Source of the DNA: Mayamaea pseudoterrestris
Taxonomy: Eukaryota
Length of the DNA: 64,000 nucleotides
Direction of reading: 5' to 3'
Assembly (NCBI GenBank): GCA_027923505.1
Contig: BROI01000006.1
Span: forward strand, 372,001-436,000
The translations under genes were made by a program, and so were the position numbers. Shown here piece after piece: positions 1 through 64,000 of this stretch. A model generated the notes under the pieces. The model searched no databases and had not been told where the DNA came from. It worked only from the letters and a program-made list of their open reading frames with translations. How positions within the stretch are numbered: position 1 is the first letter of the stretch; each line of letters starts with the position of its first letter.

Positions 1-1251
1 CCGCAGCGACTGCGCCAGCCCCACAATATGCTGGAGTTGTTTCGAAAGCGGATTAAGATGAATGAAACTACGCCGCTTGCAGCCTTGGTGTGGCAAGTTG
101 TCGTCGCTCTCGAAAGATTTTGCGAATCCGCTTATTCACAGTTTACCTCGCCGCTTCAAACTTCGTCGAGGGTTGGCGAGTGGGAAGAATATGCGCATGG
201 CCTTGCAATATCTGACTCTGCGTTAGCTGCTGATCACTCGCTATTTTTTCAAAGGCTTGAGGTATGGTATGTTGCTCTCCGCGTCTTGGTGACAACGTGG
301 GAGGAAGACGAGCAGGTGGTCCTGCAATGGCTGCAAATGAACGACGCTCTCACTGAGTCGACGTATGACAGCGATGATTTGCTGGAATTAATCGCTAATC
401 TTCGACAACGTGCCAGCAACCAGTACATTTACTTTAAGTGGAACAGACTGAAACATCACTTGGAGGAAAAGAAAAGGCGGTTTGGAGATCATGTTCGTTG
501 CATTGTTTTTGTTCAGCAGCGCATCACGTCGTATGTATTGGCAAAGATGATAAATGACCACCATTTCGCCCTAGGACTTTGTGCGGGCTTCGTGTCGTCA
601 CGAGGAAGCAAGATCACCCCGAGCATCAAGGTGTCAAAATCCATGGTTGCCGAAAGCATACAAAAATTTCGCGATGGCCAGTTAAACGTCCTCGTCGCTA
701 CATCAGTCGTTGAGGAAGGCATAGACATTCCTGAAGCCAATGTTGTGATTCTTTATGATTCCATGAAGGATTCCGTGGAGCTGTGTCAGCGGTTTGGCCG
801 AGCGAGGGCGCATCAGTCGTCTATCGTTATCTTAGACGAACGCAATGACCGCCCGGTAGTGCTTTTAGAAAGCGTCCGCAATATCCAGGACACGCTTGTT
901 AACGAGTTTGATCCTGTTACTATCGGTATTAATGTCGCTGAAGAGCGCCTAAGGCAAAAGGGTCGCGAGCAAGGTGGGTATCGGAGTGTTCTATGCCATG
1001 AAAAATGTGTTAAAACGCCTATTCTCGCGCTGAACGAATACAAAGTGAAGACAAAGGCGTACCTAACGGAACAGTGGAGTAATTGCGATTGTCACTTTCG
1101 GTGCAATATGGAGTATAAAAGCATCCTTAGGACCTTGAATGCCACTGGTGAGGGTGCAACTAAGCAGGGAGCGAAGATTCTCTGCGCCGACAACCTTCTC
1201 CGCGAGCTAAAGCGAGTGACAGCAGGCATGGCACAATCAGGTCTTAACTAA
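1..1251 (+). CDS. Dicer/RIG-I-like SF2 helicase (C-terminal part) with terminal double-stranded RNA-binding domain; 5' end probably outside the window
   Basis: Frame is open from base 1. Helicase-C motifs CIVFVQQR, FRDGQLNVLVATSVVEEGIDIPEANVVI and QRFGRAR. C-terminus PILALNEYK...F.C...ATGEGATKQGAKILCADNLL fits the dsRBD pattern. No RNase III before the stop. Confidence 0.8.
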   Translation, partial: PQRLRQPHNMLELFRKRIKMNETTPLAALVWQVVVALERFCESAYSQFTSPLQTSSRVGEWEEYAHGLAISDSALAADHSLFFQRLEVWYVALRVLVTTWEEDEQVVLQWLQMNDALTESTYDSDDLLELIANLRQRASNQYIYFKWNRLKHHLEEKKRRFGDHVRCIVFVQQRITSYVLAKMINDHHFALGLCAGFVSSRGSKITPSIKVSKSMVAESIQKFRDGQLNVLVATSVVEEGIDIPEANVVILYDSMKDSVELCQRFGRARAHQSSIVILDERNDRPVVLLESVRNIQDTLVNEFDPVTIGINVAEERLRQKGREQGGYRSVLCHEKCVKTPILALNEYKVKTKAYLTEQWSNCDCHFRCNMEYKSILRTLNATGEGATKQGAKILCADNLLRELKRVTAGMAQSGLN

Positions 1252-1398
1252 ACGAGTAGGATCTGAAGGCTTTGTTAATGCTCAGTGTTTATATGAATGC
1301 GTTCGTAGTACGCCGTAGCTCCGCTTCCCATGCTCATCCTATGTGCACTCACACATGTGGCGATGTTCCCCTTGCGTATCTTATGTGAACCCAATGAA

Positions 1399-4300
1399 TC
1401 AAACTCTCTGGGCTTCTTCATAGCCCGACATCTCATCTGCTTTAATGTTCTCCAATTGCTTTGTCTTGCTAAGTCCAACCTTTCCCGAAATGTCCCCGCT
1501 CAAAAGAGAATCCTGTCGCTCGCCGCTGCTCGTGACGCGTAAGACTGTAATTGCCGACACATGTACATTTTCCTCCAAGGTAGCAGACAAGTCCAACTGC
1601 TTGCCTGTGTAATCAATGCTCCAAAAGAGAATCTCTCCATGTTCGTGTCCTGTCACCACAGATATCCCATTCTCCATCCACTCTGGGCAATTTGTTGAGA
1701 CAGCACAGGTGGGCAGGCTCGCCTTGTGGTTAACTAGTCTTGCAATCAAATTTCCATTAATGTCGAAAATAGTGACCAGCGAACCGACAAGCGTTACCAC
1801 GTTGCCGTTGCTGTTGTTTATTGAAATGGATATGACCGGATCTTTTGCTTCGCTTATCTCCAGCCTTCGCACGAAAGTGTACGTTCTTAAGTCCCATAAA
1901 AGACAAGAGCCTTCCCCGCAACCGCTTGCAATCATTCCAAACTCCGTAGAAATATCAATGCAGGTGATGTGTGATCCTTCATGTCCGCAAAGCGTGCATT
2001 TTACGCTTAGCCGGTTATCCGCATATCGCCAAACTTTTAGCGTTGAGTCAAGACCGCCCGTGACGAGCCAATCGCCGTTCAAGGACGCCTTCGCTGCAGT
2101 AATTGGAGTTCGATGTAGCGCATCATGAAAGCTGATCGATTTACTTGGTTCATTAGAACGCGCCGACGTAATACATGAATGGATGCTGACGCCGTTATTG
2201 ATACCACCAAAGCGCACATAGCGCTTCGATGGCAACATTAATGCACACATCCGACCAACACCAACCAACTGCAACTTGTTAATGAGACAAATATCTCCCA
2301 CTGCTGTCTCAGACTGCCCATAGAGTCCCAGTCTGCACGTATCTGTGGATACACACTCAACCGAAACGCGATTGGGAGCCCCGACGATGCAAAAAGGTGG
2401 TGTCAGCGAGGCGAGGAACAGTAGCGTGCCCATGTCCATGACTCTGCCTCTGGACGAGTATCCTGGGATTCTTTGAGGAAAAGGGCGCCGCTCAAGGCGA
2501 CTTGGTGTTTGGCCAAAATTTTGTATTTGTGCAATAGTAGATGCTTTCTGAACTGGATCCTCCATTGATTCGAGGTCTACTTGTCCTTCATATGTCACAT
2601 GGACAAAAACGTTCATTGACTTTACAGCCTCGCTGCCTCGTTGCTTATACCCAAAAATTAAATCTGCCCAGTGATGTAAATTGCGGCTGACATACTCGCT
2701 CTCAAGTGCTTGCCGATTTATTCGAACAAATAGTTGAGGGTCTCCTTTCGCCCATTTAGGTAGAGAAACATCGTGGACTGTTTTGCCTCGTTGCGTTTCT
2801 CCAAAGTCAAAATGATTGGTGTTCGTCAGGAAATCGGGAAGGTAAAAGAACTCAGGGATTAGTTCGCGAACGTCCTGCAGATTGTCTGTACTCGCGCTCT
2901 TCCAGCTGCGACCGACATCGTGGAACAGACGATCTGCGAGATCGAAACGTCCACCTTGGAGTGATAAAGCCAACCGAGAGAAAGGTTCGAGACGCATCAG
3001 ATAATACAACACATAAGCCGCGCATGAGTAGTGAGTACCGTAGTGGAACGGGGGCGGATCGTCGTCAGTAAAGCAGGTTGATGCCAACGCATCATACCGC
3101 TCGCGAAATTGTTGGGCGCGTTGTTCACCTATACCTCCCATCGGCTTGGAAAGGTCCCGGTATGTCGCTGGATCGTCTAAGTCAATCTCATCGCTGTCAT
3201 AGTCAGCGATCACCCAAGGAAAAACAGGATATTGGGTCAGGTCATTAAAGGTCCTTCCAGCAAATGAATTAAGATGCATGATGAATTCAAAATTTGTCAT
3301 CTTCCGATTCACCCACTGCGATACAACTTTGGCTTTTAAGTTATTCATGAATTTTGTGTAGCTTATGAAGTTGCCGTAACTCGAACTGAAGATGCTCTTT
3401 GGAAGCTTGGATTGGAGGACTTTAGTGAGAACCTCTTCTCGTTCGTCATTATTGCTAAAGGCGACAAGTGTGCTTTTGCGATGGACATCGTGGAATTCAA
3501 GGGCTGTGTGTTGCAGCTGATAGCGTCGCCGATATACGGAATATAGCTCGGAAAATGAAATTCTTTGACTTCGATGTTGGTAAAGTACGTCGTGTGGAGA
3601 TTGCGCAGAGCTGCTTTTTAAGCGGTGGCCTTGCTTTGTGTTTTTGGAGAGCATTCGTTCCTCGTTCAAAGCTGCGATTTCAACTAATGACTTTTCTTCG
3701 CTCACTTTGAAGTTCTTTGGGCGCAAATTGATGTTAAAACTAGACTGCTCGCGATCTACTCGAGTGATCTTTCCATCCATACCGAAGCCGCCAACCTGCT
3801 CGAATCCGTCAATAATGTAGAGAGCATCTTGACACCAGAGGAGAAGGGCTTTTGTAACTTCAAGGCCCGTGCAGCGCCTGACGTTGTACGATTTCTCAGG
3901 CCAGTCTCCAGGCTGCAAAAGACCAGTTATCAATCCATAACTCGACGAATCTTCATGATCATTGTCGGCCTTATCAGTTGAATGGTTAACCGCTACGTCC
4001 TCTGCTGTAATGACGGTATCTCTCGCTTCTTCTTGAATCGCCTGAGCGAAATTCAGAGCATTTGCGTCGACGGCCGCACTCACAACGCCATCATAATCCA
4101 GCTCCTCTTCTTCAATGCTTAATGCTCGCTTTATGTTAAGATCTTTTAACAGCTCGGCTGTAGCCTCAGTCTCAGCGTTTACAAAGAAAGTGGGATCTAA
4201 CGCATCAGTAACAGACCCCTGGACATTAGTGCATTGTTCGCTGCCATCCAAGTTGTAGATCCCATGAAACTCGTAATTGGGAAGTAATCGTCTTCGCTGC

Positions 4301-7300
4301 TGCTCGCTGCCCTCTGACAAATCCAATTTCCAACGGTTAACATTCTCAACCTCCAAACTGACATTTAAATGACTCACTGGCTTCCCGTTTCTCGCCTTCA
4401 AGGAAGCCAACCAAGCACTAGAACTCATTGCCGCCGTCTTGTTTTGTGGCCCACCTTCCCAAATGGATCCGGAACCCTTTAGTTGGCGAAGAAGAGTTTT
4501 CCACTTCGTTGCGCCGTAAGCCAGATCGTCAAAGCCTTGCCTCTTCCACCTGGCATGACTGTCTGTTGTCCGCTCAGCAGATCGACGAGCCAGCTCGCCC
4601 CGTTCAATTCCTCCAAGTATCGAATTGTCAGAAGTATGTGTGGTGAGCTTTAAGAGCATAAGCTTTTGTTTGTTTTCGATCGCTTCGTCATGAGGGGTGG
4701 CTATTTTCGAGAACTCGGGAAACATTCGAGCGACTCTTTCGTCGACGGCCTTAAACACAAGATCAACCTGAGACTGGTTGCGTTCAAACCACTCAAAAAA
4801 CGATGAGTACTTTTTCTTAACTGACGACGCAGTAGCGCCGGATTTATTTGAGACGGAAGCTGCTTCGTGCGCTGTAAGCAATGCTCGAAAACCTCCTCTG
4901 TTTACCACATCAATTGTTTCAACTTGGTTCCCAGTTTTGATCTCTGCGACGAGAAGCTCCGACATCACGGACAATCGATGTTGCAAAAGAGCGACAAGAA
5001 TTGAGACGGCTGGTCCCCTTATGTCCTCTCGAGCATTATTTAAAGATCGTTGCAAGACAATAATGAGCGGCGCAACAAAAACAACTTGCGAGTTGGTGTT
5101 GTCACTGATGTCCGGATAAGAAGCGCTTTGATCCAGCGTACATCGTACAAAGCTGGCAGACAACCAAGTCGGAAAAAGGCGAGATTGATGTGGTGGTCTT
5201 GCAACAGTGCTGGTGGATGGGACACGCCTTCTAGCCTTCCGCTCTCGAGGTTGGACAAGTAGCAAAGCATCAATGTTCGCTTCGATAAGAGCAAGTACAA
5301 CAGCTTGAAAGTCTTCATCGCCCGGATCATGATAGCTCATTGGCAGGGTCATCTTTAGGGCCGCAACACACATTAGTCCGGCTATATGCGCAGCATCAGT
5401 AGTGAGAAGCGTGTGCTCAGCGTTATCCAGCGAGGCACTAGCCTGGACCCCAGAATCTATTAATGTCTCAAGAATCGACAAAGCAATTTTCACTGATTCC
5501 AGAGAAGCTTCCGCTGTAAAGTAAGCATTCGTTTGCTGGTTAAGTAAAACTGAACACAGACCCACGCAGTTCCCCATGAAGACAGCGTCGCCGTACTCCA
5601 ACACTTCTTGGATAACAGATTGACACTGCTCAATGAGTATCAAATGCAATGCTTCAACCTGCTGAGCAGATGCATGTATCGGAAAAGATTGAAACATGGT
5701 ATGTAATACAAGCGCTGCTGATGGTGCTGAAACCATAGCATCTAGAATAACCATGCGAAGTAGTCGCACCATGCCAAGGCTACCATCGTCGACCTCATTG
5801 GCGGTTCCCACAAATCTTTCTGTTGGGGGTATGTCCTTGGGAGTCGCGGAAAGCATAACGCGCCGTCGAGGTCGAGTCGACATCCGCTCGTTGTATATCA
5901 AGCATAAAGCTTGCGACAAAGGTTCCAAAAAATTGCGAGTGGTGCAAAATTGCTGGAAGGCCGGGGAGACTTCGTGTCTGTGTGCAATTAAATAGATGAC
6001 GGCAGCGTTCGTTTCTCGAGCAGTTGCACAGGCTACAGCATTATTGGACATGTATTTTATGTTTCTTCCAATGCATTCCGCTAAAAGACCAAAAATCTCA
6101 CTAGACGGATCATCCGACACTTGCTCCGTTCTGTATTCACTCGATTCACTGTCGAAAACTTCGCAAAGCTGCTCAGGATCAAGACGAGCAAAGAATGGAA
6201 GGTGAAGGATGGGGACATTTAGAAGCTCGCTCAGTAACGTCAGCGTGATGCCAGGGCAAGTGGCGAACTTTGGGACACTTAGAACAAATGGTGAAAACCC
6301 ACCAGCAGTCCAGAAGATCGATTCAAAAGCTGAGGAACCTTGTAACATTAATATCATCAACCGCAGTGTCGCTGATGCCGTAGCTTCTTCATGGCAACCT
6401 TCAAGCACTGTTGCGAACCAGACTGGCGTAAGAAAGCCCGAAAATGCGGAGAGGAAAGCTTGAGCTTGCTGGTGCTTAGGGTGTGTTTGATTTGTCGCTG
6501 ACTTGCCGCGCGTTATAAGTGTTGACAAGTAAGGTTGGTTCGGACTCGCTACACCACCAGAGTGGTATCGCACAGGGTTCTGAGGAACGCTCTTCTCGCC
6601 GGAATGCTTCGGTTGCGGCGCTGGCGGCGCGTTAGCAACAATTTCGTTAACTCCATCAACTATGAGCTCTTCCAGCAATCGCACTAAATATAAACGTGCC
6701 GTGGGACCAGGACGCATCCGTTCTTCCGCTGTTATTGATCCGCTTATATCTACGACACCCTGTTTAAGGGCAATATCATGCACTTTCGTCGATGAGCCAG
6801 AGATTGCCAGCGTAAAAATAATGCCATCTGCTACCGCTTCGAGATCACCGGGCGTCAACATGAATGTAAGAACTCTCCGTAACAATTTCTTGCAATCAAG
6901 TAGAAAACTGTTTCCAGGGTCACCGCCCACAGTAACGTCCGAAACTAGCGGTGATTCTGAGTACCACCCTTGCTTCACTTGTTTTATCCCCTCAATATCA
7001 CCAGCGCTCGCGCACCGTTGGAGTGCAACTTCAGAAGCGCTGTACAGCTCTGCGCCTTCGATCATGAGATGCAGTGCCCAACGTATGATCCCGACTAAGT
7101 GTAGCCGGCGAGCATTGAAAGATTTGTGCAAGGCTTTCTGACTAACAAGAACATTTAATGCAGATAGTAGTCGGAGCGGTATGCTAGGACCGCATCTTTG
7201 AAGGTCCCAAACCTGATGGTTTAGCAAAAGGTGCTTCATCGCATCGACATCTGACAGCACCCATGACGTCTCAGCGTCATCGTCAAACTGCACATCCACC

Positions 7301-10300
7301 GACAAGGGAGCGACCGTGTCAAAATCGAGCGAGGGCGCGAATCCTGTAACGGCAAAAGCAAGACATTCGTCAAGACAACTTATGTCCGCAAGGCCTCTTT
7401 CTTTTATTAGTACAGCCAGGATACGGTAGCCACCCCCAATTTGCATTGACTCCAGGTTGGGCGGATGCCTGTTTGTGCCTTGTCGGATTAATCGCAATGC
7501 ATACGCGAGGGACCGAGGCGATGATGCAGCATCCACCAAAGGAGTAAGCAAGTCCGGGCCACCAGCTTGGAAGAGGCAGTCTGAAAACCCAACGCTTGTC
7601 ACTAAACTATCCTTGCCGTATACAATCGCATCGGTCGCAACATTGTCATTGGAGAAATTCAGACGAGCCAAATTCACAAGCCTTTCGAAATGCAGAGTTC
7701 TTTTGCTTGGAAGAACATCATTACGCAACCTGCTGTTGGCCGCAAGCGCTTGATAGGCGAATACAACGCAGTCTGGAGGGATTACGCAAAGCAAACCCAC
7801 TGCTGATAAATCATCTCTATCCGACTCTTGCGGCCCAGTCGTGCTCAACCCTGCGCCCTCAAGTTTTTGGATGTTGCGTCGTTTAAGCGCACTGGCTATA
7901 CTCCCTGGTTCGCCGGTCTCAGCGAGCAGGGAAAACGTTAAAGTGCCGGTGGCAGCCAATGACATTCTTTGCGGTCGATCCCCCCATAAAATACTGGGAA
8001 AGTTAGGACCGCACGCATGTACTGCCGCTGCATCGAGATCGAGCAAGACCATCGATAAAAGTATACATGGTCCAAGCTCCCATGGCGAAATTCGTCCACG
8101 AACTATTCCAGAGGCAGCTAAAGTAGGATTAGGTGCACCGATGATGACAGAAGCATTGAGTGGCAAGGTTACAGAATCAATCCGCACTTCTGCTTCCAAC
8201 GCTCGTCCGTTAATGAATAAAGAGAAGCTGGATTTTCGCGACATCATTGTCCGCTTTGACGGCAAATAAGTAAGGAGCACATGGTGCCAAACGTCTGTCG
8301 TCAGTGGAGACACAGGAAAACAGGTAGGTTCGCCCCTGTATGATGCCGATGACACCACGGTGAATCGTTTATTTGACAAATCATACCAGACGGATAAATA
8401 AGACCGTTCTTGGTTAGCAGATAAGGGGTTCGTGGGTGCACAAACGTCAAAAATGTAGAGATTGCCTGTGCCATCAAACTCGTCGGATGAGCGCAGTCGA
8501 AGCCATGTGGAAAACGAAAACCCAGATCCGAGGAGCGGGGCCCACACCTTGTCAGTAGTGTCCTCAGTAGGCGATGCTGATTGCTGCAGTGCCTTAGCGT
8601 CTAGAGATGTGATTTCAACAAAAGCCAGTCGAGACTCCTGTGCAACACGACGTAGCCTGTCGTCTACATCGACATCATGCAAGAGGACACCGATGCTGTT
8701 AATCGAATCGCCTCCCACCCGAACAAGCGGAAACGCATTCGAAAATTCAGCAATTTCAGAAGCAAAACGCAATCTCTCGCAAAAAGCGTCATCTTGAAGA
8801 CGATCGATTGTCGGTAGAGGAGATGACGCTATCCCATTCGTACACATACTTTTTCCCACCGAGGAGCTTATTACGGGCAGTATAATGCGGTCTTCAGACT
8901 GTTGATTCATCAAAAGAGGCCCAAGCACGGAACGAAGAAGACCAACAAAGTCTCTGTATGACATATTGAAGGAGGCGAGTCGACGTAGAAAAGATAGCAG
9001 GAGCGGCTGGAGTGATTGGCCAGTAAACAACAGAGGAGCAAACTCATCCGGACTGGTCAAACTACATGCGAGCCCGCATGTTGCCAACGAGCGCAAATTC
9101 GAGCTAGTGGCTTCATCGCCACATGCGCGTAGTATCGGTTCCAGTGTTTGAAGCGCCTCTGCACTTTTATTATCAGCTTCCGACAAAAAGAGAGTCATAC
9201 GAAGGAGCAAGCGAATAGCGTCTGGGTTTCTGATCGATGCTGGCTCATCGACAGCGTCAACTTTCAGCTCAGCATCAATATGTCGCAAGCAAAGATCCAT
9301 GACTTTTGAGGACGATTCTGTTTCCATAACAGCAGTTCCAAAAATTGCGGCAGCTAGGTCCGAATAAAAGCTGCATTGTCGTACAAAGCTTCGATTTAGT
9401 GCCCCAGGTGACGCGAAGGAAGACTGTGACGAAACTGGATCCACAAATATATTGCAAGGCAGAATCACAGGACATGCATCAATCGATGATGCACCATCTT
9501 TATTCTTCATCCCAAATGCTGCATCCAGTGTACCGAAGACAGCTTTTAAACACTTCAGAACTTCTTTTTGGTGATAATCAGATTGCATCGCCATACCCTC
9601 CATACATAATACGACCGACAAAATTGTTTCAAAGCCCTCACACGTACGGAACGCCTCTCGAGCCGACTGTGTCGACTCTAAACTTGAACGCACAATCAAA
9701 AGAACCACAGTTAGTCGCTCCAAAGCAATGTTTTGGCCATCCGTGTCAAATTTTGAGGATGCCAGCGGCTCTCCAAGTTCACGTAGAAGAGTAAACACAA
9801 ACCGAAGTTCACGCTCATGCATGTCAAGAGATACAGAGGAGGACATAAAAACTTCGTAAGCACTCGCAATGGAGCCCACCGCGTCGTTACCTAGTTCATT
9901 TATTGCATACCGCAGCAGCCTGTGTATTGTCAACGCGCCCAATTCCCTTGCGGCGACAGCTTGCTGCGACACCAAAAGTCTTACAAGGTTGCTTACAATA
10001 CTGAACATAGAGTCAAATTCGGTTTTAGAAAGAGGCATTCCATTGCTGCCATGCGTTAAAGTATGCGCTTCCAGCAGTTCAACAAATTTAGGCAAGTTGA
10101 TGACGAGAAAGCTTTCAGTCATGAGCGGCGCAACGCGCTGATCGAATTGCAAAAGCTTTTCCAAAGTATTGCCCATCAGAGTCAAATCTTGCAGTAACAT
10201 GACCTCATTAGTAGAGTTAATTGTCGTCGACAACGATTTCTTGCTCAAAAGAGCCTGACACAGAGCGAAAAACACTTCAACGTACGCAGTCAGTGGTGTC

Positions 10301-11936
10301 GTCTCGTTTTTAATTTCAATCGCTGTCAGAACAAACTCAAGTGTCTTTAATATCGACATCTTCGTTTCTTCATTCGCGACACACGGTAGCGCCAGTACAG
10401 AGTACGATAGGACATGTTGTCGACCCTCTAAAATTTCGTAGTTCCGAGGGTGATCCGAAAATATCTGGAGTATTGCACTTAAAAGTGCGGACATTGCGTC
10501 GTACGCGTACTCGTCCTGTCCGACAATAATTTCCGACGCTGCCGATCGCATATTCATCGCAACTTCAATCGATATAGCGGCCAGGTCCGATAAAGGTTCC
10601 ATGTCAGCGATTGGATACGGCAACGTATCATTTTGCCTCCGCTTACATTCACGGAGCAATGGATTTGACCCAACAAGAAGTTCCTCTAGAATCTCAAATA
10701 TTTGCGTATTGCTGGCAACCTTTTCAGCATTGTCAATCGTTGCTCCACCGGGACAGCATGCCAAGGCAGGAAGCAACTCGACGAGCTTTGCACCATGCGG
10801 GTTTGTTCCATGCTTGATCGCAAACCGAAGCACATCATAGCCACCAGCTTCCTCGAAATCATTGACAAGATCCACCGTCAAGAACCGACATGATGCCACG
10901 AGCAGTTTCACAATCGTCTCCAACGCAATGTACCAAAGGCCATGTTTCTCCGCGTCAGCCCCAGTGAGTCCTTTGGATGCAGCAGATGCAATAGCCGCTG
11001 GCCCTTCAATTTCCGTCGGAGCAATGCCACACAGTTCCTTGACATCATCCGTCATGTGCATGATCATTCTTCGATCATGAATGAACCACACCAACTGTCG
11101 CGACAAGCATCCATCCGCCACGGCAATAATCACTTCGGACGCAGCCTTGGCAACGTGCACGCCCGACTCTGGATACGACGCCCCCGACAGTGCCAACAGT
11201 CCAAACAGATGCGGCCGCAGTTGCTCACCAACCGTCACGTTGACGCAAAGGCAACATAGCAGTTTCGAGACTTTGGTGGTTGCTGTCACGGCAATGGGAG
11301 TGATGATTGTAGTTGTTTGTGACGTTGCAGCTTGCTCGGAGGCGTGCTGCAGCTCCACGACGCGCAGCAGGCGCATGCAATGCACCAAGTTTGGCGGCAG
11401 TTCATTCTCCACGCAGCGAGCGACGAAATGTTCGTAAGTTGAATGTTTCAAGAGAATGTCAATGTCAGATGCAGGAAGATTGTCCGGATTATCATCATCA
11501 TCTTCTGTCGTCGTTGCACATGTTGCTCCCAAAAGTGTCAACAGTTCCGCCTTCCAAGCAATCGAATTTCCTTCCTTACTCTTTGCCGCCAAAACAATCT
11601 TTTGGACGCCGTCACCAAGGTTACGCGCCGCCGTTCCTACTTCCTTGTCTAGTCGATTCTTGTCACGCAAGGAAAGGAAATTGTTGCTCGTGCCGTGCCT
11701 CTGGCTGGAGTTACTGTTGCTGCCAGCGCTGTACAAAAAGTGGTTGGTGTGAATGTAAGTCGATTGATTCATGCACATGTACTAGAATAGGCATTCAGCC
11801 ACAATTATATCTTTACTTACTGGCCATCTCCCCACGCACGAAACGTGTCTGTATCCGAAACCTCTCGAGGAGTGCTTGCATCATCCTTTTCGGCCGTCGC
11901 CGAAGCATTATTCTTGTTCCCAAAGAGTCTCCACAT
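1399..11936 (-). CDS. BEACH-domain protein (ConA-like, PH-BEACH, WD40; ALFY/LvsA/SPIRRIG-like). Exons 11936-11821 and 11728-1399
   Basis: BEACH motifs HLNSFAGRTFNDLTQYPVFPWV, FHYGTHYS, DVRELIPEFFY, FGQTP, followed by WD40 repeats. Upstream exon MWRLFGNK... ends CA|GTAAGT and joins TACAG|C in frame (92-nt intron). No C-terminal FYVE seen. Confidence 0.93.
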
Positions 11937-12279
11937 TTCTTGTACATTGACAGTGAAGAATATAGATATCACTTATACAATTATTAACCAGTAATTGCAA
12001 ATGTCTCGGTTTTGTCAAGCTCGAACGAAAGAGCAGGCTTGATGTGAAACAGAAAATCATCGGCCGGTTCACCATCATGGTGAATCACCCCGACGCGCGC
12101 GAGAAAGCAGACCCAGCACCTAATGAGAAACGCTGCGACGTTCGCCCCATGGAAGCAGCATTGGATCGGAGGCAGCAAAAGACGGCACTTGTTACAAGCA
12201 GAGCCTCTTGTGTGATTTATTATTGAAAGCATTTACGCTCTCGCCAACTTGCTCATCCATTACGAGACTGTGTAACATC

Positions 12280-14530
12280 ATGACGACTAGCGTTTCAGAA
12301 CTGCAGCAGGAGATCAAGCGAGCGCTCGCTGGCGCTGGTCTCTCCAAAATCCGCCCTGAAATCATGAGCCAGTGTACGTTGTATGAATGAATGAAAACAT
12401 TGAATCGTTTACATGCGTTAACTCAATCATTATTTTGTTTCTACATTAGGCGTCGCTTTGGCAAGTGCCATTGCTGTTACTCCGGAGCGAATGGCTGAAT
12501 GTTGGGAAGCCTTTAGCATGAACCGAAACGTCAAGGAGCTCAACGAAAGTTCCTTCAAATCCTATCGCGAGCAGCTCATCAAGGACTGCGATGACACCGT
12601 GTTACGCAAGGTGACGGACGTTGGAGCTGTCATGGCACGTCCGTCACTAAAGAACAAGGCTGATTCGCTTCCAGCCGTCACTCCTCCGGCCAAGCGCCTC
12701 CACCAGCGCAGCAGCACTAATAATGAAAGCAACAAGACGAATAGCAACCAGCAGCTTCCATCATCATTCTCTGCAGAAAAAAACCGTCGCATTTCTCTCA
12801 GCCCTGGACGTCCGCTTCCATCCGCAAGCGTTACGCCAAGTAACAGCAGCTACTCGTACGCCCAGCGCCAAGGCTCGGGCGACATTGTCTTTTCCTATCA
12901 GCCCGAGTCGTTGGCGAGCAATGGACTGGTCATGAATACAACAACGGATCGTCGCACGACCCCAAAGTGTTTGGTGCAGTACCAACATTTTGAGACCAAT
13001 GTTCAAAAGCCGTTTCGTCACTTTTTCACGTCCATGGACGACCGCGCCAAGGCCTTGGACCAGCACTTGGTCCATTTGGGAATGGAAATATGCGAGCGAT
13101 TTGGCTTGGGGCAGGAGAGTGTAGACGAGTCGAATGAAGAGACGTCGACTGCCATTGCTGGTTTGGAGGCGGTTGGTATTCCGCGTCAAGTCAAGGTGAC
13201 AAACATTGGACGAATTTGTAACGCGGTAAGTGGACCAGTTTGACGTTGGACTTTTGTCACGAAAGATGTTAGCTCAAAGATTGCTGAATACCTTTTCCAA
13301 TGGTAGGCTCACGAGGGAAAGCTCAATGAGACCTCCATCCTTTTGGAAGGATCTCGCGATGCATCTGGTGGTTCTAGAATTGAACTAGATCTTTCATTGC
13401 TGAAGGAGCGCCAGGAAAGTTACTCTCTCTTTCCTGGTCAGATTGTTGCCGTGGAAGGCATGAATACGTCGGGTCGTAAAATGGTGGCAGAACGCATTTG
13501 TGAAGGTGCTGCGCATGAGCCACTCAAGTCGTCGGTCAAGGAGTTGATGCGATTTCATCATGACGATGCGTATCAAGGTGGCGCTCCGCTAACTATTGTA
13601 GCTGCTTGCGGGCCTTTCACCACCGCTGACAATCTTGATTTTGCTCCGTTGCAAGATTTGATGAGCAATGTTGTGCGAGAGCGTCCGGATGTCGTCATTC
13701 TAACTGGTCCATTCGTCGATCTTGATAATGAACTCATACGATCGGGCCAGACGACATTGCAGTTTCAAGACGGGGAAGAAATTCTTGTGCCTTATGAGAC
13801 ATTTTTTGCCGTCAAGGTAGCAGGCATATTGGAGGAGATTTTTGAAAGCGAAGTTGACCTGCAGACTCAGTTTGTTCTTGTTCCCAGCCTCGAAGATGCG
13901 ACGACTGACTGGGTATATCCTCAAGCACCCTTCGCAGACCGCGTCAAGGGAGGTAAACTTTTGAAAATGTCTGGAGCTGAAGACATTGACGTTGGGTCAT
14001 TAGGATTACACAGAATTGATTCGGCTGGTAATGGTGCTGCCAAAGGAAGCAGTCGAGTGCATTGTGTGTCAAATCCGTGCACCCTCCAAATTAATGAGGT
14101 TGTCATTGGCGTGACATCAACCGATGTCTTATTCCACTTGAGCAAAGAAGAAACGGGTAACGTTGGAGGAAAACTGCGATTGCCTCGGATTGCGCAGCAC
14201 ATGCTCCAGCAACGCAGCTACTATCCTCTCTTTCCTGGCTCTGAATTCGCCAATAACTTGGATCTGAAGCACATGGTGCAATGGTCTATGCCTTGTCAGC
14301 CAGATTTGCTGATCGTTCCATCGAGGCTCAACAAGCTTGCGGAACCTATCCTCGGAAGCACACTTGTTGTCAATCCTGGCCGCATTACGGTCGGCAGCGC
14401 CGGTGGAGCCTATGCAATTATGCAGATTCAGCCAATGAAGCGAGAGACCTTGGAAGAAGCTGGGAGTGACAATGTCGAGTTGGCTCACAACGCTACTCAG
14501 CGCACTGTAGTTGAGATCAGGAAAATTTAA
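12280..14530 (+). CDS. POLA2: DNA polymerase alpha subunit B. Exons 12280-12373, 12450-13225, 13307-14530
   Basis: Motifs GRIC, KLNETSILLEG, YSLFPGQIVAVEG.N.SG, ACGPFT, PDVVILTGPFVD, VYPQAPF, SNPC, QRSYYPLFP, PDLLIVPS, VNPG. Two GT-AG introns join in frame. Confidence 0.93.
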
Positions 14531-14607
14531 AGTAACTACAAAGTCATGGCCATAATACTAATTATAGCAGAAACTTATGTCAATAATAGATACATACACC
14601 TATACGA

Positions 14608-16422
14608 TTATCGTTCAGTAGCTTTCAATTCATCCAGAAAACTAGTACTATTGTGAACTGTACTTCCCGCCAAAATGACCTTGATGCGTCCCTTCATCGT
14701 TGCATTCCACTCGGCCACCTTGGTCGCTTCCTCATACGTGACACCTCCCACCATGAAGACTATCACGTCCTGCGGAACGACATTGGTCAAGTCAAGAGGT
14801 TGCTGCTGCTGTTGCTGTAGGTTCTGACTAACACCAGCTGTATTTCCGACCAGCGGATGAGTCTTGGCCGTCAGCTTGCCCTTGGCAATGGCTTGCAGCG
14901 TATCCATCAGCACCGGTACATGCTGTGTGTATACATTATCTACTCCCTGAACACTTGTCATGAGACTCTTCATCTTGCTCATAATCACATGTTGCTGATC
15001 TCCATACAGACCAGGTCCTCGCGACTGCGCGCCCGCGTATCGCAGCAGCGTGGGAAGCAACTGCACCAAGTCGGACGGCACCTTGGCCTTGCTCATGGAC
15101 GACTGCACCATGTGCATGTTACCCGATTGCTCGTAGCGCAACGCAAACAAGAGACTCAACCGTAGCTTGTCGGGTAGCTTGATTTGTGGACTCGCCAGCT
15201 TTTCCAACAATTCTCGCCAGTGCGATTGGTAGTCATCGGAACACGCCAGCTCCTGCTCCAGCTGCGAAACGTCCATGAGACTGCAAACCTGCACAAGTCT
15301 GGCAAGTTCTCCCATTATGGCCACATGCTTGCTCACAACGTGTGACTGTGACTTGAGTTCCGGAAAGCGATCCATAAAGGCCTGCATGTCGGCGAGCGTT
15401 GTCAAATTATTGACTCCACTGGACGTTTGCTGCTGATACTCTTGCAAGAGTCGTTGAATCTCCTCGCCAAGTTCTCCAAAATTCTTGTGGCGATTGTTGG
15501 CAAAGAATGCATCTTGTGAAGCATTTAATACAACCTCCTCTAAATCTGGTGGAATGTTTGGAGCTCCCTTGAGAACGACGCGATGGTTGTTGAGTCCGAG
15601 TAGCTCGTGAACCATTGCCTGATAGGTCCATTGACTCAGTAGCGGCGTCACTGGGTCATCGCGACGATCGAGTATCAGCAACAACATATTATTGCTATTA
15701 CCATGAGTTCGACTACCAGTATTCATGGACCGCGTATGAAACAAGTCATCATCGGCCGTTTGCATAATTTCCCAAAGGTCCTTGGCTATTTCCTCCGCGC
15801 AGGCCGACTGTTTCGCGAATCGAATGGAAATAGACTGCTGTTTCTTCCGCAAGGCCAGTATCATGGACTGCAGTCCCTGCAAATGCAAGTCATACTCGGA
15901 AGCATATTTGGGCGCCCAGCTAGTGCCGGCGGCCACGGTCATGGCCATGCTGCTGCGGCAGTGCAGCGTGAGCAAGTCGGGGGCGAGTGGCACAAAGTCG
16001 GCGTAGAATTCTTGAATTTGGGTGATTCGCTCGTGCACATCTTGCTCGGCTAACTTCCGCAGCAATGGTTTGGTGATGATAGTTGAAAGGAACACGTGGT
16101 ATTCCGAGTAGCGAGGCTGGGCGAGTTCGCGATATAAATGTGGTAGCGAGGTTGGTCGACAAAAGACAATTGCCTTTAAATGACTATTGTTGCCGCTACT
16201 CGAATGACTTGTCGTTGTATTATCCATGCGCTCGACTAGATAGACGTGCTGATTGAGAATATCCGTTTGACTGTAGACGGCGGAAACAACCTGGGTCGTC
16301 ATGGCGTCCAACAGCAGCACCTTCATGGTGGTTCCTGCACATTTCCCATCGGCATGGACTATGCGATCAAGATACGTCTTGATGGCTGCGACACCGTCGA
16401 AGGGTGTCTCGCGATGAGACAT
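14608..16422 (-). CDS. VPS45: Sec1/Munc18-family vacuolar protein sorting protein 45
   Basis: MKVLLLD, QEFYADF, LLILDRRDDPVTPLLSQWTYQAMVHELLG, VSKHV, LFALRYE, NVYTQH, VFMVGGVTYEE, HNSTSFL. First ATG at 16422. Confidence 0.93.
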   Translation of the reverse strand: MSHRETPFDGVAAIKTYLDRIVHADGKCAGTTMKVLLLDAMTTQVVSAVYSQTDILNQHVYLVERMDNTTTSHSSSGNNSHLKAIVFCRPTSLPHLYRELAQPRYSEYHVFLSTIITKPLLRKLAEQDVHERITQIQEFYADFVPLAPDLLTLHCRSSMAMTVAAGTSWAPKYASEYDLHLQGLQSMILALRKKQQSISIRFAKQSACAEEIAKDLWEIMQTADDDLFHTRSMNTGSRTHGNSNNMLLLILDRRDDPVTPLLSQWTYQAMVHELLGLNNHRVVLKGAPNIPPDLEEVVLNASQDAFFANNRHKNFGELGEEIQRLLQEYQQQTSSGVNNLTTLADMQAFMDRFPELKSQSHVVSKHVAIMGELARLVQVCSLMDVSQLEQELACSDDYQSHWRELLEKLASPQIKLPDKLRLSLLFALRYEQSGNMHMVQSSMSKAKVPSDLVQLLPTLLRYAGAQSRGPGLYGDQQHVIMSKMKSLMTSVQGVDNVYTQHVPVLMDTLQAIAKGKLTAKTHPLVGNTAGVSQNLQQQQQQPLDLTNVVPQDVIVFMVGGVTYEEATKVAEWNATMKGRIKVILAGSTVHNSTSFLDELKATER

Positions 16423-16813
16423 GTTGCGTTTACCGGTAGTCAAGATAGCTGTTCAAGGAGTGAAAAAGCCTGGCAGCGGCGCTGCTACTTTTTACTTTTC
16501 GTCATGGTCGAACGCACCGCGTCGTTAGTCTCGCTACGACAATTTTATATCTGTCATACCGTGACTCAATGAACGCACACAGGATCTCGAAGCGATCCAG
16601 CTACGCGTTCGCCAATGTCAATGCCTGCGATGCTGCGATGCAGGAAGATTTTTAACTTGCTAAGTCAAAGCCAATGAACTCTGCAAATGGATATATTCAT
16701 GTCAAGGATTTAAATTCCGGTAGAGTTTAGACCGCTGGAACTGGCGGTAAACGTGGAAGACAGTACAAATTCATAGTAATAAGCCAATGAAACACCTGTT
16801 AACTAAGCTAATA

Positions 16814-18210
16814 TTACAATAGCACAATGCCCACTTTGTTGGGAGCCATTTCCGGGCACGACCAGTTGTAAATGTAGTACTGCAAGTTTCCGTCACCAAC
16901 GCCAAACTTTAGTTGCTCCAAAAACTTGGCATTGTCCATGAGGTCGAGCGCATTGAACACATCCGCGTCGCACTCATTCTTGGCCAGTATCAAGGCATCC
17001 TTCATCAAATCCGCCAACGGCACTGAGGTGGCAACGTTGTAGAACGAGTACGCCGCACGAAGCGTATCGTCGTGGTTTAGAATCGTGCTCGGCAAGTGGT
17101 AAAACGATATAAAATCCGTAATCTTACCATCTGTTTCAACAACGTAGCTGTTGATGACGCCCTCTCGCGGCAACATCCAGTGCGCAATTTCCTCGCGCGA
17201 AAACAGCAGCTTGAGCGAAAACTTGGTCAAGTAGTCATTGAGCAACGCGTGCACACCATCCACGTCACGTTCCTCCATGGCCCTTAGATTGCTCGTCGCA
17301 CACTCGAGCGGCAATTTATAGAGTTTCTGCAACCTTGCCAGCGTCATGCGATGCCCCAGTCGACTGAATCCAATCGACACTAGTTTCTTTGGATTCAAGC
17401 TCCGGTGGTGGTAGCGCGCACTCGACACGGGCGACGGCAGTTTCACGCCCGCCGTGTAAATGGCCTGAAACATGCTTCGCAAGTTGACGCGGCGCGTCAG
17501 TTCCTTGATGAGCACGGGCGCCAGTCGCTTGCTGCGGAGTTTCTTGTGGACGCACAAAAAATTCACCTCCACCACTTGCACCGGATCTTGCTCGTAGGCT
17601 TGCAGTTTGGCCGGAATGCCGCTAATGAACGCGACCAGTTTCTGCGTCTTTGTCGATCTCACGCCAAACAGTAACTCGTGGTGGTAGTGCGGCGGCGTGA
17701 GCGCCCAGAGCAAAAACTCGGGACTGTAGTCGAAGCGAAAGAGGGCGTCGTCATCCTCCACGTAATTGTTGGACAGAAGCGTGTATAGTTCGTGGCGTTG
17801 GTCGGAGTCGTTGACGTTGACACTGGACCATTCGAAACCGGATGGCATCTTGTAGGGGTCTTGTCGGACTTCTGCAACGGGTTTGTTGGGTTGAATAGGG
17901 CCTTCCGCGAGCTCGCTGCGCTCGCCGTCGTGAGGCATTGGCTGTAGATAGTGGAAAGAGAAAAGAATTAAATAAACGATTTTGAGCAAGCGTTCCTCAT
18001 AACAACATATTGATTGCAACAGCCCCACTTTCACATTGTGCATACCTGCGTGTCCCAAAAGGCATGCGACGTTGGCTCATTCTTTGCCTCAACTGAGTTC
18101 TGCTGCGGCGTGGTTCGTTGCAGATTCTGCTTCTTCATCATGTCGATAATGGCCGCTTCCGTTGGTGACAGTTTCTTCTCGTCATTGTTGTTGTTACTGC
18201 CAGATGACAT
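16814..18210 (-). CDS. NMT: Glycylpeptide N-myristoyltransferase. Exons 18210-18046 and 17941-16814
   Basis: HAFWDTQ|P spliced across a GTATG...CAG intron. NYVEDDDALFRFDYS, EVNFLCVHKKLRSKRLAPVLIKELTRRVN, KFGVGDGNLQYY, C-terminal GIVLL. Confidence 0.96.
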
Positions 18211-18544
18211 GATAATGATACTGCGCCGCAATTATAATGAGTCAAGAAATTAAAAAGTGAAGGAGTGAATGGCAAGCGTCGCATTCAAATAATGGCCTCT
18301 GCCATGGTCCATCGAGCGGTGGTGGAGAAGTCCAATGTCGTACCGTTACTCAATTCCATTGGTTGGACATGCAAGGCATGTCTCGCAAGGATTCCGAAAA
18401 CAGCACCTCATTGCAAACAACTTCTACCAGCAATTGTCACTCTTCAAAAGCAAAGTAAGAACCGTCAATATTCTCTTTCAGACTCATGCTTGGATGCACA
18501 AATAGTCATTATTGTAACCCGTTAGCAGCGCACGAGAGGAAAAC

Positions 18545-21515
18545 ATGAAATCCAATAAGCAGCAGCAACACCGAGGCGACGAGCAGCCGCAGCAACCCGA
18601 CGCTGCACCACCTTCTTCCACCAAGCATCACCATCGCTCGCCGCAGCAAAAATCATCCTGGACGCCATCGTTGAAAAAGGTATTGCTGCGTGGGCACGAG
18701 CGCTGCCAATCGTCCGGTAGCGCCACCAACACTACCGCTGGACTGAGCGTTTCGCCGGCGTCCTCGATTGTTTCGGCGCATGCAGCGACAGGCTTGCGAC
18801 AATCATCGCTTTCAGGAAGTCTTGCAGCGTCACCGCAACATGGTCATTATACTAACTCGTCCAGTCAGCAGCACCAGCAATCATATTCACTCGGCAAGCT
18901 TGCCGAGCATGACAACGACGACCATGTTCCGCCGCCACCCATTGACGCGACGCCACCCTCACCCAAGACACCGCCCAAGCTGTGGGAGCGACAGTATCGC
19001 AACTTTTTGCAGTCGTCGAAACCACCAAAACGAAGTGTGCAGCGCAGCGCGAGTCGCGACGAACTGGACGAGTCGTCGTCAATGAATAATGGAGTTACAA
19101 GTGGTGCTCGCTCACTGCTGTTGCAGCAGCAGCACCGCTCCTCCTCGTTCCATCATCATCATGACACACCTCCCGTCGAGGAAGCGTCCGTCCGCGGCGG
19201 ACAGTTCTTCGCCAGCGTCTTTAAGTCGCATTCGCATCATAAACGAACCTCCAAAAGCAAGAGCCACAACGAGCTGGATGGCACCATGCGGCGGGGGTCG
19301 GAGAAGGGCTTGGCGCAAATGCAATTGCAGCAGCCGCCGCCACTGGCATTGTCCATGCAGCATCATCATCATGTTTCAAATGTTGATGAAGACAAGGCTA
19401 ATTATTCCAACTTGTCAGCGTCATCACTGCCCAACTTTCAAATGATTGCCAATAGGCAACAACAGCTATTGCTGCCACGGCGGCAACAAAGCGCGGGATC
19501 GGCGACGACTGCTGGAGCAAGCTTGCTACTAAACACGTTGCACTCGCCCAGCGAGGCGACGTTGGCTTTAAATAGTTTCAATGCCAGGGACGAAACATCT
19601 ACCAACAATAACAACGACGCCACGGCGGCATCCGCCATGAAGCGAGCATTCACCGAGTTTCACAACGTCACTGGGCGAGACGCGGCGTCGGCCTTTTTGG
19701 GCGACGACCCCAGTCACCGCGACGGAATGCGAGGCGGATCGTTCGTTGTCAACAACAGCAATCATCATGGCAACGTGAGTCACCTGCAGTCAGCCTTGGC
19801 GTCAACGTGCCTTTCGTCGTCCCATGGACGAGTCATACTGCCGCCAAAATCCTTGAACGCAATATATGGTCCGCGATCAGTTCCACTGGCAACGGACGGC
19901 TGCGGCAGCAACGTTGCTGGTACCAGTGTGGACTACGCCACGCAGCAACAGCAGCAACAACGAATATACTCTGGCAATCATACGTTGCGGAGAATCCTCA
20001 AGCCACTGGTTCCAGTCGAATCGTGGCAGTCGGGTCGACGCTACGTGATTGCGCCATCCGTGTGGGCGGCTTGCCCCATGGGAGTCATGGCGGCGTTGAC
20101 GCGCAATTCGGTCGTACGTTCCGCCCGAGACGTTACGAGCGCTCCGTTTGGCACGATACTGCTGGGGCAGTGTTTGCTCCGGAGCATGAGCACTGACGGT
20201 GCCGCGAAAAACGTGTTACTGGATGATGAGCCATGGACGCCAGCACTGCTCGTGTTGCGGCAAAATTACCTGCTCGAGTATGGCACGAGCGATCCTCTGG
20301 GCGGAATGCCTCGCGGGTATGCTCATTTGCAGCACGCAACTTGTTGTGACAATACTGACACTGGGGATACAGAGACAAGAAGGATATTGGAACTAGATTT
20401 TTATGGCAGCCCCTGCGCAAAGTCAGATCGTCGCCGTCTACTTATCCGGCCCGGCGAGCCAGCCGACTTCCAGCACTGGATTCAATGTTTAAATGCTGCG
20501 GGATCGCTGCAAGTATCAGACTTGTATGAATATGATGCAGACAACCCACTGGGTACTGGCAGCTACGCATCTGTCTTCGCTGCGCGGAGGAAGTGCTCCG
20601 GATCATCTGAGGCATGTGCGGTGAAGGTGTTTGACAAAACCCTGTTTTGGCGCTGTGTCATCAAAGGGCGAGAACGAGCGGATACAATCGTCCGCGAAGT
20701 TTCCGTTCAAGCGACCCTTACGGCTAGATGCAGCGATGTGCAATCCTTTTTGAGGATACGTGGGGTTTTTGAAACTACGGATCATGTGGTGATTGAGTCG
20801 GAGCTTTTGGACGGGATGGACTTATTTCGTTATATTTCCTCACGGCCTCGCTTGTCGGAAACAGAAGCAGCTTTCGTCATCTACAATATCTTAATCTGTC
20901 TTCAAGCCATGAATCGCATCGGTTTATCTCATCGCGATATAAAGCCGGCCAACATCCTTGTCTGTCATGAAGAAAATCGGCCACTGACTGTCAAGGTGGC
21001 TGACTTTGGCCTGGCAACGTTCGTCGGCGTCGATGGGAAAGTAAGCGGACGTTGTGGTACGCCTGGCTTTGCAGCACCGGTAAGCGACTACAATAAGCGG
21101 ATATATCAACAAAGGAGAAGTTAACGCGCGCTGACATTTCTTACTACAACAGGAAATCTTTAATACCGGTGTTCACGGTACCTACACCAAGAAGGTCGAT
21201 GTGTTCAGCGCTGGTGTGACTCTGTATGTAATGCTTTGCGGTTATGAACCATTTTACGGAGAAACGGATAGCGAACTTATACGGGCGAATAGGGAGGCGC
21301 ATATCGAGTTTCCTCCGGAAGAGTGGAAGTGCATTTCTTCACCGGCGCGCGAGCTTGTGATCAAAATGATGCACGCCGACCCAAGCAAGCGAATGTCAAT
21401 CGAGCAAGCAATCACTCATCCATGGATTATAGAGAATGTTCACGAGCAAGGAGATGTACCCGCCTTGGCGGAGGTGACGGAAATGCCTTCCTATGATGCT
21501 TGCATTATTTCATAG
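18545..21515 (+). CDS. CaMK-group Ser/Thr kinase with long Q/H/S-rich N-terminus, PH-like domain and C-terminal CaaX box. Exons 18545-21079 and 21153-21515
   Basis: GTGSYASV, AVK, HRDIKPANIL, ADFG, CGTPGFAAP|EI (APE restored by intron), DVFSAGV, CGYEPF. PH-like W...LLVLRQNYLLEY...WIQCL. Ends CIIS*. Confidence 0.88.
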
Positions 21516-21622
21516 TCTGTGGTATGAGGTGCCTGACTCTGTTAAAATTGTCTGGGAATTAATTTGCTAGTTAACGTAAAGTCAAGAAAGCGACCATGAA
21601 GATATGCAGCTAAAAGTAGATA

Positions 21623-23207
21623 TTATGCATGAGTGACCCGATGTCCTGACATTTTGCTCGTATTTTCAGGTTTTAAAATCACCCAATCGTCGAGATTGAC
21701 CCCTTCTTCGGCGGGACCCATACAAAGCGTGCATCCTAGCGCACGATTGGTGGCATCGGAAAGAGATGGCAGACGCAGAATTTCGTAGTTCACCTCGCCC
21801 ATCAGTCTGTGAGTTGCTTCCATTTCAGCAGTGCTCTCACCTAGTTCGTCTTGCATGTCCTCGAACGTGTGAAGTAGTTCAAGGGCTGGCGAAAATTGTT
21901 CCAGACGGACATGACAGATTATTTTCTTCCGAAGTATGTCAATTTTCTCCTCCGTTGGCATATCAGCTGTACTCATCGGGGCCCAGATCTCATCGAATGC
22001 CGCCAGGGCCTTGTCGTACTTGTTCAACATTGCATAAGCATACCCAAGATTGTCGAGTGAGCTCTGAACCAGTTTGTTGCCAGGGCCCAGAATAGATCGT
22101 TGTATCTTAAGAGAATCGGACAGAATCTTTATTGCTTGATCGAAATGATCGAGCTCAATCTCTACGTACCCCTTGTTGCACATGGTTGATGCCATTGTTA
22201 ATATGCCAGGGCTGGAACTATCAACTCCACAGACGAAGGTGACGAAATTTTTGAACACTGCCGTTTGCAAAACAATGGCCTCTTCAAAGGCTTCTTTCGC
22301 TTCTGGAAATGATCCTCGCTCAAAGTTGACGCATCCAATGTTGTTTAGTACCTTGGCAATCTTCAAGTTGCACTCCTCGCGGTCATCGTCGCCGTATGTA
22401 TCTTCTCGTTCTTCTCGACGAAGCTTCAGCGCCCGCTGAAACACTTTCAAGGAGTCGTCATGCTCTTCCATGGAGAGTAAAATAATACCAAGCTCAACCA
22501 AAGAGTCCTGAGCAAAAGAGATACGTGGGAAATTTGATCAGTTGACGTGAAATATGTATCAATGCATAAAAAATAAAGTTACACAAACACGCGCCAACTA
22601 CGAAGCCCTACTTACCGCCACTTTTGGATGAGAACGGCCAAGTGATCTTGACCGAATCTTGATCGCTTCTTCAATGGCGTCCATGGCGTCATCAAGGCTT
22701 CCTGCTCGTAAATTGGCAATTGCCACGTTGTGAAGGGCAGCACCGACTCGATCGTGTCGTTCGCCATAGCGCCCTAAAATATCGGAGAGGATGGATTCAA
22801 ACTGTGATAGCGCTGCCTTGTATGATCCATTCTGTATATGACGACAAAGAAATTATAGAATATGTATTAGTCCTTCCTTGTCTCTTTTCGACAGCTATTA
22901 GCAGCTAGTTTTCATTTCATTGGCTTACCGACATGGCCTTGCATGCTTTCGAGTGCTTGTATCGCAGTTGTCGCTCAAATCGTTCACAGTCCTCACTGTT
23001 ATCATCTAAGCTTTCTATATTATCAATATCTTCAGCATCAGTAGAGTTGCTCAGGTCGCTGAGATGGTGCGATTGTTCTTCCTCGTCCGCATCAACGACT
23101 TTCTTCCAGCTTTTGACACCCTTTGCATTCTTTGGTGCTGCATCTTTCGTCGGTCCTTGCGCGGACGAGGTGGATTTCGGTGACTTGGTGCGGTTGAAGA
23201 CCTTCAT
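21623..23207 (-). CDS. TPR-repeat protein (kinesin-light-chain-like ~42-aa TPRs). Exons 23207-22929, 22831-22616, 22507-21623
   Basis: Repeats such as VGAALHNVAIANLRAG...AIKIRSRSLGRSHPKVADSLVELG, AKVLNNIGCV and SSLDNLGYAY. Two phase-0 GTAAG...CAG introns join in frame. Confidence 0.85.
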
Positions 23208-23604
23208 GGTTCCTTTGGTGTAGTCGACGGATGCAGCAAGGCATTGTAAGTGGCGGCGATGGACATGTCGAACAAACAATCCTCAATTCCGTATACATAT
23301 CGTGCACCCGCCAAACAGCGACGATTAATTAGCGATTGGCAAGCGTAGTTAGATGACACGGTTCATAGCGGCACTGAAAAGTGTCGTCGGGCTGACTATT
23401 GGCGCGACGCGCGTTTCGATTCACGGGACTATGGTCGTTGGAGTACTCATGTCGGAAGCTCTCGCCGAAAGCCGCGCTCGAGTCGTTCGGTCCAACAACC
23501 TCATCAGTGCAAGGCAAACGATCACGCTGCCATTGCACAATTGTCACGAGCATAAACGGCGGACGTTCATTATTGCCAAAAATCAGAAAACTGACAGCCA
23601 TACC

Positions 23605-24160
23605 ATGAAGTATGTCAAAGCCTATTGTTGTTGTGGCGTCGAGTGTCTGGTACACTGGTACACAATCTGCTTCTAACCCACACATTTTGTTCTCCATCGT
23701 GTCGATCCGCAGGCTTCGCAATCCGTTTCGAATGTGCTCGGCAACACGCAAGGAAGGGAAAAAGTCGGCTCGCGAAGTCCGACAGGAGAAGATTGACAAC
23801 TACTACCATGCCACTCACCCGGCTGACAAGCCGGAGAAGGCGATTTCATTGGCCGATGAAAAGAAGGAGAGCAGCGTGGAGGAAGGAAAGTTTGCCGACA
23901 AGGGAACATCAACGTCGTTCCTAGACGAGAAGAAGGATAACGAACTGAACAAGCTTGCTCGAGTATCGGAAGCGACGGAAGACGACATTGATAGCGCCAA
24001 GGCGGAAGCGTCCAAGTCGTCGCTTCGTCGTGAGGTTGACAGTGACCATGAATCGGAGAAGGAAGAGCAGGAAGTGGTCTATGATGGAGCCGCTGGCCTA
24101 GAGAAATCGCCGAGCATGACGGAGCCAATGCCACTCTGCGGCGCTTGTGGATGCCTCTAA
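23605..24160 (+). CDS. Small acidic, likely disordered protein with C-terminal Cys cluster (LCGACGCL). Exons 23605-23609 and 23713-24160
   Basis: ATG AA|GTATGT...CTAAC...CGCAG|G CTT gives MKLRNPFRMCSATRK in frame with the E/K/D/S-rich ORF. Confidence 0.65.
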
Positions 24161-24497
24161 TTGTTGGCGCCTCGTGTTGTAATATTTACACGCATCAGCG
24201 TGACTTTGAAACACCCCTGACGAATTTGCGGGTGCCGAATACTTATAGTAGTCTTAGAAATTATGAATCTCTTAACTATCATTGTCCATTGTACTACCGG
24301 TACTATAGGCGTCGAAAATCTAATAGCCTTCATTCAGCCACTGACGCTGACGCGGACGGCTGTCACATTCTGCTTCATCGTGCTTTAAGAGCCTTACAGA
24401 GCGAGTGAAAAATTGCGCTACAGAGCGATTAAGCAATGGTTGCCCAGTGTCCAGTGTCTCGCAAAATCCAGTTCATACCTACACCAGTGCCAAGGCG

Positions 24498-24800
24498 ATT
24501 GACGCTGCATTTTCGCATATAGTTTTGCTTTTGCTTAAACTCAAACGTCAATTCATCAGCAGCGTCCGCAGTAACATCCATCGACCGCGCAATTTGCTTG
24601 TCGGGTAGCAAGTAAGGCGGAATAGCAATCGCAATCAGCTGATAGGTAAACACGTAAACCAGCAGTGACAATTGTCGCTGCATTTTCGCGTACAGTTTCA
24701 CTTTTGCACAAAATCACGCGTCGGTTTCATCAGCAGCATCCGTAGTGACATCCATCGTACTCTCCATTTCCTTGTCGGCTATCAAGTGAGGTGGAATGCC
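24498..24800. repeat. Diverged tandem duplication (~125-bp copies, ~173-bp period) of the 3' end of the FABP-like gene
   Basis: 24498-24626 aligns with 24671-24800. The downstream copy translates IPPYLLPDKQIARSMDVTADAADE versus the gene's IPPHLIADKEMESTMDVTTDAADE. Confidence 0.85.
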
Positions 24801-25286
24801 GTCGTAGGGCAGAAAGAATCTCGTCGTGGTGCTCGTCTCACCCGTTTGCTCGTTGCGTATCGATAGCGTCTGCTGCATGAACGCTCCATCTTCTGCCAAC
24901 TGCCGTTGATCCAAGACAGTCGCCAAACCATTGAGCGTATCAAGGGAGGACTTGATGAGGAAATCTTTCAGACCATTGGATGTCGCAACTTGTTTCTTGA
25001 CGCGCTCACCTGGCTTCAACAGCTCCACCAGTTCTTCACCAAGTCGCAGCTGTACGCAGAGATTATTGTTGACGCGACTAAATTTGTGTAGCGTCAGCTG
25101 CTTGTCGTCCAGTTCGATGGTTTGAATGGTATCTTGCTCCTGCTCGCCCTTTTCGTGGGCAAGGATCGCTAGCTCATCCAAATGCATCACTGCGAGGTAG
25201 TCCTTCATCGAGTAGGGCTTGGTTTTGTCCAAGATCCAAGAGCCGTTCAGTGATTCACGAGTAGCCGTTGCTGTTGGGGCCGACAT
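24714..25286 (-). CDS. Calycin/FABP-like lipid-binding protein (putative)
   Basis: LNGSWILDK...SMKDYLAVMHL resembles FABP G-x-W...FDxYMKALG. LRLGEELVE...GERVKKQVAT resembles FKLGEEFDE...GRKVKSVVT. First ATG at 25286. Confidence 0.55.
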   Translation of the reverse strand: MSAPTATATRESLNGSWILDKTKPYSMKDYLAVMHLDELAILAHEKGEQEQDTIQTIELDDKQLTLHKFSRVNNNLCVQLRLGEELVELLKPGERVKKQVATSNGLKDFLIKSSLDTLNGLATVLDQRQLAEDGAFMQQTLSIRNEQTGETSTTTRFFLPYDGIPPHLIADKEMESTMDVTTDAADETDA

Positions 25287-25685
25287 GTTTGAAAAGTATG
25301 TTTGGTACACTAAAGTAGAGAAGGTTTGAAAGTTGAAAGGGTGTTGCATATGCACAGGATCCGTCTCAAAGCTGCAGCGACCTGCATCGTGGTACGACAA
25401 GAAAGCTGATCATATCGGTACTCCTTACCGCTCTTACTAAATTCGTCATGCCCACGCAAACGAGCACCGGCGACCTCATCGACTTCCTTTGCTCCAACTG
25501 AAGGTACGCTCCTGCTTGTCTCTTTTGGATTGAATATATCAATTGTTTTGTTATCGTTGAAATTTAATAAAGAGCCGTACGCAAGCTCGATAGATTATGT
25601 CCACCTTGCATGATTTCGACGACGCCAGGCAATTCTCTCATACAGCAACAACACCTTTCCTTTCACACTTGCAGAATACAGAATC

Positions 25686-25874
25686 ATGGCGGAATCACGC
25701 AAACCAAACAAGCTTTACGCGACGCACCCCAAGGGATACGGAAAGGGCTCTCGCCAATGCCGCGTCACCGGCCGCATGGGAGGTAACGGATTGGTCCGAA
25801 AGTGGGGAATCAACATGAAGCGTCAAACCTTTCGCGAACGAGCATTGGACATGGGCTTTGAAAAGTACAGCTAG
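25686..25874 (+). CDS. RPS29: 40S ribosomal protein S29 (uS14), with only one of four Zn-binding Cys. Probable 5'UTR intron 25504-25674
   Basis: HPKGYGKGSRQCRV, GLVRKWGINM.RQ.FRERA.DMGFEKY matches eukaryotic S29. Upstream AAG|GTACG...TTGCAG| intron. Confidence 0.92.
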   Translation: MAESRKPNKLYATHPKGYGKGSRQCRVTGRMGGNGLVRKWGINMKRQTFRERALDMGFEKYS

Positions 25875-26891
25875 ACGAGAAATATTGTATTAATCTAGAA
25901 CACAAAATTTACTGACTAAGACATTGAGCTTTCGATCGTTCGTCGCTACTACGTGCACATTGTGATCGTGACTTGTGACTGTTCCCAAGTACTCGCGCGC
26001 AACTTCGAAAGGGAAGACTTTGATGTGAGCGCAACCATCGTTCCATTACCCTCGGAATTGTTTATTATTCGTAGATACAGAGTTTGCCGAAACGAGATGG
26101 ATTGCGTATCGCGTTCAAGAACGACTCTTCCGGGATACGTATTATTGCAGACTCTGTATTTTCAGCATGCTCCGAGTAGCGGACACCGTGGTTTATGACT
26201 ATCATTATCCCATCTCAGACTTCACCCATGTTCGTCCTCGTGAAAACTTGATTGCAAAATGGAACCGCACCGCATACGACTACGTTAAATGCTAGCACTT
26301 CGAACGGAGGCTTACGCCTCGAAAGTGAACCAACACGACAATCTTTTGTCATTACCTCTGCATTCTTTAAAATGCCATACGAACGAACCAGCTCTTGCCG
26401 TTTGTCTCGTCTCGTTTATTCAGTGATTGGGTATGACCGCTAAGCCTTCGGGGTACAGGACCGCATTGAGAAGTTGGTACGCTTTGCTAAAGCTCACCCA
26501 TTCACAACGAAATTGCACTGCTTCATCATTTCAAAAGTCATTGGACAATGAGTGGTGCAACCTTGTAGCAATATACCGCACGGTAGCAATATGATAGCCA
26601 TCTCCCGCCGCCGTCATTGTGAGAAACGCAACCATGGTCAATCGCTAGTGTTGCATAGTTCGGTCATTTTTCGTTTTCTATTTAGACACGAAGCACGCCG
26701 GCAGGGCGTCAAAACGTCATGGTCATTCCGTCAATTTTTGAATGGCCGAAAGGCGCGGCGGCCGCTGCTGGCAGTTTCGAGCCTGCGACCACCCCTGCAA
26801 CAGCAAGCAACAACTCCAACAGCTCTTGTTCAAACAGCGACTTGACAGTGCTACACGCAGTATTTATATAAAGACCGTAAAGTAGTTAAAC

Positions 26892-28247
26892 ATGGGTTGC
26901 GGCGCGTCAGCAGAAGCCGCTCCTTACGAGGCACCGGCTTCACCCACAGCAGCAGCGCCTTTGAAAAAGGTTGAACCAAGCCCTCAGGAGCTAGCCAAAT
27001 CTACGGGTATTGATCGTGAACTCGATCGCGCACGTCAACAGGAAGAGTTAAAGGTCAAATTGCTGCTACTCGGTGCTGGGGAATCGGGTAAATCAACCAT
27101 TTTCAAGCAAATGCGCATCCTGCATGGGTCACCCCGCACGGACGACGATCAGAAAATGTACGGAGTCATTGTAAGATCCAACGTTATCACAGCCATGCGC
27201 AAAATTTGTGCTCATTTGCGGACGCTCGGTTTGGAGGAGCAATTGGCGAATGATCCGACTCCAAATGGCGCGGAAATGTCGCCCAAGGAGGCGTACGATC
27301 TCATCATGTCGCACATTTTGGAAAGCAATGGAGATACTGCAAGTTTACCAAAGCCGCCGGCGGGTGACTGGGTTGGAGAGAGTGCGCGGGCTGGATTGAG
27401 TGCAAATAATGATGCCAAATTATTTTTGGCACTCTGGAAGCCGATGAAAATATTGTGGGAGGTATGTGCAAGAGTTACAAGACTCACGACAGAGAATGTG
27501 ACGAGACTATGTCAAGCTAACTATTTTGCCTAACTTTCGAATACTTCGTGAATTCTGCAGTCCAAAACCATGAAGGAAGTTTGGTCGAAGCGATCAGCCG
27601 TCAATGTGATTGATGGCCACAAGGACTACTTGAATGATCTTACTCGCATCGCTAGCCCTCAGTACAAGCCTTCGACGCAGGACGTTTTACTTGCTCGCGT
27701 CAAGACAACTCAAGTTGTCATGGAGCGATACCGCATTGATGGAATTGAATTTGAAATGTATGATGTTGGTGGCCAGCGTTCCGAGAGACGAAAATGGATC
27801 GACTGCTTTGAAAATGTCGATGCCGTCATCTTTGTGGCAGCACTCTCCGAGTTTGACCAAACTCTCGCCGAGGCGAAGCGGACAAACCGCATGGTGGAAG
27901 CCTTGGACTTGTTTCGATCCGTTTGCAACAATCGAGCGTTTGCAAACACGTCCATTATGCTATTTTTGAACAAAAAGGATGTGTTTGCCGAAAAAATCAT
28001 GTACAGCGACATTGCGGCGCAAAAGGCATTCGCTGACTACGCTGGACCACCCAAAGACTTCAACGCCGGTGTTCTGTACTTCATACAAAAGTTTAAAGAC
28101 TGTCTGATCGACGACGACTTCAATGACTCGTTTATCCACGTGACATGTGCGACGGATACGAACAACATGGAGTTTGTCCTTGATTCAACGAGAACAATCA
28201 TCATGACTGACAATCTCCGACGATCTGGCTTTTTGGGGTCTGGATAG
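26892..28247 (+). CDS. Heterotrimeric G protein alpha subunit. Exons 26892-27461 and 27561-28247
   Basis: N-terminal MGC lipidation motif, KLLLLGAGESGKSTIFKQM, RVKTT, DVGGQRSERRKW, FLNKKD, TCATDT. Intron GTATGT...CTAAC...GCAG. Confidence 0.96.
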
Positions 28248-28498
28248 AATGGAAAGATGATGGAATAAGAGCTTTGCTTTACAGTGTCTGTCTTTTTTTT
28301 AAATGTAACAACCGTACTTAGCTTGACTGCGCGCATCGAAATGTGCTATTGCGTACGCGACCATTTTTTGTACTTTGCACCACACTTGATTTGTTTTCAA
28401 TCTCTGCTGTTGCGCTTACGTAGCTCATGCCATCGTCGCCCCGAGTCCAGGAGTTGCTGGATCTACACTACTTTGATTTCCACTCATTCGTTGGCGAG

Positions 28499-28581
28499 AC
28501 TACCAACCGACGCTCCGATATAACTAATACAAGCAGACGGAAAGACTAACTACCAACGCTCCGACACAATCAATACAAGCA
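28499..28581. repeat. Short diverged direct repeat (~35 bp x2) between the convergent G-alpha and sterol reductase 3' ends
   Basis: actaccaaccgacgctccgatataactaatacaagca versus actaccaacgctccgacacaatcaatacaagca. Confidence 0.75.
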
Positions 28582-28745
28582 TGTTATACAGGCACAAGCG
28601 ACGTACATATCCGTTGATTGAAAGACTGTAGCTTAAAAAATACTGATTATGTTAATGGCCTCCCATAATTGATGTCGAGTCTATCTGTCCCAGTCGTTCA
28701 TTCTGGCAAGCAAACGCACTATTTGTGCCTTCATCTTTTCTATTA

Positions 28746-30293
28746 TTACACAAGACCTGGAAGAATCTTGTAAGGCACATGCTCGCAATATTGATCCCAG
28801 TATTTTCCGTACTTGGTTCGGCATCTGTCATCGTCGCGCCATGCTCGATCTGTGAGCAAGATCGTCAAGTAAATGACGTAAAAGTAAGGCCCCAGCACGG
28901 CAGAAACGCCTTCCTTGGGCATTCCAGCCGACACACTCCAGAAGAACGAGGCCAGAATTTCTGGCACGTAATGGAAGTGACGAGAAATCATCCACCATCC
29001 ATCCAGCAGTAGGAGCGAATCCTTCATTTGCCCGTCAGCCGTCATGTACTTGGCGACAATCTTTCGCGGCTCGCGTCCCCAAATTAAACACTTTCCCTGA
29101 GTTTGTCGAAAGACATATCGCTGACGGTCCGAGTCGTAGTTAATGGCGACGCAGGCAAAGCCAGCGAGAAAGATGAGCGCTGCACCCAAAACCGACCATT
29201 CCGGTCCATTCGTCGTCAAGTAGAAGGCCTGGCTCGTATACACCGCTGGTACCCATACCAAGCAACCCCAGCATATGTAGTAGCTATACAAGAATCATAG
29301 GAGAGAGCAAGAGGCAACTCAGCAAGATGGTCTTGCACGCGGAGGCAATACTCATTCCTCATACGTACCCGGCCCGATCATGCTGAATATCCATGCTGCA
29401 CATGTATCCCATCTCCCAAAAGAAGAACTTGGCTATGTAAACCAATTGAATAGCTACAGAGGCGGCAAGTCCCGGACTTAATCGCCCATGCGGATCAAGC
29501 TCCATGTTTTTAAAACAAAACGAGCAAATGGCCACGGCCCAAAACATCATACCCATGCGGCAATTTGTGAACAACTTCACGTCCCAACCGAGTATGCGAG
29601 GATATAATTCCATGCCCTGTGATGGATACGAAGTAATTGCATTAGCTTTTGCTTTGTTACCTTACTTCGCATGAATTACGCACACAGACAAAATTCCATC
29701 TCATTTTACGACTTTTTCGATCTTAAACTTACCCAGTAAAAGTCCTGAATAAGACTTCCATTTGATCCAGAGTCTGGTCCACTTGGAGAAACATTTCCTT
29801 TTACATAGAGCATGGCGCAGAAGCAGAGTGCAAAGACATTCATGGTCGAGATGACATTTCCAAAGTAGTCATACAGCAACGCCGGCTGCAACACATCAAA
29901 GTAGGCACCGACCAGTAAAAGTAGCATGGTAATGATGAAACATGCCATCCCATTAGCCTTGTACACGGGCCTGACGCCATTCGGAGTGATTGTACCGACA
30001 AACTCGCGGCCTGGAACCATCTTCATTAACGCAAGCTGCAGCAAGGCAAATGCACCGACGGCCTTCCAAACTCCAGGCAGCCATGGACTCGGCCAGATGC
30101 TATAAAGTGTTTTCAAGAGTCCAGTGGAAAACAAGTCGCGGCCAAACGCAAGGAAATCTCCCTGTCGCTGTGAAACGACATGGTAAAACACAATGCTAAA
30201 CGGAGGCGTGACGAGCATGAGAAAGAGCGGACCGAGGACGTCACGCTGTGGGATCAAGCCCTTCCCGGATGACCAGGTTGATGCAGTCGACAT
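28746..30293 (-). CDS. DHCR7: Sterol delta-7 reductase (DHCR7/DWF5; ERG4/ERG24 family). Exons 30293-29733, 29616-29369, 29283-28746
   Basis: YKANG, DFYW|GMELYPRI, FTNCRMGMM, MDIQHDRAG|YYICWGCLVWVP, SRHFHYVPEILASFFW, DRAWRDDDRCRTKYGKYW..YC..VPYKILPG. Confidence 0.92.
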
Positions 30294-30602
30294 GTCAGCA
30301 GCTTTGTGATGTGTCAAGACAAGGTAATGCTACAGACTGATACTGTACAAGTAGGATCAATACGGTTGTGTGGAACCTTTGGCGGTGCGGCTGCTGATTC
30401 ACCGCACACGCCATGGTCGGCCCGGCGCGAAAGATGAGCCAACCAATGCAGTCTCGCTTCGGTTTTAAATGGTAACGGTGCGACAGGGATCTCGTGTCAA
30501 AGAACTTCGATGAGCCTCTCACATCTCACATCTCACGCTCGTCGGCAATCGGCCTCTCGTTTACTGTTAACATTCGCCTGCAAGAGAAGGACAGCTTGAA
30601 AC

Positions 30603-31616
30603 ATGTCAGCGACTACATCAGGTAGTTCCACCAACAATGCAACTTTGATTCCTGCAGTTCTCACAGCTGCACCGCCTCCGTGGCATTCAATTCTGATTTT
30701 ATGCAGCATGATAACCCTCTTTCTCTGGCGATTGCCATCAATTCAATCAATCGATCAAGACGCCACCATTGCAACTTTTACCAACATTATATTCCCTAGC
30801 TTTTTGTCGCTGAGGCAACTAGCTTACATTCGACTTGCGATTGCTGCAAGCATTTGGGCCTTGTCAATCCAAACGATTCTGGGACCGGGATGGGCGCAAG
30901 AGACAACCTATCGAGCAGGCAGTAAGCTTGTCAAGGCGCCCAACCAGTTGCGGGGAATCAAAACCATGTATCCATTCACTTCCGTCGCTTGGAACTTGCT
31001 TGGAGCTTCGTTTACGTTGTCTGGTTATATTGCGCTGCAGGCAGCCATTCAAATGGAATCCTCGTCCAACGAAATGAAGGATCTATCGGGCTTGTCTCTA
31101 TCTCCATGGCTCCTGCGAAGTGCACTTATTCTGTGGGAGATTGCAGCACCTTTTACCCTTTTGGTAGCCACGGTTATTCGATATGCTATATGGCCGGCGG
31201 TGCTAAAGGTCAAGGATAGCACGGCCAACCTCAAGACCTTTCGCAACATCATGATGCACAACCTCAACGTACTCTTTGCCATGCTGGAAATTGCGCTAAT
31301 GGGCGGCGTCCGTGTTCGTTTGGAGGACATTGCCTTTGCACCACTCGTTGGGTGCATGTATGTATTGTTCAGCTGGTTCATGGTCAACAAGTGGAACGAA
31401 TCCACCAAGGGGCCGCAGTATATATACTATTTCTTTGATACAACCTTGGGTAAGGCGGCAAGTATTGCTTTGGTAATGCTGCTGGTTGTCCTTATGGCTT
31501 TTTACGCCTTGTTTGTCTCGGTGGAATATATTATGCAATCTATGAATGGGAACGTTGTCGCTCATTTGGGTTTTGTCGTGGCTGTCTGCAGTTTGTCGAT
31601 GAGGTTTTACGACTAA
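30603..31616 (+). CDS. Multi-pass membrane protein, possibly FAR-17a/AIG1/rolling-stone-like
   Basis: About 8 hydrophobic segments with PFTS..W, MHNLN...E and YIYYFFD motifs reminiscent of that family. Family call is tentative. Confidence 0.55.
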   Translation: MSATTSGSSTNNATLIPAVLTAAPPPWHSILILCSMITLFLWRLPSIQSIDQDATIATFTNIIFPSFLSLRQLAYIRLAIAASIWALSIQTILGPGWAQETTYRAGSKLVKAPNQLRGIKTMYPFTSVAWNLLGASFTLSGYIALQAAIQMESSSNEMKDLSGLSLSPWLLRSALILWEIAAPFTLLVATVIRYAIWPAVLKVKDSTANLKTFRNIMMHNLNVLFAMLEIALMGGVRVRLEDIAFAPLVGCMYVLFSWFMVNKWNESTKGPQYIYYFFDTTLGKAASIALVMLLVVLMAFYALFVSVEYIMQSMNGNVVAHLGFVVAVCSLSMRFYD

Positions 31617-31790
31617 TAATACAGGGACAAACTTCGTTGAATATGTGATGAAGGCGGTTAAGCGACGCAAATGTAAATATAACTATCGAGCTATGATGTG
31701 TCTATAACTTTTCTAATCACGGCGTAGCTAATAACTAATAAAACTAATAAAACAAATTGAATTGCTTGCATCTGCACGACGTCCAATGCA

Positions 31791-33122
31791 CTACACCTTG
31801 CTACTTTTTCTTCCGAAAATCTTCGACTTCCGCCCGGCAGCAGCGTCTTCATTCGGAGTATCAACACCAGCATTACTTGTAGTCCCTTTGGTCCGATTTG
31901 ACTTGTCACTGGCGAACCATCCAAGTTTATCCTTGTTGTCCTTGTGCTTCCTCCGCCGAAGCATGAGTCGCTTTCTCATGGCCCGCAATCGCGAGAGCCG
32001 CGACCGCCTTAGGTAAATGAGTGTCGACAGAGCGACAAGTAATACACCAAGGACAATGAGGAGAATAGCAATTGCTCGAATCGTTCGGCTCTGTTTGGTG
32101 CTATACGTGCGAGCTACCGCTCGCTCTTCCGCGGCGGCATATTGCTTGAGCTTGGAAAAGGGATCGGGACATAGTCCAGGATACTCGCGGATGCTACAAG
32201 ACCGGCTATTGTAGAGTACGTTCAGCGGACTGTTATCCTTGTTTTGCTTGTAGCTGCTTGATGAGTATATTGGAACGCACTGTGCTTGATGCATTTCGGA
32301 GTTGAAGGTGCTTAAGCTATCACTGGTTTTTTGCGAAGCAGTATGGTCACAGTAAGATCCTTTGAATGTCTTGATAGCAAATTTCTTTCCATTGCAGGCA
32401 AGTCCATAGCTTGTTTGACCCGAGTTGTATTTAGTATTATGATTGACGCTTCCGTAATTGTCGCCGAGGTCACGATTGTTGCCACCGTTTTCGTAACACG
32501 TCGATGAGATACCGCCAGGCAAGTCTTCCTCCCCATCATCATCGTTCGTGTAACGACTATTGCTTGAAAAGCTTATTTTACCCGAATTAACAACACTTTG
32601 TGTAAACGCTTCGACACCTGACGTCGTAAAGAAAGAATTGACAAAGTTCTCCGGAGAACATCCAGTGTCTTTCTGTCCCTTAAGAACGCCGTATAAACTG
32701 TAAGCTGCATTTGCTCGAAAGCACTCGGTCGAGCCCATGTACCAGTATGCATCATCTGTCTCGACACCGCATGTATCTCCTTCTCCTTCATGATCATACG
32801 TGCTCCAGCTGGAAAAGATGGTGCGTTTGTGCGAGACGTGAAATCGTGAGGTGTGCGGACGCATATGACATGAGACACATCGTAGATCCGATATTCGCTA
32901 TCCGAACACTTACACGCAGTTATGATAGCTGACGTAGAGTTTGTCAAAATTTGCCAAAGACTGGAGAACGTTGGAACTCTCGGCGTAGTACTGTTTGTTT
33001 CGAACATTCGGATTGATGCGGTTGGCCGCGTAATAATTCGAGTCTCGATAAGCTTCATTCGAAGAAGCGCAAGCAAAATGCACGCATACTAGAAGCGTTA
33101 GTATCATGTACCACAAAATCAT
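31791..33122 (-). CDS. Secretory type I membrane protein of unknown function (Cys-rich lumenal domain, one C-terminal TM, basic tail). Exons 33122-32914 and 32808-31791
   Basis: Signal-like MILWYMILTLLVCVHFACA; HNCV|WS joined by a GTAAGT...CCAG intron; TM AIAILLIVLGVLLVALSTLIYL followed by an R/K-rich tail. An alternative ATG lies at 33158. Confidence 0.75.
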
Positions 33123-34075
33123 ATCGATAACGCGGGACCAGAGTGGATTATAGAACATGGTGCCCCGACGAGCCGATCCGTGGTAAATTTGAAAAAGTGA
33201 AACGGATGATGCAAGGCCGGCTTGTATCGGGATGGCACGCGCCATTGCTATTTAGACGAATTTATTCGCTAAACTGGATTGAACCGTTATGTGAGCCAGC
33301 CGACAATTCAACGGCAGCGGCGACAAACTTCGAAAAATAAATAATGACTGCCAACAAACGCCGATGTGATGCGTAAAGTGGCTAACAAACACTGGAGAAT
33401 AATAAGCGACGACGTTTGGCGCACAATCTGCTAAACTATATGTACCTGCATTCGAACAAGAACAAAGAAAATGAAACTTACTGGGCCAAAGCTCGTCAGC
33501 AGTTCAGAAAAAGCTCATTTGCCACCATGTATATCATGTCCAGTCCCATGTCGCGGATTGTGGAACGAAACGAAGATTGTTTCTTGAGATACCTTAAACG
33601 AAATAGCCTTTGCATTGAGTAATACCCCACGAATATGAACGAGTAGAGCACATTTAACTCCGTCGTCAGTGGCTATGTCGAGCTGGACACCATTTCAATG
33701 TCAAAGTCAAAGGTGCCGAGTGTACGGTAGAGTTGCCTTGCCGAGTTTGTCAGCTGCAAAGTCAGCAGAACCGATACCTGTTTCTCTTTGAGCGCCTCAT
33801 GTCTTTCAAGTTAATTCTGAAAGTGTCATCATAAACCTATACGCTAAACCGCTTCAAAGCTACAAAACGAACATCATCAAGGCCTAGCCCTTGCAGGAGA
33901 AATGCTAGCCTTTTGGAATCAAAGTGACTGTGAAATTGGTCAAGAAGTTAATGATTTTAACGGAATTCTTGAAATGCACTGTACAAGAATGGGATTGGTC
34001 AAGATACATTTCACGTGATTCTCGTACCCGGTTTAGTGTCAAGATGACGGACGAGGACGAAGGTGTCGTGTTTAA

Positions 34076-35707
34076 TTACCAAACTTCTTCCTCGATAAGC
34101 CGCAGGACTTCCATCGACTTATCATCGTTCGATCCAAATTTTCGAGCGAAAATGAGTCCTCTCGCTTTGGCGTCTTTTAAATATTCCATGGTTCCGTTCC
34201 CATGAAAGTGTAAGCTTCGACGATTGCCGTCGCTATCCTCCTTCAAGGTTTCATCCTCCATACGGTAACACACAGACTCCATGGTACTGAGAAAAGCGTT
34301 CCTCATTGTTCCTCGACAAATGTAGCTTTTTCCACCCCAGACTTGAAAGATGGCAGCCTGCTCCCTCGCCTCAGCCCCATGCCCAATCATATCGAGAGCA
34401 GTAATCCAATTGTGCTCCTCCGAGCAACAGAAGTTGGAATACTTATTCATGACGAAAAGCTGCTTCACTTCGACAGACTCCAGTAGTTTTTGTATGACAC
34501 TGTAATGGTAAATTGCTTGATTACCTGAATTCGACTTGTACTTCAAGCTGGCCCGAATGTTGGGAGGAATTTCTATATTTTCAAACGGCTGCGGGGGTAG
34601 CCGCACATGAAGCTTGGCGGGCGTGTATATAAGCCGCTTTTGCTTCAGTATAAAGTCCAGGCCCCATGTATCATGTTTCCCTTCCCGCAAGGCGGCGCCG
34701 AGCCACACGGTGCGATTCGTTCGCTGCTGCTCCTGATGCAAGGCTTGACCAACATCCCGCACCAGCGGATAAAAGGACTCACCCATTGTCACGTGGTAGT
34801 CATAGACAAGTCGCAAGTCTTGCACGAGCCAGCGCATGATTCGCAGATTTACCATACTCACCGTGTCTGTGGTATAGACAATGGAACCAAACTGCAGGAC
34901 GACAACGTTGGCGTAGCGATCGGCAATGTGTTTGGCTTGCTCCACCAACTCGTGGGATGCGCTTCGCTCCATGTGCAGCACGACATAGTGCCACGGCTTT
35001 ATCATTGCAGCCAACAATCGTTCCATATGTTTTAGGTCGTTGTGAATAATAACGCTAAAGGCAATTCTCACCGACCCAGACGGAACTAAAGCATTCACTC
35101 GCTGCAACTTGGTCGCCGCCGCCTCATGGTCAAGCAACGGAGCATACTGGTAGAGCTCGTAGTCGCAAAGGTTGTGAACCTGCGCGTACAGCTCCAGCAG
35201 CTCCAAATCAAACTCTTGTCGCAGCAATTCCGCGTCCACCTTGGGTTGCGTCATCAAGGCTGACATTGACGAGTTCAACAGCGGCTTGGCCCAGGAGCTA
35301 AAGTTTGCGTAGGCAGCCGACAGGGGATCTCTGTACTCTTCCACTCGACAATAATACAATTCAGCAATGTCGGAGATGCTCGTATTGTCATCCGGCGGCA
35401 GCGTCGGCATCAGTAGCGTCGGCGGCAAAGCATCGTTCAATGCAGGCAGCGGCAGGTCGGTGCGGGGCGAGTGCGTCAAACTGAAAAGGTTTCGCCAAGC
35501 GTCATTGTACAATAAACAACTGATGTTTCCTGCCGCCGTGCTACTGCTTTTGCTGCTCGCCCATGGCTCGTTCGTAATGCCAGACTGAAAAGCCTGCCGT
35601 TTCGAAAACGTAGCATTATTCCATAAAATGAAGAAAACCAACAAGAGACAAACAAGAAATCGAGCGTATCGATAAAGTAATCCCGCGGTAGCTTGTTGTT
35701 TCTTCAT
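34076..35707 (-). CDS. Glycosyltransferase family 14-like (Core-2/I-branching/xylosyltransferase) type II membrane protein
   Basis: N-terminal TM; RIAFSVIIH...ERLL...P.H..V.H; YDYHVTMGESFYPL; GNQ; SEEH; IFARKF. Confidence 0.75.
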   Translation of the reverse strand: MKKQQATAGLLYRYARFLVCLLLVFFILWNNATFSKRQAFQSGITNEPWASSKSSSTAAGNISCLLYNDAWRNLFSLTHSPRTDLPLPALNDALPPTLLMPTLPPDDNTSISDIAELYYCRVEEYRDPLSAAYANFSSWAKPLLNSSMSALMTQPKVDAELLRQEFDLELLELYAQVHNLCDYELYQYAPLLDHEAAATKLQRVNALVPSGSVRIAFSVIIHNDLKHMERLLAAMIKPWHYVVLHMERSASHELVEQAKHIADRYANVVVLQFGSIVYTTDTVSMVNLRIMRWLVQDLRLVYDYHVTMGESFYPLVRDVGQALHQEQQRTNRTVWLGAALREGKHDTWGLDFILKQKRLIYTPAKLHVRLPPQPFENIEIPPNIRASLKYKSNSGNQAIYHYSVIQKLLESVEVKQLFVMNKYSNFCCSEEHNWITALDMIGHGAEAREQAAIFQVWGGKSYICRGTMRNAFLSTMESVCYRMEDETLKEDSDGNRRSLHFHGNGTMEYLKDAKARGLIFARKFGSNDDKSMEVLRLIEEEVW

Positions 35708-36057
35708 TCGATCAAATATGATGTAAAATGATAACAGGCAGTTACTTGTTGGATGCAAACATCATCGCGCATTTTTGTTGATCGTAGAGGACGAGTGCGT
35801 CGGCGGTGAAAATGTTCAAGTTGAAAGTGAGTTTCGTTCGAAAAGGGCAATGTTGCAATCGTGTGATATATTTTTAGCTGTTTCAGCACGAGCCATTCAT
35901 GCTCAGCGATGGTGAAAAGCAACTTTTTTGGTTCATGTAAATCCAACCAAATATTCAAGTGCTGCAACGAAATCAATCTCTACAGCCAACTTGTGGGATC
36001 AAATTCTATAGCAAAGTTGCCAGCTGCCCTTCTGTGGGATAGTACAAACCTTGACTC

Positions 36058-36957
36058 ATGCCTTCACTACTAGTAGGCCGCGTGTCAAGTCTACTATTCG
36101 GCGTAGTGGCTCTCTCGGCCGGACTGCTGTGTGTCACACAGCTTGCTAGGACTAGACAGCCTGCTGAGATTGGCAACATTAAACTCAAGCTGCGATTCGA
36201 CTGGACAAATATCAAGCCCCTCACTCCGTTTGCGCGAGCCATACACGTACAGCAAAGCACCTACTCGATCCCGCTGGCGGACTTTCATTTTCGGAATGTG
36301 TTTGGAATGGGATCCGATTTTCACCTATGGACGCAAGCCATGTGCAACGCCATGAGCCAAGGCTATCGCGTACGCTCCGCCATGCTCTGGACGTATCATG
36401 CCACGAAACAATGCGCTGGTATGAATGCAAATGCGACGGAACAGGTGACTGAGGCGTCATCCATGACTTGCTACTTTCCACAGTCCGAGCTGTTGCGCCC
36501 AGAAGATGCTGATCCATCTTTTCCTGTCAATGGCCGTCATAGACTTGATAGAAGAGGAAACGTTGACTATCAATGCGGGCCGATATTAGAAAAATACAAC
36601 CAGACTGTCAGTGACTTGCGAGCGGCGGGAATTGAATACTTGTTTGGCAAAGTTTCGCGGTTTGTTCAGGAAGTGGGAACTCGACAACTGAATGCGGTCT
36701 TTGGGCATATCGACAGCGTGCCAAGTAACCTAATCACTGTACATTTAAGATGGGGTGACAAGGGGGCTGAAATGAGTTTGGTGCCCGTGGAGGCGTACAT
36801 TGAAGCCATTGAGAGTATTCTTGCCAATCGGGCAGAAAATACGAAACGCCATGACAGGTCAGTCAATATATTTCTAGCCACCGAGAACCCAGCAGCAGTG
36901 GAGGCGTTTATGAAAGCGGGTTGCATAAATTATAATCAAGATAATTGCGACCAATAA
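36058..36957 (+). CDS. Alpha-1,6-fucosyltransferase-like (GT23/GT-B) protein, apparently C-terminally truncated
   Basis: N-terminal TM; GMGSDFH, VHLRWGDK..E and IFLATEN motifs. The ORF ends about 20 aa after ATE, without the later helix/S-x-x-S motif, 72 bp from the chlH stop. Confidence 0.6.
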   Translation: MPSLLVGRVSSLLFGVVALSAGLLCVTQLARTRQPAEIGNIKLKLRFDWTNIKPLTPFARAIHVQQSTYSIPLADFHFRNVFGMGSDFHLWTQAMCNAMSQGYRVRSAMLWTYHATKQCAGMNANATEQVTEASSMTCYFPQSELLRPEDADPSFPVNGRHRLDRRGNVDYQCGPILEKYNQTVSDLRAAGIEYLFGKVSRFVQEVGTRQLNAVFGHIDSVPSNLITVHLRWGDKGAEMSLVPVEAYIEAIESILANRAENTKRHDRSVNIFLATENPAAVEAFMKAGCINYNQDNCDQ

Positions 36958-37029
36958 GCTCTAGCTATATATTCTTTGACATTTTCGATTAGCTAACATG
37001 GAAGGAAATGCAAGTCCGCGATACCCATC

Positions 37030-40000
37030 TTAGACACCTTCGATTCTGTCTTCAACCTCCGCGTACAACTCTTGGAGACGTTCGATATTTTCTTCGCTCG
37101 TGTCCCAGTAACCGCGACCGTTTGCTTCAAGGAATGTAGTTACCATGTCGCGGAAAGCGTTGGGGTTGGTGTCCAACAGCCGCTTCTGCATTTCAGGATC
37201 GTTGATAAAAGTATCATTCGCATCCTCAAATACGAAGTTGTCGACTTCTCCAGCAGTCGCCGACCATCCCATGGTATTGCGCAGACGCTTTTGAATCTCG
37301 CGGACACCTTCGTAACCCGTCGAAAGCATACCTTCGTAAAACTTGGGATTCAAAAGCTTAGTGCGAGCGTCAAGACGGACAGTCTCAGCCAAGGTACGAA
37401 CTTGAGCGTTGGCGGTGGTCGTATCGGCCATGAGTGACATTGGTTTCTTCTTATCATCGCGCAGACTTTGTACCACCTTAGTTGGGTCAGAGTCATAGTA
37501 ATGGGAGACGTCGGTGATGGAGATTTCCGACGAGTCGAGGTTTTGGAAGGTGACATCGACTCGCTTGAGTGCCGCCTTGAAAAGATCCGCTTGTTGCTCC
37601 ATCATTCCTGGCTTGTCAGCATTAAACGCGAAACCCTTTCGCGTTAAGAACTGGTCTTGGAGCTGCGTCTCATCTTCCCATCCTCCATTCTCAATAGCTA
37701 AACCAACGTTGGCACTGTACGACCCGGCGGAGTTGGAGAAGACACGGCAGGCAGCATCACGAAGACTGATGCCCAACTCCTCGGCCTGCTCCAAGGCATG
37801 CTTGCGAACGAAGTTCTGATCGATTGGCTCGTCAGCTTCAGCAGCCATCTTGATTCCTCGATCCATTAAGTTCATCTGGTTGATGAACAAATCGCGGAAG
37901 ACTCCCGAGCACGATACAACAACGTCGACACGCGGACGACCAAGCTCTTCAAGCGGAATAAGCTCCACCTTGTTAACGCGGCCCAGCGAGTCAGCGACGG
38001 GTCGGACACCAACAAGAGCAAGGACTTGGGCAAGCGACTCTCCGTACGTCTTGATGTTGTCTGTACCCCACAAGGTGAAGGCAATGCTCTCGGGATAGTC
38101 GCCTCCCTCACTCTTGAGCTTCTCGAGCAACTTACGCACTACATCTTCTGACACTTGAACAGCTGCCGCCGTTGGAATTGAAGACGGATCTAGAGCATGC
38201 ATGTTGCGTCCAGTCGGAAGCACCTCGGGATTACGAATTGGATCGCCACCAGGAGCAGGCATCAAGAATTCGCCATTGAGTAGCTCCATGATCCCGCCAA
38301 GTTCGTTATTGGCAACGACCTGACGAAGGCAAAACTCGAGATACTTGATAAGTGGCTCCAGACGCTCTTCGGAGACACTTGGAAAGCCAGCCGCAATGAT
38401 CGCGTTGGTCCATGGCTTCTTGCTACCCATCATTTTGCTGAACATTCCACCAAGCTCATCCGCGAAGGACTTGACCTCCTTGACACGGCCATCCGGGCCA
38501 GTTGACTGCTGAACAAGCGCTCGAACCGCTGCTCTGGCGGCTTCAGTAATCTTGGTGTTAAGCTCAACGTCCTCAAGAACACCCTGATTGTTGCCACGAT
38601 AGATCTCATTAATTTCACGCCCAATGGAGGCTGCAATGACTCGTGGAAGGCTTTCAATACCGTCTTCAGGACGATCAAGCTGCGCAATGTTGACAAGTGT
38701 GGCAATTGCCTCCTCGGCCGTAGGAGGAACACCAACAGTGTGAAGTCCGCAAGGAAGCAGTCGGCTCTCAATCTGCATGATCTGAGCGTAAATGGCACCG
38801 ACAATCTCGTCACGTCTCTCAATAGTATCATTGATGGCATCATATGTCTCAACAGCCGGAAGGTCAACATCCTTATCCAAGTTGCAAGTATAGGACGTTG
38901 AAACAATCGAGTTGACAATGGCAGCGCCACGGCCTTCGTTCTCCCTTAATCCTTGATACGACGAGATGAGTTCCTTCAACTCCTTCAAGCCTTTGTAAAG
39001 ACCAGCATTTTCGGCAGGAGGAGTTAGGTACGAGACAGTTGCAGAGTACGAGCGACGCTTTGCAATCGTTGCTTCCGAAGGATTGTTTGCCGCGTACAAG
39101 TACGCCGAAGGCAGCGAGTTGATGAGTCTGTCAGGGTAGCACGTTCCTGACATACCGACTTGCTTTCCTGGCATGAACTCGAGACTTCCGTGCGTTCCGA
39201 AGTGCAAAACTGCATCTGCCTTGAAAATCTTCTCGAGGTAAGTGTAATAGGCGGCGAAACCGTGATGCGGACTAGCAGACTTAGCAAAGAGCAGGCGCAT
39301 CGGATCGCCTTCGTATCCAAACGACGGCTGCACTCCAATGAACACATTTCCAAACTGCTTGCCGTAGACGACCAAGTTTTGGCCGTCCGAATTGAGGTTG
39401 CCTGGCGCCTTGCCCCAATTCTCCTCGAGATCCGTCGCATACGGAGTCAACTCATAATATTCGTCAGTGCTCATGCGGTACGCAACATTCAGTTCTGGCG
39501 ATGAAATGCGAGCCTCTGGATCGTTCAAAACAGCCTCCATAATGGCTTCCTTCTCCATGGGTGCGTCGCCAATTTCGTATCCTTCCGTCTTGAGCTGCTT
39601 CAATACTGCCTTGATCGAGTCGAAAACATCCAAGTAAGCAGCAGTTCCTACGTTACCCTTGTCTGGTGGAAACGAAAAGATTGTAATGGCAATCTTCTTG
39701 TCCTGGTTGGGCTTGTTGCGAAGGTTTGCCCACTTGAGCGATCGATCCGCCAGCAAGTTAACCCGGTCTGCCAGCGGAACGCTTCGGCCAGTCGCACCCT
39801 CACGTCCGGCGTAAATGATAGGCTCAATGGCTCCATCAATCTCCGGTAGCGAAACTTGCAAGGCAACTTGGATTGGATGCAGACCAAGCTCGGACGATTG
39901 CCACTCTTCAAACGACTGGAATACAAGCGGAACAGCGCACATGTACGGACGGTTCAGCTTCTTGAGAACCTTGGCCGCCTTCTTGTGATCCTGTGACGCT

Positions 40001-41496
40001 GGCCCACCCACCAAGGCAAAGCCAGTCAAGTTGATGACTGTATCTACAATGGGCTTGCCTGAAGCGTCGTAAAAGTAGTCCTCAATTGGTCCCGAAAAGT
40101 CCAAACCTCCAGAGTAAATGGCCACAACACGCGATCCCCGACTCTCCAGCTCGGAAATGAGCGAAACGTAGTGCGTATCGTCCTTGGTGTTAATGTGCGA
40201 CTTTTGTAGAATGATACCAATGGTTGGGGCCGTCTTTGGGTCAATGCCAGCGTCCGGACAAAATTCGGAGTTATACCACTTGAAGTACTGCTCGTTGGTT
40301 TCAAAGACGATCGATGGGGCGACTGGGTGCCAAATGGCCTTGTCGGGCAGCAAGACTGGTTCAGCGGCAATCTTCTTCGTCTTGCCCACCATGTTCGCCT
40401 TGATAGGTGCAATGTAGTCCTGTCCGACCATGGTGAGGAGCGATTCCAAGTTCTCGGGCGAACCTCCAAGCCAGTACTGAAAGGACATCATAAAGGTGCG
40501 AGCGTCGGCCGCCTTGTCGCTCGGTAGAAACTTGAGCACTTTGGGCAAGGTGCGCAACAGCTTGAGCATGCCTTCCTCGAACGAGCTTCCGTCCTCCTGT
40601 TTCTTCTTCTTCATAAAGTCGGAGATGACACTCTTGCTTTGTCCAAGATTCTTCATGGTGAAGCTTCCAACCTTGTTGAGTCGCATGACTTCCGGCATGG
40701 AAGGAAACACCAAGACAGCGTCAAGATTGTCACGCGCCGGCTGCACGACTTCAACTACCTTTTCGGCCAGTTCCTGCACGAAAATGAGCGATCCAATGAA
40801 CACGTTCGCTTCGGCAACATCTTGCTTGAACTGCGCAAACGCATCATCGTTGCGAAGTTCCTCCAACAAGTATCCGACGCATTCGACAGCCATGTCATCG
40901 TTGCCAACGTTGATGCGCTTGACGGCGGCCGTCATGCTCGATTGGTACTGACTCTCCAGGACAACGTAGACAACCTTCATCACGGGGCGGTTGCGCGGGT
41001 TCTCCGGAACGACACGGCGACTCTCGGCGTTGGAAGCTGTGAAACCGCCGCCCATGGGCGACGAGGTAATGGGATCCGTCACGACCATGCTGAGTGATGA
41101 TGAAGTTGCAGAAGCATGTTGCTGCAGTGCGCCGCCGAGAAAGGCTGTTGTCTTGGTGCTCGCGCTGATTTGTTTCGATGGCTGCCATCTGTAAAGTCGA
41201 AGCGGAAAGATTATGAATAGCAATCAAATGTTAGTCAACCATGATGTTTATTAAGGACGTAAAGTCAGAACATTGAGAGGAAAGACTTGCTCCAAGCATC
41301 CTTCTTGGATCGCGTCGTCGATTTTCCTCGTCGACCGCGCCCCGTAGAACCTACGTAGAACGCTGGTACAAAAACTTCAACTTGCACGGATCGGCATGGT
41401 TCGTCGAATGACGAAGTGCAAAATGAGCAACGAAACTTACGCATTGGACACCGACAGTGCAAGCAGAGCGCTCACAGCGACCTTGTAGTAGACCAT
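37030..41496 (-). CDS. chlH: Magnesium chelatase subunit H, plastid-targeted. Exons 41496-41441 and 41188-37030
   Basis: [83 protein letters not shown]. Splicing gives signal peptide [22 protein letters not shown]. Confidence 0.97.
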
Positions 41497-41827
41497 GGTC
41501 ACCAGTAGCTGATGAGTAAAGCAGTTGCAGCTAGAGATGCAAAGATACAGGCTTCTCCAGCGACAAGTGTGAGATGAGACGGAATGCAAGTCGAAGAATC
41601 GGGAGACGCTTTTTCTCTGCGTCACGCGTTGCAGCAACGCCGGCCGGCGGATTGACGTGTCGTTTCGCCGGCCGATCCACGAGTCGCACTGGTATACGAA
41701 CCAAGGAAATTTCGTGCGTAGCTAAAAACTACATTACTCGAGTACAAAATATGTTAGCAGTAGCAAAATAAAGCTTCGGGATGTTCGAAATTTTTCGATG
41801 TTGAGGTGACTGACCTTTTTTTCAATC

Positions 41828-43118
41828 TTACGGGCTTAATGTGTTACGCTCCTTGGCACGAATTTGCTCAACTATGCTGTCACAGGTGTTACAGTCAAAT
41901 CGATGTTTCTCGAGACGCAGTGTTGTTTTTGCTTGCAGCTGGAGGCTCACAGCGTATACCATAAAGTTGTTGTTGACTGATGCGCTCTCAGCGCCAGCGG
42001 CAACAAGCTCATGTATTGTTTTCAGTACAATTGCGTCCAGATCAATCATGTGAACATGATCCAGCCGACTTCCAACTTGCTGCGGTATCTGAAGGACGGA
42101 CGTTCAGTAACTTTCGTCGCGTTCATCGCTTGCCAGTAAAAAGACAATGCTGTTTACTAGTGACGACGTATTTTGCAAGGAACATTCCATATAAGCTCAC
42201 AGCACCGGCAAGGATGTATCGCACTCATTCTCCATATCCGTCCGACGGACGTGGAAGAGCCCGAATGAGGCATCTGATTCGTTCACTTGTGCCTCTGCTA
42301 AAAATTTTGTCCACACTTGATCTGTTATACGTTTTACCGTGATTGACATACTGCCGTCGGCGTAGTGGCAATCACCTGGCCATGCAACCTGACCAGGCAA
42401 TGGCTGCCGAGCATTTGACTCATTGTATGCGCTCAAACGTGTATACACGTGTGCAACAACTCTCTCCATCCATCCGTAAATTCTAATGGTTTCAATGCCC
42501 CAATTGAACCCTTGGTGTTGTGCGGCCGTATCGTTATGTTGCTGCTGATAGACAAAATGCTCCATTTCCAACACTTCCACGTCAACAGAATTCAGTTGAT
42601 TGCGCGCTCCACCAAGTTTGAAGAGAGAAACGTTTTTTGCGTGAGTCCCTCCTTTGTCAAACATTGATGGATCACCGAAATAGGTATGAAGTGCCGGCGA
42701 TTCATCATCAAGAAACCAAAAGGCAAAAAACTCATCTTAAGCCCATTGACACATTCATTGCAGGGAACCCTTGATTGTGATACGGGTTGAGCAACTGATA
42801 AGGAGGTGGAGCATACAATGTCGCGCAAAGCCAGCCAGCAAGGTTGGTCATTGTTTCAAACACAATTTTTCGGTCGCTCAGGCCAGCAGCACTGGCGCCG
42901 CGTGTCGGTCTTATGTAAAGTTTGTTGATGCGCCCCTTGGGACAGTGGTCAGTGTAGCAATGCTGTACATTCGACGCAATGCCTCCGTCTTTCTTAACGA
43001 GTCGCTCCGTTGTATTCATCTGGAAAAATCGCTTACGAAACCCAGCCATTTCTGCCAAAAACAGCAAGAATAGTACGATGCAGCAGTTCCACATGAGTGT
43101 TGCCCGAGCAAGAGTCAT
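41828..43118 (-). pseudogene. Disrupted fucosyltransferase-like (GT-B) gene with one frameshift and two in-frame TGA stops
   Basis: N-terminal TM, AGLSDR...LAGWLCA; frameshift near 42737; then one frame reads FHVRRTD...CDTSLPVL*AYMECSL...FLLASDERDESY*TSVL...NNFMVY...CNTCD. Stops at 42197-42199 and 42104-42106. Confidence 0.75.
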
Positions 43119-43428
43119 CCTTGTTCGTAGTGCCTTGCGGCTTGTCGGGCGTAGCTATGATCTTTGAAAGAGCCGACAAGCAAACAGAATGTGTGACTAG
43201 TACGATTGTCAACTTGTGTAAAAATGGCTTTTGGCAAATTTGCAGCGGAATTCTGCTCCGTTTTCAAAATGGCAGGCAGGCATTTCAATCACAGTCCCAT
43301 CCAGAAGACTGCGCCGTCGCATCGGTACACGATAGGGTTAAAGTTACTGTGGCGCGGGCGGCGCGACGCCGTTTTCTTCTTCTCGCACTTGCGCGTCCAG
43401 CAAATTCGTTCACAGAAAGCACACGGCG

Positions 43429-45587
43429 ATGAGCTTCTCTGCCATTCGACAGGCAATGCTAGTAGGCAGAGTAGCTCTGCGAACAAGAGTAGTCGCTCCA
43501 TCCATAAGAGCTACCGCATGGTCAAGCCGCGCTTGCCTTTCGACGGCTCGTGCAGCATCGTCTCCGGCGCACATGAGTGACACTAGCAGCGAGGAATCTC
43601 CGACCAAAGGTCGCCAGCAAAACCAGAATGGAGAGGAAGACGTACAACACAACGATAGTAATCGACGAAAGCTGTCGGAGGTGCTAGTATCCGAAATTCT
43701 CCGCGCCAAGCATTCGCATCGCTGGATCAACCCAGTGATTTCACGCGACGCAACCGTCAAGGACGCCATTACGACCGTGATTGAGGGTGGTCTATCGGCC
43801 ATGATGGTGCTTGACTCTGATACGAAGCGAGTCACGGGCTTGCTGACGTCTCGCGACATTTTGCGCATCATGGCGGCGGCTATCAAGGACGGTGGAAGTG
43901 ACACTGACATTTTGAATAAACCGATTGGCGACTCCATGACACCCATTTCGCAAGTAGTATTTGGACGGCCAGATGAGACGGTAGGAATGCTGCGGGCTAT
44001 TATGAGCAAACTGGGAATTAAATGCATTGTACGTATTGGGAGGTGCATGTGTGTGTGTGGTGTAAATGGTTGGTGCGCACGAGAAACTGACAACTGACTG
44101 TGACATCATACTGACGTACCTCTCTATTCTCTCTTATTAGCCAATTTTGAGCAAAGATGGCCGAGTGGAAGGCGTCTTGACTGCTCGCGATATCAACGAT
44201 TTTGCAGTGTCCGCGACGGAGAAGGGTGGCAAAAAGCAGTACCTCAAGGACATTTCGCAGCGTGTGGGTCTCAGCACCAACACGAGCATGGCGGAGCCGC
44301 CAATCTATGTGAGAGCAACAATCGCCATGGATCAGCAACCTCTGTTTGTGACCATTGGAAAAGCCGAGCTGCCGCATCCATTTAAAACGGCGAATGGATC
44401 TGAACGGGGTAAGTTTGATGAGACGTTGTGCAGGCGTGTTCACCCGTAAGCAAATGGAATTCGATATGCGATATATCTCACTTGTTCAATCCTGCCTGCA
44501 GACAATCGTCTTATATCATACAGCACTGATCCAGAGCTTTCAGAGGACGCTAGTTTTGTGGCCAACGTAACTCTTCCAGTATCTAAAGGTGGTGCTTCGC
44601 AGCCATTTACGTTCCTGGGAGTCGCGGATGGTGTAGGCTCATGGCGAGAATACAACGTTGATCCAAGGGAATTTAGCCATTCTCTCATGGATGAATGTCG
44701 TATAATATTAGCGGAAGCTGCGGAAGGATACAGCAACGGACACGATGCGCTACAACAAGTGATTCCCCCGGCGTTACTCATGGCGCAAGCCTACGAGCGA
44801 GTCAAGGCTCGCAACATTATTGGCTCGTGCACAGCATGTATAGCGCTCTTCGACAGCGTGCGGCATCAGTTTCATTTTTCCAATTTGGGAGACTCGGGCT
44901 TGATACTACTGCGGCACATTGACTCTGACGTTGCAGGCTCGCTCAAGAGAATTCGAAACACACCACGACCGGAGCGTCAGTCAGATTTGCAAATATCCTT
45001 TGTCAGTCAGCAGCAACTAAGATCATTCAATCATCCGTATCAGTTGGGATGGACGGGCGAGGATTTGCCTCCACATGAATCGAGCTCTTTCAAGTTGGCA
45101 AAGGAATCGTGCAATACGTCACTGCACGTGCGGCGAGGCGATATTATCATCATGGCGACGGATGGACTTTTTGATAACGTGGAGTTGGATGAGATTCGTG
45201 CCATTGTACTGGAATGGGAGGAACGAAACGGCTTTGTCCGCCAGGGCGACACGGCCGCGCGCGAACACCGATGGGCCATGGGCAACTCGCTCGCCACCTT
45301 TTCATCCGAGACAGTGTTTGAACTTGCGGATCGACTGTGCGTGCGCGCCCGGGAGAATTCATTGCTGCGAGACGTTGATTCTCCGTTTGCTGTAAGTGAA
45401 ATATTGAAGAATGATGGCTTTTGTAGCTTTTGATACATGATCTGACATTTCTTACGCTTGCTACCAGATTCTTGCCAAGGAAAACGATGTCATGTGGTCC
45501 GGTGGCATGCCAGACGACTGCACCGTATTAGCGCTGCATGTGGTTGGTCGAAACCCTGAGGATGTCATGGGTCAAACCAACCAGTAA
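43429..45587 (+). CDS. Mitochondrial-targeted CBS-pair + PTC7-type PP2C phosphatase fusion. Exons 43429-44028, 44141-44408, 44502-45391, 45468-45587
   Basis: R/S/A-rich presequence; CBS motifs VTGLLTSRDI and VEGVLTARDI; PTC7 motifs SEDA, GVADGVGSW, GSCTA, NLGDSG, QQ..FNHPYQLG, MATDGLFDNV, SPFA, GGMPDDCTV. Three GT-AG introns keep frame. Confidence 0.88.
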
Positions 45588-45662
45588 CAACTAGTAGCGT
45601 GCCTTAACAATATTTTGATTCACATACAGCAGTCACAAAGTGATGATATATTATATATAAGT

Positions 45663-46574
45663 CTAAAGATACTCGTAACTCGCAAATTCCTTCCTCCTCC
45701 ACACAAAGACTTGACTGTCAGGTCGTTCCTTGTTTTTGCTGACGCGCAAACCCTCGTCCAGGTAGCTCGTCTGCATTGTCACAGTGGACGATCCCGGCAT
45801 GACTCGCTCCAGTGTTGCTCCACTCGGAAAGGCCGGAGCGTTCTCGTCCACCAGCGGACCGAGCGGACCAAGTAGTGTGTTTAGTAAGGAGCTACGCTCC
45901 GGTTTGGTCGTTTCAATGTTTAGCACGAGGTCATTCTCTGCGTCCACGCGCGTAATAGACGCGCGCGTCGTCATGATGGATGTCGCCAGTCCACCAAGCG
46001 TCGACACTTTCACGCGTGACACCAATCGACCTGTTTTTGCAATCGGATCATACGATATCGTTTGATAAGCTGGTCCAATGTCTTTCAATGGAATGCCATC
46101 CGTAACGGCAAAGACTTGATCGCATGTATCTGGAAACGCCTTTTGGAACGCCCAAAAGAAGGGAGACGACCGCGTGGCGTCGTCGCTCGCGTATACCAGT
46201 TCCCAATCTCCCGACAAGAGTTCCATTTCAATGGGAGCTTGACTGGTAGTTGCTTCCAATTGGCGAATCAGGGACGCAATGGTTGCTTTCGGAAGCGGTT
46301 GCTCCTGGCATGCTCGCAGCAAGTTGGTCTTGAGCTGCGTGACGTTTGGCGCAGGTGACTCGAGTACAGCGGCCGAAGCATCAGATACCGCCTGATTCTC
46401 GCCATTGGTTGAAACGTGAAGTACAGTTATTCCGAAAGGCTGTTGCTGTCTATTTACTGCACTTGGTAGACTGTTCGGTCGAATCTTCGTCCTCGTAGAA
46501 AACGTGAATGAATGAGCGGTTGAAAACAGCGCTAGAGCCAGAAGACACGTCAATCTTGCACAGTTTCTACTCAT
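45663..46574 (-). CDS. Plastid lipid-associated PAP/fibrillin-family protein
   Basis: Signal + AHS-FTF bipartite presequence; LKTNLL...LIRQLE, LSGDWELVYAS, TSYLDEGLRVSK...FVWRR. Confidence 0.82.
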   Translation of the reverse strand: MSRNCARLTCLLALALFSTAHSFTFSTRTKIRPNSLPSAVNRQQQPFGITVLHVSTNGENQAVSDASAAVLESPAPNVTQLKTNLLRACQEQPLPKATIASLIRQLEATTSQAPIEMELLSGDWELVYASDDATRSSPFFWAFQKAFPDTCDQVFAVTDGIPLKDIGPAYQTISYDPIAKTGRLVSRVKVSTLGGLATSIMTTRASITRVDAENDLVLNIETTKPERSSLLNTLLGPLGPLVDENAPAFPSGATLERVMPGSSTVTMQTSYLDEGLRVSKNKERPDSQVFVWRRKEFASYEYL

Positions 46575-46753
46575 GGTGGGCCAATTTATGGTAAAGTGTG
46601 CTTTGTCGTACAAGTAGCCTCATCGTTATCGTCATCAAGCGCTGCCATGCTTTCATCCATCATCGTCGCGATCCGTTTCCCTGCTGCTGACGCAATCGTT
46701 GCTCTCCTTCGATCGCTGCATTACCGCTACGACAAATGGTTAGCCGGAGTTCC

Positions 46754-46790
46754 CACGTGGAGCAGCACTCGTTGCTGACGCATGTGACGT
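46754..46790. promoter_or_regulatory. Cluster of bZIP-type motifs (CACGTG, TGACG, TGACGT) in the divergent fibrillin/DnaJ promoter
   Basis: CACGTG at 46754-46759, TGACG at 46776-46780, TGACGT at 46785-46790. Motifs are short and function is inferred. Confidence 0.35.
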
Positions 46791-47011
46791 CGCGGCCGCC
46801 GCGCCTCGTCCACCATCGCGTTTTCTTCCATCCAAACGCAACTCCAAACAACAAAAGCGACTGGCTCAGCTGATGATTGTTTGCAGACGACAGTCTTGAC
46901 CCCCGAAGCGTCTACAGCAACGTAAATCACCATCTTGTTGTTAAAGATCAAACGAATCAACAAGAAGGCTCCAATTTTAGCTACAGCAGCATTCGTTCGT
47001 TGCCAAACAAA

Positions 47012-48343
47012 ATGATGTTCCAACGATCGCTCTTGACATGGCTGCTTCTAGCAGCAGCTTGCCAAGCCTTTGTGCCATCCAAATCGAGTCAAAATCTAAA
47101 CACGCACAGAATTACGCAGCAATCTCATTCATTCACATCATCAACAACATCATCATCATACTCGACATCATCAACCCGTTTGTTCATGTCGACGCGGACG
47201 GGCGGCCGCGACTTTTACAAAATTTTGGGCGTGGCAAAGGGAGCATCCACCCAAGAAATCAAGCGTGCCTATCGCCAAAAAGCCAAGGAGTTTCACCCCG
47301 ACAGCAACCCCGGCTCCGACACGACGGAGCAGTTCCAGGAAATCAATCGCGCCTACGAAGTGTTGAACAATCCGGATTTGAAGAAAAAGTATGACATGTT
47401 TGGAGAGCAAGGATTGGGAACGTCCGCTGCCAGTGACGCCACATCGGGGAGTCCGTTTGGTGGAGGAGCTGGCTTTGGGCAGGAGGTGGATTTGGGTGAC
47501 ATTTTCGATTCGTTCTTTGGCGGCGGTGGCGGCATGGGCGGAGGCGGTCGACGAAGCGCGCGCACGCGGGGACCAGTCGTTGGTGACGACTTGCGGTTCG
47601 ACTTGGAGCTTGACTTTAAGACGGCAGTCTTTGGCGGAGAAGAAAAGGTGCGCATTCGCCACCAGGAGACGTGTGGAACGTGCACCGGTAACGGTGTCAA
47701 GCCGGGGAGCAAGGTGTCGACGTGCAGCTCCTGCGGCGGGTCGGGTGTGACGGTGCAAATCACGCGCACACCGCTCGGAAGCTTTCAGACGCAGCAAACC
47801 TGCCCAACGTGCCGTGGTACCGGACAGCGGATCGAGGAGTATTGCGGCACTTGCGGTGGCCAAGGCGTCACGCAAAAGACCAAGCAGATCAAGGTGACCA
47901 TTCCTCCAGGTGTTGAGAACGGCAACAAGCTGCGCGTCCGAGGTGAAGGTGACGCTGGCCCCAACGGCGGACCTCCAGGCGATTTGTACATTTTCCTCAA
48001 GGTGAAGGAGGACGCCAAGTTTCGTCGCGATGGACCAGAAATATACTCCGACGTGTCGATCTCATACGTGGATGCTATACTGGGAGCTTCCATCAAGACT
48101 CCCGTGGTGGATGGAGAAGTTACCATCAAGGTACCTCCCGGTACGCAGCCGGGTCAAGTGATGCGACTCAAGGGCAATGGTGCACCGAAGCTCGGTAACC
48201 CAGACGTTCGAGGCGACCACTACGTCACAATGAACATTGAGATACCCAAGAGTATGTCTGTAGAGGAAGAGGAGTTGATCAAGAAACTAAAAGAGTTACG
48301 CGAGAAGAAGCAACAAAAGAAAAAAGGAGGAATATTTGGGTAG
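47012..48343 (+). CDS. dnaJ: Plastid-targeted type I DnaJ chaperone
   Basis: Signal + CQA-FVP; J domain DFYKILGV...FHPD; G/F region with DIF; four CxxCxGxG repeats; C-terminal domain. Confidence 0.95.
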   Translation: MMFQRSLLTWLLLAAACQAFVPSKSSQNLNTHRITQQSHSFTSSTTSSSYSTSSTRLFMSTRTGGRDFYKILGVAKGASTQEIKRAYRQKAKEFHPDSNPGSDTTEQFQEINRAYEVLNNPDLKKKYDMFGEQGLGTSAASDATSGSPFGGGAGFGQEVDLGDIFDSFFGGGGGMGGGGRRSARTRGPVVGDDLRFDLELDFKTAVFGGEEKVRIRHQETCGTCTGNGVKPGSKVSTCSSCGGSGVTVQITRTPLGSFQTQQTCPTCRGTGQRIEEYCGTCGGQGVTQKTKQIKVTIPPGVENGNKLRVRGEGDAGPNGGPPGDLYIFLKVKEDAKFRRDGPEIYSDVSISYVDAILGASIKTPVVDGEVTIKVPPGTQPGQVMRLKGNGAPKLGNPDVRGDHYVTMNIEIPKSMSVEEEELIKKLKELREKKQQKKKGGIFG

Positions 48344-48813
48344 AACTTGAGACGTTAAAAATGATGGAGCATGGACATGATCTCACCATTATTATTCGAG
48401 GCGGTCTGCCGCATTTATTTCATCATACTGGTTGGTATCTGTTGTTTACATTGCTAATTGTTCCCTAAGAGTTTGCTAGGCTTGTCATCCGATCATCCGT
48501 GCCAGTTCCCGTTGCAGGAGCATACATGCGAATTACCGGTATGACATGTATGTGTCGCGCTCCGACAATCGAGCGGCGGTCGGACGGCGCAGCGCTGCGC
48601 CTGCAGCGCACCTTTGGAAGACAACCAACCATCCGCAAAAGCGTCCCCGACGCTGAAATTAATTGGAGAGGAGACCATACTGCAGACTTGAAGCAAGACT
48701 CGCCGCGAAAATTGAAAGAGTACTTAAAATTCGGGACAAATTTGCTGCCTCGCATCAGTCAGCTCTAGATTTTTTTGATCACCTTGCTGCACGACAAAGC
48801 AAATTTCTAAATC

Positions 48814-50529
48814 ATGAGCCGCCAACCTGATAACGACGACGCAACGACTGCAGCTCGCGCATTGACGCCTTCCGAAACGAATGCATTGCAGCTGCAGTTG
48901 GAACCAATTTTCAAACGAATCATGTCGTCAGACGACGACGAGGACGACGATCAGACCGATTTGCTGTCCTACACGACCACCATGGTTTCCAACGGCAAGA
49001 CTATTTCTTACATTCTAGACGAATTGGAAGGAATCATGATGGACATGGATGCTTTGGATAAGGAAGCGATTGCAAGCATTATATTGAAAGCCATCAAAGG
49101 CACGAACGCTAGTGTCAGTGTTGATGCTGGGACGAGCGCGGCTGCCAACGTCGAGTCTACAACTGCTGCAGCAGCTCCAGACTCCAACGACGTGGAATCG
49201 ACTGCTCCACCCGCTGCGACGCAAACAGTTTCATCAGGAAATGCGCTCACAATGTCGGGCGCGCTGGGAGCCTCGAGGGAACGAAAGCCAGTATCGAAAA
49301 CTGGTCAGGCCAGCAAGCCGAAGGAACAGCCAGCGGCACGAAAAACATCCAACAATCGCATTTCCGCTGCCAAGGGTCCTACTAATAATGCAGGTCGAGG
49401 CGGCCGTGGAGGCGGCAGAGGACGGCGCCATGACATGGATAGTCGCAGTGGACGTGGTGGTGACCGAAAGGAAGGACGCGGCGTTGGTCGTCGGGATAAT
49501 GCAAACAATCGCCAAAGCGTCGACAGCGCCAACGCGAGAGAGCAGGACAGAGGCGGCCGAGGACGCGAATCTGGCCGAGATGACGGACGCGGCAGAGGCG
49601 GCGGGCGCGGTGATTTCCGCATGGATGATAGAAGTGGTGGACGCGGACGAAACATGCTTCGAGATGGAGGACAAAGAGACGATCGTCAACGAAACAACCA
49701 ACGAGCTGAAGATAATGGGCGTGGCATGCCATTTATGAGAGGGAGTGGTCGTGGCGAAAACCGTATTGACGATCAAAACTTGGGTCGTCAAGGGCAAGCT
49801 TCAACTTCGTCGACGCAACGTGGTCCAGGCGGACGAGGGGATGATCGGTTAATTACCGGAAGAAACGTGTCTGGAGATCGCCGTGACGATGGAGGCAGAT
49901 TTTTCGACAACCGAGGGCCAAATCATCGTCAACAAGCAGGCTTCCAAGATGGCAGAGGTCGTGGCCGTGCGGGTGCGGGCCGAAGCACCTTTAATTCGGA
50001 GGGTCGAGGAAACAACCAGGATCGTCGGCGCGGCCGCGAAGAAGGTCAAGAAAGGAGCACATTACATGGCGAGGGAGCGGAGAAAGACGCTCGGCACGGC
50101 TTTGACAGTAAACGTATGCGAGTTGAGAATGGCGGTCAATACGTTCAGCAACCGTTCGAAATTGATGTCACTAAGGCGGCCGATCACCACGACTTCACCC
50201 AAGCAGGAACTTTTCCCGGTGGCCGAGGAGGAAGAGGTTTTGGTCGGGGCAATGTCGCGGCCGTACTCAAGTCGTACACCTGGACAAAGGGTGGTGGTAC
50301 TTCCAAAGTTGAAGGAGCGATAGAGTCGGCGATGGATGATGCCGTTGCAGTCCATCCGTCTCCGCTGGTACAAGCTAATGCTCAAGGTAGAGGTCGGGGC
50401 AGAGGTAGGGGTCATGCTGGCGGTAGATTCGGCCATGTACAGGAAATCCTGGCTTCGAAAACTTGGGTGCGCAAGAAAGAAACGGATGCTTCTCAAGTCA
50501 AAGCAGATGATAGTACCCTTGGAGGCTAG
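48814..50529 (+). CDS. RGG-rich putative RNA-binding protein with N-terminal PWI-like helical domain
   Basis: N-terminal DLLSYTTTMVSNGKTISYILDELEG (PWI/Nab2-like pattern); many GRG/RGG repeats; two similar C-terminal motifs (LKSYTWTK, LASKTWVRK). Confidence 0.65.
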   Translation: MSRQPDNDDATTAARALTPSETNALQLQLEPIFKRIMSSDDDEDDDQTDLLSYTTTMVSNGKTISYILDELEGIMMDMDALDKEAIASIILKAIKGTNASVSVDAGTSAAANVESTTAAAAPDSNDVESTAPPAATQTVSSGNALTMSGALGASRERKPVSKTGQASKPKEQPAARKTSNNRISAAKGPTNNAGRGGRGGGRGRRHDMDSRSGRGGDRKEGRGVGRRDNANNRQSVDSANAREQDRGGRGRESGRDDGRGRGGGRGDFRMDDRSGGRGRNMLRDGGQRDDRQRNNQRAEDNGRGMPFMRGSGRGENRIDDQNLGRQGQASTSSTQRGPGGRGDDRLITGRNVSGDRRDDGGRFFDNRGPNHRQQAGFQDGRGRGRAGAGRSTFNSEGRGNNQDRRRGREEGQERSTLHGEGAEKDARHGFDSKRMRVENGGQYVQQPFEIDVTKAADHHDFTQAGTFPGGRGGRGFGRGNVAAVLKSYTWTKGGGTSKVEGAIESAMDDAVAVHPSPLVQANAQGRGRGRGRGHAGGRFGHVQEILASKTWVRKKETDASQVKADDSTLGG

Positions 50530-50828
50530 GCTGACGTTGATTCTACCCCTCCGTGCCCCGCGATTATGTTTCATTAGGCGCAACTGTGAGTGGATGTCAA
50601 TTACGGTATTGGCCTACATAGGTACTTGTACGACAGGAAATCCTAACTTCGAAGACTTGAGTGCGCAAGAAAGATGCGGATGCTTCTCAAGTCAAAGTAA
50701 ATGATAGTAACCTTGGAGGCTAGGCTGACGTTGATTCTACCCTCCATGCCCCGCGATTATGTTTCATTAGGCGCAACTGTGAGTGGATAGCGATTACGGT
50801 ATAGGCCTACAATAGGTGCTTGTACGAC
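50439..50828. repeat. Tandem duplication (~194-bp period, high identity) of the last codons, stop and 3'UTR of the RGG gene
   Basis: 50439-50632 aligns with 50633-50828 (aggaaatcct...ggaggctaggctgacgttgattctaccc...cttgtacgac). The second copy has TGG->TGA. Confidence 0.95.
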
Positions 50829-51037
50829 GTGCCATATGTGCAGTTCGCCGCAGGTAGCTATGATATGGCGTTGGAGCACCTTTTTGTACCGGTACGACAT
50901 TTATTGCGATGAAACGATGTGCGAATGAAAATTCTTTGGAAATATTATGGGGTCGTGCGTTCCCCAAATTTCCAGATTGACTTGTTATCATACCACGACG
51001 CTCATTCACTGTCAACTTTAAAGCGAATACGAAAACT

Positions 51038-53491
51038 ATGACTACCAGCAATAATTCAATAAAAAAGCGGCACAAAAGGCATGATATTGCAAAGTTTCTA
51101 ATCATGTTGACTGCAGTTGCAACAGCGGCAATGCTAAATTCGACTTATATTTCAACGGAACACACAATTGAACGTTTAAAAGGTGATGCACAAGTCGACT
51201 TGTCTAGCATGACCTATACGTTCGGAGACGTGAGTAATAAGGTCTCATTCATTCCTGACAATGATGATGGCAAAAATAGTATCATGCGCAATGTCAGCGA
51301 ACATATGGAACAACTCGCGAGCTCTCTTACCGACACGACGATAGACATAGAACCCTCGAAAGCCGATGCACAAATTAGCAAGTCTAGCATGAACTCCACG
51401 TTCGAAGGCATCGAAAAGAATATCTCGCGAAGTGTCTTTTACAATATATTCATTCCTGACACTGATGATGGCAAGAATAATACCCTACGCATCGTCAGGG
51501 AGCAGATAGAACAAGTCGCCAGCTCGTTTGCCACCGCAACAATGGAGCAGCCCATGCCTATCATAATTTATACAATGGGAGCTGCAGATGTTATAACATC
51601 CGAAAGTTTGGCATCGATTTGCCCCGCGCGTCTGAAGTGCCATCACATGCAGCACTACCAGCAAGGAAACGAGGCCATTACCCTTAACGCACTCCGACAA
51701 TATTGCATTGAACGACCTACGGCAACTGTAACCTATCTTCATAGCAAAGGGTCCTTCCACCCCCGACCCGAGAATGAGGTATGGCGACGCATTTTGACCG
51801 ATGCCGCTTTGAGCGAACGCTGTTATTCTAACATAGGAGAAAAGGGTTGCAACCTTTGCGGCGACAAATTTTTAACGCTTCCGACCTACTTTATTCCAGG
51901 TAACATTTTTACAGTCAGCTGTGACTATGCATCGCAGCTGACATCCTTGGACACTTATGATTCAGCAATCATGCAAGTGGTCAAACGATTTTTCATTTTG
52001 CGGCTTCGCAAACAAATGTCGGTAAATTTGTATAGTCCGGATGCTGGCCGGCACTCGTTCGAGGCTGTGTTCGGATTGGGAAGATATGGAGCGGAAAATT
52101 GGATAGGCTCGCATCCAGACATACGTCCATGTGATTGCGTTAACACACGGTCGCCCTTGGCAATCACGAAAGGTCAGGTAAAGATGGGCGACTTGGAGCT
52201 GGTCAAGGGACGCCGAAGGCGACATTACGCAAAGATCATGAGAGTTCCCGCTGCCCGCATTCGAGACTTTCATGTGTTTGGTGGCATGCTCATGAAGTGG
52301 TACGCCCTTTATGGACGCGCGCCAGGACCATCATCATGGGTATGGTTGCATCATCCAGATGGGCCTTTTTGGCTCGACAAAGTGACAGACTTAGGCGAGA
52401 ATGCAATTGACAACGCTACGAGCCCGTTATTGCCGTTGGAGACACGTTTTCCGTCCAGTGGCGAATCATTAGCTTCAAGGAAGCTGTACGAGAACCACGG
52501 TAAAAGTCCTGAGGCATCTTTCATTTTCATGGATGCATATATATCCCCCAGTGTCGACAGTGTGGGAGTTCAACAAGAGATAGAATCTCTGAAGCAACAA
52601 ATTGCAATCGTAGAAAGCTCGGCGCAGTCTTCGGGGCGGAACGCTACCATCTTTTACAATACAATGGGAAACATGATATTGAAGGAATTTTCCTTGTGTG
52701 GCGCTTATAGCGGTCACCAGTGTATTCCACTCGCGCACTATGATACGCGCTACGAGGGAGAGACAATGCGCCAATTATTCAACTTCTGTCAAGTAAATCC
52801 TAACAAAAGCGTCTCTTACATACATAACCGAGTCCCAGAAGGTCAACACGGATTGAGTTTGGACATACAACGCCGCACGATGCGCCACTTAACTTTGGGT
52901 GTGACTTCAACATATTTTCTTTCCAATTCACTTTCAGCCCAAGACTGCGACGTTTACGGTCTTAAATTTAATTACATGCCTCATTACGCACTTTATGGGG
53001 ACATGTTTTTCGCCAAATGCGGATACATCAATCAACTACTCCCGCCCGAGAATTTTACCGTGCGCATGGAGTCATTTGCTGCCGAAGTGCTGATGCAAAT
53101 TGTAGAGAAGAAGTTGAACGTCGGAGTCCTGGAAGCCTCGGCCCAGAATCTAAGTGTAGGAAGACATGTCATGGCCCGCTGGGTCGTCAGTCACCCCTCC
53201 TGCGTCCCATGCGACCTAACCAACCAGACAAGTCACTTTTGGGAGTCAGAGGACCGCTCAAGGAATGATTTTTCCGTGCAAGTGCCCGGCCCGCACGATC
53301 GTGGATCTTCTTGGGACTATAACATATCGACAGAGGCATTACTAATGGAGAATCCTCAACTTCGATTACGCGAAGTACTTTTCCATCCGGTCCATATTTC
53401 GCACTGGCAAACAATTTATAATGCAACACCAGGCAATTCATCAGCTTTCCAAACCTGGTTTCCCGATGCCGAAAGTGGTTCAGTTGTATAG
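51038..53491 (+). CDS. Type II membrane protein with two tandem copies of an uncharacterised domain (YLHSKG / GN.F..C.Y / GR..E.W.GSHP), possibly glycan-modifying
   Basis: N-terminal TM; domain 1 HYQQGNE..TL...YC...YLHSKG...PGNIF..SCDY...GRYGAENWIGSHP.CD; domain 2 HYDTRYE..TM...FC...YIHNR...YGDMF..KCGY...GRHVMARWVVSHP.CD. Confidence 0.7.
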   Translation: MTTSNNSIKKRHKRHDIAKFLIMLTAVATAAMLNSTYISTEHTIERLKGDAQVDLSSMTYTFGDVSNKVSFIPDNDDGKNSIMRNVSEHMEQLASSLTDTTIDIEPSKADAQISKSSMNSTFEGIEKNISRSVFYNIFIPDTDDGKNNTLRIVREQIEQVASSFATATMEQPMPIIIYTMGAADVITSESLASICPARLKCHHMQHYQQGNEAITLNALRQYCIERPTATVTYLHSKGSFHPRPENEVWRRILTDAALSERCYSNIGEKGCNLCGDKFLTLPTYFIPGNIFTVSCDYASQLTSLDTYDSAIMQVVKRFFILRLRKQMSVNLYSPDAGRHSFEAVFGLGRYGAENWIGSHPDIRPCDCVNTRSPLAITKGQVKMGDLELVKGRRRRHYAKIMRVPAARIRDFHVFGGMLMKWYALYGRAPGPSSWVWLHHPDGPFWLDKVTDLGENAIDNATSPLLPLETRFPSSGESLASRKLYENHGKSPEASFIFMDAYISPSVDSVGVQQEIESLKQQIAIVESSAQSSGRNATIFYNTMGNMILKEFSLCGAYSGHQCIPLAHYDTRYEGETMRQLFNFCQVNPNKSVSYIHNRVPEGQHGLSLDIQRRTMRHLTLGVTSTYFLSNSLSAQDCDVYGLKFNYMPHYALYGDMFFAKCGYINQLLPPENFTVRMESFAAEVLMQIVEKKLNVGVLEASAQNLSVGRHVMARWVVSHPSCVPCDLTNQTSHFWESEDRSRNDFSVQVPGPHDRGSSWDYNISTEALLMENPQLRLREVLFHPVHISHWQTIYNATPGNSSAFQTWFPDAESGSVV

Positions 53492-53734
53492 AAGACAATG
53501 GAAATCGTACATGTTCTAACGACACATCAGTTAGGATATTTACGACGAATGAAATCCGGTATGAACCGTGAAAATAAGCAAGCTTTTGAGGAGATGTCCG
53601 TTCACACCCCAACACGAAACGGCACCGGCTATCAATGCGGCAGGCGACATAGTAGGTCATATTCGCCAACGACTTCCAACATGCCTGCCAACAGTGCAGA
53701 CGTTGTATCTTAAGACTATACCTTGTATCTAAAT

Positions 53735-55088
53735 TTACAACTCTAATCCATGAGCCAAAAGGGGCAGCAATATCGTCAAAATTTCGTGCGCCGCCTTGGG
53801 GTTACCCGGCAAATTGGCAACAAAGGTGGTGCCCCGAAGGCCAGCCGTCCCACGCGATAGGCTGGCTAGCGGCTGCTGGCGACTACATTCCATCGACACA
53901 AAACCCATCAGACCGGATGCTTCTTGGTAAAGTATTTTGCGTGTTGCTTCGGGCGTGACATCGCGCGCGCTCAAGCCTGTACCACCCGTTGTCAATATCA
54001 AATGTGGCGTCGCCGAAGCGTCCTCGCCGTCGCACCAATCCATGAGCCGTGACTGAATTGCTTCCATGTCATCAGGCACAATGGCTTTTCGTGTTGATAC
54101 ACGAGCATTGCCTAACAGCTCCTTGACGCTTTCTTCCACTGCCGGCCCAGAAAGATCACCATTTTCGTACTCGTTATGAAAGGCGCGATCGCTAACGGTG
54201 AGAATGCTGACGCGAATCTGTGCATGCTTCCATTTGTAACAATCAGCAGATATGGACGGTGGCGCATACGGCGGAATTGATCGATTGATACTTCTTGCGT
54301 TGTCATCATGGCTGACGGAAATGCGATGGCCCTGCGACGGAGTCGGGAACGTTTCGCAACAAACATTTGAGGAAAGCGCTATATTCTTCTCGCTGCTGCC
54401 ATGTCCCTCATTAGAAACTGCACTTGATTCAGCTGCAGCCTCAGCTTGAGCGGACGTAGGAGCTTCTGCATTTACGCGCGTCGGCAACAATTCTTCATTG
54501 TGTTTCGCCCAGAGCGAACGACTAGATTGATATCGCTCCAACTGCTCGTCGGTTGCCTTTTGCTGATGCTGCTTCTTCCAATCTCCATACTGCATACCAT
54601 AGACAATTTGAGCCGCTTGGTCGTATCCAAACTGATTCAACTGATCGGCGTAAGGATGTTTGGCGTGAATGGAATCGTCGCTAACGAGCGATGCTTCCGA
54701 CGCTGCGTCGTCAACCAGTTTTCTCGCTTCCAAAACCATCCACTAAGAGAATAATGAGAAGAATTAGTTGAACGAATAACGCAAAGAGTTGTATATCAAT
54801 TCCCAATGATTCGCAGCACTGCGATCTGTGAACCGTCGACAATCGTCACCAAGCGCGCGACTTCAGCATCTCGAGACTCGCTCTCAGTCGACAAACAGAG
54901 CCAGACACCTAGCGTACCTTGGCGAGGCAATTTCGACAAAAGCCCGAAAGCGTCATGAGGTCCATGTTGGAAACCTGATCACTCCGCTCCTGCAAGTGTT
55001 GGCAGAGAGACTCAAAAGCTCCGGCTTGTAGCTGCCGAACAAGAGATGCGGGGAGACCGATTCCATTTTCATTTTTATAGGAGTCCAT
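53735..55088 (-). CDS. DUF1244-like domain fused to molybdopterin adenylyltransferase (MogA/Cnx1G/gephyrin G domain). Exons 55088-54918 and 54742-53735
   Basis: Exon 1 QAGAFESLCQHLQERSDQVSNMDLMTLSGFCRNCLAK|W spliced at AAG|GTACG...TTAG|TGG, then IVYGMQYGDWKKQHQQKATDEQL. C-terminal ILTVSDR, DLSGP, IVPDD, LILTTGGTG..RDVTPEAT, LSRG.AG, NLPGNPKA. Confidence 0.88.
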
Positions 55089-55341
55089 TGTAGCTGATGA
55101 TGTTCTATAGAGTTGATGGGTGTTTGTAGGTGGTAACAGCAATACAGTAACAAACGAACGCGAGTCGAGCGAACTGTGCGCCTCGGCGGATGCAAGATCT
55201 CAGCCAGTACCGGTGCGAGATTTCGAGATACCGGTACGACCTACGACATTTTCGAAATGAAAGTTCCTCCACGACGAGAACCACAAGATGGCACATATCC
55301 ACGGCAGCGCTGTCAATTGCAAAGTTCATCCAACCAAAACA

Positions 55342-56243
55342 ATGAGCGACTCAATCGATCCCCAAGAATGGAAGGAGTAAGTTAGTAAGGAATGCATGCC
55401 CTTTGATGGTTCATTGCAACTCGTCCTCTCAAATCACTTTTTTCGCATTCTTCCAGACTCGGTAACAAGGCATTTGCCGCCAAGCAGTACAACGATGCCA
55501 TCCAGCACTACACCAAGGCTATCTTGTACGACAAGTCCAATCACGTATATTACTCCAATCGTAGTGCTTGTCACGCTGGACTCAAGCAGTGGGCGGAAGC
55601 CGCGCGAGATGCCAAGGAATGCATTCGCCTTGATCCATCCTTTGTCAAGGGATACTATCGGCTTGCGCTGGCACTCAAGGAGCTTGCGGATTATGAAACG
55701 GCAACTCATGCGCTGCGACAAGGATTGGCGGCAGCAAAAAATGACGCCAGCAGCATGGAACCGTTGCAGAAGCTGTTGAGGCAAGTGGAGCAGCTGCAGC
55801 GATCGTTGAATGCTGAGAAAGAGGAGAACGATACTGCAACCTTGCCGCAGCGTCACAGCGCTGGCAGTTCGACGTTATCCGCAGCGGCAGCCAAGCTTGA
55901 CGAAGCCTCGTCGCGCGAGCTCTACGATTTGGAGGTGCAAGCGACGCAATCAAGCCGCGACTTGTCAGTCGTCGAAAACCAACTGCTTCGTCTGGAGCGT
56001 GACAAGCGACTCGCCCAAGTCACAAAGGAGGAAATTAGTCAATTACCAGCTGAAACAGCCTGCTTTCGAAGTGTGGGTAAGATCTTTTTGAAGTCGTCGC
56101 AGGACCGAGTGACGGAATACTTGGATGAAAAGGTTTCAACGACTACCAAGCAGCAGCATGATTTGACGCAAAAGAAGGACTACTTGGAACGACGATTAAA
56201 GTCGCAGCAGCAGAACATGAAGGACATCTTGTCGCCGGCGTAG
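55342..56243 (+). CDS. TPR (STI1/HOP-like clamp) domain fused to prefoldin subunit 1-like domain. Exons 55342-55376 and 55457-56243
   Basis: WKE|LGNKAF...YTKAI, YSNRSAC, KGYYR form three TPRs. C-terminal coil-hairpin-coil with FRSVGKIF and QKKDYLERRLKSQQQNMKDIL resembles PFDN1. Confidence 0.85.
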
Positions 56244-56533
56244 ATACGAGTGTCCACAATGCGGACTGACTATCACATGTGCAGTGTAAACCTGCGCATG
56301 CAACCAATAGAAGTCATGCTTCCTAGATTAGTCATTTACCTGTATTTTTGTAGCATGCAATGCGGGACCATATAACTGCTTTAACAGTGTTTGTAGATAT
56401 CAGCCATAGGGATATCCAAGAGGAGAGGAGGGATCCCGAATTAAGTTATCAATCGAGACGCGGTCAGACAGGAGTGACTGTGCGACACGGTGCAACAACC
56501 ATCCGTCCTTCCATTTTCTCATTCTGCGCGACC

Positions 56534-58298
56534 ATGACGATGAGTCTCCTCGTTCCAACCAATAGCATCAAGAAGCGGTCGCAGCCGACAGACTTAAATG
56601 AGTCCATACATAGAAATGAGCCGCAAGGCAAAAAGAGCAAGAAACGATTGCAGCAGGAAGCTCGGGAACTGGCTGAGGAGGAACGGCTCGAGGCTTTGCT
56701 GTTTGGCGGCGGCGGAAAAACAACGTCTTTGCTTTCAAGTGATGCTGCAACAGCGCCAAAGCAGACTCGAGTCACAGAGGAACCTGCAGCTCTATTTGAG
56801 ATTGATCGAGCTGGTAACGAAATTTTAGATGTTACGGTAGATGACAACGTCGTCAACCAAGGACAAACGAACAATGAAACGACTGATGGGCGCGCCTGGG
56901 TTGATGTAGATGATGACTTGGTAGTCGATTTGATGCAAACTAGCCGGCTGAGAAAGTTGCGAACGTCGCGCGAGGAAGCAGCTGCTTCGGCGTTGCCCGT
57001 GGTAGAGTTTGAGTCGCGTCTGCGAAAGCGCTACGAGGAAACGGCGCAACTTGCTGCTCACACCGACTGGGCCCGTATTGACGTTGACAAAACTGATGCG
57101 GCATTTACCGACGACAAGGACGAGACTCTTGCTTTGTCAACATCGGCTCCATTCCTCTTGCATGCATCGGCAAAGTCGTCAAGCTTGCCGGCCAACGTTA
57201 TTGGCATGGTGCGTTGCAGCGACGCTAATGAAACGGATCCATGTCGATCGGTTGTACAGAGCGTACACTTTCATCCAACCTCCAATCCAGAGCAGCCCCT
57301 GATGCTTACTGCTGGTCTTGACAAGATGTTGCGTTTCTTTCAAGTTGGAGCTGATCATAGCGAAAAGGTCCACGGTATACAATGTAAGTGATGGTTGAAC
57401 AGTTCACTGCTATAACGTATCGCGTTTATATACTCCGCCATACTGATTCCATGCTCACTCCCTTGCTTCACTTTCAGTTCCGAAACTGCCAATCTACTCG
57501 GCATCCTTTTTGGGCTCTTCGGGTAATGTTATTGTCAGCGGCCGTCGATCTTTCTTCTACATTTACGATGCTGTCGCTGGCAAGGTAGATTTGGTACCAC
57601 GCATCCTTGGTCGACAAGAGAAAAGCCTGGAAAAGTTTAGCGTATCGCCTGATGGCTCCGTAATTGCATTTTATGGGAATGATGGTTATATCATCCTTGT
57701 CGACGCTCGCACCAAGGAATGGATTGCCGATTTGAAAATGAATGGAAGTGTTCGAGCAGTAACGTTTAGCGCAAACGGTGACTACTTATATGGAAGTGGG
57801 AGCGACGGTCAAGTTTATCAGTGGGAAACTGCCAGTCGACGTTGCATCGATCGATTTAACAATGAGGACGGTACCATTACAAGCTCTATGGCCTGTTCGT
57901 CACAGCACTTGGCTGTCGGCGCGGAGAGTGGAGTCGTCAACGTATATCAATCACAGAAACAGCAAGAAGAACCGCAACAAGAGCTACAGTCAAGTCGACG
58001 CAGCATTTTGAGCAACCGACAGCCAGTCAAGTCAATTATGAATCTGCATACATCATCGGACTTGGTGCGATTTAACGGCGACGGTCAAATTCTGGCCATT
58101 TCATCGCGGCGGGAACGCCAAGCGTTGAAGCTTGTGCACGTTCCGTCCCGAACCGTCTTTTCCAATTGGCCAACGACAAAGACTCCCTTGAACTATGTTT
58201 GGTCGCTCGACTTTTCGCCGCAAAGCAGGTTCATGGCGGTTGGTAACGACAAGGGAAAATGCCTTCTATACCGACTATCTCATTATAACAAGGACTAA
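56534..58298 (+). CDS. UTP18: U3 snoRNA-associated protein 18 (WD40). Exons 56534-57383 and 57478-58298
   Basis: EEERLEALLFG, AWVDVDD, RLRKLR, FESRLRKRY, TAGLDK, F..LPI, SGRR.FFY.YD, SGVVNVY, LKLVHVPSRTVFSNWP, LYRLSHY. Confidence 0.93.
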
Positions 58299-58692
58299 TA
58301 TGCATCCTGATACGTACGAAATTGCGCCATTTTTGTTCAACGCAAGTAAGAGAGGCTCAGGTTACAATTTGTACTCCCAGCGAAAGCATAAATAAAATAG
58401 AAGAGTGACATTTCTGTCCATCTTGCAATTGCTGACTTTCAGATGTATTCCAGTAGCCCTTCTGCTCATTCATGGCAATCGATACGACGTGTTTTGACTG
58501 TTAACACGATGCGCTTTGGCTCTTAGCTTGAGGAGACTAAGGAATATCTATCAAACTACTTGTCGGGGATCGGGGACACACTTCCTTATTTCTTATGAGG
58601 GCAGGGCCGCTGGCACTCAAATCGATGCATTCCCAGAAAGATTTATAATGGAATAAGAGTGGTTAAATTTGATTTATATCATTGCTTACAAT

Positions 58693-59181
58693 TTACTCAT
58701 CACCTTCTCCAATATTACGTGTGTAAATTTGCTGTGCTCGGGAAAGAAGAACGGGGCGAATCTTTCCCTCCTCTGCCAAGTCGCGAAGCGCTCGTCTCGC
58801 AAGACCTCCCGAAACCTTGAGCTTCTCGACAACGGCTGAGACAGTGATAAGCTTCATCTTTGGGACTTCGGCATGTAGGCGATCGAATTGCTCCTTGGTC
58901 ATGAGCACCTTGTTGTCAACCTTGTCGCGGCTCTTTCCCTTGGACCACTTCTTCTTCTTGCCCTTGCCTCCCGCCATGGCGGCAGCCATCTTTTGCTCCT
59001 TACTCTTCTGCTGAACTTTCGGCGGCTGTCATTGCAAATCGGATTGCGAAATATTAGAGGAAAGGGTTGTGATGAGCAATTGATGGAAGGTCATTGAAGC
59101 ATGCTGCGATGCCTTGCAAAACCTTAAATCTCGTTCCAATTATTATCGTAAAGCCGCTATACCAATCTATTGACATACCAT
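58693..59181 (-). CDS. RPS25: 40S ribosomal protein S25 (eS25). Exons 59181-59179 (ATG only) and 59025-58693
   Basis: ATG|GTATGT...ACAG|CCG CCG AAA gives MPPK; KKKKWSKGKSRDKVDNKVL, KLITVS.V.EKLKV.GGLARRAL, QIYTR. Confidence 0.96.
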
Positions 59182-60094
59182 GATGAATTACTTTGTCGCA
59201 AACTACTATACTAAAGACGGACAACCAAACGCGGATCGTCGCAGTGCTTGCATGATTGCTCTCATGGTCGCCGCAACGTTCAAGTAACGCGGTAAGCAGT
59301 ACCGGTAAGATCTCGCTCCGACGCATTTCAATTACTCCGTTAAGCACGGCCGCCGATCACAAAGCTGTGATTCAGAAGACCACGTAAACCAATGCTGCGT
59401 GGAGCTTCAACCATGTGGCGTGGCACGATGGGCGGGACAATATCGACCCAAAGTGTCTCGCCAGATGTTGTGAGTCAGTACCGCATTTTGGTATGGCCCG
59501 CGAAGGAACAGCTTTCATAGGCTTGTGGCGCGGCGCAAAGTGTCATGGAATCCTCGGATGTGGCGCAAGCATTGGTGCAGCAGGCATGGCAATGGCGTCA
59601 TGGAAGCGCATGTTTAACGCCACGGCAGCATTGACAGAATGCACGAGTGCTTTGCTGACTTGACCGATGGACTCATCCGTGTCATTGATAGAATGTCTCA
59701 AGTGTGAGGGACTGTTTGGCTCGTCTGCCGCGCTCGACCGATGTAGTGCACAATGGCCCGTGCCAGCTACTTATCGTAGGACGAATGGTCAGTCTCAGCC
59801 AGTTAAAAGACAGGAAAGGAAAGAAATCTTGTCAGGCTGTTCAACTTAGACATTCATAAGCATGTCAGGCTTAAAAACGGAAGCATGTATGACTGCACAG
59901 AAGCTAATTCTGCGCTGGCTCATAGTTATTGGAGGGGCACGGAGTCAAAAAGACTGCGCAGCCATTTTGTCGATCGGCGGAAACACCTGCACGGACGGCT
60001 GCGCGCTCGATCCAAGTTTCTCGCACCGTGCACACAAATTTTTGGCCGATCATTGATTCAACACGAAAAACAATTCCTCGTCCGCTCCATTGCC

Positions 60095-61045
60095 ATGAAC
60101 TATCTCCAATCTCCCTTTCCGCAAGGACATCTTCTCTACAATGGCTACACAGTCTTGGATCCGAAGAATTACGTCGTCCCGGGGCAACTTCCGCTCTTCA
60201 GTTTGGCCTTCTACAATGGATCACACATGCAGCAACATCAAGGATCGGAACAGTTTCAAGATTGCCATCCCCTCCAGCCAGTTTCGTCTACTTTTGACGA
60301 GTTCAAAGACATGACTCTCAAAGATATCCTCGACTTTTCGGAAGACTTGTTGCTGGAGAATGAGGAACCGGCTGACGAAGACGATCCTCTCATGACGACG
60401 CCCATCCTCGAGACTCCTTTCTTTGCACCGCCACCAATCCTTTCCAGCGCCATTTCGAGGGATATCGTCCATCCCATTTCGCCATCCAACAGCATCACTG
60501 CTGACGAGCTGGAGGAGCACACCAAGAAACGTCGCCGCGGAAGCAACGAATCCGCCAGCACTCCTCGCTTTCGAGAGTATCAAGCCGGACAATGGACGAG
60601 CATGTTTGAAGCTCTCCTCGCCTACAAGGAGCAGCATGGCGATGTATTGGTTCCCTACACCTACAAGGAGAACCGTGCACTGGCGCGCTGGGTCAAACGA
60701 CAGAGGTACCAGCGTCGGTTGTTTCTGCAGGGCCAGCCGTCCACCATGACGGCGGATCGCGCCGCAGCGCTCGACGCCATTGGATTCTGCTGGGACTTTC
60801 AGTCGTCCAACTGGCTGGATCGACTGGAGGAGCTCAAGGACTTCAAGCGCGAGACGGGGCACTGCAACGTTCCATCCCTCTATCCCGAGAACCCGACTCT
60901 AGCGACGTGGGTGAAATGCCAACGAAGGCAGCACACGCTTCGATTGCAGGGCAAGCCGCACAACATTACGCCGCAGCGCATCGCGGAACTTGATCGGCTC
61001 GGCTTCACCTGGGAGATTCGATGCGCCAAGAAGCAACGAGTTTAA
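60095..61045 (+). CDS. Helicase-associated (HA) domain protein with two HA repeats
   Basis: W..MF..L..YK..HG...VP..Y..N..LARWVKRQR...LDAIGF.W and W..RLEEL..FK..TGHCNVP..Y..N..LATWVKCQR...LDRLGF.W. Start codon uncertain. Confidence 0.88.
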   Translation: MNYLQSPFPQGHLLYNGYTVLDPKNYVVPGQLPLFSLAFYNGSHMQQHQGSEQFQDCHPLQPVSSTFDEFKDMTLKDILDFSEDLLLENEEPADEDDPLMTTPILETPFFAPPPILSSAISRDIVHPISPSNSITADELEEHTKKRRRGSNESASTPRFREYQAGQWTSMFEALLAYKEQHGDVLVPYTYKENRALARWVKRQRYQRRLFLQGQPSTMTADRAAALDAIGFCWDFQSSNWLDRLEELKDFKRETGHCNVPSLYPENPTLATWVKCQRRQHTLRLQGKPHNITPQRIAELDRLGFTWEIRCAKKQRV

Positions 61046-62840
61046 AGTATGATGAAGGACAACACAAGACACAGCAACTACTACTGTTTGACGCGCCTAG
61101 TTGCTTTGGCGAAAGGTTGGAGGAAGCGGTTTGACGCGCACCACCAACTCTCAAGCCAGGCCAGGCCCGCACACTTCACTTGCCCCTATAGCACACTGAC
61201 TTAATTCATCTAATCATTCTAAACACTCTCTCATTGCTTTAGTCTAGTTAAAACACAATTAGTCTCGCTGTAGAGGCTCGAGCTACGCAGCCTCCCGCGG
61301 CGCTACGTGGAGCGCGCGGAGAAACGCGCACCGCGACGGCGCGCCTCGATGCGCCGATATGTTGGCACGATTGAACATGACACGATGAATGGATAGCGAA
61401 TGAATGGAGTATTCAGGAAATGTTTGGCGCGTCTATTTTGTCACTCTGCATAGGGAATGTCGGGCCATTCTCGTGAAAGCATTTCGTTCATTCACACTTG
61501 ATGTGCCATAATCATTGTTTTATCTTCGTGTCTATGCACAACGCCGGAGTCAATATGTATCTTTATGCACGAAGCGAGTGTCGATATCTACGCATGGCGC
61601 TGAAGACTGCACTGCAGCTTCAAAAGCCTTTCTGTTTTTGTCAACTCCAATCAGTGCCTTGCTTTAACAAAGCTCGAATGAATCGTGAGAAGTTTGACAT
61701 TTACTTCGCTGCGGCAAGCATTTCGGTTGTCTTGCAAAAAGTCGATTGTATAACGGTTTAAGCTTTCTTTTCAAGCATACAGAAGAGTAAAAGTTTCTGC
61801 TATCTCTTTCGGTAATATCGGTAGTTATCGTAAACTCAGCGTTTGAAACATGACAAGCATTGTAGTCAGGTTTCAACCCCCAGCTGTCATCACGAGAGAT
61901 TGCATAATCTGCACAAACGCACTTGGTTAAGCCCAGTGTCTAGTGTGCTGTTCGGGTGATGGTTTATAGTGAACTCGACCGCGTTATAGAAGAGGTTCGA
62001 AGCTTCGTCGTGAGACGTCGCTTCTTGTCGGGCAACTTTCACCTTCCGCCCGTCAAGCGAAAGGATGATCGAGACGAGAATTAGCGTCGTTTCGCGACTC
62101 CCGTGACATCAACTCATGACACTTGTTTCGACAGCGTTCATTCGGAATGACTCAAATGCGAACTGTGTGTCATCGACGCCATTGTGTTGAGTAACCTTTC
62201 ACGCACGACTCATCAATCACGTCAAACTGCAAATTGTGTCAGGAGTCGAGTGAAGTGTTCGGGTGAAATGTCAATGTGCAAGTTCCGATCCGGAAGGTTG
62301 CATGTCATTGGCGCGTCATGGCGAGGCCGGCGCGGCGTTCCGTTCTGTAGACTTGCGTAGCGCCAGTACTCGACGTCATGGATTTCGCGCGAACATTCTG
62401 TTCGTCACCTGCTTGGCGAGTCTTGACTCACTTCTTCTTATATCGATCGCCAGCTGTCTCCTCGCTTCATCGAACGACACGATCAAGTTACACATTAAGA
62501 GGTACGCTAATGCTTATGTTGCCGTATTGCAAGGCGTTGTTTGCTTTCTTGTGGGGACTGGACCTTGTGGCTTTTGGTCTTGGTTGTTGTTTCGTGATTC
62601 CCGATGGAGTGATGGATGATGTAATGCTCTGCGTCGAATTCTGCGGAAAAGCGACGCCACGGCAGCATGGAGACACCAAGTCTTCTCATTAGAACATGTT
62701 GTTGTTGATTGTCCAAACTCCTCGCAAAAACTCAGCTCTCTACTTTTCTCTTTCCTCGTGCATCCCCAGTCTCATTGATTCTCCCCCGCACTGGACCTCA
62801 TTCATTCCACACCTCATCACTCGAAAACCACGAAACGACA

Positions 62841-64000
62841 ATGACACCTCAACGTCTTCCTACCATTACTCTGGCCATACTTACTCTACTAACGGTGGTT
62901 GAAAGCTTCCAGTTCCACCCTCTTCAAGACCCAAACGTCATGAAGCCCTTTTCCGTTAAGGATGATGTCAAGAAGGTGATTGATGAGGTTTCGAAGGGAA
63001 GCGACACTCCACTGGCGAGCAAAACGCTTACGGACATTCATAAAGTCACTACTACCATCGTCAAGCCTTTGGACTCGCGACATGCGATGGATCGTAAGAA
63101 ATGGGGAGTTGACAAGGACTACTCAAACGAATACTGGCTCGACAAGCGAATCCATACGTTGGGCAATGTTGGTTTTGGAGGTGCGTTTCACGCGGCGGTG
63201 GCACCTTTGAGCACAAAGTTGATTGACTTGGCGGCGTATGACGGCAAAGACATTCGTCAAGAAGTAAGTTTAAATGAGTGAGCGACTACTGCATGTGTGA
63301 AGTAGCGCAGCGAGTCATGTGTCATGTAAGCATGGATTTTAAACTAACACTTTTTAACTTTAATAACTACTCAGGTTGCTGAGGAGTTGCGCAAACGAGT
63401 TAGCAAGACGAATGCACGCATCCTTGACCTCTGCTGCGGAGTCGGAATCTCGACGCGGTCGCTTAAGAAAGCCTTTCCTCACGCCGAGACTGTCATTGGC
63501 ATTGATTCGTCGCCAGAAATGGTTTCGATGGCAAGCTTTCTCTCCAAGCATTTGGATTACTTCCAGCCTTTGTATGAAAAGTGGACTGGTCTGAGTCCGA
63601 ATGCTGCGAGGGCCATGCCGACACTGGTCAAGGCAGCCTCAAAGTCTATCAGCGTACCTCTCGATGCAGCTCGCGCCTATTTTATGCAAGGCAATGCCGA
63701 AGATACGCAGCTTCAAACCAAGTCATTTGATATTGTTACTATCATGTACGCTTTCCATGAAGCTCCCGAGGCTGGACGTCAACGTATGCTTCAAGAAGCC
63801 CGTCGTCTCTTGGCTCCAGGAGGTACGTTGGCGATTGTCGATATATCGCACGACTATGTTCCGTCGGAGAGCATGTTGGCGGGCGAGCCGTACATTTTAG
63901 AGTACCAGCAGAACATTCACAGTCAGCTGCAACGCCTCCGAGGCTTTTGCCACCAGTCGCCGTCGTACAAGACGCTTGTTCCAGGACGTGCTGGAGTTTG
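62841..64000 (+). CDS. Class I SAM-dependent methyltransferase (UbiE-like) with bipartite targeting signal. Exons 62841-63263 and 63375->64000; runs off the window
   Basis: Signal + VES-FQF; YWLDKRIHTLGN.G..G; RILDLCCGVGIST, GIDSSPEM, GNAEDT, SFDIVTIMYAFHEAP, EARRLLAPGG. Confidence 0.85.

What the first reader, a model, noticed from the sequence alone, without database searches (positions are those of the whole stretch)
25686..25874. Zinc-finger-less eukaryotic ribosomal protein uS14/RPS29
Seen: CRVTGR and MKRQTF occupy the positions of the usual CRVC and MCRQCF, leaving one Cys. Known: eukaryotic S29 normally binds Zn through four Cys. Bacterial Zn-independent S14 (e.g. E. coli CRQTGR) shows the same CxxT-GR change, and Zn-free paralogs are induced under Zn limitation in some bacteria. 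Inference: convergent Zn sparing in an alga, as either the sole copy or a low-Zn paralog.
Basis: partly seen in the sequence, partly recalled or inferred. Interest (0 to 1): 0.72.

Follow-up and report, generated by a model that had tools for sequence, protein, structure and literature searches.

The report
Zinc-free ribosomal protein uS14 of diatoms
This is the ordinary cytosolic ribosomal protein uS14 (RPS29) gene of a diatom; it has lost three of its four zinc-binding cysteines, but diatoms and their algal relatives share that loss, and zinc-free uS14 is already known in yeasts, archaea and bacteria.

Summary
Window 25686-25874 (+) is an intronless 62-aa ORF that matches Pfam Ribosomal_S14 and cytosolic uS14/RPS29 chains of solved ribosomes. 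It has one Cys (C25). The other three Zn-ligand positions are Thr28, Lys45 and Thr48, and the loop between the two half-sites is two residues longer (Gly32-Gly33).

- **Lineage-wide form.** None of the 90 closest database proteins has more than two ligand Cys, and 88 carry the same longer loop. Named sources include at least ten diatom genera, two Parmales/bolidophytes and, in a later search, two dictyochophytes. The loss is therefore old and lineage-wide.
- **Second copy untested.** No whole genome is held, so a four-Cys copy elsewhere could not be looked for. The 64-kb window has none.
- **Not unprecedented in eukaryotes.** The best PDB matches, uS14 of Kluyveromyces lactis (3J80) and Schizosaccharomyces pombe (9AXT), also keep only one Cys. 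Other fungal and unnamed lineages lack ligands too.
- **Cause not shown.** Whether zinc economy drove the loss is open.

Verdict: a real, functional-looking, constitutive Zn-independent uS14, which is a new member of a known kind. Interest is modest.

The parts
25686..25874 (+). Intronless gene for cytosolic ribosomal protein uS14 (RPS29), 62 aa plus stop
   Evidence: ORF; Pfam PF00253 E 2.1e-10; 58 PDB uS14/S29 sequences at E<=0.001; full-length 62-aa homologs at 73-95% identity
25758..25760 (+). Cys25 (TGC), the only Zn-ligand position still Cys and the only Cys in the protein
   Evidence: column is Cys in 90% or more of 77 aligned homologs
25767..25769 (+). Thr28 (ACC) in place of the second ligand Cys
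   Evidence: alignment to S. cerevisiae uS14; codon; run variant 25769 C>T is synonymous
25779..25784 (+). Gly32-Gly33, a two-residue insertion in the loop between the two half-sites. The loop is 7 residues here against 5 in four-Cys forms
   Evidence: gap opposite these residues in all four printed PDB alignments; loop 7 in 88 of 90 close homologs and loop 5 in 92 of 93 four-Cys representatives
25818..25820 (+). Lys45 (AAG) in place of the third ligand Cys; nearly invariant in this type
   Evidence: K45 in 90% or more of the rows of alignment A1
25827..25829 (+). Thr48 (ACC) in place of the fourth ligand Cys; a variable position (T/V/A/S/C/E/Q among homologs)

Best explanation
The ORF is the working nuclear gene for the cytosolic 40S protein uS14 (RPS29) of a diatom, in a zinc-independent form. 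It keeps the short archaeal/eukaryotic architecture and the conserved C-terminal helix. Three of the four Zn-ligand cysteines are replaced (Thr28, Lys45, Thr48; Cys25 kept), and the loop between the half-sites carries two extra glycines. The same form is the standard uS14 in all sampled diatoms, in Parmales/bolidophytes and in dictyochophytes. It was therefore fixed in a common ancestor of these ochrophyte algae and is constitutive, not a strain-specific or recently evolved low-zinc spare. Inferred, not shown: the small knuckle fold is held without metal by rRNA contacts and side-chain packing, and the nearly invariant Lys45 together with the Gly-Gly loop compensates for the missing Zn site. 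This would parallel the one-Cys uS14 proteins that sit in the solved K. lactis and S. pombe ribosomes. The consequence is one Zn atom fewer per ribosome. Whether selection for zinc economy or neutral drift fixed the change is open.
For: - Identity as uS14. The AlphaFold2 model (mean pLDDT 70.3) gave 35 PDB matches at E<=0.001, and all 35 are uS14/S29/S14 chains of cytosolic or archaeal ribosomes. They include K. lactis 3j80_d (rmsd 2.7 over 49 columns) and S. pombe 9axt_Aj.
- Ancestral form: of 90 hits, 87 have one ligand Cys, 3 have two and none has more; 88 of 90 have the 7-residue loop.
- Named sources for diatoms: Thalassiosira oceanica, Seminavis robusta, and names cut short in the table as Amphi.., Steph.., Eucampi.., Lepto..; Amphora coffeiformis and Cyclostephanos tholiformis; Ditylum brightwellii and Chaetoceros neogracile.
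- Named sources outside diatoms: Triparma columacea and 'Parmales sp. scaly parma'; Rhizochromulina marina and Florenciella parvula, both Dictyochophyceae.
- Quick ML tree of 121 rows: this type forms one group of 35 rows (SH-aLRT 99), apart from all 67 four-Cys rows and from the fungal Zn-less group.
- Purifying selection is suggested: the two run variants listed in the ORF are synonymous, and homologs are 73-95% identical over the full length.
- Transcription: several homologs carry MMETSP transcript names. Run X4 shows a GT..AG skip 27459->27559 inside the neighbouring G-alpha gene that the other three runs lack, so it looks RNA-derived, and its contigs cover the ORF. This is a weak hint only.
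- A one-Cys uS14 can function: K. lactis 40S (3J80; PMC4217140, passages) and S. pombe 80S (9AXT; PMC11461667, passages) have uS14 chains with one Cys. A table in PMC11508205 lists rps29 with copy number 1 in what I read as its S. pombe column (passage only; headers not seen).
Against: - No whole genome is held, so a second, four-Cys uS14 gene in this organism or in other diatoms is not excluded. The searches list only the best hits to Zn-less queries and would not show such a paralog.
- Most homologs come from unnamed environmental assemblies, so the taxon list rests on about 16 named sources.
- The tree is the quick search with 53 columns. The ligand columns and the insertion themselves contribute to the grouping.
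- The model is of moderate confidence and no coordinates were inspected, so the role given to Lys45 and Gly-Gly is inference.
- Direct expression or ribosome incorporation of this very gene is not shown.
- Nothing tested bears on adaptive value. Zn-less uS14 also occurs in fungi whose habitats I take, from general knowledge rather than any call, not to be zinc-poor, which fits neutral loss as well.
Confidence: 0.75

Rival explanations
1. Low-zinc paralog: the genome also has a canonical four-Cys RPS29 used when zinc is plentiful, and this gene is switched on under zinc limitation, as with the bacterial C+/C- S14 pairs.
For: Such pairs exist in bacteria (PMC13090322 and PMC11508205, passages). 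Zn-coordinating/Zn-free gene pairs for ribosomal proteins are reported for the eukaryote Encephalitozoon cuniculi (PMC8807834, passage). A second copy could not be searched for because no genome is held.
Against: The Zn-less form is conserved at 73-95% identity across diatoms, Parmales and dictyochophytes. It appears under MMETSP transcript names; I take these to be standard cultures, which is general knowledge and not a call. The 64-kb window has no second uS14-like sequence in six frames: the best off-target tblastn hit has E 0.015 over 24 residues. In S. pombe the Zn-less protein is in the ribosome and the gene is listed as single.
Confidence: 0.1
2. Adaptive zinc sparing: the loss was fixed by selection for a lower cellular zinc quota in zinc-poor surface seawater. 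This rival concerns the cause; it is compatible with the best explanation of what the gene is.
For: The lineages named as carrying this type are mostly marine phytoplankton. The substitution removes one Zn per ribosome (inference from the ligand loss).
Against: No test of selection, quota or expression was possible. Cyclostephanos tholiformis, which I recall as a freshwater diatom (recalled, not from a call), keeps the form. Independent losses occur in yeasts and filamentous fungi. It was not tested whether other zinc-binding ribosomal proteins of diatoms also lost their Cys.
Confidence: 0.3
3. Decayed or extraribosomal copy: a retrocopy-like, intronless gene that no longer serves the ribosome.
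For: The gene is intronless and short. No run on record as RNA was available to lay (see Tried and rejected).
Against: The frame is intact and full-length, with a start and stop matching the 62-aa homologs. The variants listed are synonymous only. The same form is the only one recovered from many diatoms.
Confidence: 0.03

Closest known systems
uS14 (Rps29) of Kluyveromyces lactis (PDB 3J80, 5IT7) and Schizosaccharomyces pombe (PDB 9AXT)
   Same: Both are short eukaryotic uS14 in solved cytosolic ribosomes with only the first ligand Cys left. They are the best sequence matches in the PDB (E 4.4e-16 and 2.9e-15). S. pombe even has T-G-R after the Cys, as here.
   Different: The yeast proteins keep the 5-residue loop, with no Gly-Gly insertion. 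They have Asp or Ser, not Lys, at the third ligand position. They are independent losses within fungi; their sister yeast S. cerevisiae has four Cys.
Canonical four-Cys RPS29/uS14 (S. cerevisiae, animals, plants)
   Same: Same family, length class and C-terminal helix; 50-57% identity in the fold matches.
   Different: The canonical forms have two CxxC pairs and a 5-residue loop. Here there is one Cys and a 7-residue loop.
Bacterial Zn-free (C-) S14 paralogs, e.g. Bacillus subtilis RpsNB, expressed under zinc limitation
   Same: Loss of the Cys ligands in the same protein family (PMC13090322 and PMC11508205, passages).
   Different: The bacterial cases are paralogs beside a C+ copy and are regulated by zinc. 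Here the form is lineage-wide and no partner is known. That bacterial C- S14 are the long (~100 aa) type is recalled, not tested here.
Haloarchaeal S14 (e.g. Halorubrum sp., WP_418285217.1)
   Same: A short type with the same CRVTGR motif and one Cys; it was the only non-eukaryotic hit (P0090; named).
   Different: 52 aa, 5-residue loop, Ser rather than Lys at the third ligand position. It is archaeal. Two distant uS14 paralogs occur in about 20% of haloarchaeal genomes (PMC8305020, passage).
Zn-less uS14 of Pezizomycotina (Hortaea werneckii, Diaporthe spp.)
   Same: One ligand Cys and also a 7-residue loop.
   Different: The loop is Asp-Lys-Lys-Lys-x-Gly, not x-Gly-Gly-x-Gly, and the third position is Ser. 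It forms a separate group (SH-aLRT 98) among rows that are otherwise four-Cys.

Membership tests
Ribosomal protein uS14 / S29e (Pfam PF00253) | Profile match above the curated cut-off | tested here: met
   40.6 bits against cut-off 27, E 2.1e-10, profile positions 3-54 of 54
Ribosomal protein uS14 / S29e (Pfam PF00253) | Short (about 50-65 aa) archaeal/eukaryotic architecture with a conserved C-terminal helix | tested here: met
   62 aa; aligned end to end with 53-56-aa cytosolic uS14 chains; helix 46-56 in the model and uS14 fold matches
Ribosomal protein uS14 / S29e (Pfam PF00253) | Physical presence in the 40S subunit | not testable with these tools
   No diatom ribosome is in the PDB copy; the best PDB hits are fungal
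Zn-binding (C+) uS14 subtype | Four Cys in two CxxC pairs | tested here: not met
   The ligand columns read C, T, K, T
Zinc-limitation-induced C- paralog (bacterial Zur-type system) | A C+ paralog in the same genome | not testable with these tools
   No genome held; none in the 64-kb window
Zinc-limitation-induced C- paralog (bacterial Zur-type system) | Expression induced by zinc limitation | not testable with these tools
   No expression data under defined zinc conditions were available
Zinc-limitation-induced C- paralog (bacterial Zur-type system) | Cys ligands lost | tested here: met
Constitutive Zn-free uS14 as sole copy (as in S. pombe) | The Zn-less form is conserved across the whole lineage | tested here: met
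   90 of 90 hits have two or fewer ligand Cys; named diatoms, Parmales and dictyochophytes
Constitutive Zn-free uS14 as sole copy (as in S. pombe) | Only uS14 gene in the genome | not testable with these tools

The most novel reading that the evidence does not exclude
The Gly-Gly/Lys type of uS14 is a deep shared character of a large block of marine ochrophyte algae (diatoms, Parmales, dictyochophytes, and perhaps more, including the form seen in a dinoflagellate transcriptome). It would then be the sole uS14 of their ribosomes and would have been fixed under selection for a lower zinc quota. That would make it a case of a major eukaryotic phytoplankton lineage permanently removing a zinc site from its ribosome, with Lys45 standing in for the metal.
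Probability: 0.25. Interest if true: 0.5.

Novelty: new member of a known kind. Interest (0 to 1): 0.3.

Why it matters
Zinc limits phytoplankton in parts of the ocean, and ribosomes are a large zinc pool in bacteria. A permanently zinc-free uS14 in diatoms and related algae would slightly lower their ribosomal zinc demand. It would also be a clean natural example of how a zinc knuckle is replaced without loss of function. A 2026 survey of six model organisms states that Rps29/uS14 keeps its CxxC motifs across eukaryotes (PMC13090322, passages), so the breadth of Zn-less eukaryotic uS14 seen here seems under-appreciated. The effect is still one atom per ribosome. The phenomenon is known in bacteria, archaea and, at the level of deposited structures, in yeasts. 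The diatom sequences are already public and annotated as S29e.

Tried and rejected
- **Whole-genome search for a second copy:** not possible, because no genome is held for this window. tblastn of five four-Cys or related uS14 proteins and one close homolog against the window found only the ORF itself.
- **The look-up of sequencing runs:** no RNA holder listed.
- **Read laying:** all four runs are contigs, so depth cannot rank expression. The RNA-like nature of X4 is inferred only from one spliced joint.
- **ESM Atlas:** it does not hold the sequence or a stored homolog.
- **Earlier findings of this scan:** nothing by place, sequence or words.
- **Literature:** full-text searches found no paper describing a Zn-less uS14/RPS29 in diatoms or other algae. 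The term sets were RPS29+zinc+diatom (3 papers); diatom+zinc+ribosomal protein+zinc-free (2 papers); S29+zinc+Thalassiosira+ribosomal (8 papers); and the six terms ribosomal protein, zinc-binding, lost, cysteines, uS14, eukaryotes (2 papers). These were judged from listings and abstract starts only. 'ribosomal protein S29'+zinc+S. pombe+cysteines gave 0 papers. The K. lactis and S. pombe structure papers have 0 occurrences of 'zinc'. The 2001 paper on recurrent disruption of Zn-ribbons was not itself among the listed hits, so what it says about eukaryotes was not seen. Supplements were not opened.
- **Careful ML tree:** it did not finish in 300 s, so only the quick tree is reported. P0193 (dinoflagellate) was dropped from the tree because fewer than 44 residues aligned.
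- **P0122** (2784 aa, 13 stretches) is a repetitive protein with no uS14 motif and was set aside as spurious.
- **Naming of Zn-less groups:** largely failed for the unnamed marine groups, and all three cluster-member runs were used.
not checked by any search.

Full report
**What is there.** Window 25686..25874 (+) is an uninterrupted ATG-to-TAG ORF of 62 codons.
- Its product matches Pfam PF00253 (Ribosomal_S14: S14p/S29e) at E 2.1e-10, 40.6 bits against a curated cut-off of 27.
- It matches 58 distinct uS14/S29 chain sequences of solved ribosomes at E<=0.001.
- It has exactly one cysteine, C25.
- In the printed alignment to S. cerevisiae uS14 (3j6x_29), Thr28, Lys45 and Thr48 lie opposite the second, third and fourth Cys of the two CxxC pairs. 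Gly32-Gly33 lie opposite a two-residue gap.
- The replacing codons are ACC, AAG and ACC. They are 2, 3 and 2 substitutions away from a Cys codon, so this is not a base-calling slip.
- Contigs of four public runs laid on 23500-28500 list only two differences inside the ORF, 25724 G>A and 25769 C>T. Both are synonymous third positions of Thr codons. One search did not show 172 less-supported differences in the 5-kb stretch.

**Surroundings.**
- The window is about 47-52% G+C throughout.
- The neighbouring ORFs are eukaryotic nuclear genes: a protein kinase (18545-21124 +), a TPR protein (21623-22471 -), a G-protein alpha subunit in two exons (26892-27533 and 27570-28247 +) and an ERG4/ERG24 fragment (29706-30293 -).
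- No second uS14-like sequence lies in the 64 kb. The best off-target tblastn hit has E 0.015 over 24 residues.
- No whole genome is held for the window.

**How widespread the form is.** The word-indexed search of 5.8 billion proteins returned 90 hits at E<=0.001 among 91 candidates. I classified them by the four ligand columns and the loop length.
- 87 have one ligand Cys, 3 have two (a Cys at the fourth position) and none has three or four.
- 88 of 90 have the 7-residue loop with Gly-Gly.
- The two exceptions are a haloarchaeal S14 (P0090; a cluster member is named Halorubrum sp.) and a 58-aa prediction with a deletion (P0083).
- Source names include Thalassiosira oceanica, Seminavis robusta, Triparma columacea and MMETSP entries cut short in the table (Amphi.., Steph.., Eucampi.., Lepto..).
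- Later calls add Amphora coffeiformis and Cyclostephanos tholiformis, Ditylum brightwellii and Chaetoceros neogracile, and 'Parmales sp. scaly parma'.
- With a profile of the non-diatom variants, Rhizochromulina marina and Florenciella parvula appeared. Both are Dictyochophyceae by the taxonomy look-up.
- A dinoflagellate transcriptome (Yihiella yeosuensis) also carries the type, at the C-terminus of 133-176-aa ORFs. I cannot tell whether that is native or from prey.
- The form is thus at least as old as the common ancestor of diatoms, Parmales and dictyochophytes. 'Ancestral' is shown here; 'constitutive' is likely but not proven.

**Zn-less uS14 elsewhere in eukaryotes.**
- The two best PDB matches also have a single Cys. 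They are K. lactis 40S (3J80; PMC4217140, passages) and S. pombe 80S (9AXT; PMC11461667, passages). Neither paper mentions zinc (0 occurrences).
- The exhaustive HMMER search of 1.84 billion cluster representatives gave 561 hits at E<=0.001. Of the 150 listed, 149 could be aligned; the other, P0122, is a spurious repeat protein.
- Among those 149, 93 have four ligand Cys (92 with loop 5, one with loop 6), 1 has three (P0140, whose second repeat has four), 5 have two, 46 have one and 4 have none. This list is the top of a ranking by likeness to a Zn-less query, so the fractions are not population estimates.
- Named Zn-less lineages outside the algal type are Hortaea werneckii and Diaporthe spp. 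(one Cys, and also a 7-residue loop but of different sequence), Starmerella bacillaris 'S29B' (two Cys) and Jaminaea rosea (one Cys).
- In a quick ML tree (121 rows, 53 columns, SH-aLRT only) the algal type is one group of 35 rows with support 99. It lies apart from all 67 four-Cys rows and from the fungal 7-loop group, which has support 98. The ligand columns and the insertion help to drive this grouping, and the careful search did not finish.
- Loss of the zinc site in eukaryotic uS14 is therefore recurrent. The algal Gly-Gly/Lys type is one old instance of it.

**How it most likely works.**
- Shown: the protein is a full-length, conserved uS14. Its AlphaFold2 model (77-row alignment, mean pLDDT 70.3) gave 35 PDB matches at E<=0.001, and all 35 are uS14/S29/S14 chains of cytosolic or archaeal ribosomes, including the one-Cys K. 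lactis chain at rmsd 2.7 over 49 columns.
- Shown by others' structures: a one-Cys uS14 sits in working yeast ribosomes.
- Inferred: the knuckle is held by rRNA contacts and side-chain packing instead of Zn. Within the algal type, Lys45 and the two glycines are nearly invariant, while position 48 varies freely (T/V/A/S/C/E/Q). This points to Lys45 and the longer loop as the compensating features. No coordinates were inspected, so this remains a hypothesis.
- Cys25 is kept in most Zn-less lineages but is Ser in one unnamed marine group, so it is not indispensable.

**Expression.**
- Several homologs carry MMETSP transcript names, so the type is transcribed in other diatoms.
- For this locus the evidence is weak. 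Run X4, whose kind is not on record, shows a GT..AG skip 27459->27559 inside the G-alpha gene that runs X1-X3 lack, and it covers only 18 of 30 bins. It therefore looks RNA-derived, and its contigs cover the ORF.

**Comparison and novelty.**
- The gene is a member of the uS14/S29e family: profile, length class and fold are all met. It is not a member of the Zn-binding subtype, because the ligand test is not met.
- It works like the constitutive Zn-free uS14 of S. pombe rather than like the zinc-regulated bacterial C- paralogs. The defining features of the latter, a C+ partner and induction, could not be tested.
- Eukaryotic pairs of Zn-coordinating and Zn-free ribosomal protein genes are reported for E. 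cuniculi (PMC8807834, passage), so the paralog idea is not absurd, only unsupported here.
- Five full-text searches found no description of a Zn-less uS14 in algae. A 2026 paper states that Rps29/uS14 keeps its CxxC motifs across eukaryotes on the basis of six model organisms (PMC13090322, passages).
- The sequences themselves are public and annotated as S29e. I rate this a new member of a known kind, with modest interest.

**Open questions.** These are whether a four-Cys copy exists elsewhere in diatom genomes, whether other Cys4 ribosomal proteins of diatoms are also altered, how far the type reaches within stramenopiles and beyond, and whether zinc economy or drift fixed it.

Noticed in passing
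window 26892-28247 (+): A G-protein alpha subunit gene lies in two ORFs (Pfam G-alpha positions 3-91 and 126-333). Run X4 joins 27459 to 27559 with GT..AG ends, which is a spliced intron of about 99 bases. Runs X1-X3 do not show the joint.
   Followed up: partly
window 24452-24837, 25215-25596 and 26334-26740: Runs X1 and X2 each hold two contig versions of some stretches (for example 6 against 29 differences), and there are small indels just upstream of the uS14 gene (after 25347 and 25349). This looks like two haplotypes or strain differences. The coding region shows only synonymous changes among the differences listed.
   Followed up: no
proteins P0138 and P0145 (clusters named Hortaea werneckii and Diaporthe spp.): Filamentous ascomycetes have a one-Cys uS14 whose inter-knuckle loop is also two residues longer, but built of Asp-Lys-Lys-Lys. 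A longer loop thus accompanies Cys loss in two separate lineages. Whether these fungi also keep a four-Cys copy was not checked.
   Followed up: no
proteins P0137, P0141 and P0148 (clusters of 15, 14 and 5 members, mostly ENA marine assemblies): An unnamed 56-aa group of the algal Gly-Gly/Lys type has lost even the first Cys (Ser instead), so it has no ligand Cys at all. The taxon is unknown.
   Followed up: no
protein P0193 and its cluster (Yihiella yeosuensis transcriptome): A dinoflagellate transcriptome holds the algal Gly-Gly/Lys type at the C-terminus of 133-176-aa ORFs in several isoforms. It could be native, acquired, or from prey.
   Followed up: no
protein P0233 (55 aa, unnamed): A four-Cys uS14 with a 6-residue, glycine-rich loop was the only four-Cys representative without the 5-residue loop. 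It may be an intermediate state or an unrelated variant.
   Followed up: no
protein P0306 (133 aa, ENA contig): One predicted protein carries a truncated copy of the diatom-type uS14 followed by a complete one. This is either a partial tandem duplication or an assembly artefact.
   Followed up: no
protein P0122 (2784 aa): A long, repetitive Ser/Thr-rich protein scored E 6.5e-29 in 13 stretches in the representative search but has no uS14 motif. It is a false positive caused by repeats.
   Followed up: yes

Follow-up and report, generated by a model that had tools for sequence, protein, structure and literature searches.

The locus described here raises the question of why a diatom gene for an enzyme of molybdenum cofactor (Moco) synthesis should begin with DUF1244, a small domain that in bacteria occurs as a free protein. 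It lies in a window of 64,000 nucleotides from Mayamaea pseudoterrestris, the whole stretch of DNA that was analysed. An earlier note, made from the letters of this window, had joined two open reading frames across a phase-0 intron, had recognized in the product an N-terminal DUF1244 domain, a linker with a pair of cysteines and a complete G domain, and had proposed that this fusion links DUF1244 to Moco synthesis in the manner of a Rosetta stone. G domains are molybdopterin adenylyltransferases, which convert molybdopterin (MPT) and Mg-ATP to MPT-AMP; they are trimeric, and the E domains of molybdenum insertases are dimeric. In the following, we describe the gene, the distribution of its domains in eukaryotes and bacteria, and the role that DUF1244 may play in the pathway.

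A spliced diatom gene with DUF1244 and G domains

The gene is encoded on the reverse strand and has the following features:

54918..55088, reverse strand: exon 1, 57 aa, with the ATG at 55088-55086; N-terminal 13 residues and first half of DUF1244, up to ...GFCRNCLAK
54927..54938, reverse strand: CxxC motif C51-R-N-C54, in the first turn of a long helix (50-74) in the AF2 model
54743..54917, reverse strand: phase-0 intron, 175 nt, GT..AG
53738..54742, reverse strand: exon 2, 335 aa; second half of DUF1244, linker and G domain
54512..54742, reverse strand: second half of DUF1244, residues 58-134, including a diatom insertion and a conserved tail
54224..54511, reverse strand: linker, residues 135-230, of low complexity, with pLDDT <50 for 148-211 and predicted to be disordered
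54356..54370, reverse strand: S182-N-V-C185-C186, a short motif inside the disordered linker, with the CC at 54361-54356
53738..54223, reverse strand: G domain, residues 231-392, of the MoCF_biosynth / Cnx1G / gephyrin-G type, with VPDD, TTGGTG and RDVTPEAT
53735..53737, reverse strand: stop codon TAA

This gene is real and spliced. Its intron (GTACGC...TCTCTTAG) has a pyrimidine tract before the AG, a length that is not a multiple of 3 and an in-frame stop two codons after its start. The product spliced at these coordinates, 392 aa long, is letter-identical to the NCBI entry 'hypothetical protein MPSEU_000395800' (P0003) of M. pseudoterrestris, of which exon 1 provides residues 1-57. Direct evidence for splicing comes from one public contig, assembled from a run of unrecorded library kind (X3; 946 nt, ~97% identical), which joins 54742 to 54918 and thereby skips exactly 175 nt; the ends of the skipped segment, CT..AC on the forward strand, correspond to GT..AG on the gene strand. 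In principle, this contig could represent an intron-less allele. The contigs of two further runs (X1 and X2) continue through the intron and into intergenic DNA. Among 22 aligned diatom homologues, 19 are gapless across the junction ...GFCRNCL[AS]K/W[LM]V... (the slash marks the exon boundary); the remaining three comprise P0108, a model that retains the intron, and sequences with mis-modelled N-termini. Since the public gene models P0108 and P0143 both retain unspliced sequence precisely here, the intron position is common to other diatom gene models. The intron proposed in the earlier note is thus confirmed, and a spliced form, which it had suggested looking for, was seen in the X3 contig.

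It is extremely improbable that the fusion is an artefact of the gene model, composed of two neighbouring genes or including a retained bacterial contaminant. Such a reading could draw on the shortness of exon 1 alone and on the missing library record of the spliced run, but it would have to account for a DUF1244 profile that is itself split by the intron (positions 1-19 in exon 1, 30-66 in exon 2), such that neither half is a gene of its own. It is likewise at odds with the canonical ends and internal stop of the intron, with the exact junction in the X3 contig, and with dozens of independent diatom genomes and transcriptomes that encode the same contiguous protein.

Judged by its sequence, the protein is the G-domain half of a molybdenum insertase and a putative molybdopterin adenylyltransferase. 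The MoCF_biosynth profile (PF00994) matches exon 2 residues 180-331 over positions 2-144 of its 144 (E 1e-20, 74 bits, cut-off 26.6), and TIGR00177 matches with 88.2 bits (cut-off 85.35). The NCBIfam equivalog for molybdopterin adenylyltransferase (NF006932) scores 108.2 bits, below its cut-off of 158, as expected for a model tuned to bacterial MogA and a domain of the eukaryote G type. The nearest solved relatives in the PDB are the eukaryote G domains of gephyrin and Cnx1 (E 1e-31). In the alignment to gephyrin G (1ihc, 1jlj), the VPD-D/E, TTGGTG, RDVTPEAT and NLPG blocks, which we take to contain the catalytic residues, are all identical or conservatively substituted, so that the G domain is as complete as the earlier note had it; its AF2 model is confident (pLDDT 85-96). 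Searches with the MoeA_N and MoeA_C profiles gave no match in exon 1 or exon 2, so the protein has no E domain.

The assignment of the N-terminal part to DUF1244 (PF06844) also holds, as the profile matches both exons on consecutive parts: residues 39-57 of exon 1 correspond to profile positions 1-19 (E 6e-8, 33.1 bits) and residues 36-72 of exon 2 to positions 30-66 (E 9e-11, 42.1 bits), each with a cut-off of 27. Furthermore, residues 14-134 match the two DUF1244 structures 2O35 and 3FYB (E 5e-14 each), and the part is all-helical in the AF2 monomer (pLDDT 65-89). An alignment of 32 bacterial DUF1244 sequences served as the reference for the window protein and for 22 sequences from diatoms. 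The family-invariant residues H31, N41, D43-L-M, F50-C-R-N-C-L55, W58, Y105-G-M, W112 and Q117/Q118 are present; the glutamine of the invariant Q-N is S40 in M. pseudoterrestris and Q in most diatoms. Between CLAKW and YGM, diatoms have a specific insertion of ~20-25 residues. The tail of the M. pseudoterrestris domain, ...SSRSLWAKH, is similar to the bacterial TKPLHAKISGH. The CRNC motif is invariant in the bacterial alignment and is kept in 30/31 eukaryote and 153/154 bacterial DUF1244 rows. A histidine that is invariant in the 32 bacterial sequences is a tryptophan in three proteins of the E-DUF1244-G type described below; therefore, a Cys2His site is not universal in DUF1244. A protein-atlas comparison returned DUF1244 clusters alone, with scores of 0.82-0.83, below its reliability mark; we disregarded one automatic atlas name, 'putative alkaline phosphatase'.

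The vicinal cysteine pair of the linker, C185/C186, is present as claimed and is conserved among diatoms. The length of the linker varies between species, and in 22 diatom sequences the V, C and C of the S-N-V-C-C motif are invariant and the S and N nearly so. In a wider set of fusion proteins, a CC follows the end of DUF1244 within 150 aa in 250/270 cases and is missing in the other 20; in the Picozoa protein P0324, it sits between DUF1244 and the E domain. By contrast, CC is absent from all of 158 bacterial DUF1244 open reading frames. A complex prediction for the DUF1244 part (1-147) and the G domain (225-392), computed without alignment or controls, returned no answer (score 0.01, mark 0.34) and carries no weight either way.

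Distribution and architecture of the eukaryotic fusions

The fusion is conserved and widespread. All of the best 120 matches of exon 2 carry both PF00994 and PF06844, and every named organism among them is a diatom. Both domains are likewise found in all of the best 120 matches of a distant fusion protein (P0293), which include Diplonema papillatum, Eutreptiella gymnastica, Tisochrysis lutea and Chrysotila carterae as well as Pyrodinium bahamense, Alexandrium catenella, Pelagophyceae sp. and Prasinoderma coloniale. With the Parmales and Lotharella globosa, which also have a fusion of DUF1244 and a G domain, the range extends over diatoms, Parmales, pelagophytes, haptophytes, dinoflagellates, chlorarachniophytes, euglenozoans, Picozoa and Prasinoderma, and the named organisms represent at least five major eukaryote groups. 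The survey across algae that the earlier note had called for thus shows no one-off. Moreover, insertases with both E and G domains carry DUF1244 as well: in a domain scan of 26 proteins, it was found in 21, seven of which also have MoeA domains. With D standing for DUF1244, the architectures are as follows:

D-G: the diatom form, including the window protein
D-E-G: Picozoa, P0304 and P0324
E-D-G: P0295 and P0310
E-D-D-G: P0272; Oxyrrhis marina, P0446/P0321

A further candidate, the Artemidia transcript P0261 (D-G-D-E), is not firm: its two DUF1244 copies are letter-identical, and it may be an assembly chimera of a D-G and a D-E transcript. Short standalone DUF1244 sequences of eukaryotic appearance (P0123-P0128) are best read as truncated fusion models, which end at the exon boundary (...EEQL/M) or at contig ends. 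In a tree, 29/29 eukaryote DUF1244 rows fall on one side of a branch, opposite 83 bacterial rows (SH-aLRT 86, not starred).

Tandem DUF1244 copies occur in several lineages (Thalassiosirales, Oxyrrhis, P0267, P0272). According to excerpts of one source, the SMc04008-like SCOP family, to which DUF1244 belongs, forms interlocked obligate oligomers (PMC2954204), an arrangement that the tandem copies fit. It could therefore be argued that DUF1244 is an oligomerization module and has no chemistry of its own: as a dimer, it would either connect trimeric G domains into a gephyrin-like lattice or hold G near a separate E domain. The long linker with its predicted disorder would suit such a function, and excerpts of a study on N. 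crassa indicate that the linkage of G and E matters (PMC11489736). We nevertheless consider this distinctly unlikely. A tandem copy would satisfy the dimer within a single chain and thus abolish cross-linking, architectures that already possess a dimeric E domain still keep DUF1244, and the free bacterial proteins are tethered to nothing. Furthermore, a pure scaffold leaves both the near-absolute conservation of the CxxC and the invariant CC arm unexplained.

DUF1244 in bacterial genomes

The earlier note had also suggested inspecting the gene neighbourhoods of bacterial DUF1244. We surveyed 158 loci in two sets of 80 and 78, using six-frame open reading frames, a MoeA HMM and wider Pfam scans, and the outcome is divided. 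Most neighbourhoods have no relation to Moco, with FGase, GCS2, purD, pyruvate kinase and GapR as recurring neighbours. FGase lies upstream of DUF1244 in 41/80 loci of the first set and 10/78 of the second, GCS2 in 11/80 and 8/78. A MoeA-like frame is found within 6 kb in 4/158 loci, and tblastn with the diatom G domain detected no MogA-like frame in the 158. On the other hand, in five lineages DUF1244 adjoins moeA, mobAB-moeA, moeB-like and msrPQ-like genes, or genes for a Mo-hydroxylase and xdhC:

L159: mobA-mobB-moeA-DUF1244
L160: moeA, then DUF1244
L161: DUF1244, then a ThiF-family (MoeB-like) gene, Oxidored_molyb and Ferric_reduct
Azospirillum: DUF2478, DUF4213 and DUF364 ('putative heavy-metal chelation'), then DUF1244, with a convergent moeA
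L093: DUF1244, then MoCoBD frames and XdhC

Some bacterial neighbours share a thiol theme, namely the glutamate-cysteine-ligase family GCS2, glyoxalase II and oxoprolinase. The 1032-aa open frame that surrounds DUF1244 in one genome (G219) is spurious, since it runs antisense to folD.

A clearer picture emerges from co-occurrence, in tests that are uncorrected for phylogeny and on genomes for which completeness values were absent. Free DUF1244 is found in about half of the sampled Alphaproteobacteria (114/201 genomes) and a quarter of the Gammaproteobacteria (67/250), and only together with MoeA. In the alphaproteobacterial set, 114 genomes have both, none has DUF1244 only, 24 have MoeA only and 63 have neither; the corresponding gammaproteobacterial numbers are 67, 0, 100 and 83. 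All 181 carriers of DUF1244 (114/114 and 67/67) therefore have MoeA, and DUF1244 occurs in none of the 146 MoeA-lacking genomes (0/63 and 0/83), so that it is strictly nested within the MoeA-carrying bacterial genomes. Where genomes of only 1.1-1.4 Mb have retained MoeA, they have retained DUF1244 as well (G107, G390, G028, G049). The reverse does not hold, as 24/138 alphaproteobacterial and 100/167 gammaproteobacterial genomes with MoeA have no DUF1244. Of 11 control genomes with MoeA, only Caulobacter has DUF1244, and E. coli is among the ten that do not. As many MoeA-carrying genomes and Moco-competent organisms do without it, DUF1244 is dispensable for Moco synthesis as such and appears to be an optional helper, not a core enzyme.

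The recurring neighbours point to yet another explanation, in which DUF1244 would belong to small-thiol or gamma-glutamyl metabolism (FGase, GCS2), with an indirect tie to Moco through lifestyle or co-regulation and with fusions that are accidents which were kept. Indeed, the gene directly upstream, in the same orientation, is FGase or GCS2 in 52/80 and 18/78 loci, and glyoxalase II and oxoprolinase follow downstream in two loci (L100 and L103). We regard this explanation as very unlikely, because FGase, used here as a control family, is not nested: it occurs in 35/146 MoeA-lacking genomes (19/63 and 16/83), against 0/146 for DUF1244. Besides, nine alphaproteobacterial genomes have DUF1244 but not FGase, and repeated, differently ordered fusions to Mo-insertases across eukaryote supergroups would hardly arise by chance.

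Alternatively, DUF1244 might act downstream, as a carrier or acceptor that takes over MPT-AMP or finished Moco, perhaps with Cys-ligated Mo, and hands it on to apo-enzymes. Sulfite-oxidase-type enzymes ligate Mo through a cysteine. In two loci, DUF1244 adjoins molybdoenzymes and maturation factors (MsrP/YedY-like in L161, Mo-hydroxylase and XdhC in L093), the carriers are presumably oxygenic or aerobic organisms, in which free Moco would be labile, and genomes with DUF1244 are mildly enriched in sulfite-oxidase-family genes (57/67 versus 69/100, p 0.03). This enrichment is weak, however, and the tightest links are to the insertase: the eukaryotic fusions are to G or to E and G, with none found to a molybdoenzyme, and three bacterial lineages have moeA next to DUF1244. 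Nor is a pterin-binding fold evident. Such a function therefore appears unlikely to us.

A probable role in Moco synthesis and comparison with known systems

DUF1244 very probably works in the Moco pathway, given that its fusion recurs in many protists and that it occurs in bacteria only where the pathway exists. The Rosetta-stone link that the earlier note had proposed has thus gained support from widespread and varied fusions and from the nesting of every bacterial carrier within the MoeA genomes. We consider the explanation as a whole likely, namely that the window contains a spliced diatom G-domain gene with an N-terminal DUF1244 module that serves this pathway. DUF1244 would accordingly be a third component common among the Mo-insertases of protists, and in Pseudomonadota the free protein of ~100 aa would be an accessory to Moco synthesis.

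How it might serve the pathway is suggested by its cysteines, and here a specific thiol chemistry at the insertase step is possible but doubtful. The CxxC at the N-terminus of a helix and the tethered CC could form a site for thiolate hand-off, which would accept a thiophilic metal from the MPT dithiolene or supply one to it, either the copper of Cnx1G or Mo itself. Alternatively, it might maintain the oxygen-sensitive dithiolene in its reduced state during the transfer of MPT-AMP from G to E. The earlier note had likewise suggested that the CxxC may bind metal or act as a redox switch. Kuper and colleagues reportedly saw copper on the MPT dithiolene in Cnx1G crystals in 2004. In its boldest form, which we think rather unlikely, DUF1244 would be a missing thiolate partner that loads or strips the MPT copper or escorts Mo, shields the oxygen-labile intermediate, and was lost in plants, animals and fungi. 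If this were true, such protection would operate in Pseudomonadota that live aerobically and in the majority of protist lineages, and the loss would explain why DUF1244 escaped the Moco biochemistry of model organisms.

To our knowledge, Moco biosynthesis is seen as a closed and well-understood pathway; the organisms in which it was worked out (E. coli, plants, fungi and humans) all lack DUF1244. Most other eukaryote lineages appear to have a third conserved domain built into or onto their Mo-insertase. The present reading would also place a functionally uncharacterized domain, with two orphan crystal structures, in a pathway, and it provides a testable candidate for the source or fate of the metal at the MPT dithiolene and for the protection of a labile intermediate in air. 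Diatom nitrate reductase depends on Moco, and the G-domain protein would sit upstream of it; the protein would therefore be relevant to how phytoplankton, diatoms included, assimilate nitrate during Mo, Cu or redox stress. Our literature search on DUF1244 found no paper linking it to Moco. Excerpts of a 2026 survey of eukaryote Mo-insertases mention an unexplained N-terminal extension of ca. 150 residues on algal G domains, those of Micromonas commoda, Diacronema lutheri and Chrysochromulina tobinii (PMC13262936), and this extension, as described there, is probably the DUF1244 module.

Compared with its bacterial relatives (SMc04008-like, PF06844), the diatom domain keeps the histidine of HLQ, QN.DLM, FCRNCL, W, YGM, W and Q. 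Unlike them, it is split by an intron, has the insertion after CLAKW and runs into the S-N-V-C-C linker, by which it is covalently joined to an enzyme, whereas bacterial DUF1244 proteins are free-standing, measure 97-110 aa and contain no CC. For a tethered pair of cysteines, mercuric reductase (MerA) offers a parallel, since it has an N-terminal CxxC domain on a linker and a C-terminal vicinal cysteine pair. By analogy, a small CxxC domain and a flexible CC may act together on an enzyme with a thiophilic centre. No relation in sequence or fold is known, and MerA serves as a working model only.

Among the enzymes of the pathway, Arabidopsis Cnx1G and gephyrin G align end to end with residues 231-392 and share VPDE/D, LILTTGGTG, RDVTPEAT and NLPG. 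In contrast to these domains and to E. coli MogA, the diatom G domain is preceded by ~230 extra residues, i.e. DUF1244 and the linker. In green algae (Chlamydomonas, Mamiellales), CNX1G is encoded apart from the E domain, according to excerpts of two papers (PMC2944026, PMC13262936), and the diatom G domain likewise resides in a reading frame apart from E. Textbook Mo-insertases, again as excerpts describe them, consist of two catalytic domains and a lineage-specific linker (PMC11489736, PMC13262936). By its sequence, the diatom protein would act at the same step as Cnx1 (E-G), gephyrin and NIT-9 (both G-E). Unlike them, it consists of DUF1244 and G only, and other protist forms add to E and G a third folded, conserved domain, placed either at the N-terminus or between the two.

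Gene model and encoded protein

The earlier note had joined two open reading frames across a phase-0 intron into one protein, consisting of an N-terminal DUF1244 domain (PF06844, abbreviated D), a linker and a complete G domain (MoCF_biosynth, PF00994, abbreviated G). Open reading frames, Pfam matches and splicing by coordinates yield the following model:

53735-55088, minus strand: two-exon gene
55088-54918, minus strand: exon 1, 57 residues, ending in GFCRNCLAK
54917-54743, minus strand: intron, 175 bases, starting with GTACGC and ending in TCTCTTAG
54742-53738, minus strand: exon 2, 335 residues, starting with WMVLEARK, then TAA

Several observations support the junction. The spliced product is letter-identical to the 392-aa NCBI 'hypothetical protein MPSEU_000395800 [Mayamaea pseudoterrestris]' from this raphid pennate diatom, and the intron, not divisible by three in length, contains an in-frame stop two codons in. 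Among contigs, the evidence is a single 946-nt contig (~97% identical) from X3, a public sequencing run whose library kind is not on record; it spans 53939-54742 and resumes at 54918-55059, skipping exactly 175 bases (CT..AC on the plus strand). In X1 and X2, two further runs, contigs extend across the intron and intergenic DNA. Of 22 aligned diatom homologues, 19 are collinear over the junction, the exceptions being P0108, which keeps the intron, and proteins with mis-modelled N-termini. Since the public gene models P0108 and P0143 carry an unspliced insert at exactly the same point, the intron position is old.

Several side observations concern the locus itself. In X1 and X2, two contig variants of unequal depth with 1-4% differences extend over much of the gene (53800-55140), one having a different intron sequence (joint 54754/54866); they are apparently allelic copies in a diploid diatom, or else two strains. 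A divergent open reading frame ~320 bp upstream of the ATG (55407-56243, plus strand, bounded stop to stop) encodes TPR repeats followed by Prefoldin_2 (E 6e-15), an unusual pairing. The convergent neighbour (50981-53491, plus strand) is an open frame of 817-836 aa with two similar halves of ~330 aa, by eye an internal duplication, and Pfam matches no family in it at E<=0.001.

The N-terminal assignment also holds: the 67-position Pfam profile of DUF1244 is matched in consecutive parts, positions 1-19 in exon 1 and 30-66 in exon 2, so that the intron cuts through the domain. Residues 231-392 form a complete MoCF_biosynth domain, which scores slightly above the TIGR00177 cut-off but below that of the NCBIfam bacterial MogA equivalog, and MoeA-type (E-domain) families have no Pfam match in the 392-aa protein. 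In an AlphaFold2 model based on 22 diatom sequences, the N-domain is helical (pLDDT 65-89), residues 148-211 are disordered (<50) and the G domain is modelled with confidence (85-96); the CxxC motif (C51-R-N-C54) lies at the start of a long helix (50-74). The cysteine pair noticed in the linker (CC, C185-C186) lies in the disordered part, where V-C-C is invariant within S-N-V-C-C[EQ][DT] in the 22-sequence diatom alignment; a proline-rich P-P-x-x-P-P directly before the G domain is likewise kept in diatoms.

The fusion across protists

A survey across algae showed that the fusion is not a one-off, being widespread among diatoms and other protist lineages. The best 120 matches to exon 2 all carry both Pfam families, and all named ones are diatoms (Cyclotella, Thalassiosira, Skeletonema, Cylindrotheca, Nitzschia, Amphora, Pseudo-nitzschia, Synedra), with two tandem copies of DUF1244 in Thalassiosirales. 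Searched exhaustively with HMMER, 1.84 billion cluster representatives yielded 113 clusters at E<=1e-30, mostly fusions, and cluster names place D-G proteins in Parmales, Lotharella globosa and Prasinoderma coloniale. Both domains are also present in all of the best 120 matches to P0293, a distant fusion; these include Diplonema papillatum, Eutreptiella gymnastica, Tisochrysis lutea, Chrysotila carterae, Pyrodinium bahamense, Alexandrium catenella and one pelagophyte. Moreover, DUF1244 occurs within full Mo-insertases in varying domain order: Pfam found it in 21 of 26 proteins, 7 of which also have MoeA domains (E).

Domain orders, N- to C-terminal
D-E-G: Picozoa sp. SAG31; P0324
E-D-G: P0295; P0310
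E-D-D-G: P0272; Oxyrrhis marina
D-G-D-E: P0261, one transcript of the diplonemid Artemidia (Artemidia motanka, Trinity)

In P0261, the DUF1244 segments before the G domain and before the E domain are letter-identical, and because of this identity the transcript may be an assembly chimera; alternatively, one 5' exon may be spliced onto either G or E. In four more proteins of ~688 aa, a local HMM places DUF1244 immediately upstream of the G domain, and in two of these, P0348 and P0351, the N-terminal half appears MoeA-like from its sequence. The cysteine-pair motif tracks DUF1244 rather than G: in P0324, it has DUF1244 on one side and the E domain on the other. In 250/270 proteins with both domains, CC follows the end of a DUF1244 copy at a distance of up to 150 residues, nearly always as S-[ND]-V-C-C.

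In a quick, weakly resolved maximum-likelihood tree of DUF1244 (97 columns, two bad rows taken out beforehand), 29/29 eukaryote rows fall on one side of a branch versus 83 bacterial rows (SH-aLRT 86, not starred); with the two bad rows left in, 25/30 group together. The data thus allow, but do not prove, a single origin of the eukaryote module.

Free DUF1244 in bacteria

As a free protein of 97-110 aa, DUF1244 is present in Pseudomonadota and in a few Myxococcota. Invariant in 32 aligned bacterial sequences are, among others, one His, Q-N-x-D-L-M, F-C-R-N-C-L, W, G-M, W and Q. CxxC is kept in 153/154 bacterial and 30/31 eukaryote rows, and CC in 0/158 bacterial DUF1244 ORFs. The subgroup scoring best against the diatom domain (Rhodospirillales, some Gammaproteobacteria) has a tail, TKPLHA.ISGH, that resembles the diatom one. 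In some alpha- and gammaproteobacterial genomes (G087, G159, G069, G049, G196, G413, G228, G452, G423, G358, G242, G429, G433, G409, G214), the match ends early at a stop codon (profile position ~55-61), which suggests a naturally shorter subfamily without the last helix.

The strongest bacterial evidence is the phyletic pattern. Among 201 sampled alphaproteobacterial genomes, 114 carry DUF1244, all with MoeA_N (114/114), while 24 have MoeA alone and 63 neither; among 250 gammaproteobacterial genomes, the numbers are 67 (MoeA in 67/67, or 65/65 without two carriers flagged unpublished), 100 and 83. DUF1244 is thus found in 0/146 MoeA-lacking genomes. The FGase family, the commonest DUF1244 neighbour and of similar prevalence, served as control for genome reduction and lifestyle: it is present in 19/63 (alpha) and 16/83 (gamma) MoeA-lacking genomes (Fisher p 8e-7 and 1e-5 versus DUF1244, with kinship ignored and genome completeness not reported). 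Where small genomes (1.1-1.4 Mb) retain MoeA, they retain DUF1244 as well. The association with the sulfite-oxidase family is mild (57/67 vs 69/100, kinship ignored).

Gene neighbourhoods, which the earlier note had proposed as a check on the link to molybdenum cofactor (Moco) synthesis, give a divided answer. Across 158 loci they are mostly unrelated to Moco, and the MoeA HMM places a MoeA ORF within 6 kb of DUF1244 in just four. Of the first 80 loci, 41 have an FGase-family amidohydrolase and 11 a GCS2 ligase as the same-strand upstream gene, while a divergent pyruvate kinase is present in 42 and a downstream GapR in 11; the next 78 have lower counts of these neighbours. The typical order in Rhodospirillales is purD-DUF1244-DUF6352. 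The exceptions, however, do point to Moco:

L081, L083, L084 (three Azospirillum loci): DUF2478+DUF4213+DUF364 ('putative heavy-metal chelation'), then DUF1244, moeA convergent directly behind
L093 (locus): DUF1244, Mo-hydroxylase ORFs, xdhC
G376 (genome): mobA-mobB-moeA-DUF1244, 23 nt separating moeA and DUF1244
G040 (genome): moeA abutting DUF1244
G255 (genome): DUF1244, ThiF-family (MoeB-like), MsrP/YedY-like, MsrQ-like

The Azospirillum three-domain protein (~4700-5980, plus strand, opposite moeA) may represent a second uncharacterised Moco- or metal-related gene. In the Rhodospirillales loci L086, L087, L092 and L096, DUF6352 (PF19879, ~349 aa) is encoded behind DUF1244 in the same direction (~6325-7480, plus strand).

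Probable place in the Moco pathway

Public databases already hold the automatic Pfam pair on these fusion proteins, so the architecture is visible, but, as far as a full-text literature search on the family name shows, uninterpreted. That search, under 'DUF1244' and 'SMc04008', found no DUF1244-Moco link; a frameshifting preprint mentions a Marinobacter DUF1244 protein, and a SCOP review puts the family (SMc04008) among interlocked oligomers (PMC2954204). Recent papers address the evolution of Mo-insertases (PMC13262936, PMC11489736, PMC11733289); in these, eukaryote enzymes are classed as E-G, G-E or separate (PMC13262936), and the G-E linker matters in Neurospora (PMC11489736). According to the S1 Table legend of PMC13262936, the G domain carries an N-terminal extension of ~150 residues, left unnamed there, in Micromonas commoda, Diacronema lutheri and Chrysochromulina tobinii.

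In most protist lineages, an insertase-step G-domain enzyme is covalently joined to DUF1244, and free DUF1244 exists solely in Moco-competent bacteria, sometimes within moeA operons. DUF1244 very probably belongs to the Moco pathway. All function beyond homology we infer: the domain would be a helper of the Mo-insertase, with metal hand-off at the dithiolene of molybdopterin (MPT), or redox protection of this dithiolene, as candidate chemistries. Any such specific thiol or metal mechanism is a tentative proposal that we rate as less likely than not. DUF1244 might instead be a mere tether or scaffold, yet four observations argue against this and for thiol chemistry: from bacteria through to diatoms, CxxC, at a helix N-terminus, is the single conserved feature; in eukaryotes, a flexible arm with a vicinal cysteine pair is added; tandem copies are seen repeatedly and would form an intramolecular version of the family's reported interlocked dimer; and genes of thiol or gamma-glutamyl metabolism (GCS2, glyoxalase II, oxoprolinase) are frequent neighbours in bacteria.

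For the candidate thiol or metal chemistry, the known system to compare is Cnx1G, in whose structure copper has reportedly been seen on MPT. Together with gephyrin G, it is the best solved relative of the diatom G domain (E 1e-31), and both align with its VPDD, TTGGTG, RDVTPEAT and NLPG, which include the PDD, GGTG and RDVT by which the domain had been recognised.

Follow-up and report, generated by a model that had tools for sequence, protein, structure and literature searches.

To our knowledge, prefoldin subunits described so far are small, single-domain proteins. Alpha subunits carry two hairpins, whereas the beta type has a single two-strand hairpin. Canonical PFD1 (human PFDN1; 7wu7_1, 6nr8_1) follows the plan helix, two-strand hairpin, helix, and consists of 122 aa in 7wu7_1, with 107 aa modelled in 6nr8_1. 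In CHIP, PP5 and Tah1, a single EEVD-docking TPR domain is tethered to a working domain, which is a ubiquitin ligase, a phosphatase or an adaptor. The two kinds of module are brought together in the PAQosome (R2TP/prefoldin-like), where the TPRs of RPAP3 and a URI1-based module place a clamp for Hsp70/Hsp90 tails and a prefoldin-type module in one machine. As the initial annotation had correctly pointed out, the modules there sit on different polypeptides; other proteins connect them (available part of PMC13153604). Schemes of how clients pass between Hsp70 and the prefoldin/CCT route generally show the two cooperating, with no physical link known to join them, and Hsp40/Hsp70 are said to support the transfer from prefoldin to TRiC (available part of PMC8801880).

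In the diatom Mayamaea pseudoterrestris, both modules lie on one chain, of which the prefoldin part is of the canonical PFD1 type as judged by sequence scores. The gene occupies positions 55342-56243 on the + strand of the window, by which we mean the whole 64,000-nucleotide stretch of DNA analysed. It starts with an ATG at 55342, ends with a TAG at 56241-56243, and its two exons yield a product of 273 aa after splicing. The spliced translation is identical, letter for letter, to a deposited M. pseudoterrestris hypothetical protein (P0002). The features of the gene are as follows.

55342..55376, + strand: exon 1, coding for residues 1-11 from the start codon onwards and supplying bases 1 and 2 of codon 12; clamp residue K11 lies here, and the exon is based on the match of the spliced product to P0002
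55377..55456, + strand: intron of 80 nt, GTAAGT...TTCCAG (GT..AG), phase 2, between WKE and LGN
55457..56243, + strand: exon 2, from the third base of codon 12 to residue 273 and the stop TAG; TPR1 (starting at L13), the other two repeats and the prefoldin domain share a single open frame
55360..55838, + strand: TPR carboxylate-clamp domain, residues 7-139, spanning the intron (Pfam, AF2, Foldseek, alignment with Hop TPR1)
55839..55901, + strand: linker, residues 140-160, of low complexity and family-variable length (AF2, family alignment A1)
55902..56231, + strand: prefoldin beta domain, PFD1-type by score, residues 161-270 (Pfam, PDB search, AF2, Foldseek)
56061-56096, + strand: prefoldin beta hairpin, strands 214-218/221-225, with the motif FRSVGKIF (AF2)

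The intron divides the WKELGN motif: exon 1 ends after W-K and two bases of the E codon, and LGN follows in exon 2. The initial annotation had placed all motifs in one frame. This is correct from L13 to the stop, where the three TPRs and the prefoldin domain form a single unbroken exon and frame, but not for WKELGN, which the 80-nt intron interrupts. One contig of sequencing run X2, whose molecule type is off record, bridges the intron and skips its 80 letters. Runs X1-X4 come from one study and consist of contigs, of a kind off record, that are 95-99% alike to the window, and are thus taken to represent a related strain. No RNA data set was listed as containing the sequence, and missing cover of the intron and its flanks in X2-X4 was given no weight as evidence. 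The intron also accounts for the sequence R-LGN in 8 of 37 homologue gene models, the outcome to be expected from read-through if their intron ends in an AG|A acceptor at this position.

The 5' exon is short and is mis-called in the automatic models of several homologues; beyond this, we found nothing to suggest that faulty annotation or assembly has joined two neighbouring genes. We regard the chance of such an artefact as negligible. The stop-free exon already joins the TPR region, from residue 13, to the prefoldin domain, and the same arrangement recurs in independent data. The prefoldin family PF01920 is present in all 120 listed homologues, and so is a TPR family in all but P0019, an N-terminally cut entry; 15 of the 120 are full-length fusions from the MMETSP transcriptome collection. 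Among metagenome loci found with a five-sequence diatom alignment (A3), the TPR lies immediately upstream on the same strand in 29/29 with enough upstream DNA, and in 28 of these independent loci the last TPR exon continues open into the prefoldin domain. Two further loci (L026, L031) end at contig edges and are uninformative on the TPR, the match at L033 is weak (26 residues), and L020 has an in-frame stop inside the prefoldin domain. L032 was rejected as a homologous locus, being a chance pattern match on a bacterial-looking contig. Taken together, the domain matches and clamp motifs at the locus are far above chance. A chimeric gene model is rejected because the two parts share a single exon and the arrangement is conserved. 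The transcriptome-derived homologues do not split the two parts, in agreement with the fusion that the initial annotation had proposed.

The named carriers of the fusion include many diatom genera, both pennate and centric. Outside the diatoms they are Fibrocapsa, Pylaiella, Aureoumbra, Mallomonas, Chrysoparadoxa, Triparma and Phaeothamnion, seven lineages that all belong to the Ochrophyta.

The N-terminal part of the protein is a TPR domain of the Hop and SGT kind. Pfam analysis of the 261-aa exon-2 product matched TPR_2 (E 2e-11) and TPR_1 (E 2.4e-09), each in three stretches. AF2 models seven helices, at residues 7-19, 23-36, 41-53, 57-70, 75-87 and 91-104, followed by a long capping helix at 109-139, with a pLDDT of 92-98 across the TPR part. 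In an alignment with Hop TPR1 (phmmer, Hop residues 11-118), the full set of five clamp residues is found as K11, N15, N46, K76 and R80, the equivalents of which in Hop TPR1 we take to be K8, N12, N43, K73 and R77. Four of these (N15, N46, K76, R80) are unchanged in 37/37 aligned family members. K11 is found in 29/37, that is, in all 29 with correctly modelled N-termini; the other eight are the intron read-through models.

The closest relatives of the domain point to Hsp70. In the PDB sequence search the TPR half matched Hop best, with 61.0 bits for TPR2B and 54.4 for TPR1, as against 15.5 for the Hsp90-binding TPR2A; SGT came next (E 3e-17). Foldseek superposed the TPR model on the TPR domain of Sgt2 (rmsd 1.4 Å), on Hop TPR1 with an Hsc70 peptide (TM 0.92) and on Sti1 TPR2B with an Hsp70 peptide (rmsd 0.9 Å), with TM values ranging from 0.84 to 0.92 for the three. 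Peptide-bound structures that resemble the domain are 1elw, 3upv, 5lyn and 4cgv. From the clamp residues and the modelled fold, we predict that the domain binds EEVD tails. Judging from which TPR domains of known preference it most resembles, Hsp70 is the more likely partner, and Hsp90 a possible one.

Clamp TPRs read a free carboxylate and a few residues upstream of it. The clamp might accordingly accept another free acidic C-terminus, either that of a client or partner or the family's own Ser/Ala-rich, Glu-ending tail, and make the protein a client-selecting or self-regulating prefoldin arm. An ending [AST][AST]E is indeed present in 16 of the 37 family members. The other 21, however, lack a terminal E, and in the Mayamaea protein the last residues are SPA, so that self-binding is ruled out as a conserved function. 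Moreover, the nearest matches by sequence and structure are all binders of Hsp70/Hsp90 tails (Hop TPR1/TPR2B, SGT, CHIP, PP5, RPAP3). We therefore consider a different tail as the ligand quite improbable, and favour docking to a chaperone tail.

Despite this likeness, the protein is not a member of the Hop/Sti1, SGT or RPAP3/Tah1 groups. It shares with Hop/Sti1 TPR1 and TPR2B and with the SGT/Sgt2 TPR three repeats, a capping helix and the five clamp residues, at 33-40% identity and TM 0.84-0.92 to 1elw, 3upv and 5lyn. However, it has one TPR domain, and the 16 Pfam families matched at E<=1 include no STI1/DP, SGT dimerisation or Gln-rich domain. Membership of Hop/Sti1 was rejected on the single TPR domain where Hop has three (TPR1, TPR2A, TPR2B), on the missing STI1 domain (Pfam, E<=1) and on a length of 273 aa compared with 543 aa for the Hop chain 7kw7_E; membership of SGT was rejected on the missing defining domains (Pfam). 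By sequence and structure, the matches of the diatom domain include the TPRs of RPAP3, CHIP and PP5. RPAP3/Tah1 was likewise rejected, as the Pfam matches contain neither the RUVBL1/2-binding RPAP3 C-terminal domain nor a Pih1-binding tail, and the C-terminus is prefoldin. The UniRef and JGI labels "Hsp70-Hsp90 organising protein" and "stress-induced phosphoprotein 1" carried by homologues are therefore misleading, since the domains that define Hop are missing. As a practical result, the automatic database names of these fusion proteins are wrong. Compared with CHIP, PP5 and Tah1, the effector in the diatom fusion is a chaperone subunit, namely prefoldin.

The linker that follows the TPR domain is predicted to be disordered, with a pLDDT below 50 at residues 141-155, and its columns in the family alignment are gap-rich and not conserved. 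The whole-chain AF2 model has a pTM of just 0.55, a value in keeping with two domains joined by a flexible linker, and carries no information on their mutual placement.

The C-terminal part is a prefoldin domain, as the initial annotation had proposed. Prefoldin_2 (PF01920) matched the exon-2 product with E 4.8e-15 and 55.9 bits, against a gathering cut-off of 27.6, over profile positions 6-101 of 106. The AF2 model shows a helix at 161-206, the hairpin at 214-218/221-225 and a second helix at 227-270 (pLDDT 91-92), which is the beta-type topology. It can be superposed closely on beta subunits of archaeal prefoldin (TM 0.93-0.94, rmsd 1.0-1.1 Å). The three TPRs, their clamp motifs and the beta-type prefoldin domain claimed from inspection of the letters are thus all present, and a Pfam search for the pair TPR and Prefoldin_2 matches both.

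Within the beta class, the domain matches PFD1 better than it matches PFD2, PFD4 or PFD6 in both sequence and structure scores. The PDB sequence search matched human PFD1 with E 2.5e-10 by single sequence, where it alone among human beta subunits was found, and with E 4.4e-20 by family profile. With the family profile (A2), human PFD1 scored 75 bits, PFD2 24.2 and PFD4 14.6, and PFD6 gave no match at E<=10. Structure comparison likewise put PFD1 first: human PFD1 aligned with TM 0.87 and E 2.8e-5 at 29% identity, and PFD4, PFD6 and PFD2 with E 1.4e-3 to 6.3e-3 (Foldseek). PFD1 is thus the best eukaryotic subunit by sequence and structure, and the alignment runs end to end, pairing residues 6-119 of the C-terminal query with residues 3-116 of the 122 in the chain. 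Neither PDRG1 nor UXT was among the matches of the prefoldin-domain searches. Compared with canonical PFD1, the diatom protein has about 160 extra N-terminal residues, made up of the TPR domain and the linker.

Identity to human PFD1 is modest (29% in the Foldseek alignment), and the protein could instead be a paralogue derived from PFD1 with a role apart from the canonical hexamer, acting singly, as a homo-oligomer or within a prefoldin-like module of the PAQosome type. An ordinary single-domain PFD1 encoded elsewhere would then fill the hexamer. Prefoldin-like modules that partner TPR proteins are known in other eukaryotes (available part of PMC13153604). On the other side, the domain scores as PFD1 and as no other beta subunit, and it is kept along its full length, hairpin included, across ochrophyte classes. 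In line with this, a 16-sequence PFD1-domain profile recovered 27 short matches, among which no stand-alone PFD1 of this lineage was found. Eleven of the 27 retain TPR Pfam domains and two are fungal stand-alone PFD1s; the recovery of the latter indicates that the search is able to find such proteins. Of the 14 other non-fungal short matches, 12 were inspected (the PF01920-only P0282 and P0296 were left out), and all resemble truncated fusions or fragments. A single-sequence search with the 122-aa C-terminal domain gave 18 candidates, none at E<=0.001. Both searches use a 5-residue word index, so a divergent paralogue could escape them. On balance, we find a paralogue outside the hexamer unlikely.

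The reading we prefer, and hold to be probable, is that this is a real, expressed nuclear diatom gene whose product is a stramenopile prefoldin subunit 1 with a docking module for Hsp70/Hsp90 tails tethered to its tentacle. In this model, the C-terminal domain would use its beta hairpin and coiled coil to fill the PFD1 position in the alpha2-beta4 prefoldin hexamer. Beta subunits have their N-terminus at the far end of the coiled-coil tentacle, so the TPR domain would be suspended by a flexible tether beside the substrate-holding cavity. There it may grip the EEVD-type tail at the free C-terminus of cytosolic Hsp70, so that unfolded clients bound to Hsp70, such as actin and tubulins, could be passed straight to prefoldin and then to the CCT/TRiC chaperonin. 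We infer hexamer membership, tail binding and client hand-off, and with them the covalent bridge between prefoldin and Hsp70/Hsp90 suggested by the initial annotation, from the clamp residues and the fold.

A further step, which we put forward tentatively, is that canonical prefoldin hexamers of stramenopiles are themselves co-chaperones that dock EEVD tails. If the TPR-clamp PFD1 is the only PFD1, every hexamer would keep Hsp70 (or Hsp90) tethered to the opening of the substrate cavity, giving a hard-wired relay from Hsp70 to prefoldin to CCT. In this case, the fusion would act as a "Rosetta stone" and predict that the same hand-off occurs in animals, fungi and plants through an as yet unseen non-covalent contact. 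This naturally occurring fusion, which is kept throughout a large lineage of eukaryotes, offers a concrete, testable model of the link between Hsp70 and prefoldin, and clamp point mutants or a TPR deletion in transformable diatoms would provide a simple genetic handle.

The fusion is a new combination of known modules. We found no description of a TPR-prefoldin fusion in the literature searched, which lay outside subscription journals and supplements, and the available parts of PMC13153604, PMC8801880, PMC10893143 and PMC5768655 make no mention of the fused form.

Two observations come from the ESM Atlas. The clusters that best match the C-terminal part are named "prefoldin subunit 1", with a score of just 0.78-0.79, which we treat as a lead and not as evidence. 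Another cluster hints at the fusion in oomycetes; if this lead holds, the arrangement predates the ochrophyte algae.

The gene at 55342-56243 on the forward strand, read in the initial annotation as one frame joining a TPR carboxylate clamp to prefoldin subunit 1, is divided as follows.

Exon-intron structure of the TPR-prefoldin gene
55342-55376, forward strand: exon 1, with the ATG at 55342, coding for MSDSIDPQEWK and the beginning of a Glu codon
55377-55456, forward strand: 80-nt intron, with a GTAAGT donor at 55377 and the 3' end TTCCAG at 55456
55457-56243, forward strand: exon 2, in which the frame resumes with LGNKAF and runs for 261 codons to a TAG stop at 56241-56243

The spliced coding sequence (55342-55376 joined to 55457-56243) is 822 nt long. 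It encodes 273 aa, and the translation agrees at every residue with the database entry P0002, 'hypothetical protein MPSEU_000395900 [Mayamaea pseudoterrestris]', from an organism that the taxonomy look-up gives as a raphid pennate diatom. The annotated coordinates match the coding sequence exactly, and the single frame holds except at the WKE/LGN motif, which the intron interrupts; both domains lie within one stop-free exon. The G+C content is ∼48-53% across the whole window, whose genes are intron-containing and eukaryotic.

The stretch is also present in four sequencing runs of one study (X1-X4; run kind not on record) at 95-99% identity, indicating that they derive from a related strain. 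A 499-letter contig of X2 links 55375 to 55456 and skips 80 letters, in agreement with the predicted intron if one base of freedom in the alignment is allowed. From X3, a contig of 644 letters spans 55611-56250, from TPR3 to beyond the stop. There was no RNA run among the runs listed as holders of the gene stretch, and we place little weight on this evidence because the molecule type is not on record and the sequences are contigs.

The three TPRs with clamp residues, initially read from the sequence alone, are recovered by Pfam as three stretches each of TPR_2 (E 2e-11) and TPR_1 (E 2.4e-09). In a search of all PDB chains, 113 distinct chain sequences match at E<=0.01. The top match is human Hop (E 1.5e-34), whose domains score 61.0 bits (TPR2B), 54.4 bits (TPR1) and only 15.5 bits (the Hsp90-binding TPR2A), followed by SPAG1, SGT/Sgt2, PP5, TOM70, CHIP and RPAP3. 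N15, N46, K76 and R80 of P0002 align with N12, N43, K73 and R77 of Hop TPR1, and K11 aligns with K8; these five Hop residues form the two-carboxylate clamp. The first four are invariant in the 37-sequence family alignment (37/37), and K11 is found in 29. All eight members without K11 read 'R-LGN' preceded by unrelated residues. This is the product of reading through an intron ending AG/A at the same place, so the eight N-termini are mis-modelled, and the intron directly before 'LGN' appears to be conserved. Ten less closely related members all have the four invariant residues, and eight have the first lysine; the exceptions are an Arg in the Aureoumbra protein and the mis-modelled N-terminus of the homologue P0130. 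Some metagenome homologues (L001, L006, L011, L013, L029 and L030) have an extra intron after 'SNR' that is absent from Mayamaea.

In the AlphaFold2 model built from the 37-sequence alignment (mean pLDDT 91.4), residues 7-139 form six TPR helices and a long seventh helix. Foldseek matches this part in the PDB, among others, to the TPR domain of Sgt2 (rmsd 1.4 Å over 125 columns), Hop TPR1 with bound Hsc70 peptide (TM 0.92) and Sti1 TPR2B with bound Hsp70 peptide (rmsd 0.9 Å, TM 0.92), and further to CHIP and to RPAP3 with bound Hsp90 peptides. Judged by alignment and model, the TPR domain of P0002 belongs to the clamp class.

The two domains are separated by a stretch predicted to be disordered at residues 141-155 (pLDDT <50); nowhere else in the family alignment is conservation lower or length more variable. 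The C-terminal domain, initially assigned as a beta-type prefoldin, matches Pfam Prefoldin_2 with 55.9 bits (cut-off 27.6; E 4.8e-15; 96 of 106 profile positions). Searched alone against PDB sequences, this 122-aa part matched human PFD1 end to end (E 2.5e-10), with archaeal beta subunits next and no match to the other human beta subunits at E<=10. A 16-member profile of the domain scored PFD1 at 75 bits (E 4.4e-20), archaeal beta subunits at 40.5, PFD2 at 24.2 and PFD4 at 14.6; PFD6 was absent from its PDB matches at E<=10.

Structure prediction agrees with this assignment. Both AlphaFold2 models contain a helix (161-206), a hairpin (214-218/221-225) and a second helix (227-270), all with pLDDT >90. 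Superposition of the domain model gives a TM of 0.93-0.94 and an rmsd of 1.0-1.1 Å with archaeal prefoldin beta, and a TM of 0.87 with human PFD1 of the TRiC-prefoldin complex (29% identity, E 2.8e-5); PFD4, PFD6 and PFD2 are poorer matches than PFD1 (E 1.4e-3 to 6.3e-3). Every feature tested in sequence and model places P0002 in the prefoldin beta/PFD1 family.

At the C-terminus, 16 of the 37 aligned proteins have a Ser/Ala/Thr-rich tail ending in Glu (e.g. ...SASSE, ...PSAAE), a terminal residue found here in proteins that themselves hold a carboxylate clamp. The Mayamaea protein ends in ...LSPA (56232-56240), without the terminal Glu.

The fusion is genuine and has been conserved. Of 3145 candidates from a word-indexed search across 5.8 billion proteins, 279 matched at E<=0.001. 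All 120 matches listed carry PF01920, and all except P0019, an N-terminally cut sequence with the YFSNRS and KGYYR motifs still visible, also carry a TPR family. Among the matches listed are proteins of the diatom genera Cylindrotheca, Seminavis, Nitzschia, Craspedostauros, Pseudo-nitzschia and Epithemia and of the centric genera Cyclotella, Thalassiosira and Discostella. Fifteen derive from the MMETSP transcriptome collection, so transcripts, like the single exon in the window, do not split the two parts.

Many more full-length clusters of 240-300 aa, intermixed with ordinary multi-TPR proteins, emerged from an index-free scan of 1.84 billion representatives. Thirty of these clusters or short profile matches were looked up by name, which revealed fusions in Fibrocapsa (Raphidophyceae), Pylaiella (Phaeophyceae), Aureoumbra (Pelagophyceae), Mallomonas (Synurophyceae), Chrysoparadoxa, Triparma (Bolidophyceae) and Phaeothamnion (Phaeothamniophyceae), all seven of them Ochrophyta. 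Across ochrophyte classes, the conserved product is a PFD1-type beta subunit whose N-terminus bears, on a flexible tether, a TPR domain with its EEVD-type clamp intact.

When a five-sequence diatom alignment was used as a pattern to scan JGI metagenome contigs, 33 loci were recovered. In 29 of them the prefoldin match is directly preceded by a TPR match on the same strand at a distance of 0-114 nt (with a 3-nt overlap in one pair), and 26 of the 29 read without a stop from their last TPR segment to the end of the prefoldin match. In L006 and L011, stops occur only in an insert resembling an intron, which follows 'SNR' within the TPR. The first prefoldin helix of L020 (872-1594) is interrupted by one in-frame stop (...AQREL*LAEF...), for which a sequencing error, a pseudogene and a non-standard code are all possible explanations. 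The four loci without a TPR are L026 and L031, cut by contig ends, L033, a weak 26-residue match, and L032, which we rejected as a chance match on a bacterial-looking contig.

Two ESM Atlas clusters carry both Pfam families. One (score 0.98; 83 members; Prefoldin_2 in 99%, TPR_1 in 92%) has Oomycota as its commonest known phylum, the other (score 0.97; 61 members) Bacillariophyta. The fusion may extend to non-photosynthetic stramenopiles, the oomycete cluster being a lead from its Atlas score. If it holds, the fusion is older than the ochrophyte algae.

Does this lineage also possess a separate PFD1? A single-sequence search with the C-terminal domain found nothing among proteins of 67-214 aa. 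The 16-sequence profile retrieved 27 proteins of 62-223 aa, of which 11 retain TPR matches and 16 have PF01920 only. Two of the latter are stand-alone PFD1s of fungi (Melanopsichium, and a cluster that includes the Komagataella 'Prefoldin subunit 1'), so the search is able to detect such proteins. We examined 12 of the other 14 (all but P0282 and P0296). Nine start within or right after TPR3 (MKGYYRLATAQ..., MELKDYD...IRQGL...); the other three are a protein with a TPR3-like remnant, one starting at an internal linker Met and a fragment on a 523-nt contig. No stand-alone PFD1 of this lineage was seen among the matches examined, although the word index could miss a divergent one.

The initial annotation proposed a bridge between prefoldin and Hsp70/90, a reading that sequence and structure prediction support as far as they can. 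The C-terminal domain would take the PFD1 position of the prefoldin hexamer. In a prefoldin beta subunit, the N- and C-termini both sit at the tip of the coiled-coil tentacle, and the TPR domain would therefore swing near the mouth of the cavity. There it could dock the C-terminal tail of Hsp70, which we favour as partner because Hop TPR1 and TPR2B and SGT score far above TPR2A; Hsp90 is a possible, less favoured partner. Clients might then be handed from Hsp70 to prefoldin and on to CCT. An excerpt of PMC8801880 describes prefoldin as jellyfish-shaped and its transfer as cooperating with Hsp40/Hsp70, and part of PMC7293050 links plant prefoldins to Hsp90. In the PAQosome, the TPR (RPAP3) and prefoldin-like modules are separate proteins according to a section of PMC13153604, as initially stated.

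Some homologues carry database names like 'Hsp70-Hsp90 organising protein', but the defining extra domains of Hop/Sti1 are not in the fusion. We rejected an identity as Hop/Sti1, SGT or RPAP3, whose defining extra domains are all absent by Pfam. No description of a TPR-prefoldin fusion was found in the full texts searched, mostly from outside subscription journals; fusion sequences are already public in databases under automatic names. We rate the fusion as an undescribed, lineage-wide domain architecture built from well-known modules. It offers an elegant natural experiment on how Hsp70 and prefoldin are linked, and is no new kind of system.

The window contains further genes.

Other genes in the window
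1399-11778, reverse strand: BEACH/WD40 protein, 3459 aa; ordinary diatom nuclear gene
37030-41223, reverse strand: magnesium chelatase H subunit (CobN-Mg_chel, 1196 bits); ordinary diatom nuclear gene
46877-48343, forward strand: type-I DnaJ with a ∼110-residue N-terminal extension, possibly organelle-targeted; ordinary diatom nuclear gene
53735-55142, reverse strand: upstream neighbour, apparent fusion of DUF1244 and MoCF_biosynth (MoaB/Mog-like, molybdopterin-binding) by Pfam
56360-58298, forward strand: downstream neighbour, WD40 beta-propeller gene split over two or more ORF pieces

In the upstream neighbour, DUF1244 is divided between two ORFs (54909-55142 and 53735-54739). The X3 and X4 contigs stop at 54918, with loose letters that resemble the beginning of the 53735-54739 ORF in reverse complement; these contig ends suggest an intron of ∼170 nt between the two. 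On the other side, an X1 contig links 56250 to 56531 and skips 280 letters, and the X2-X4 contigs all end at 56250, one running on with 72 unlike letters, so the 3' flank of the gene (56250-56531) differs in the related strain. Of the downstream pieces, 56360-57391 has no Pfam match and 57510-58298 is WD40. Contigs of X2 and X4 that start at ∼56535 may represent the first exon of this WD40 gene.
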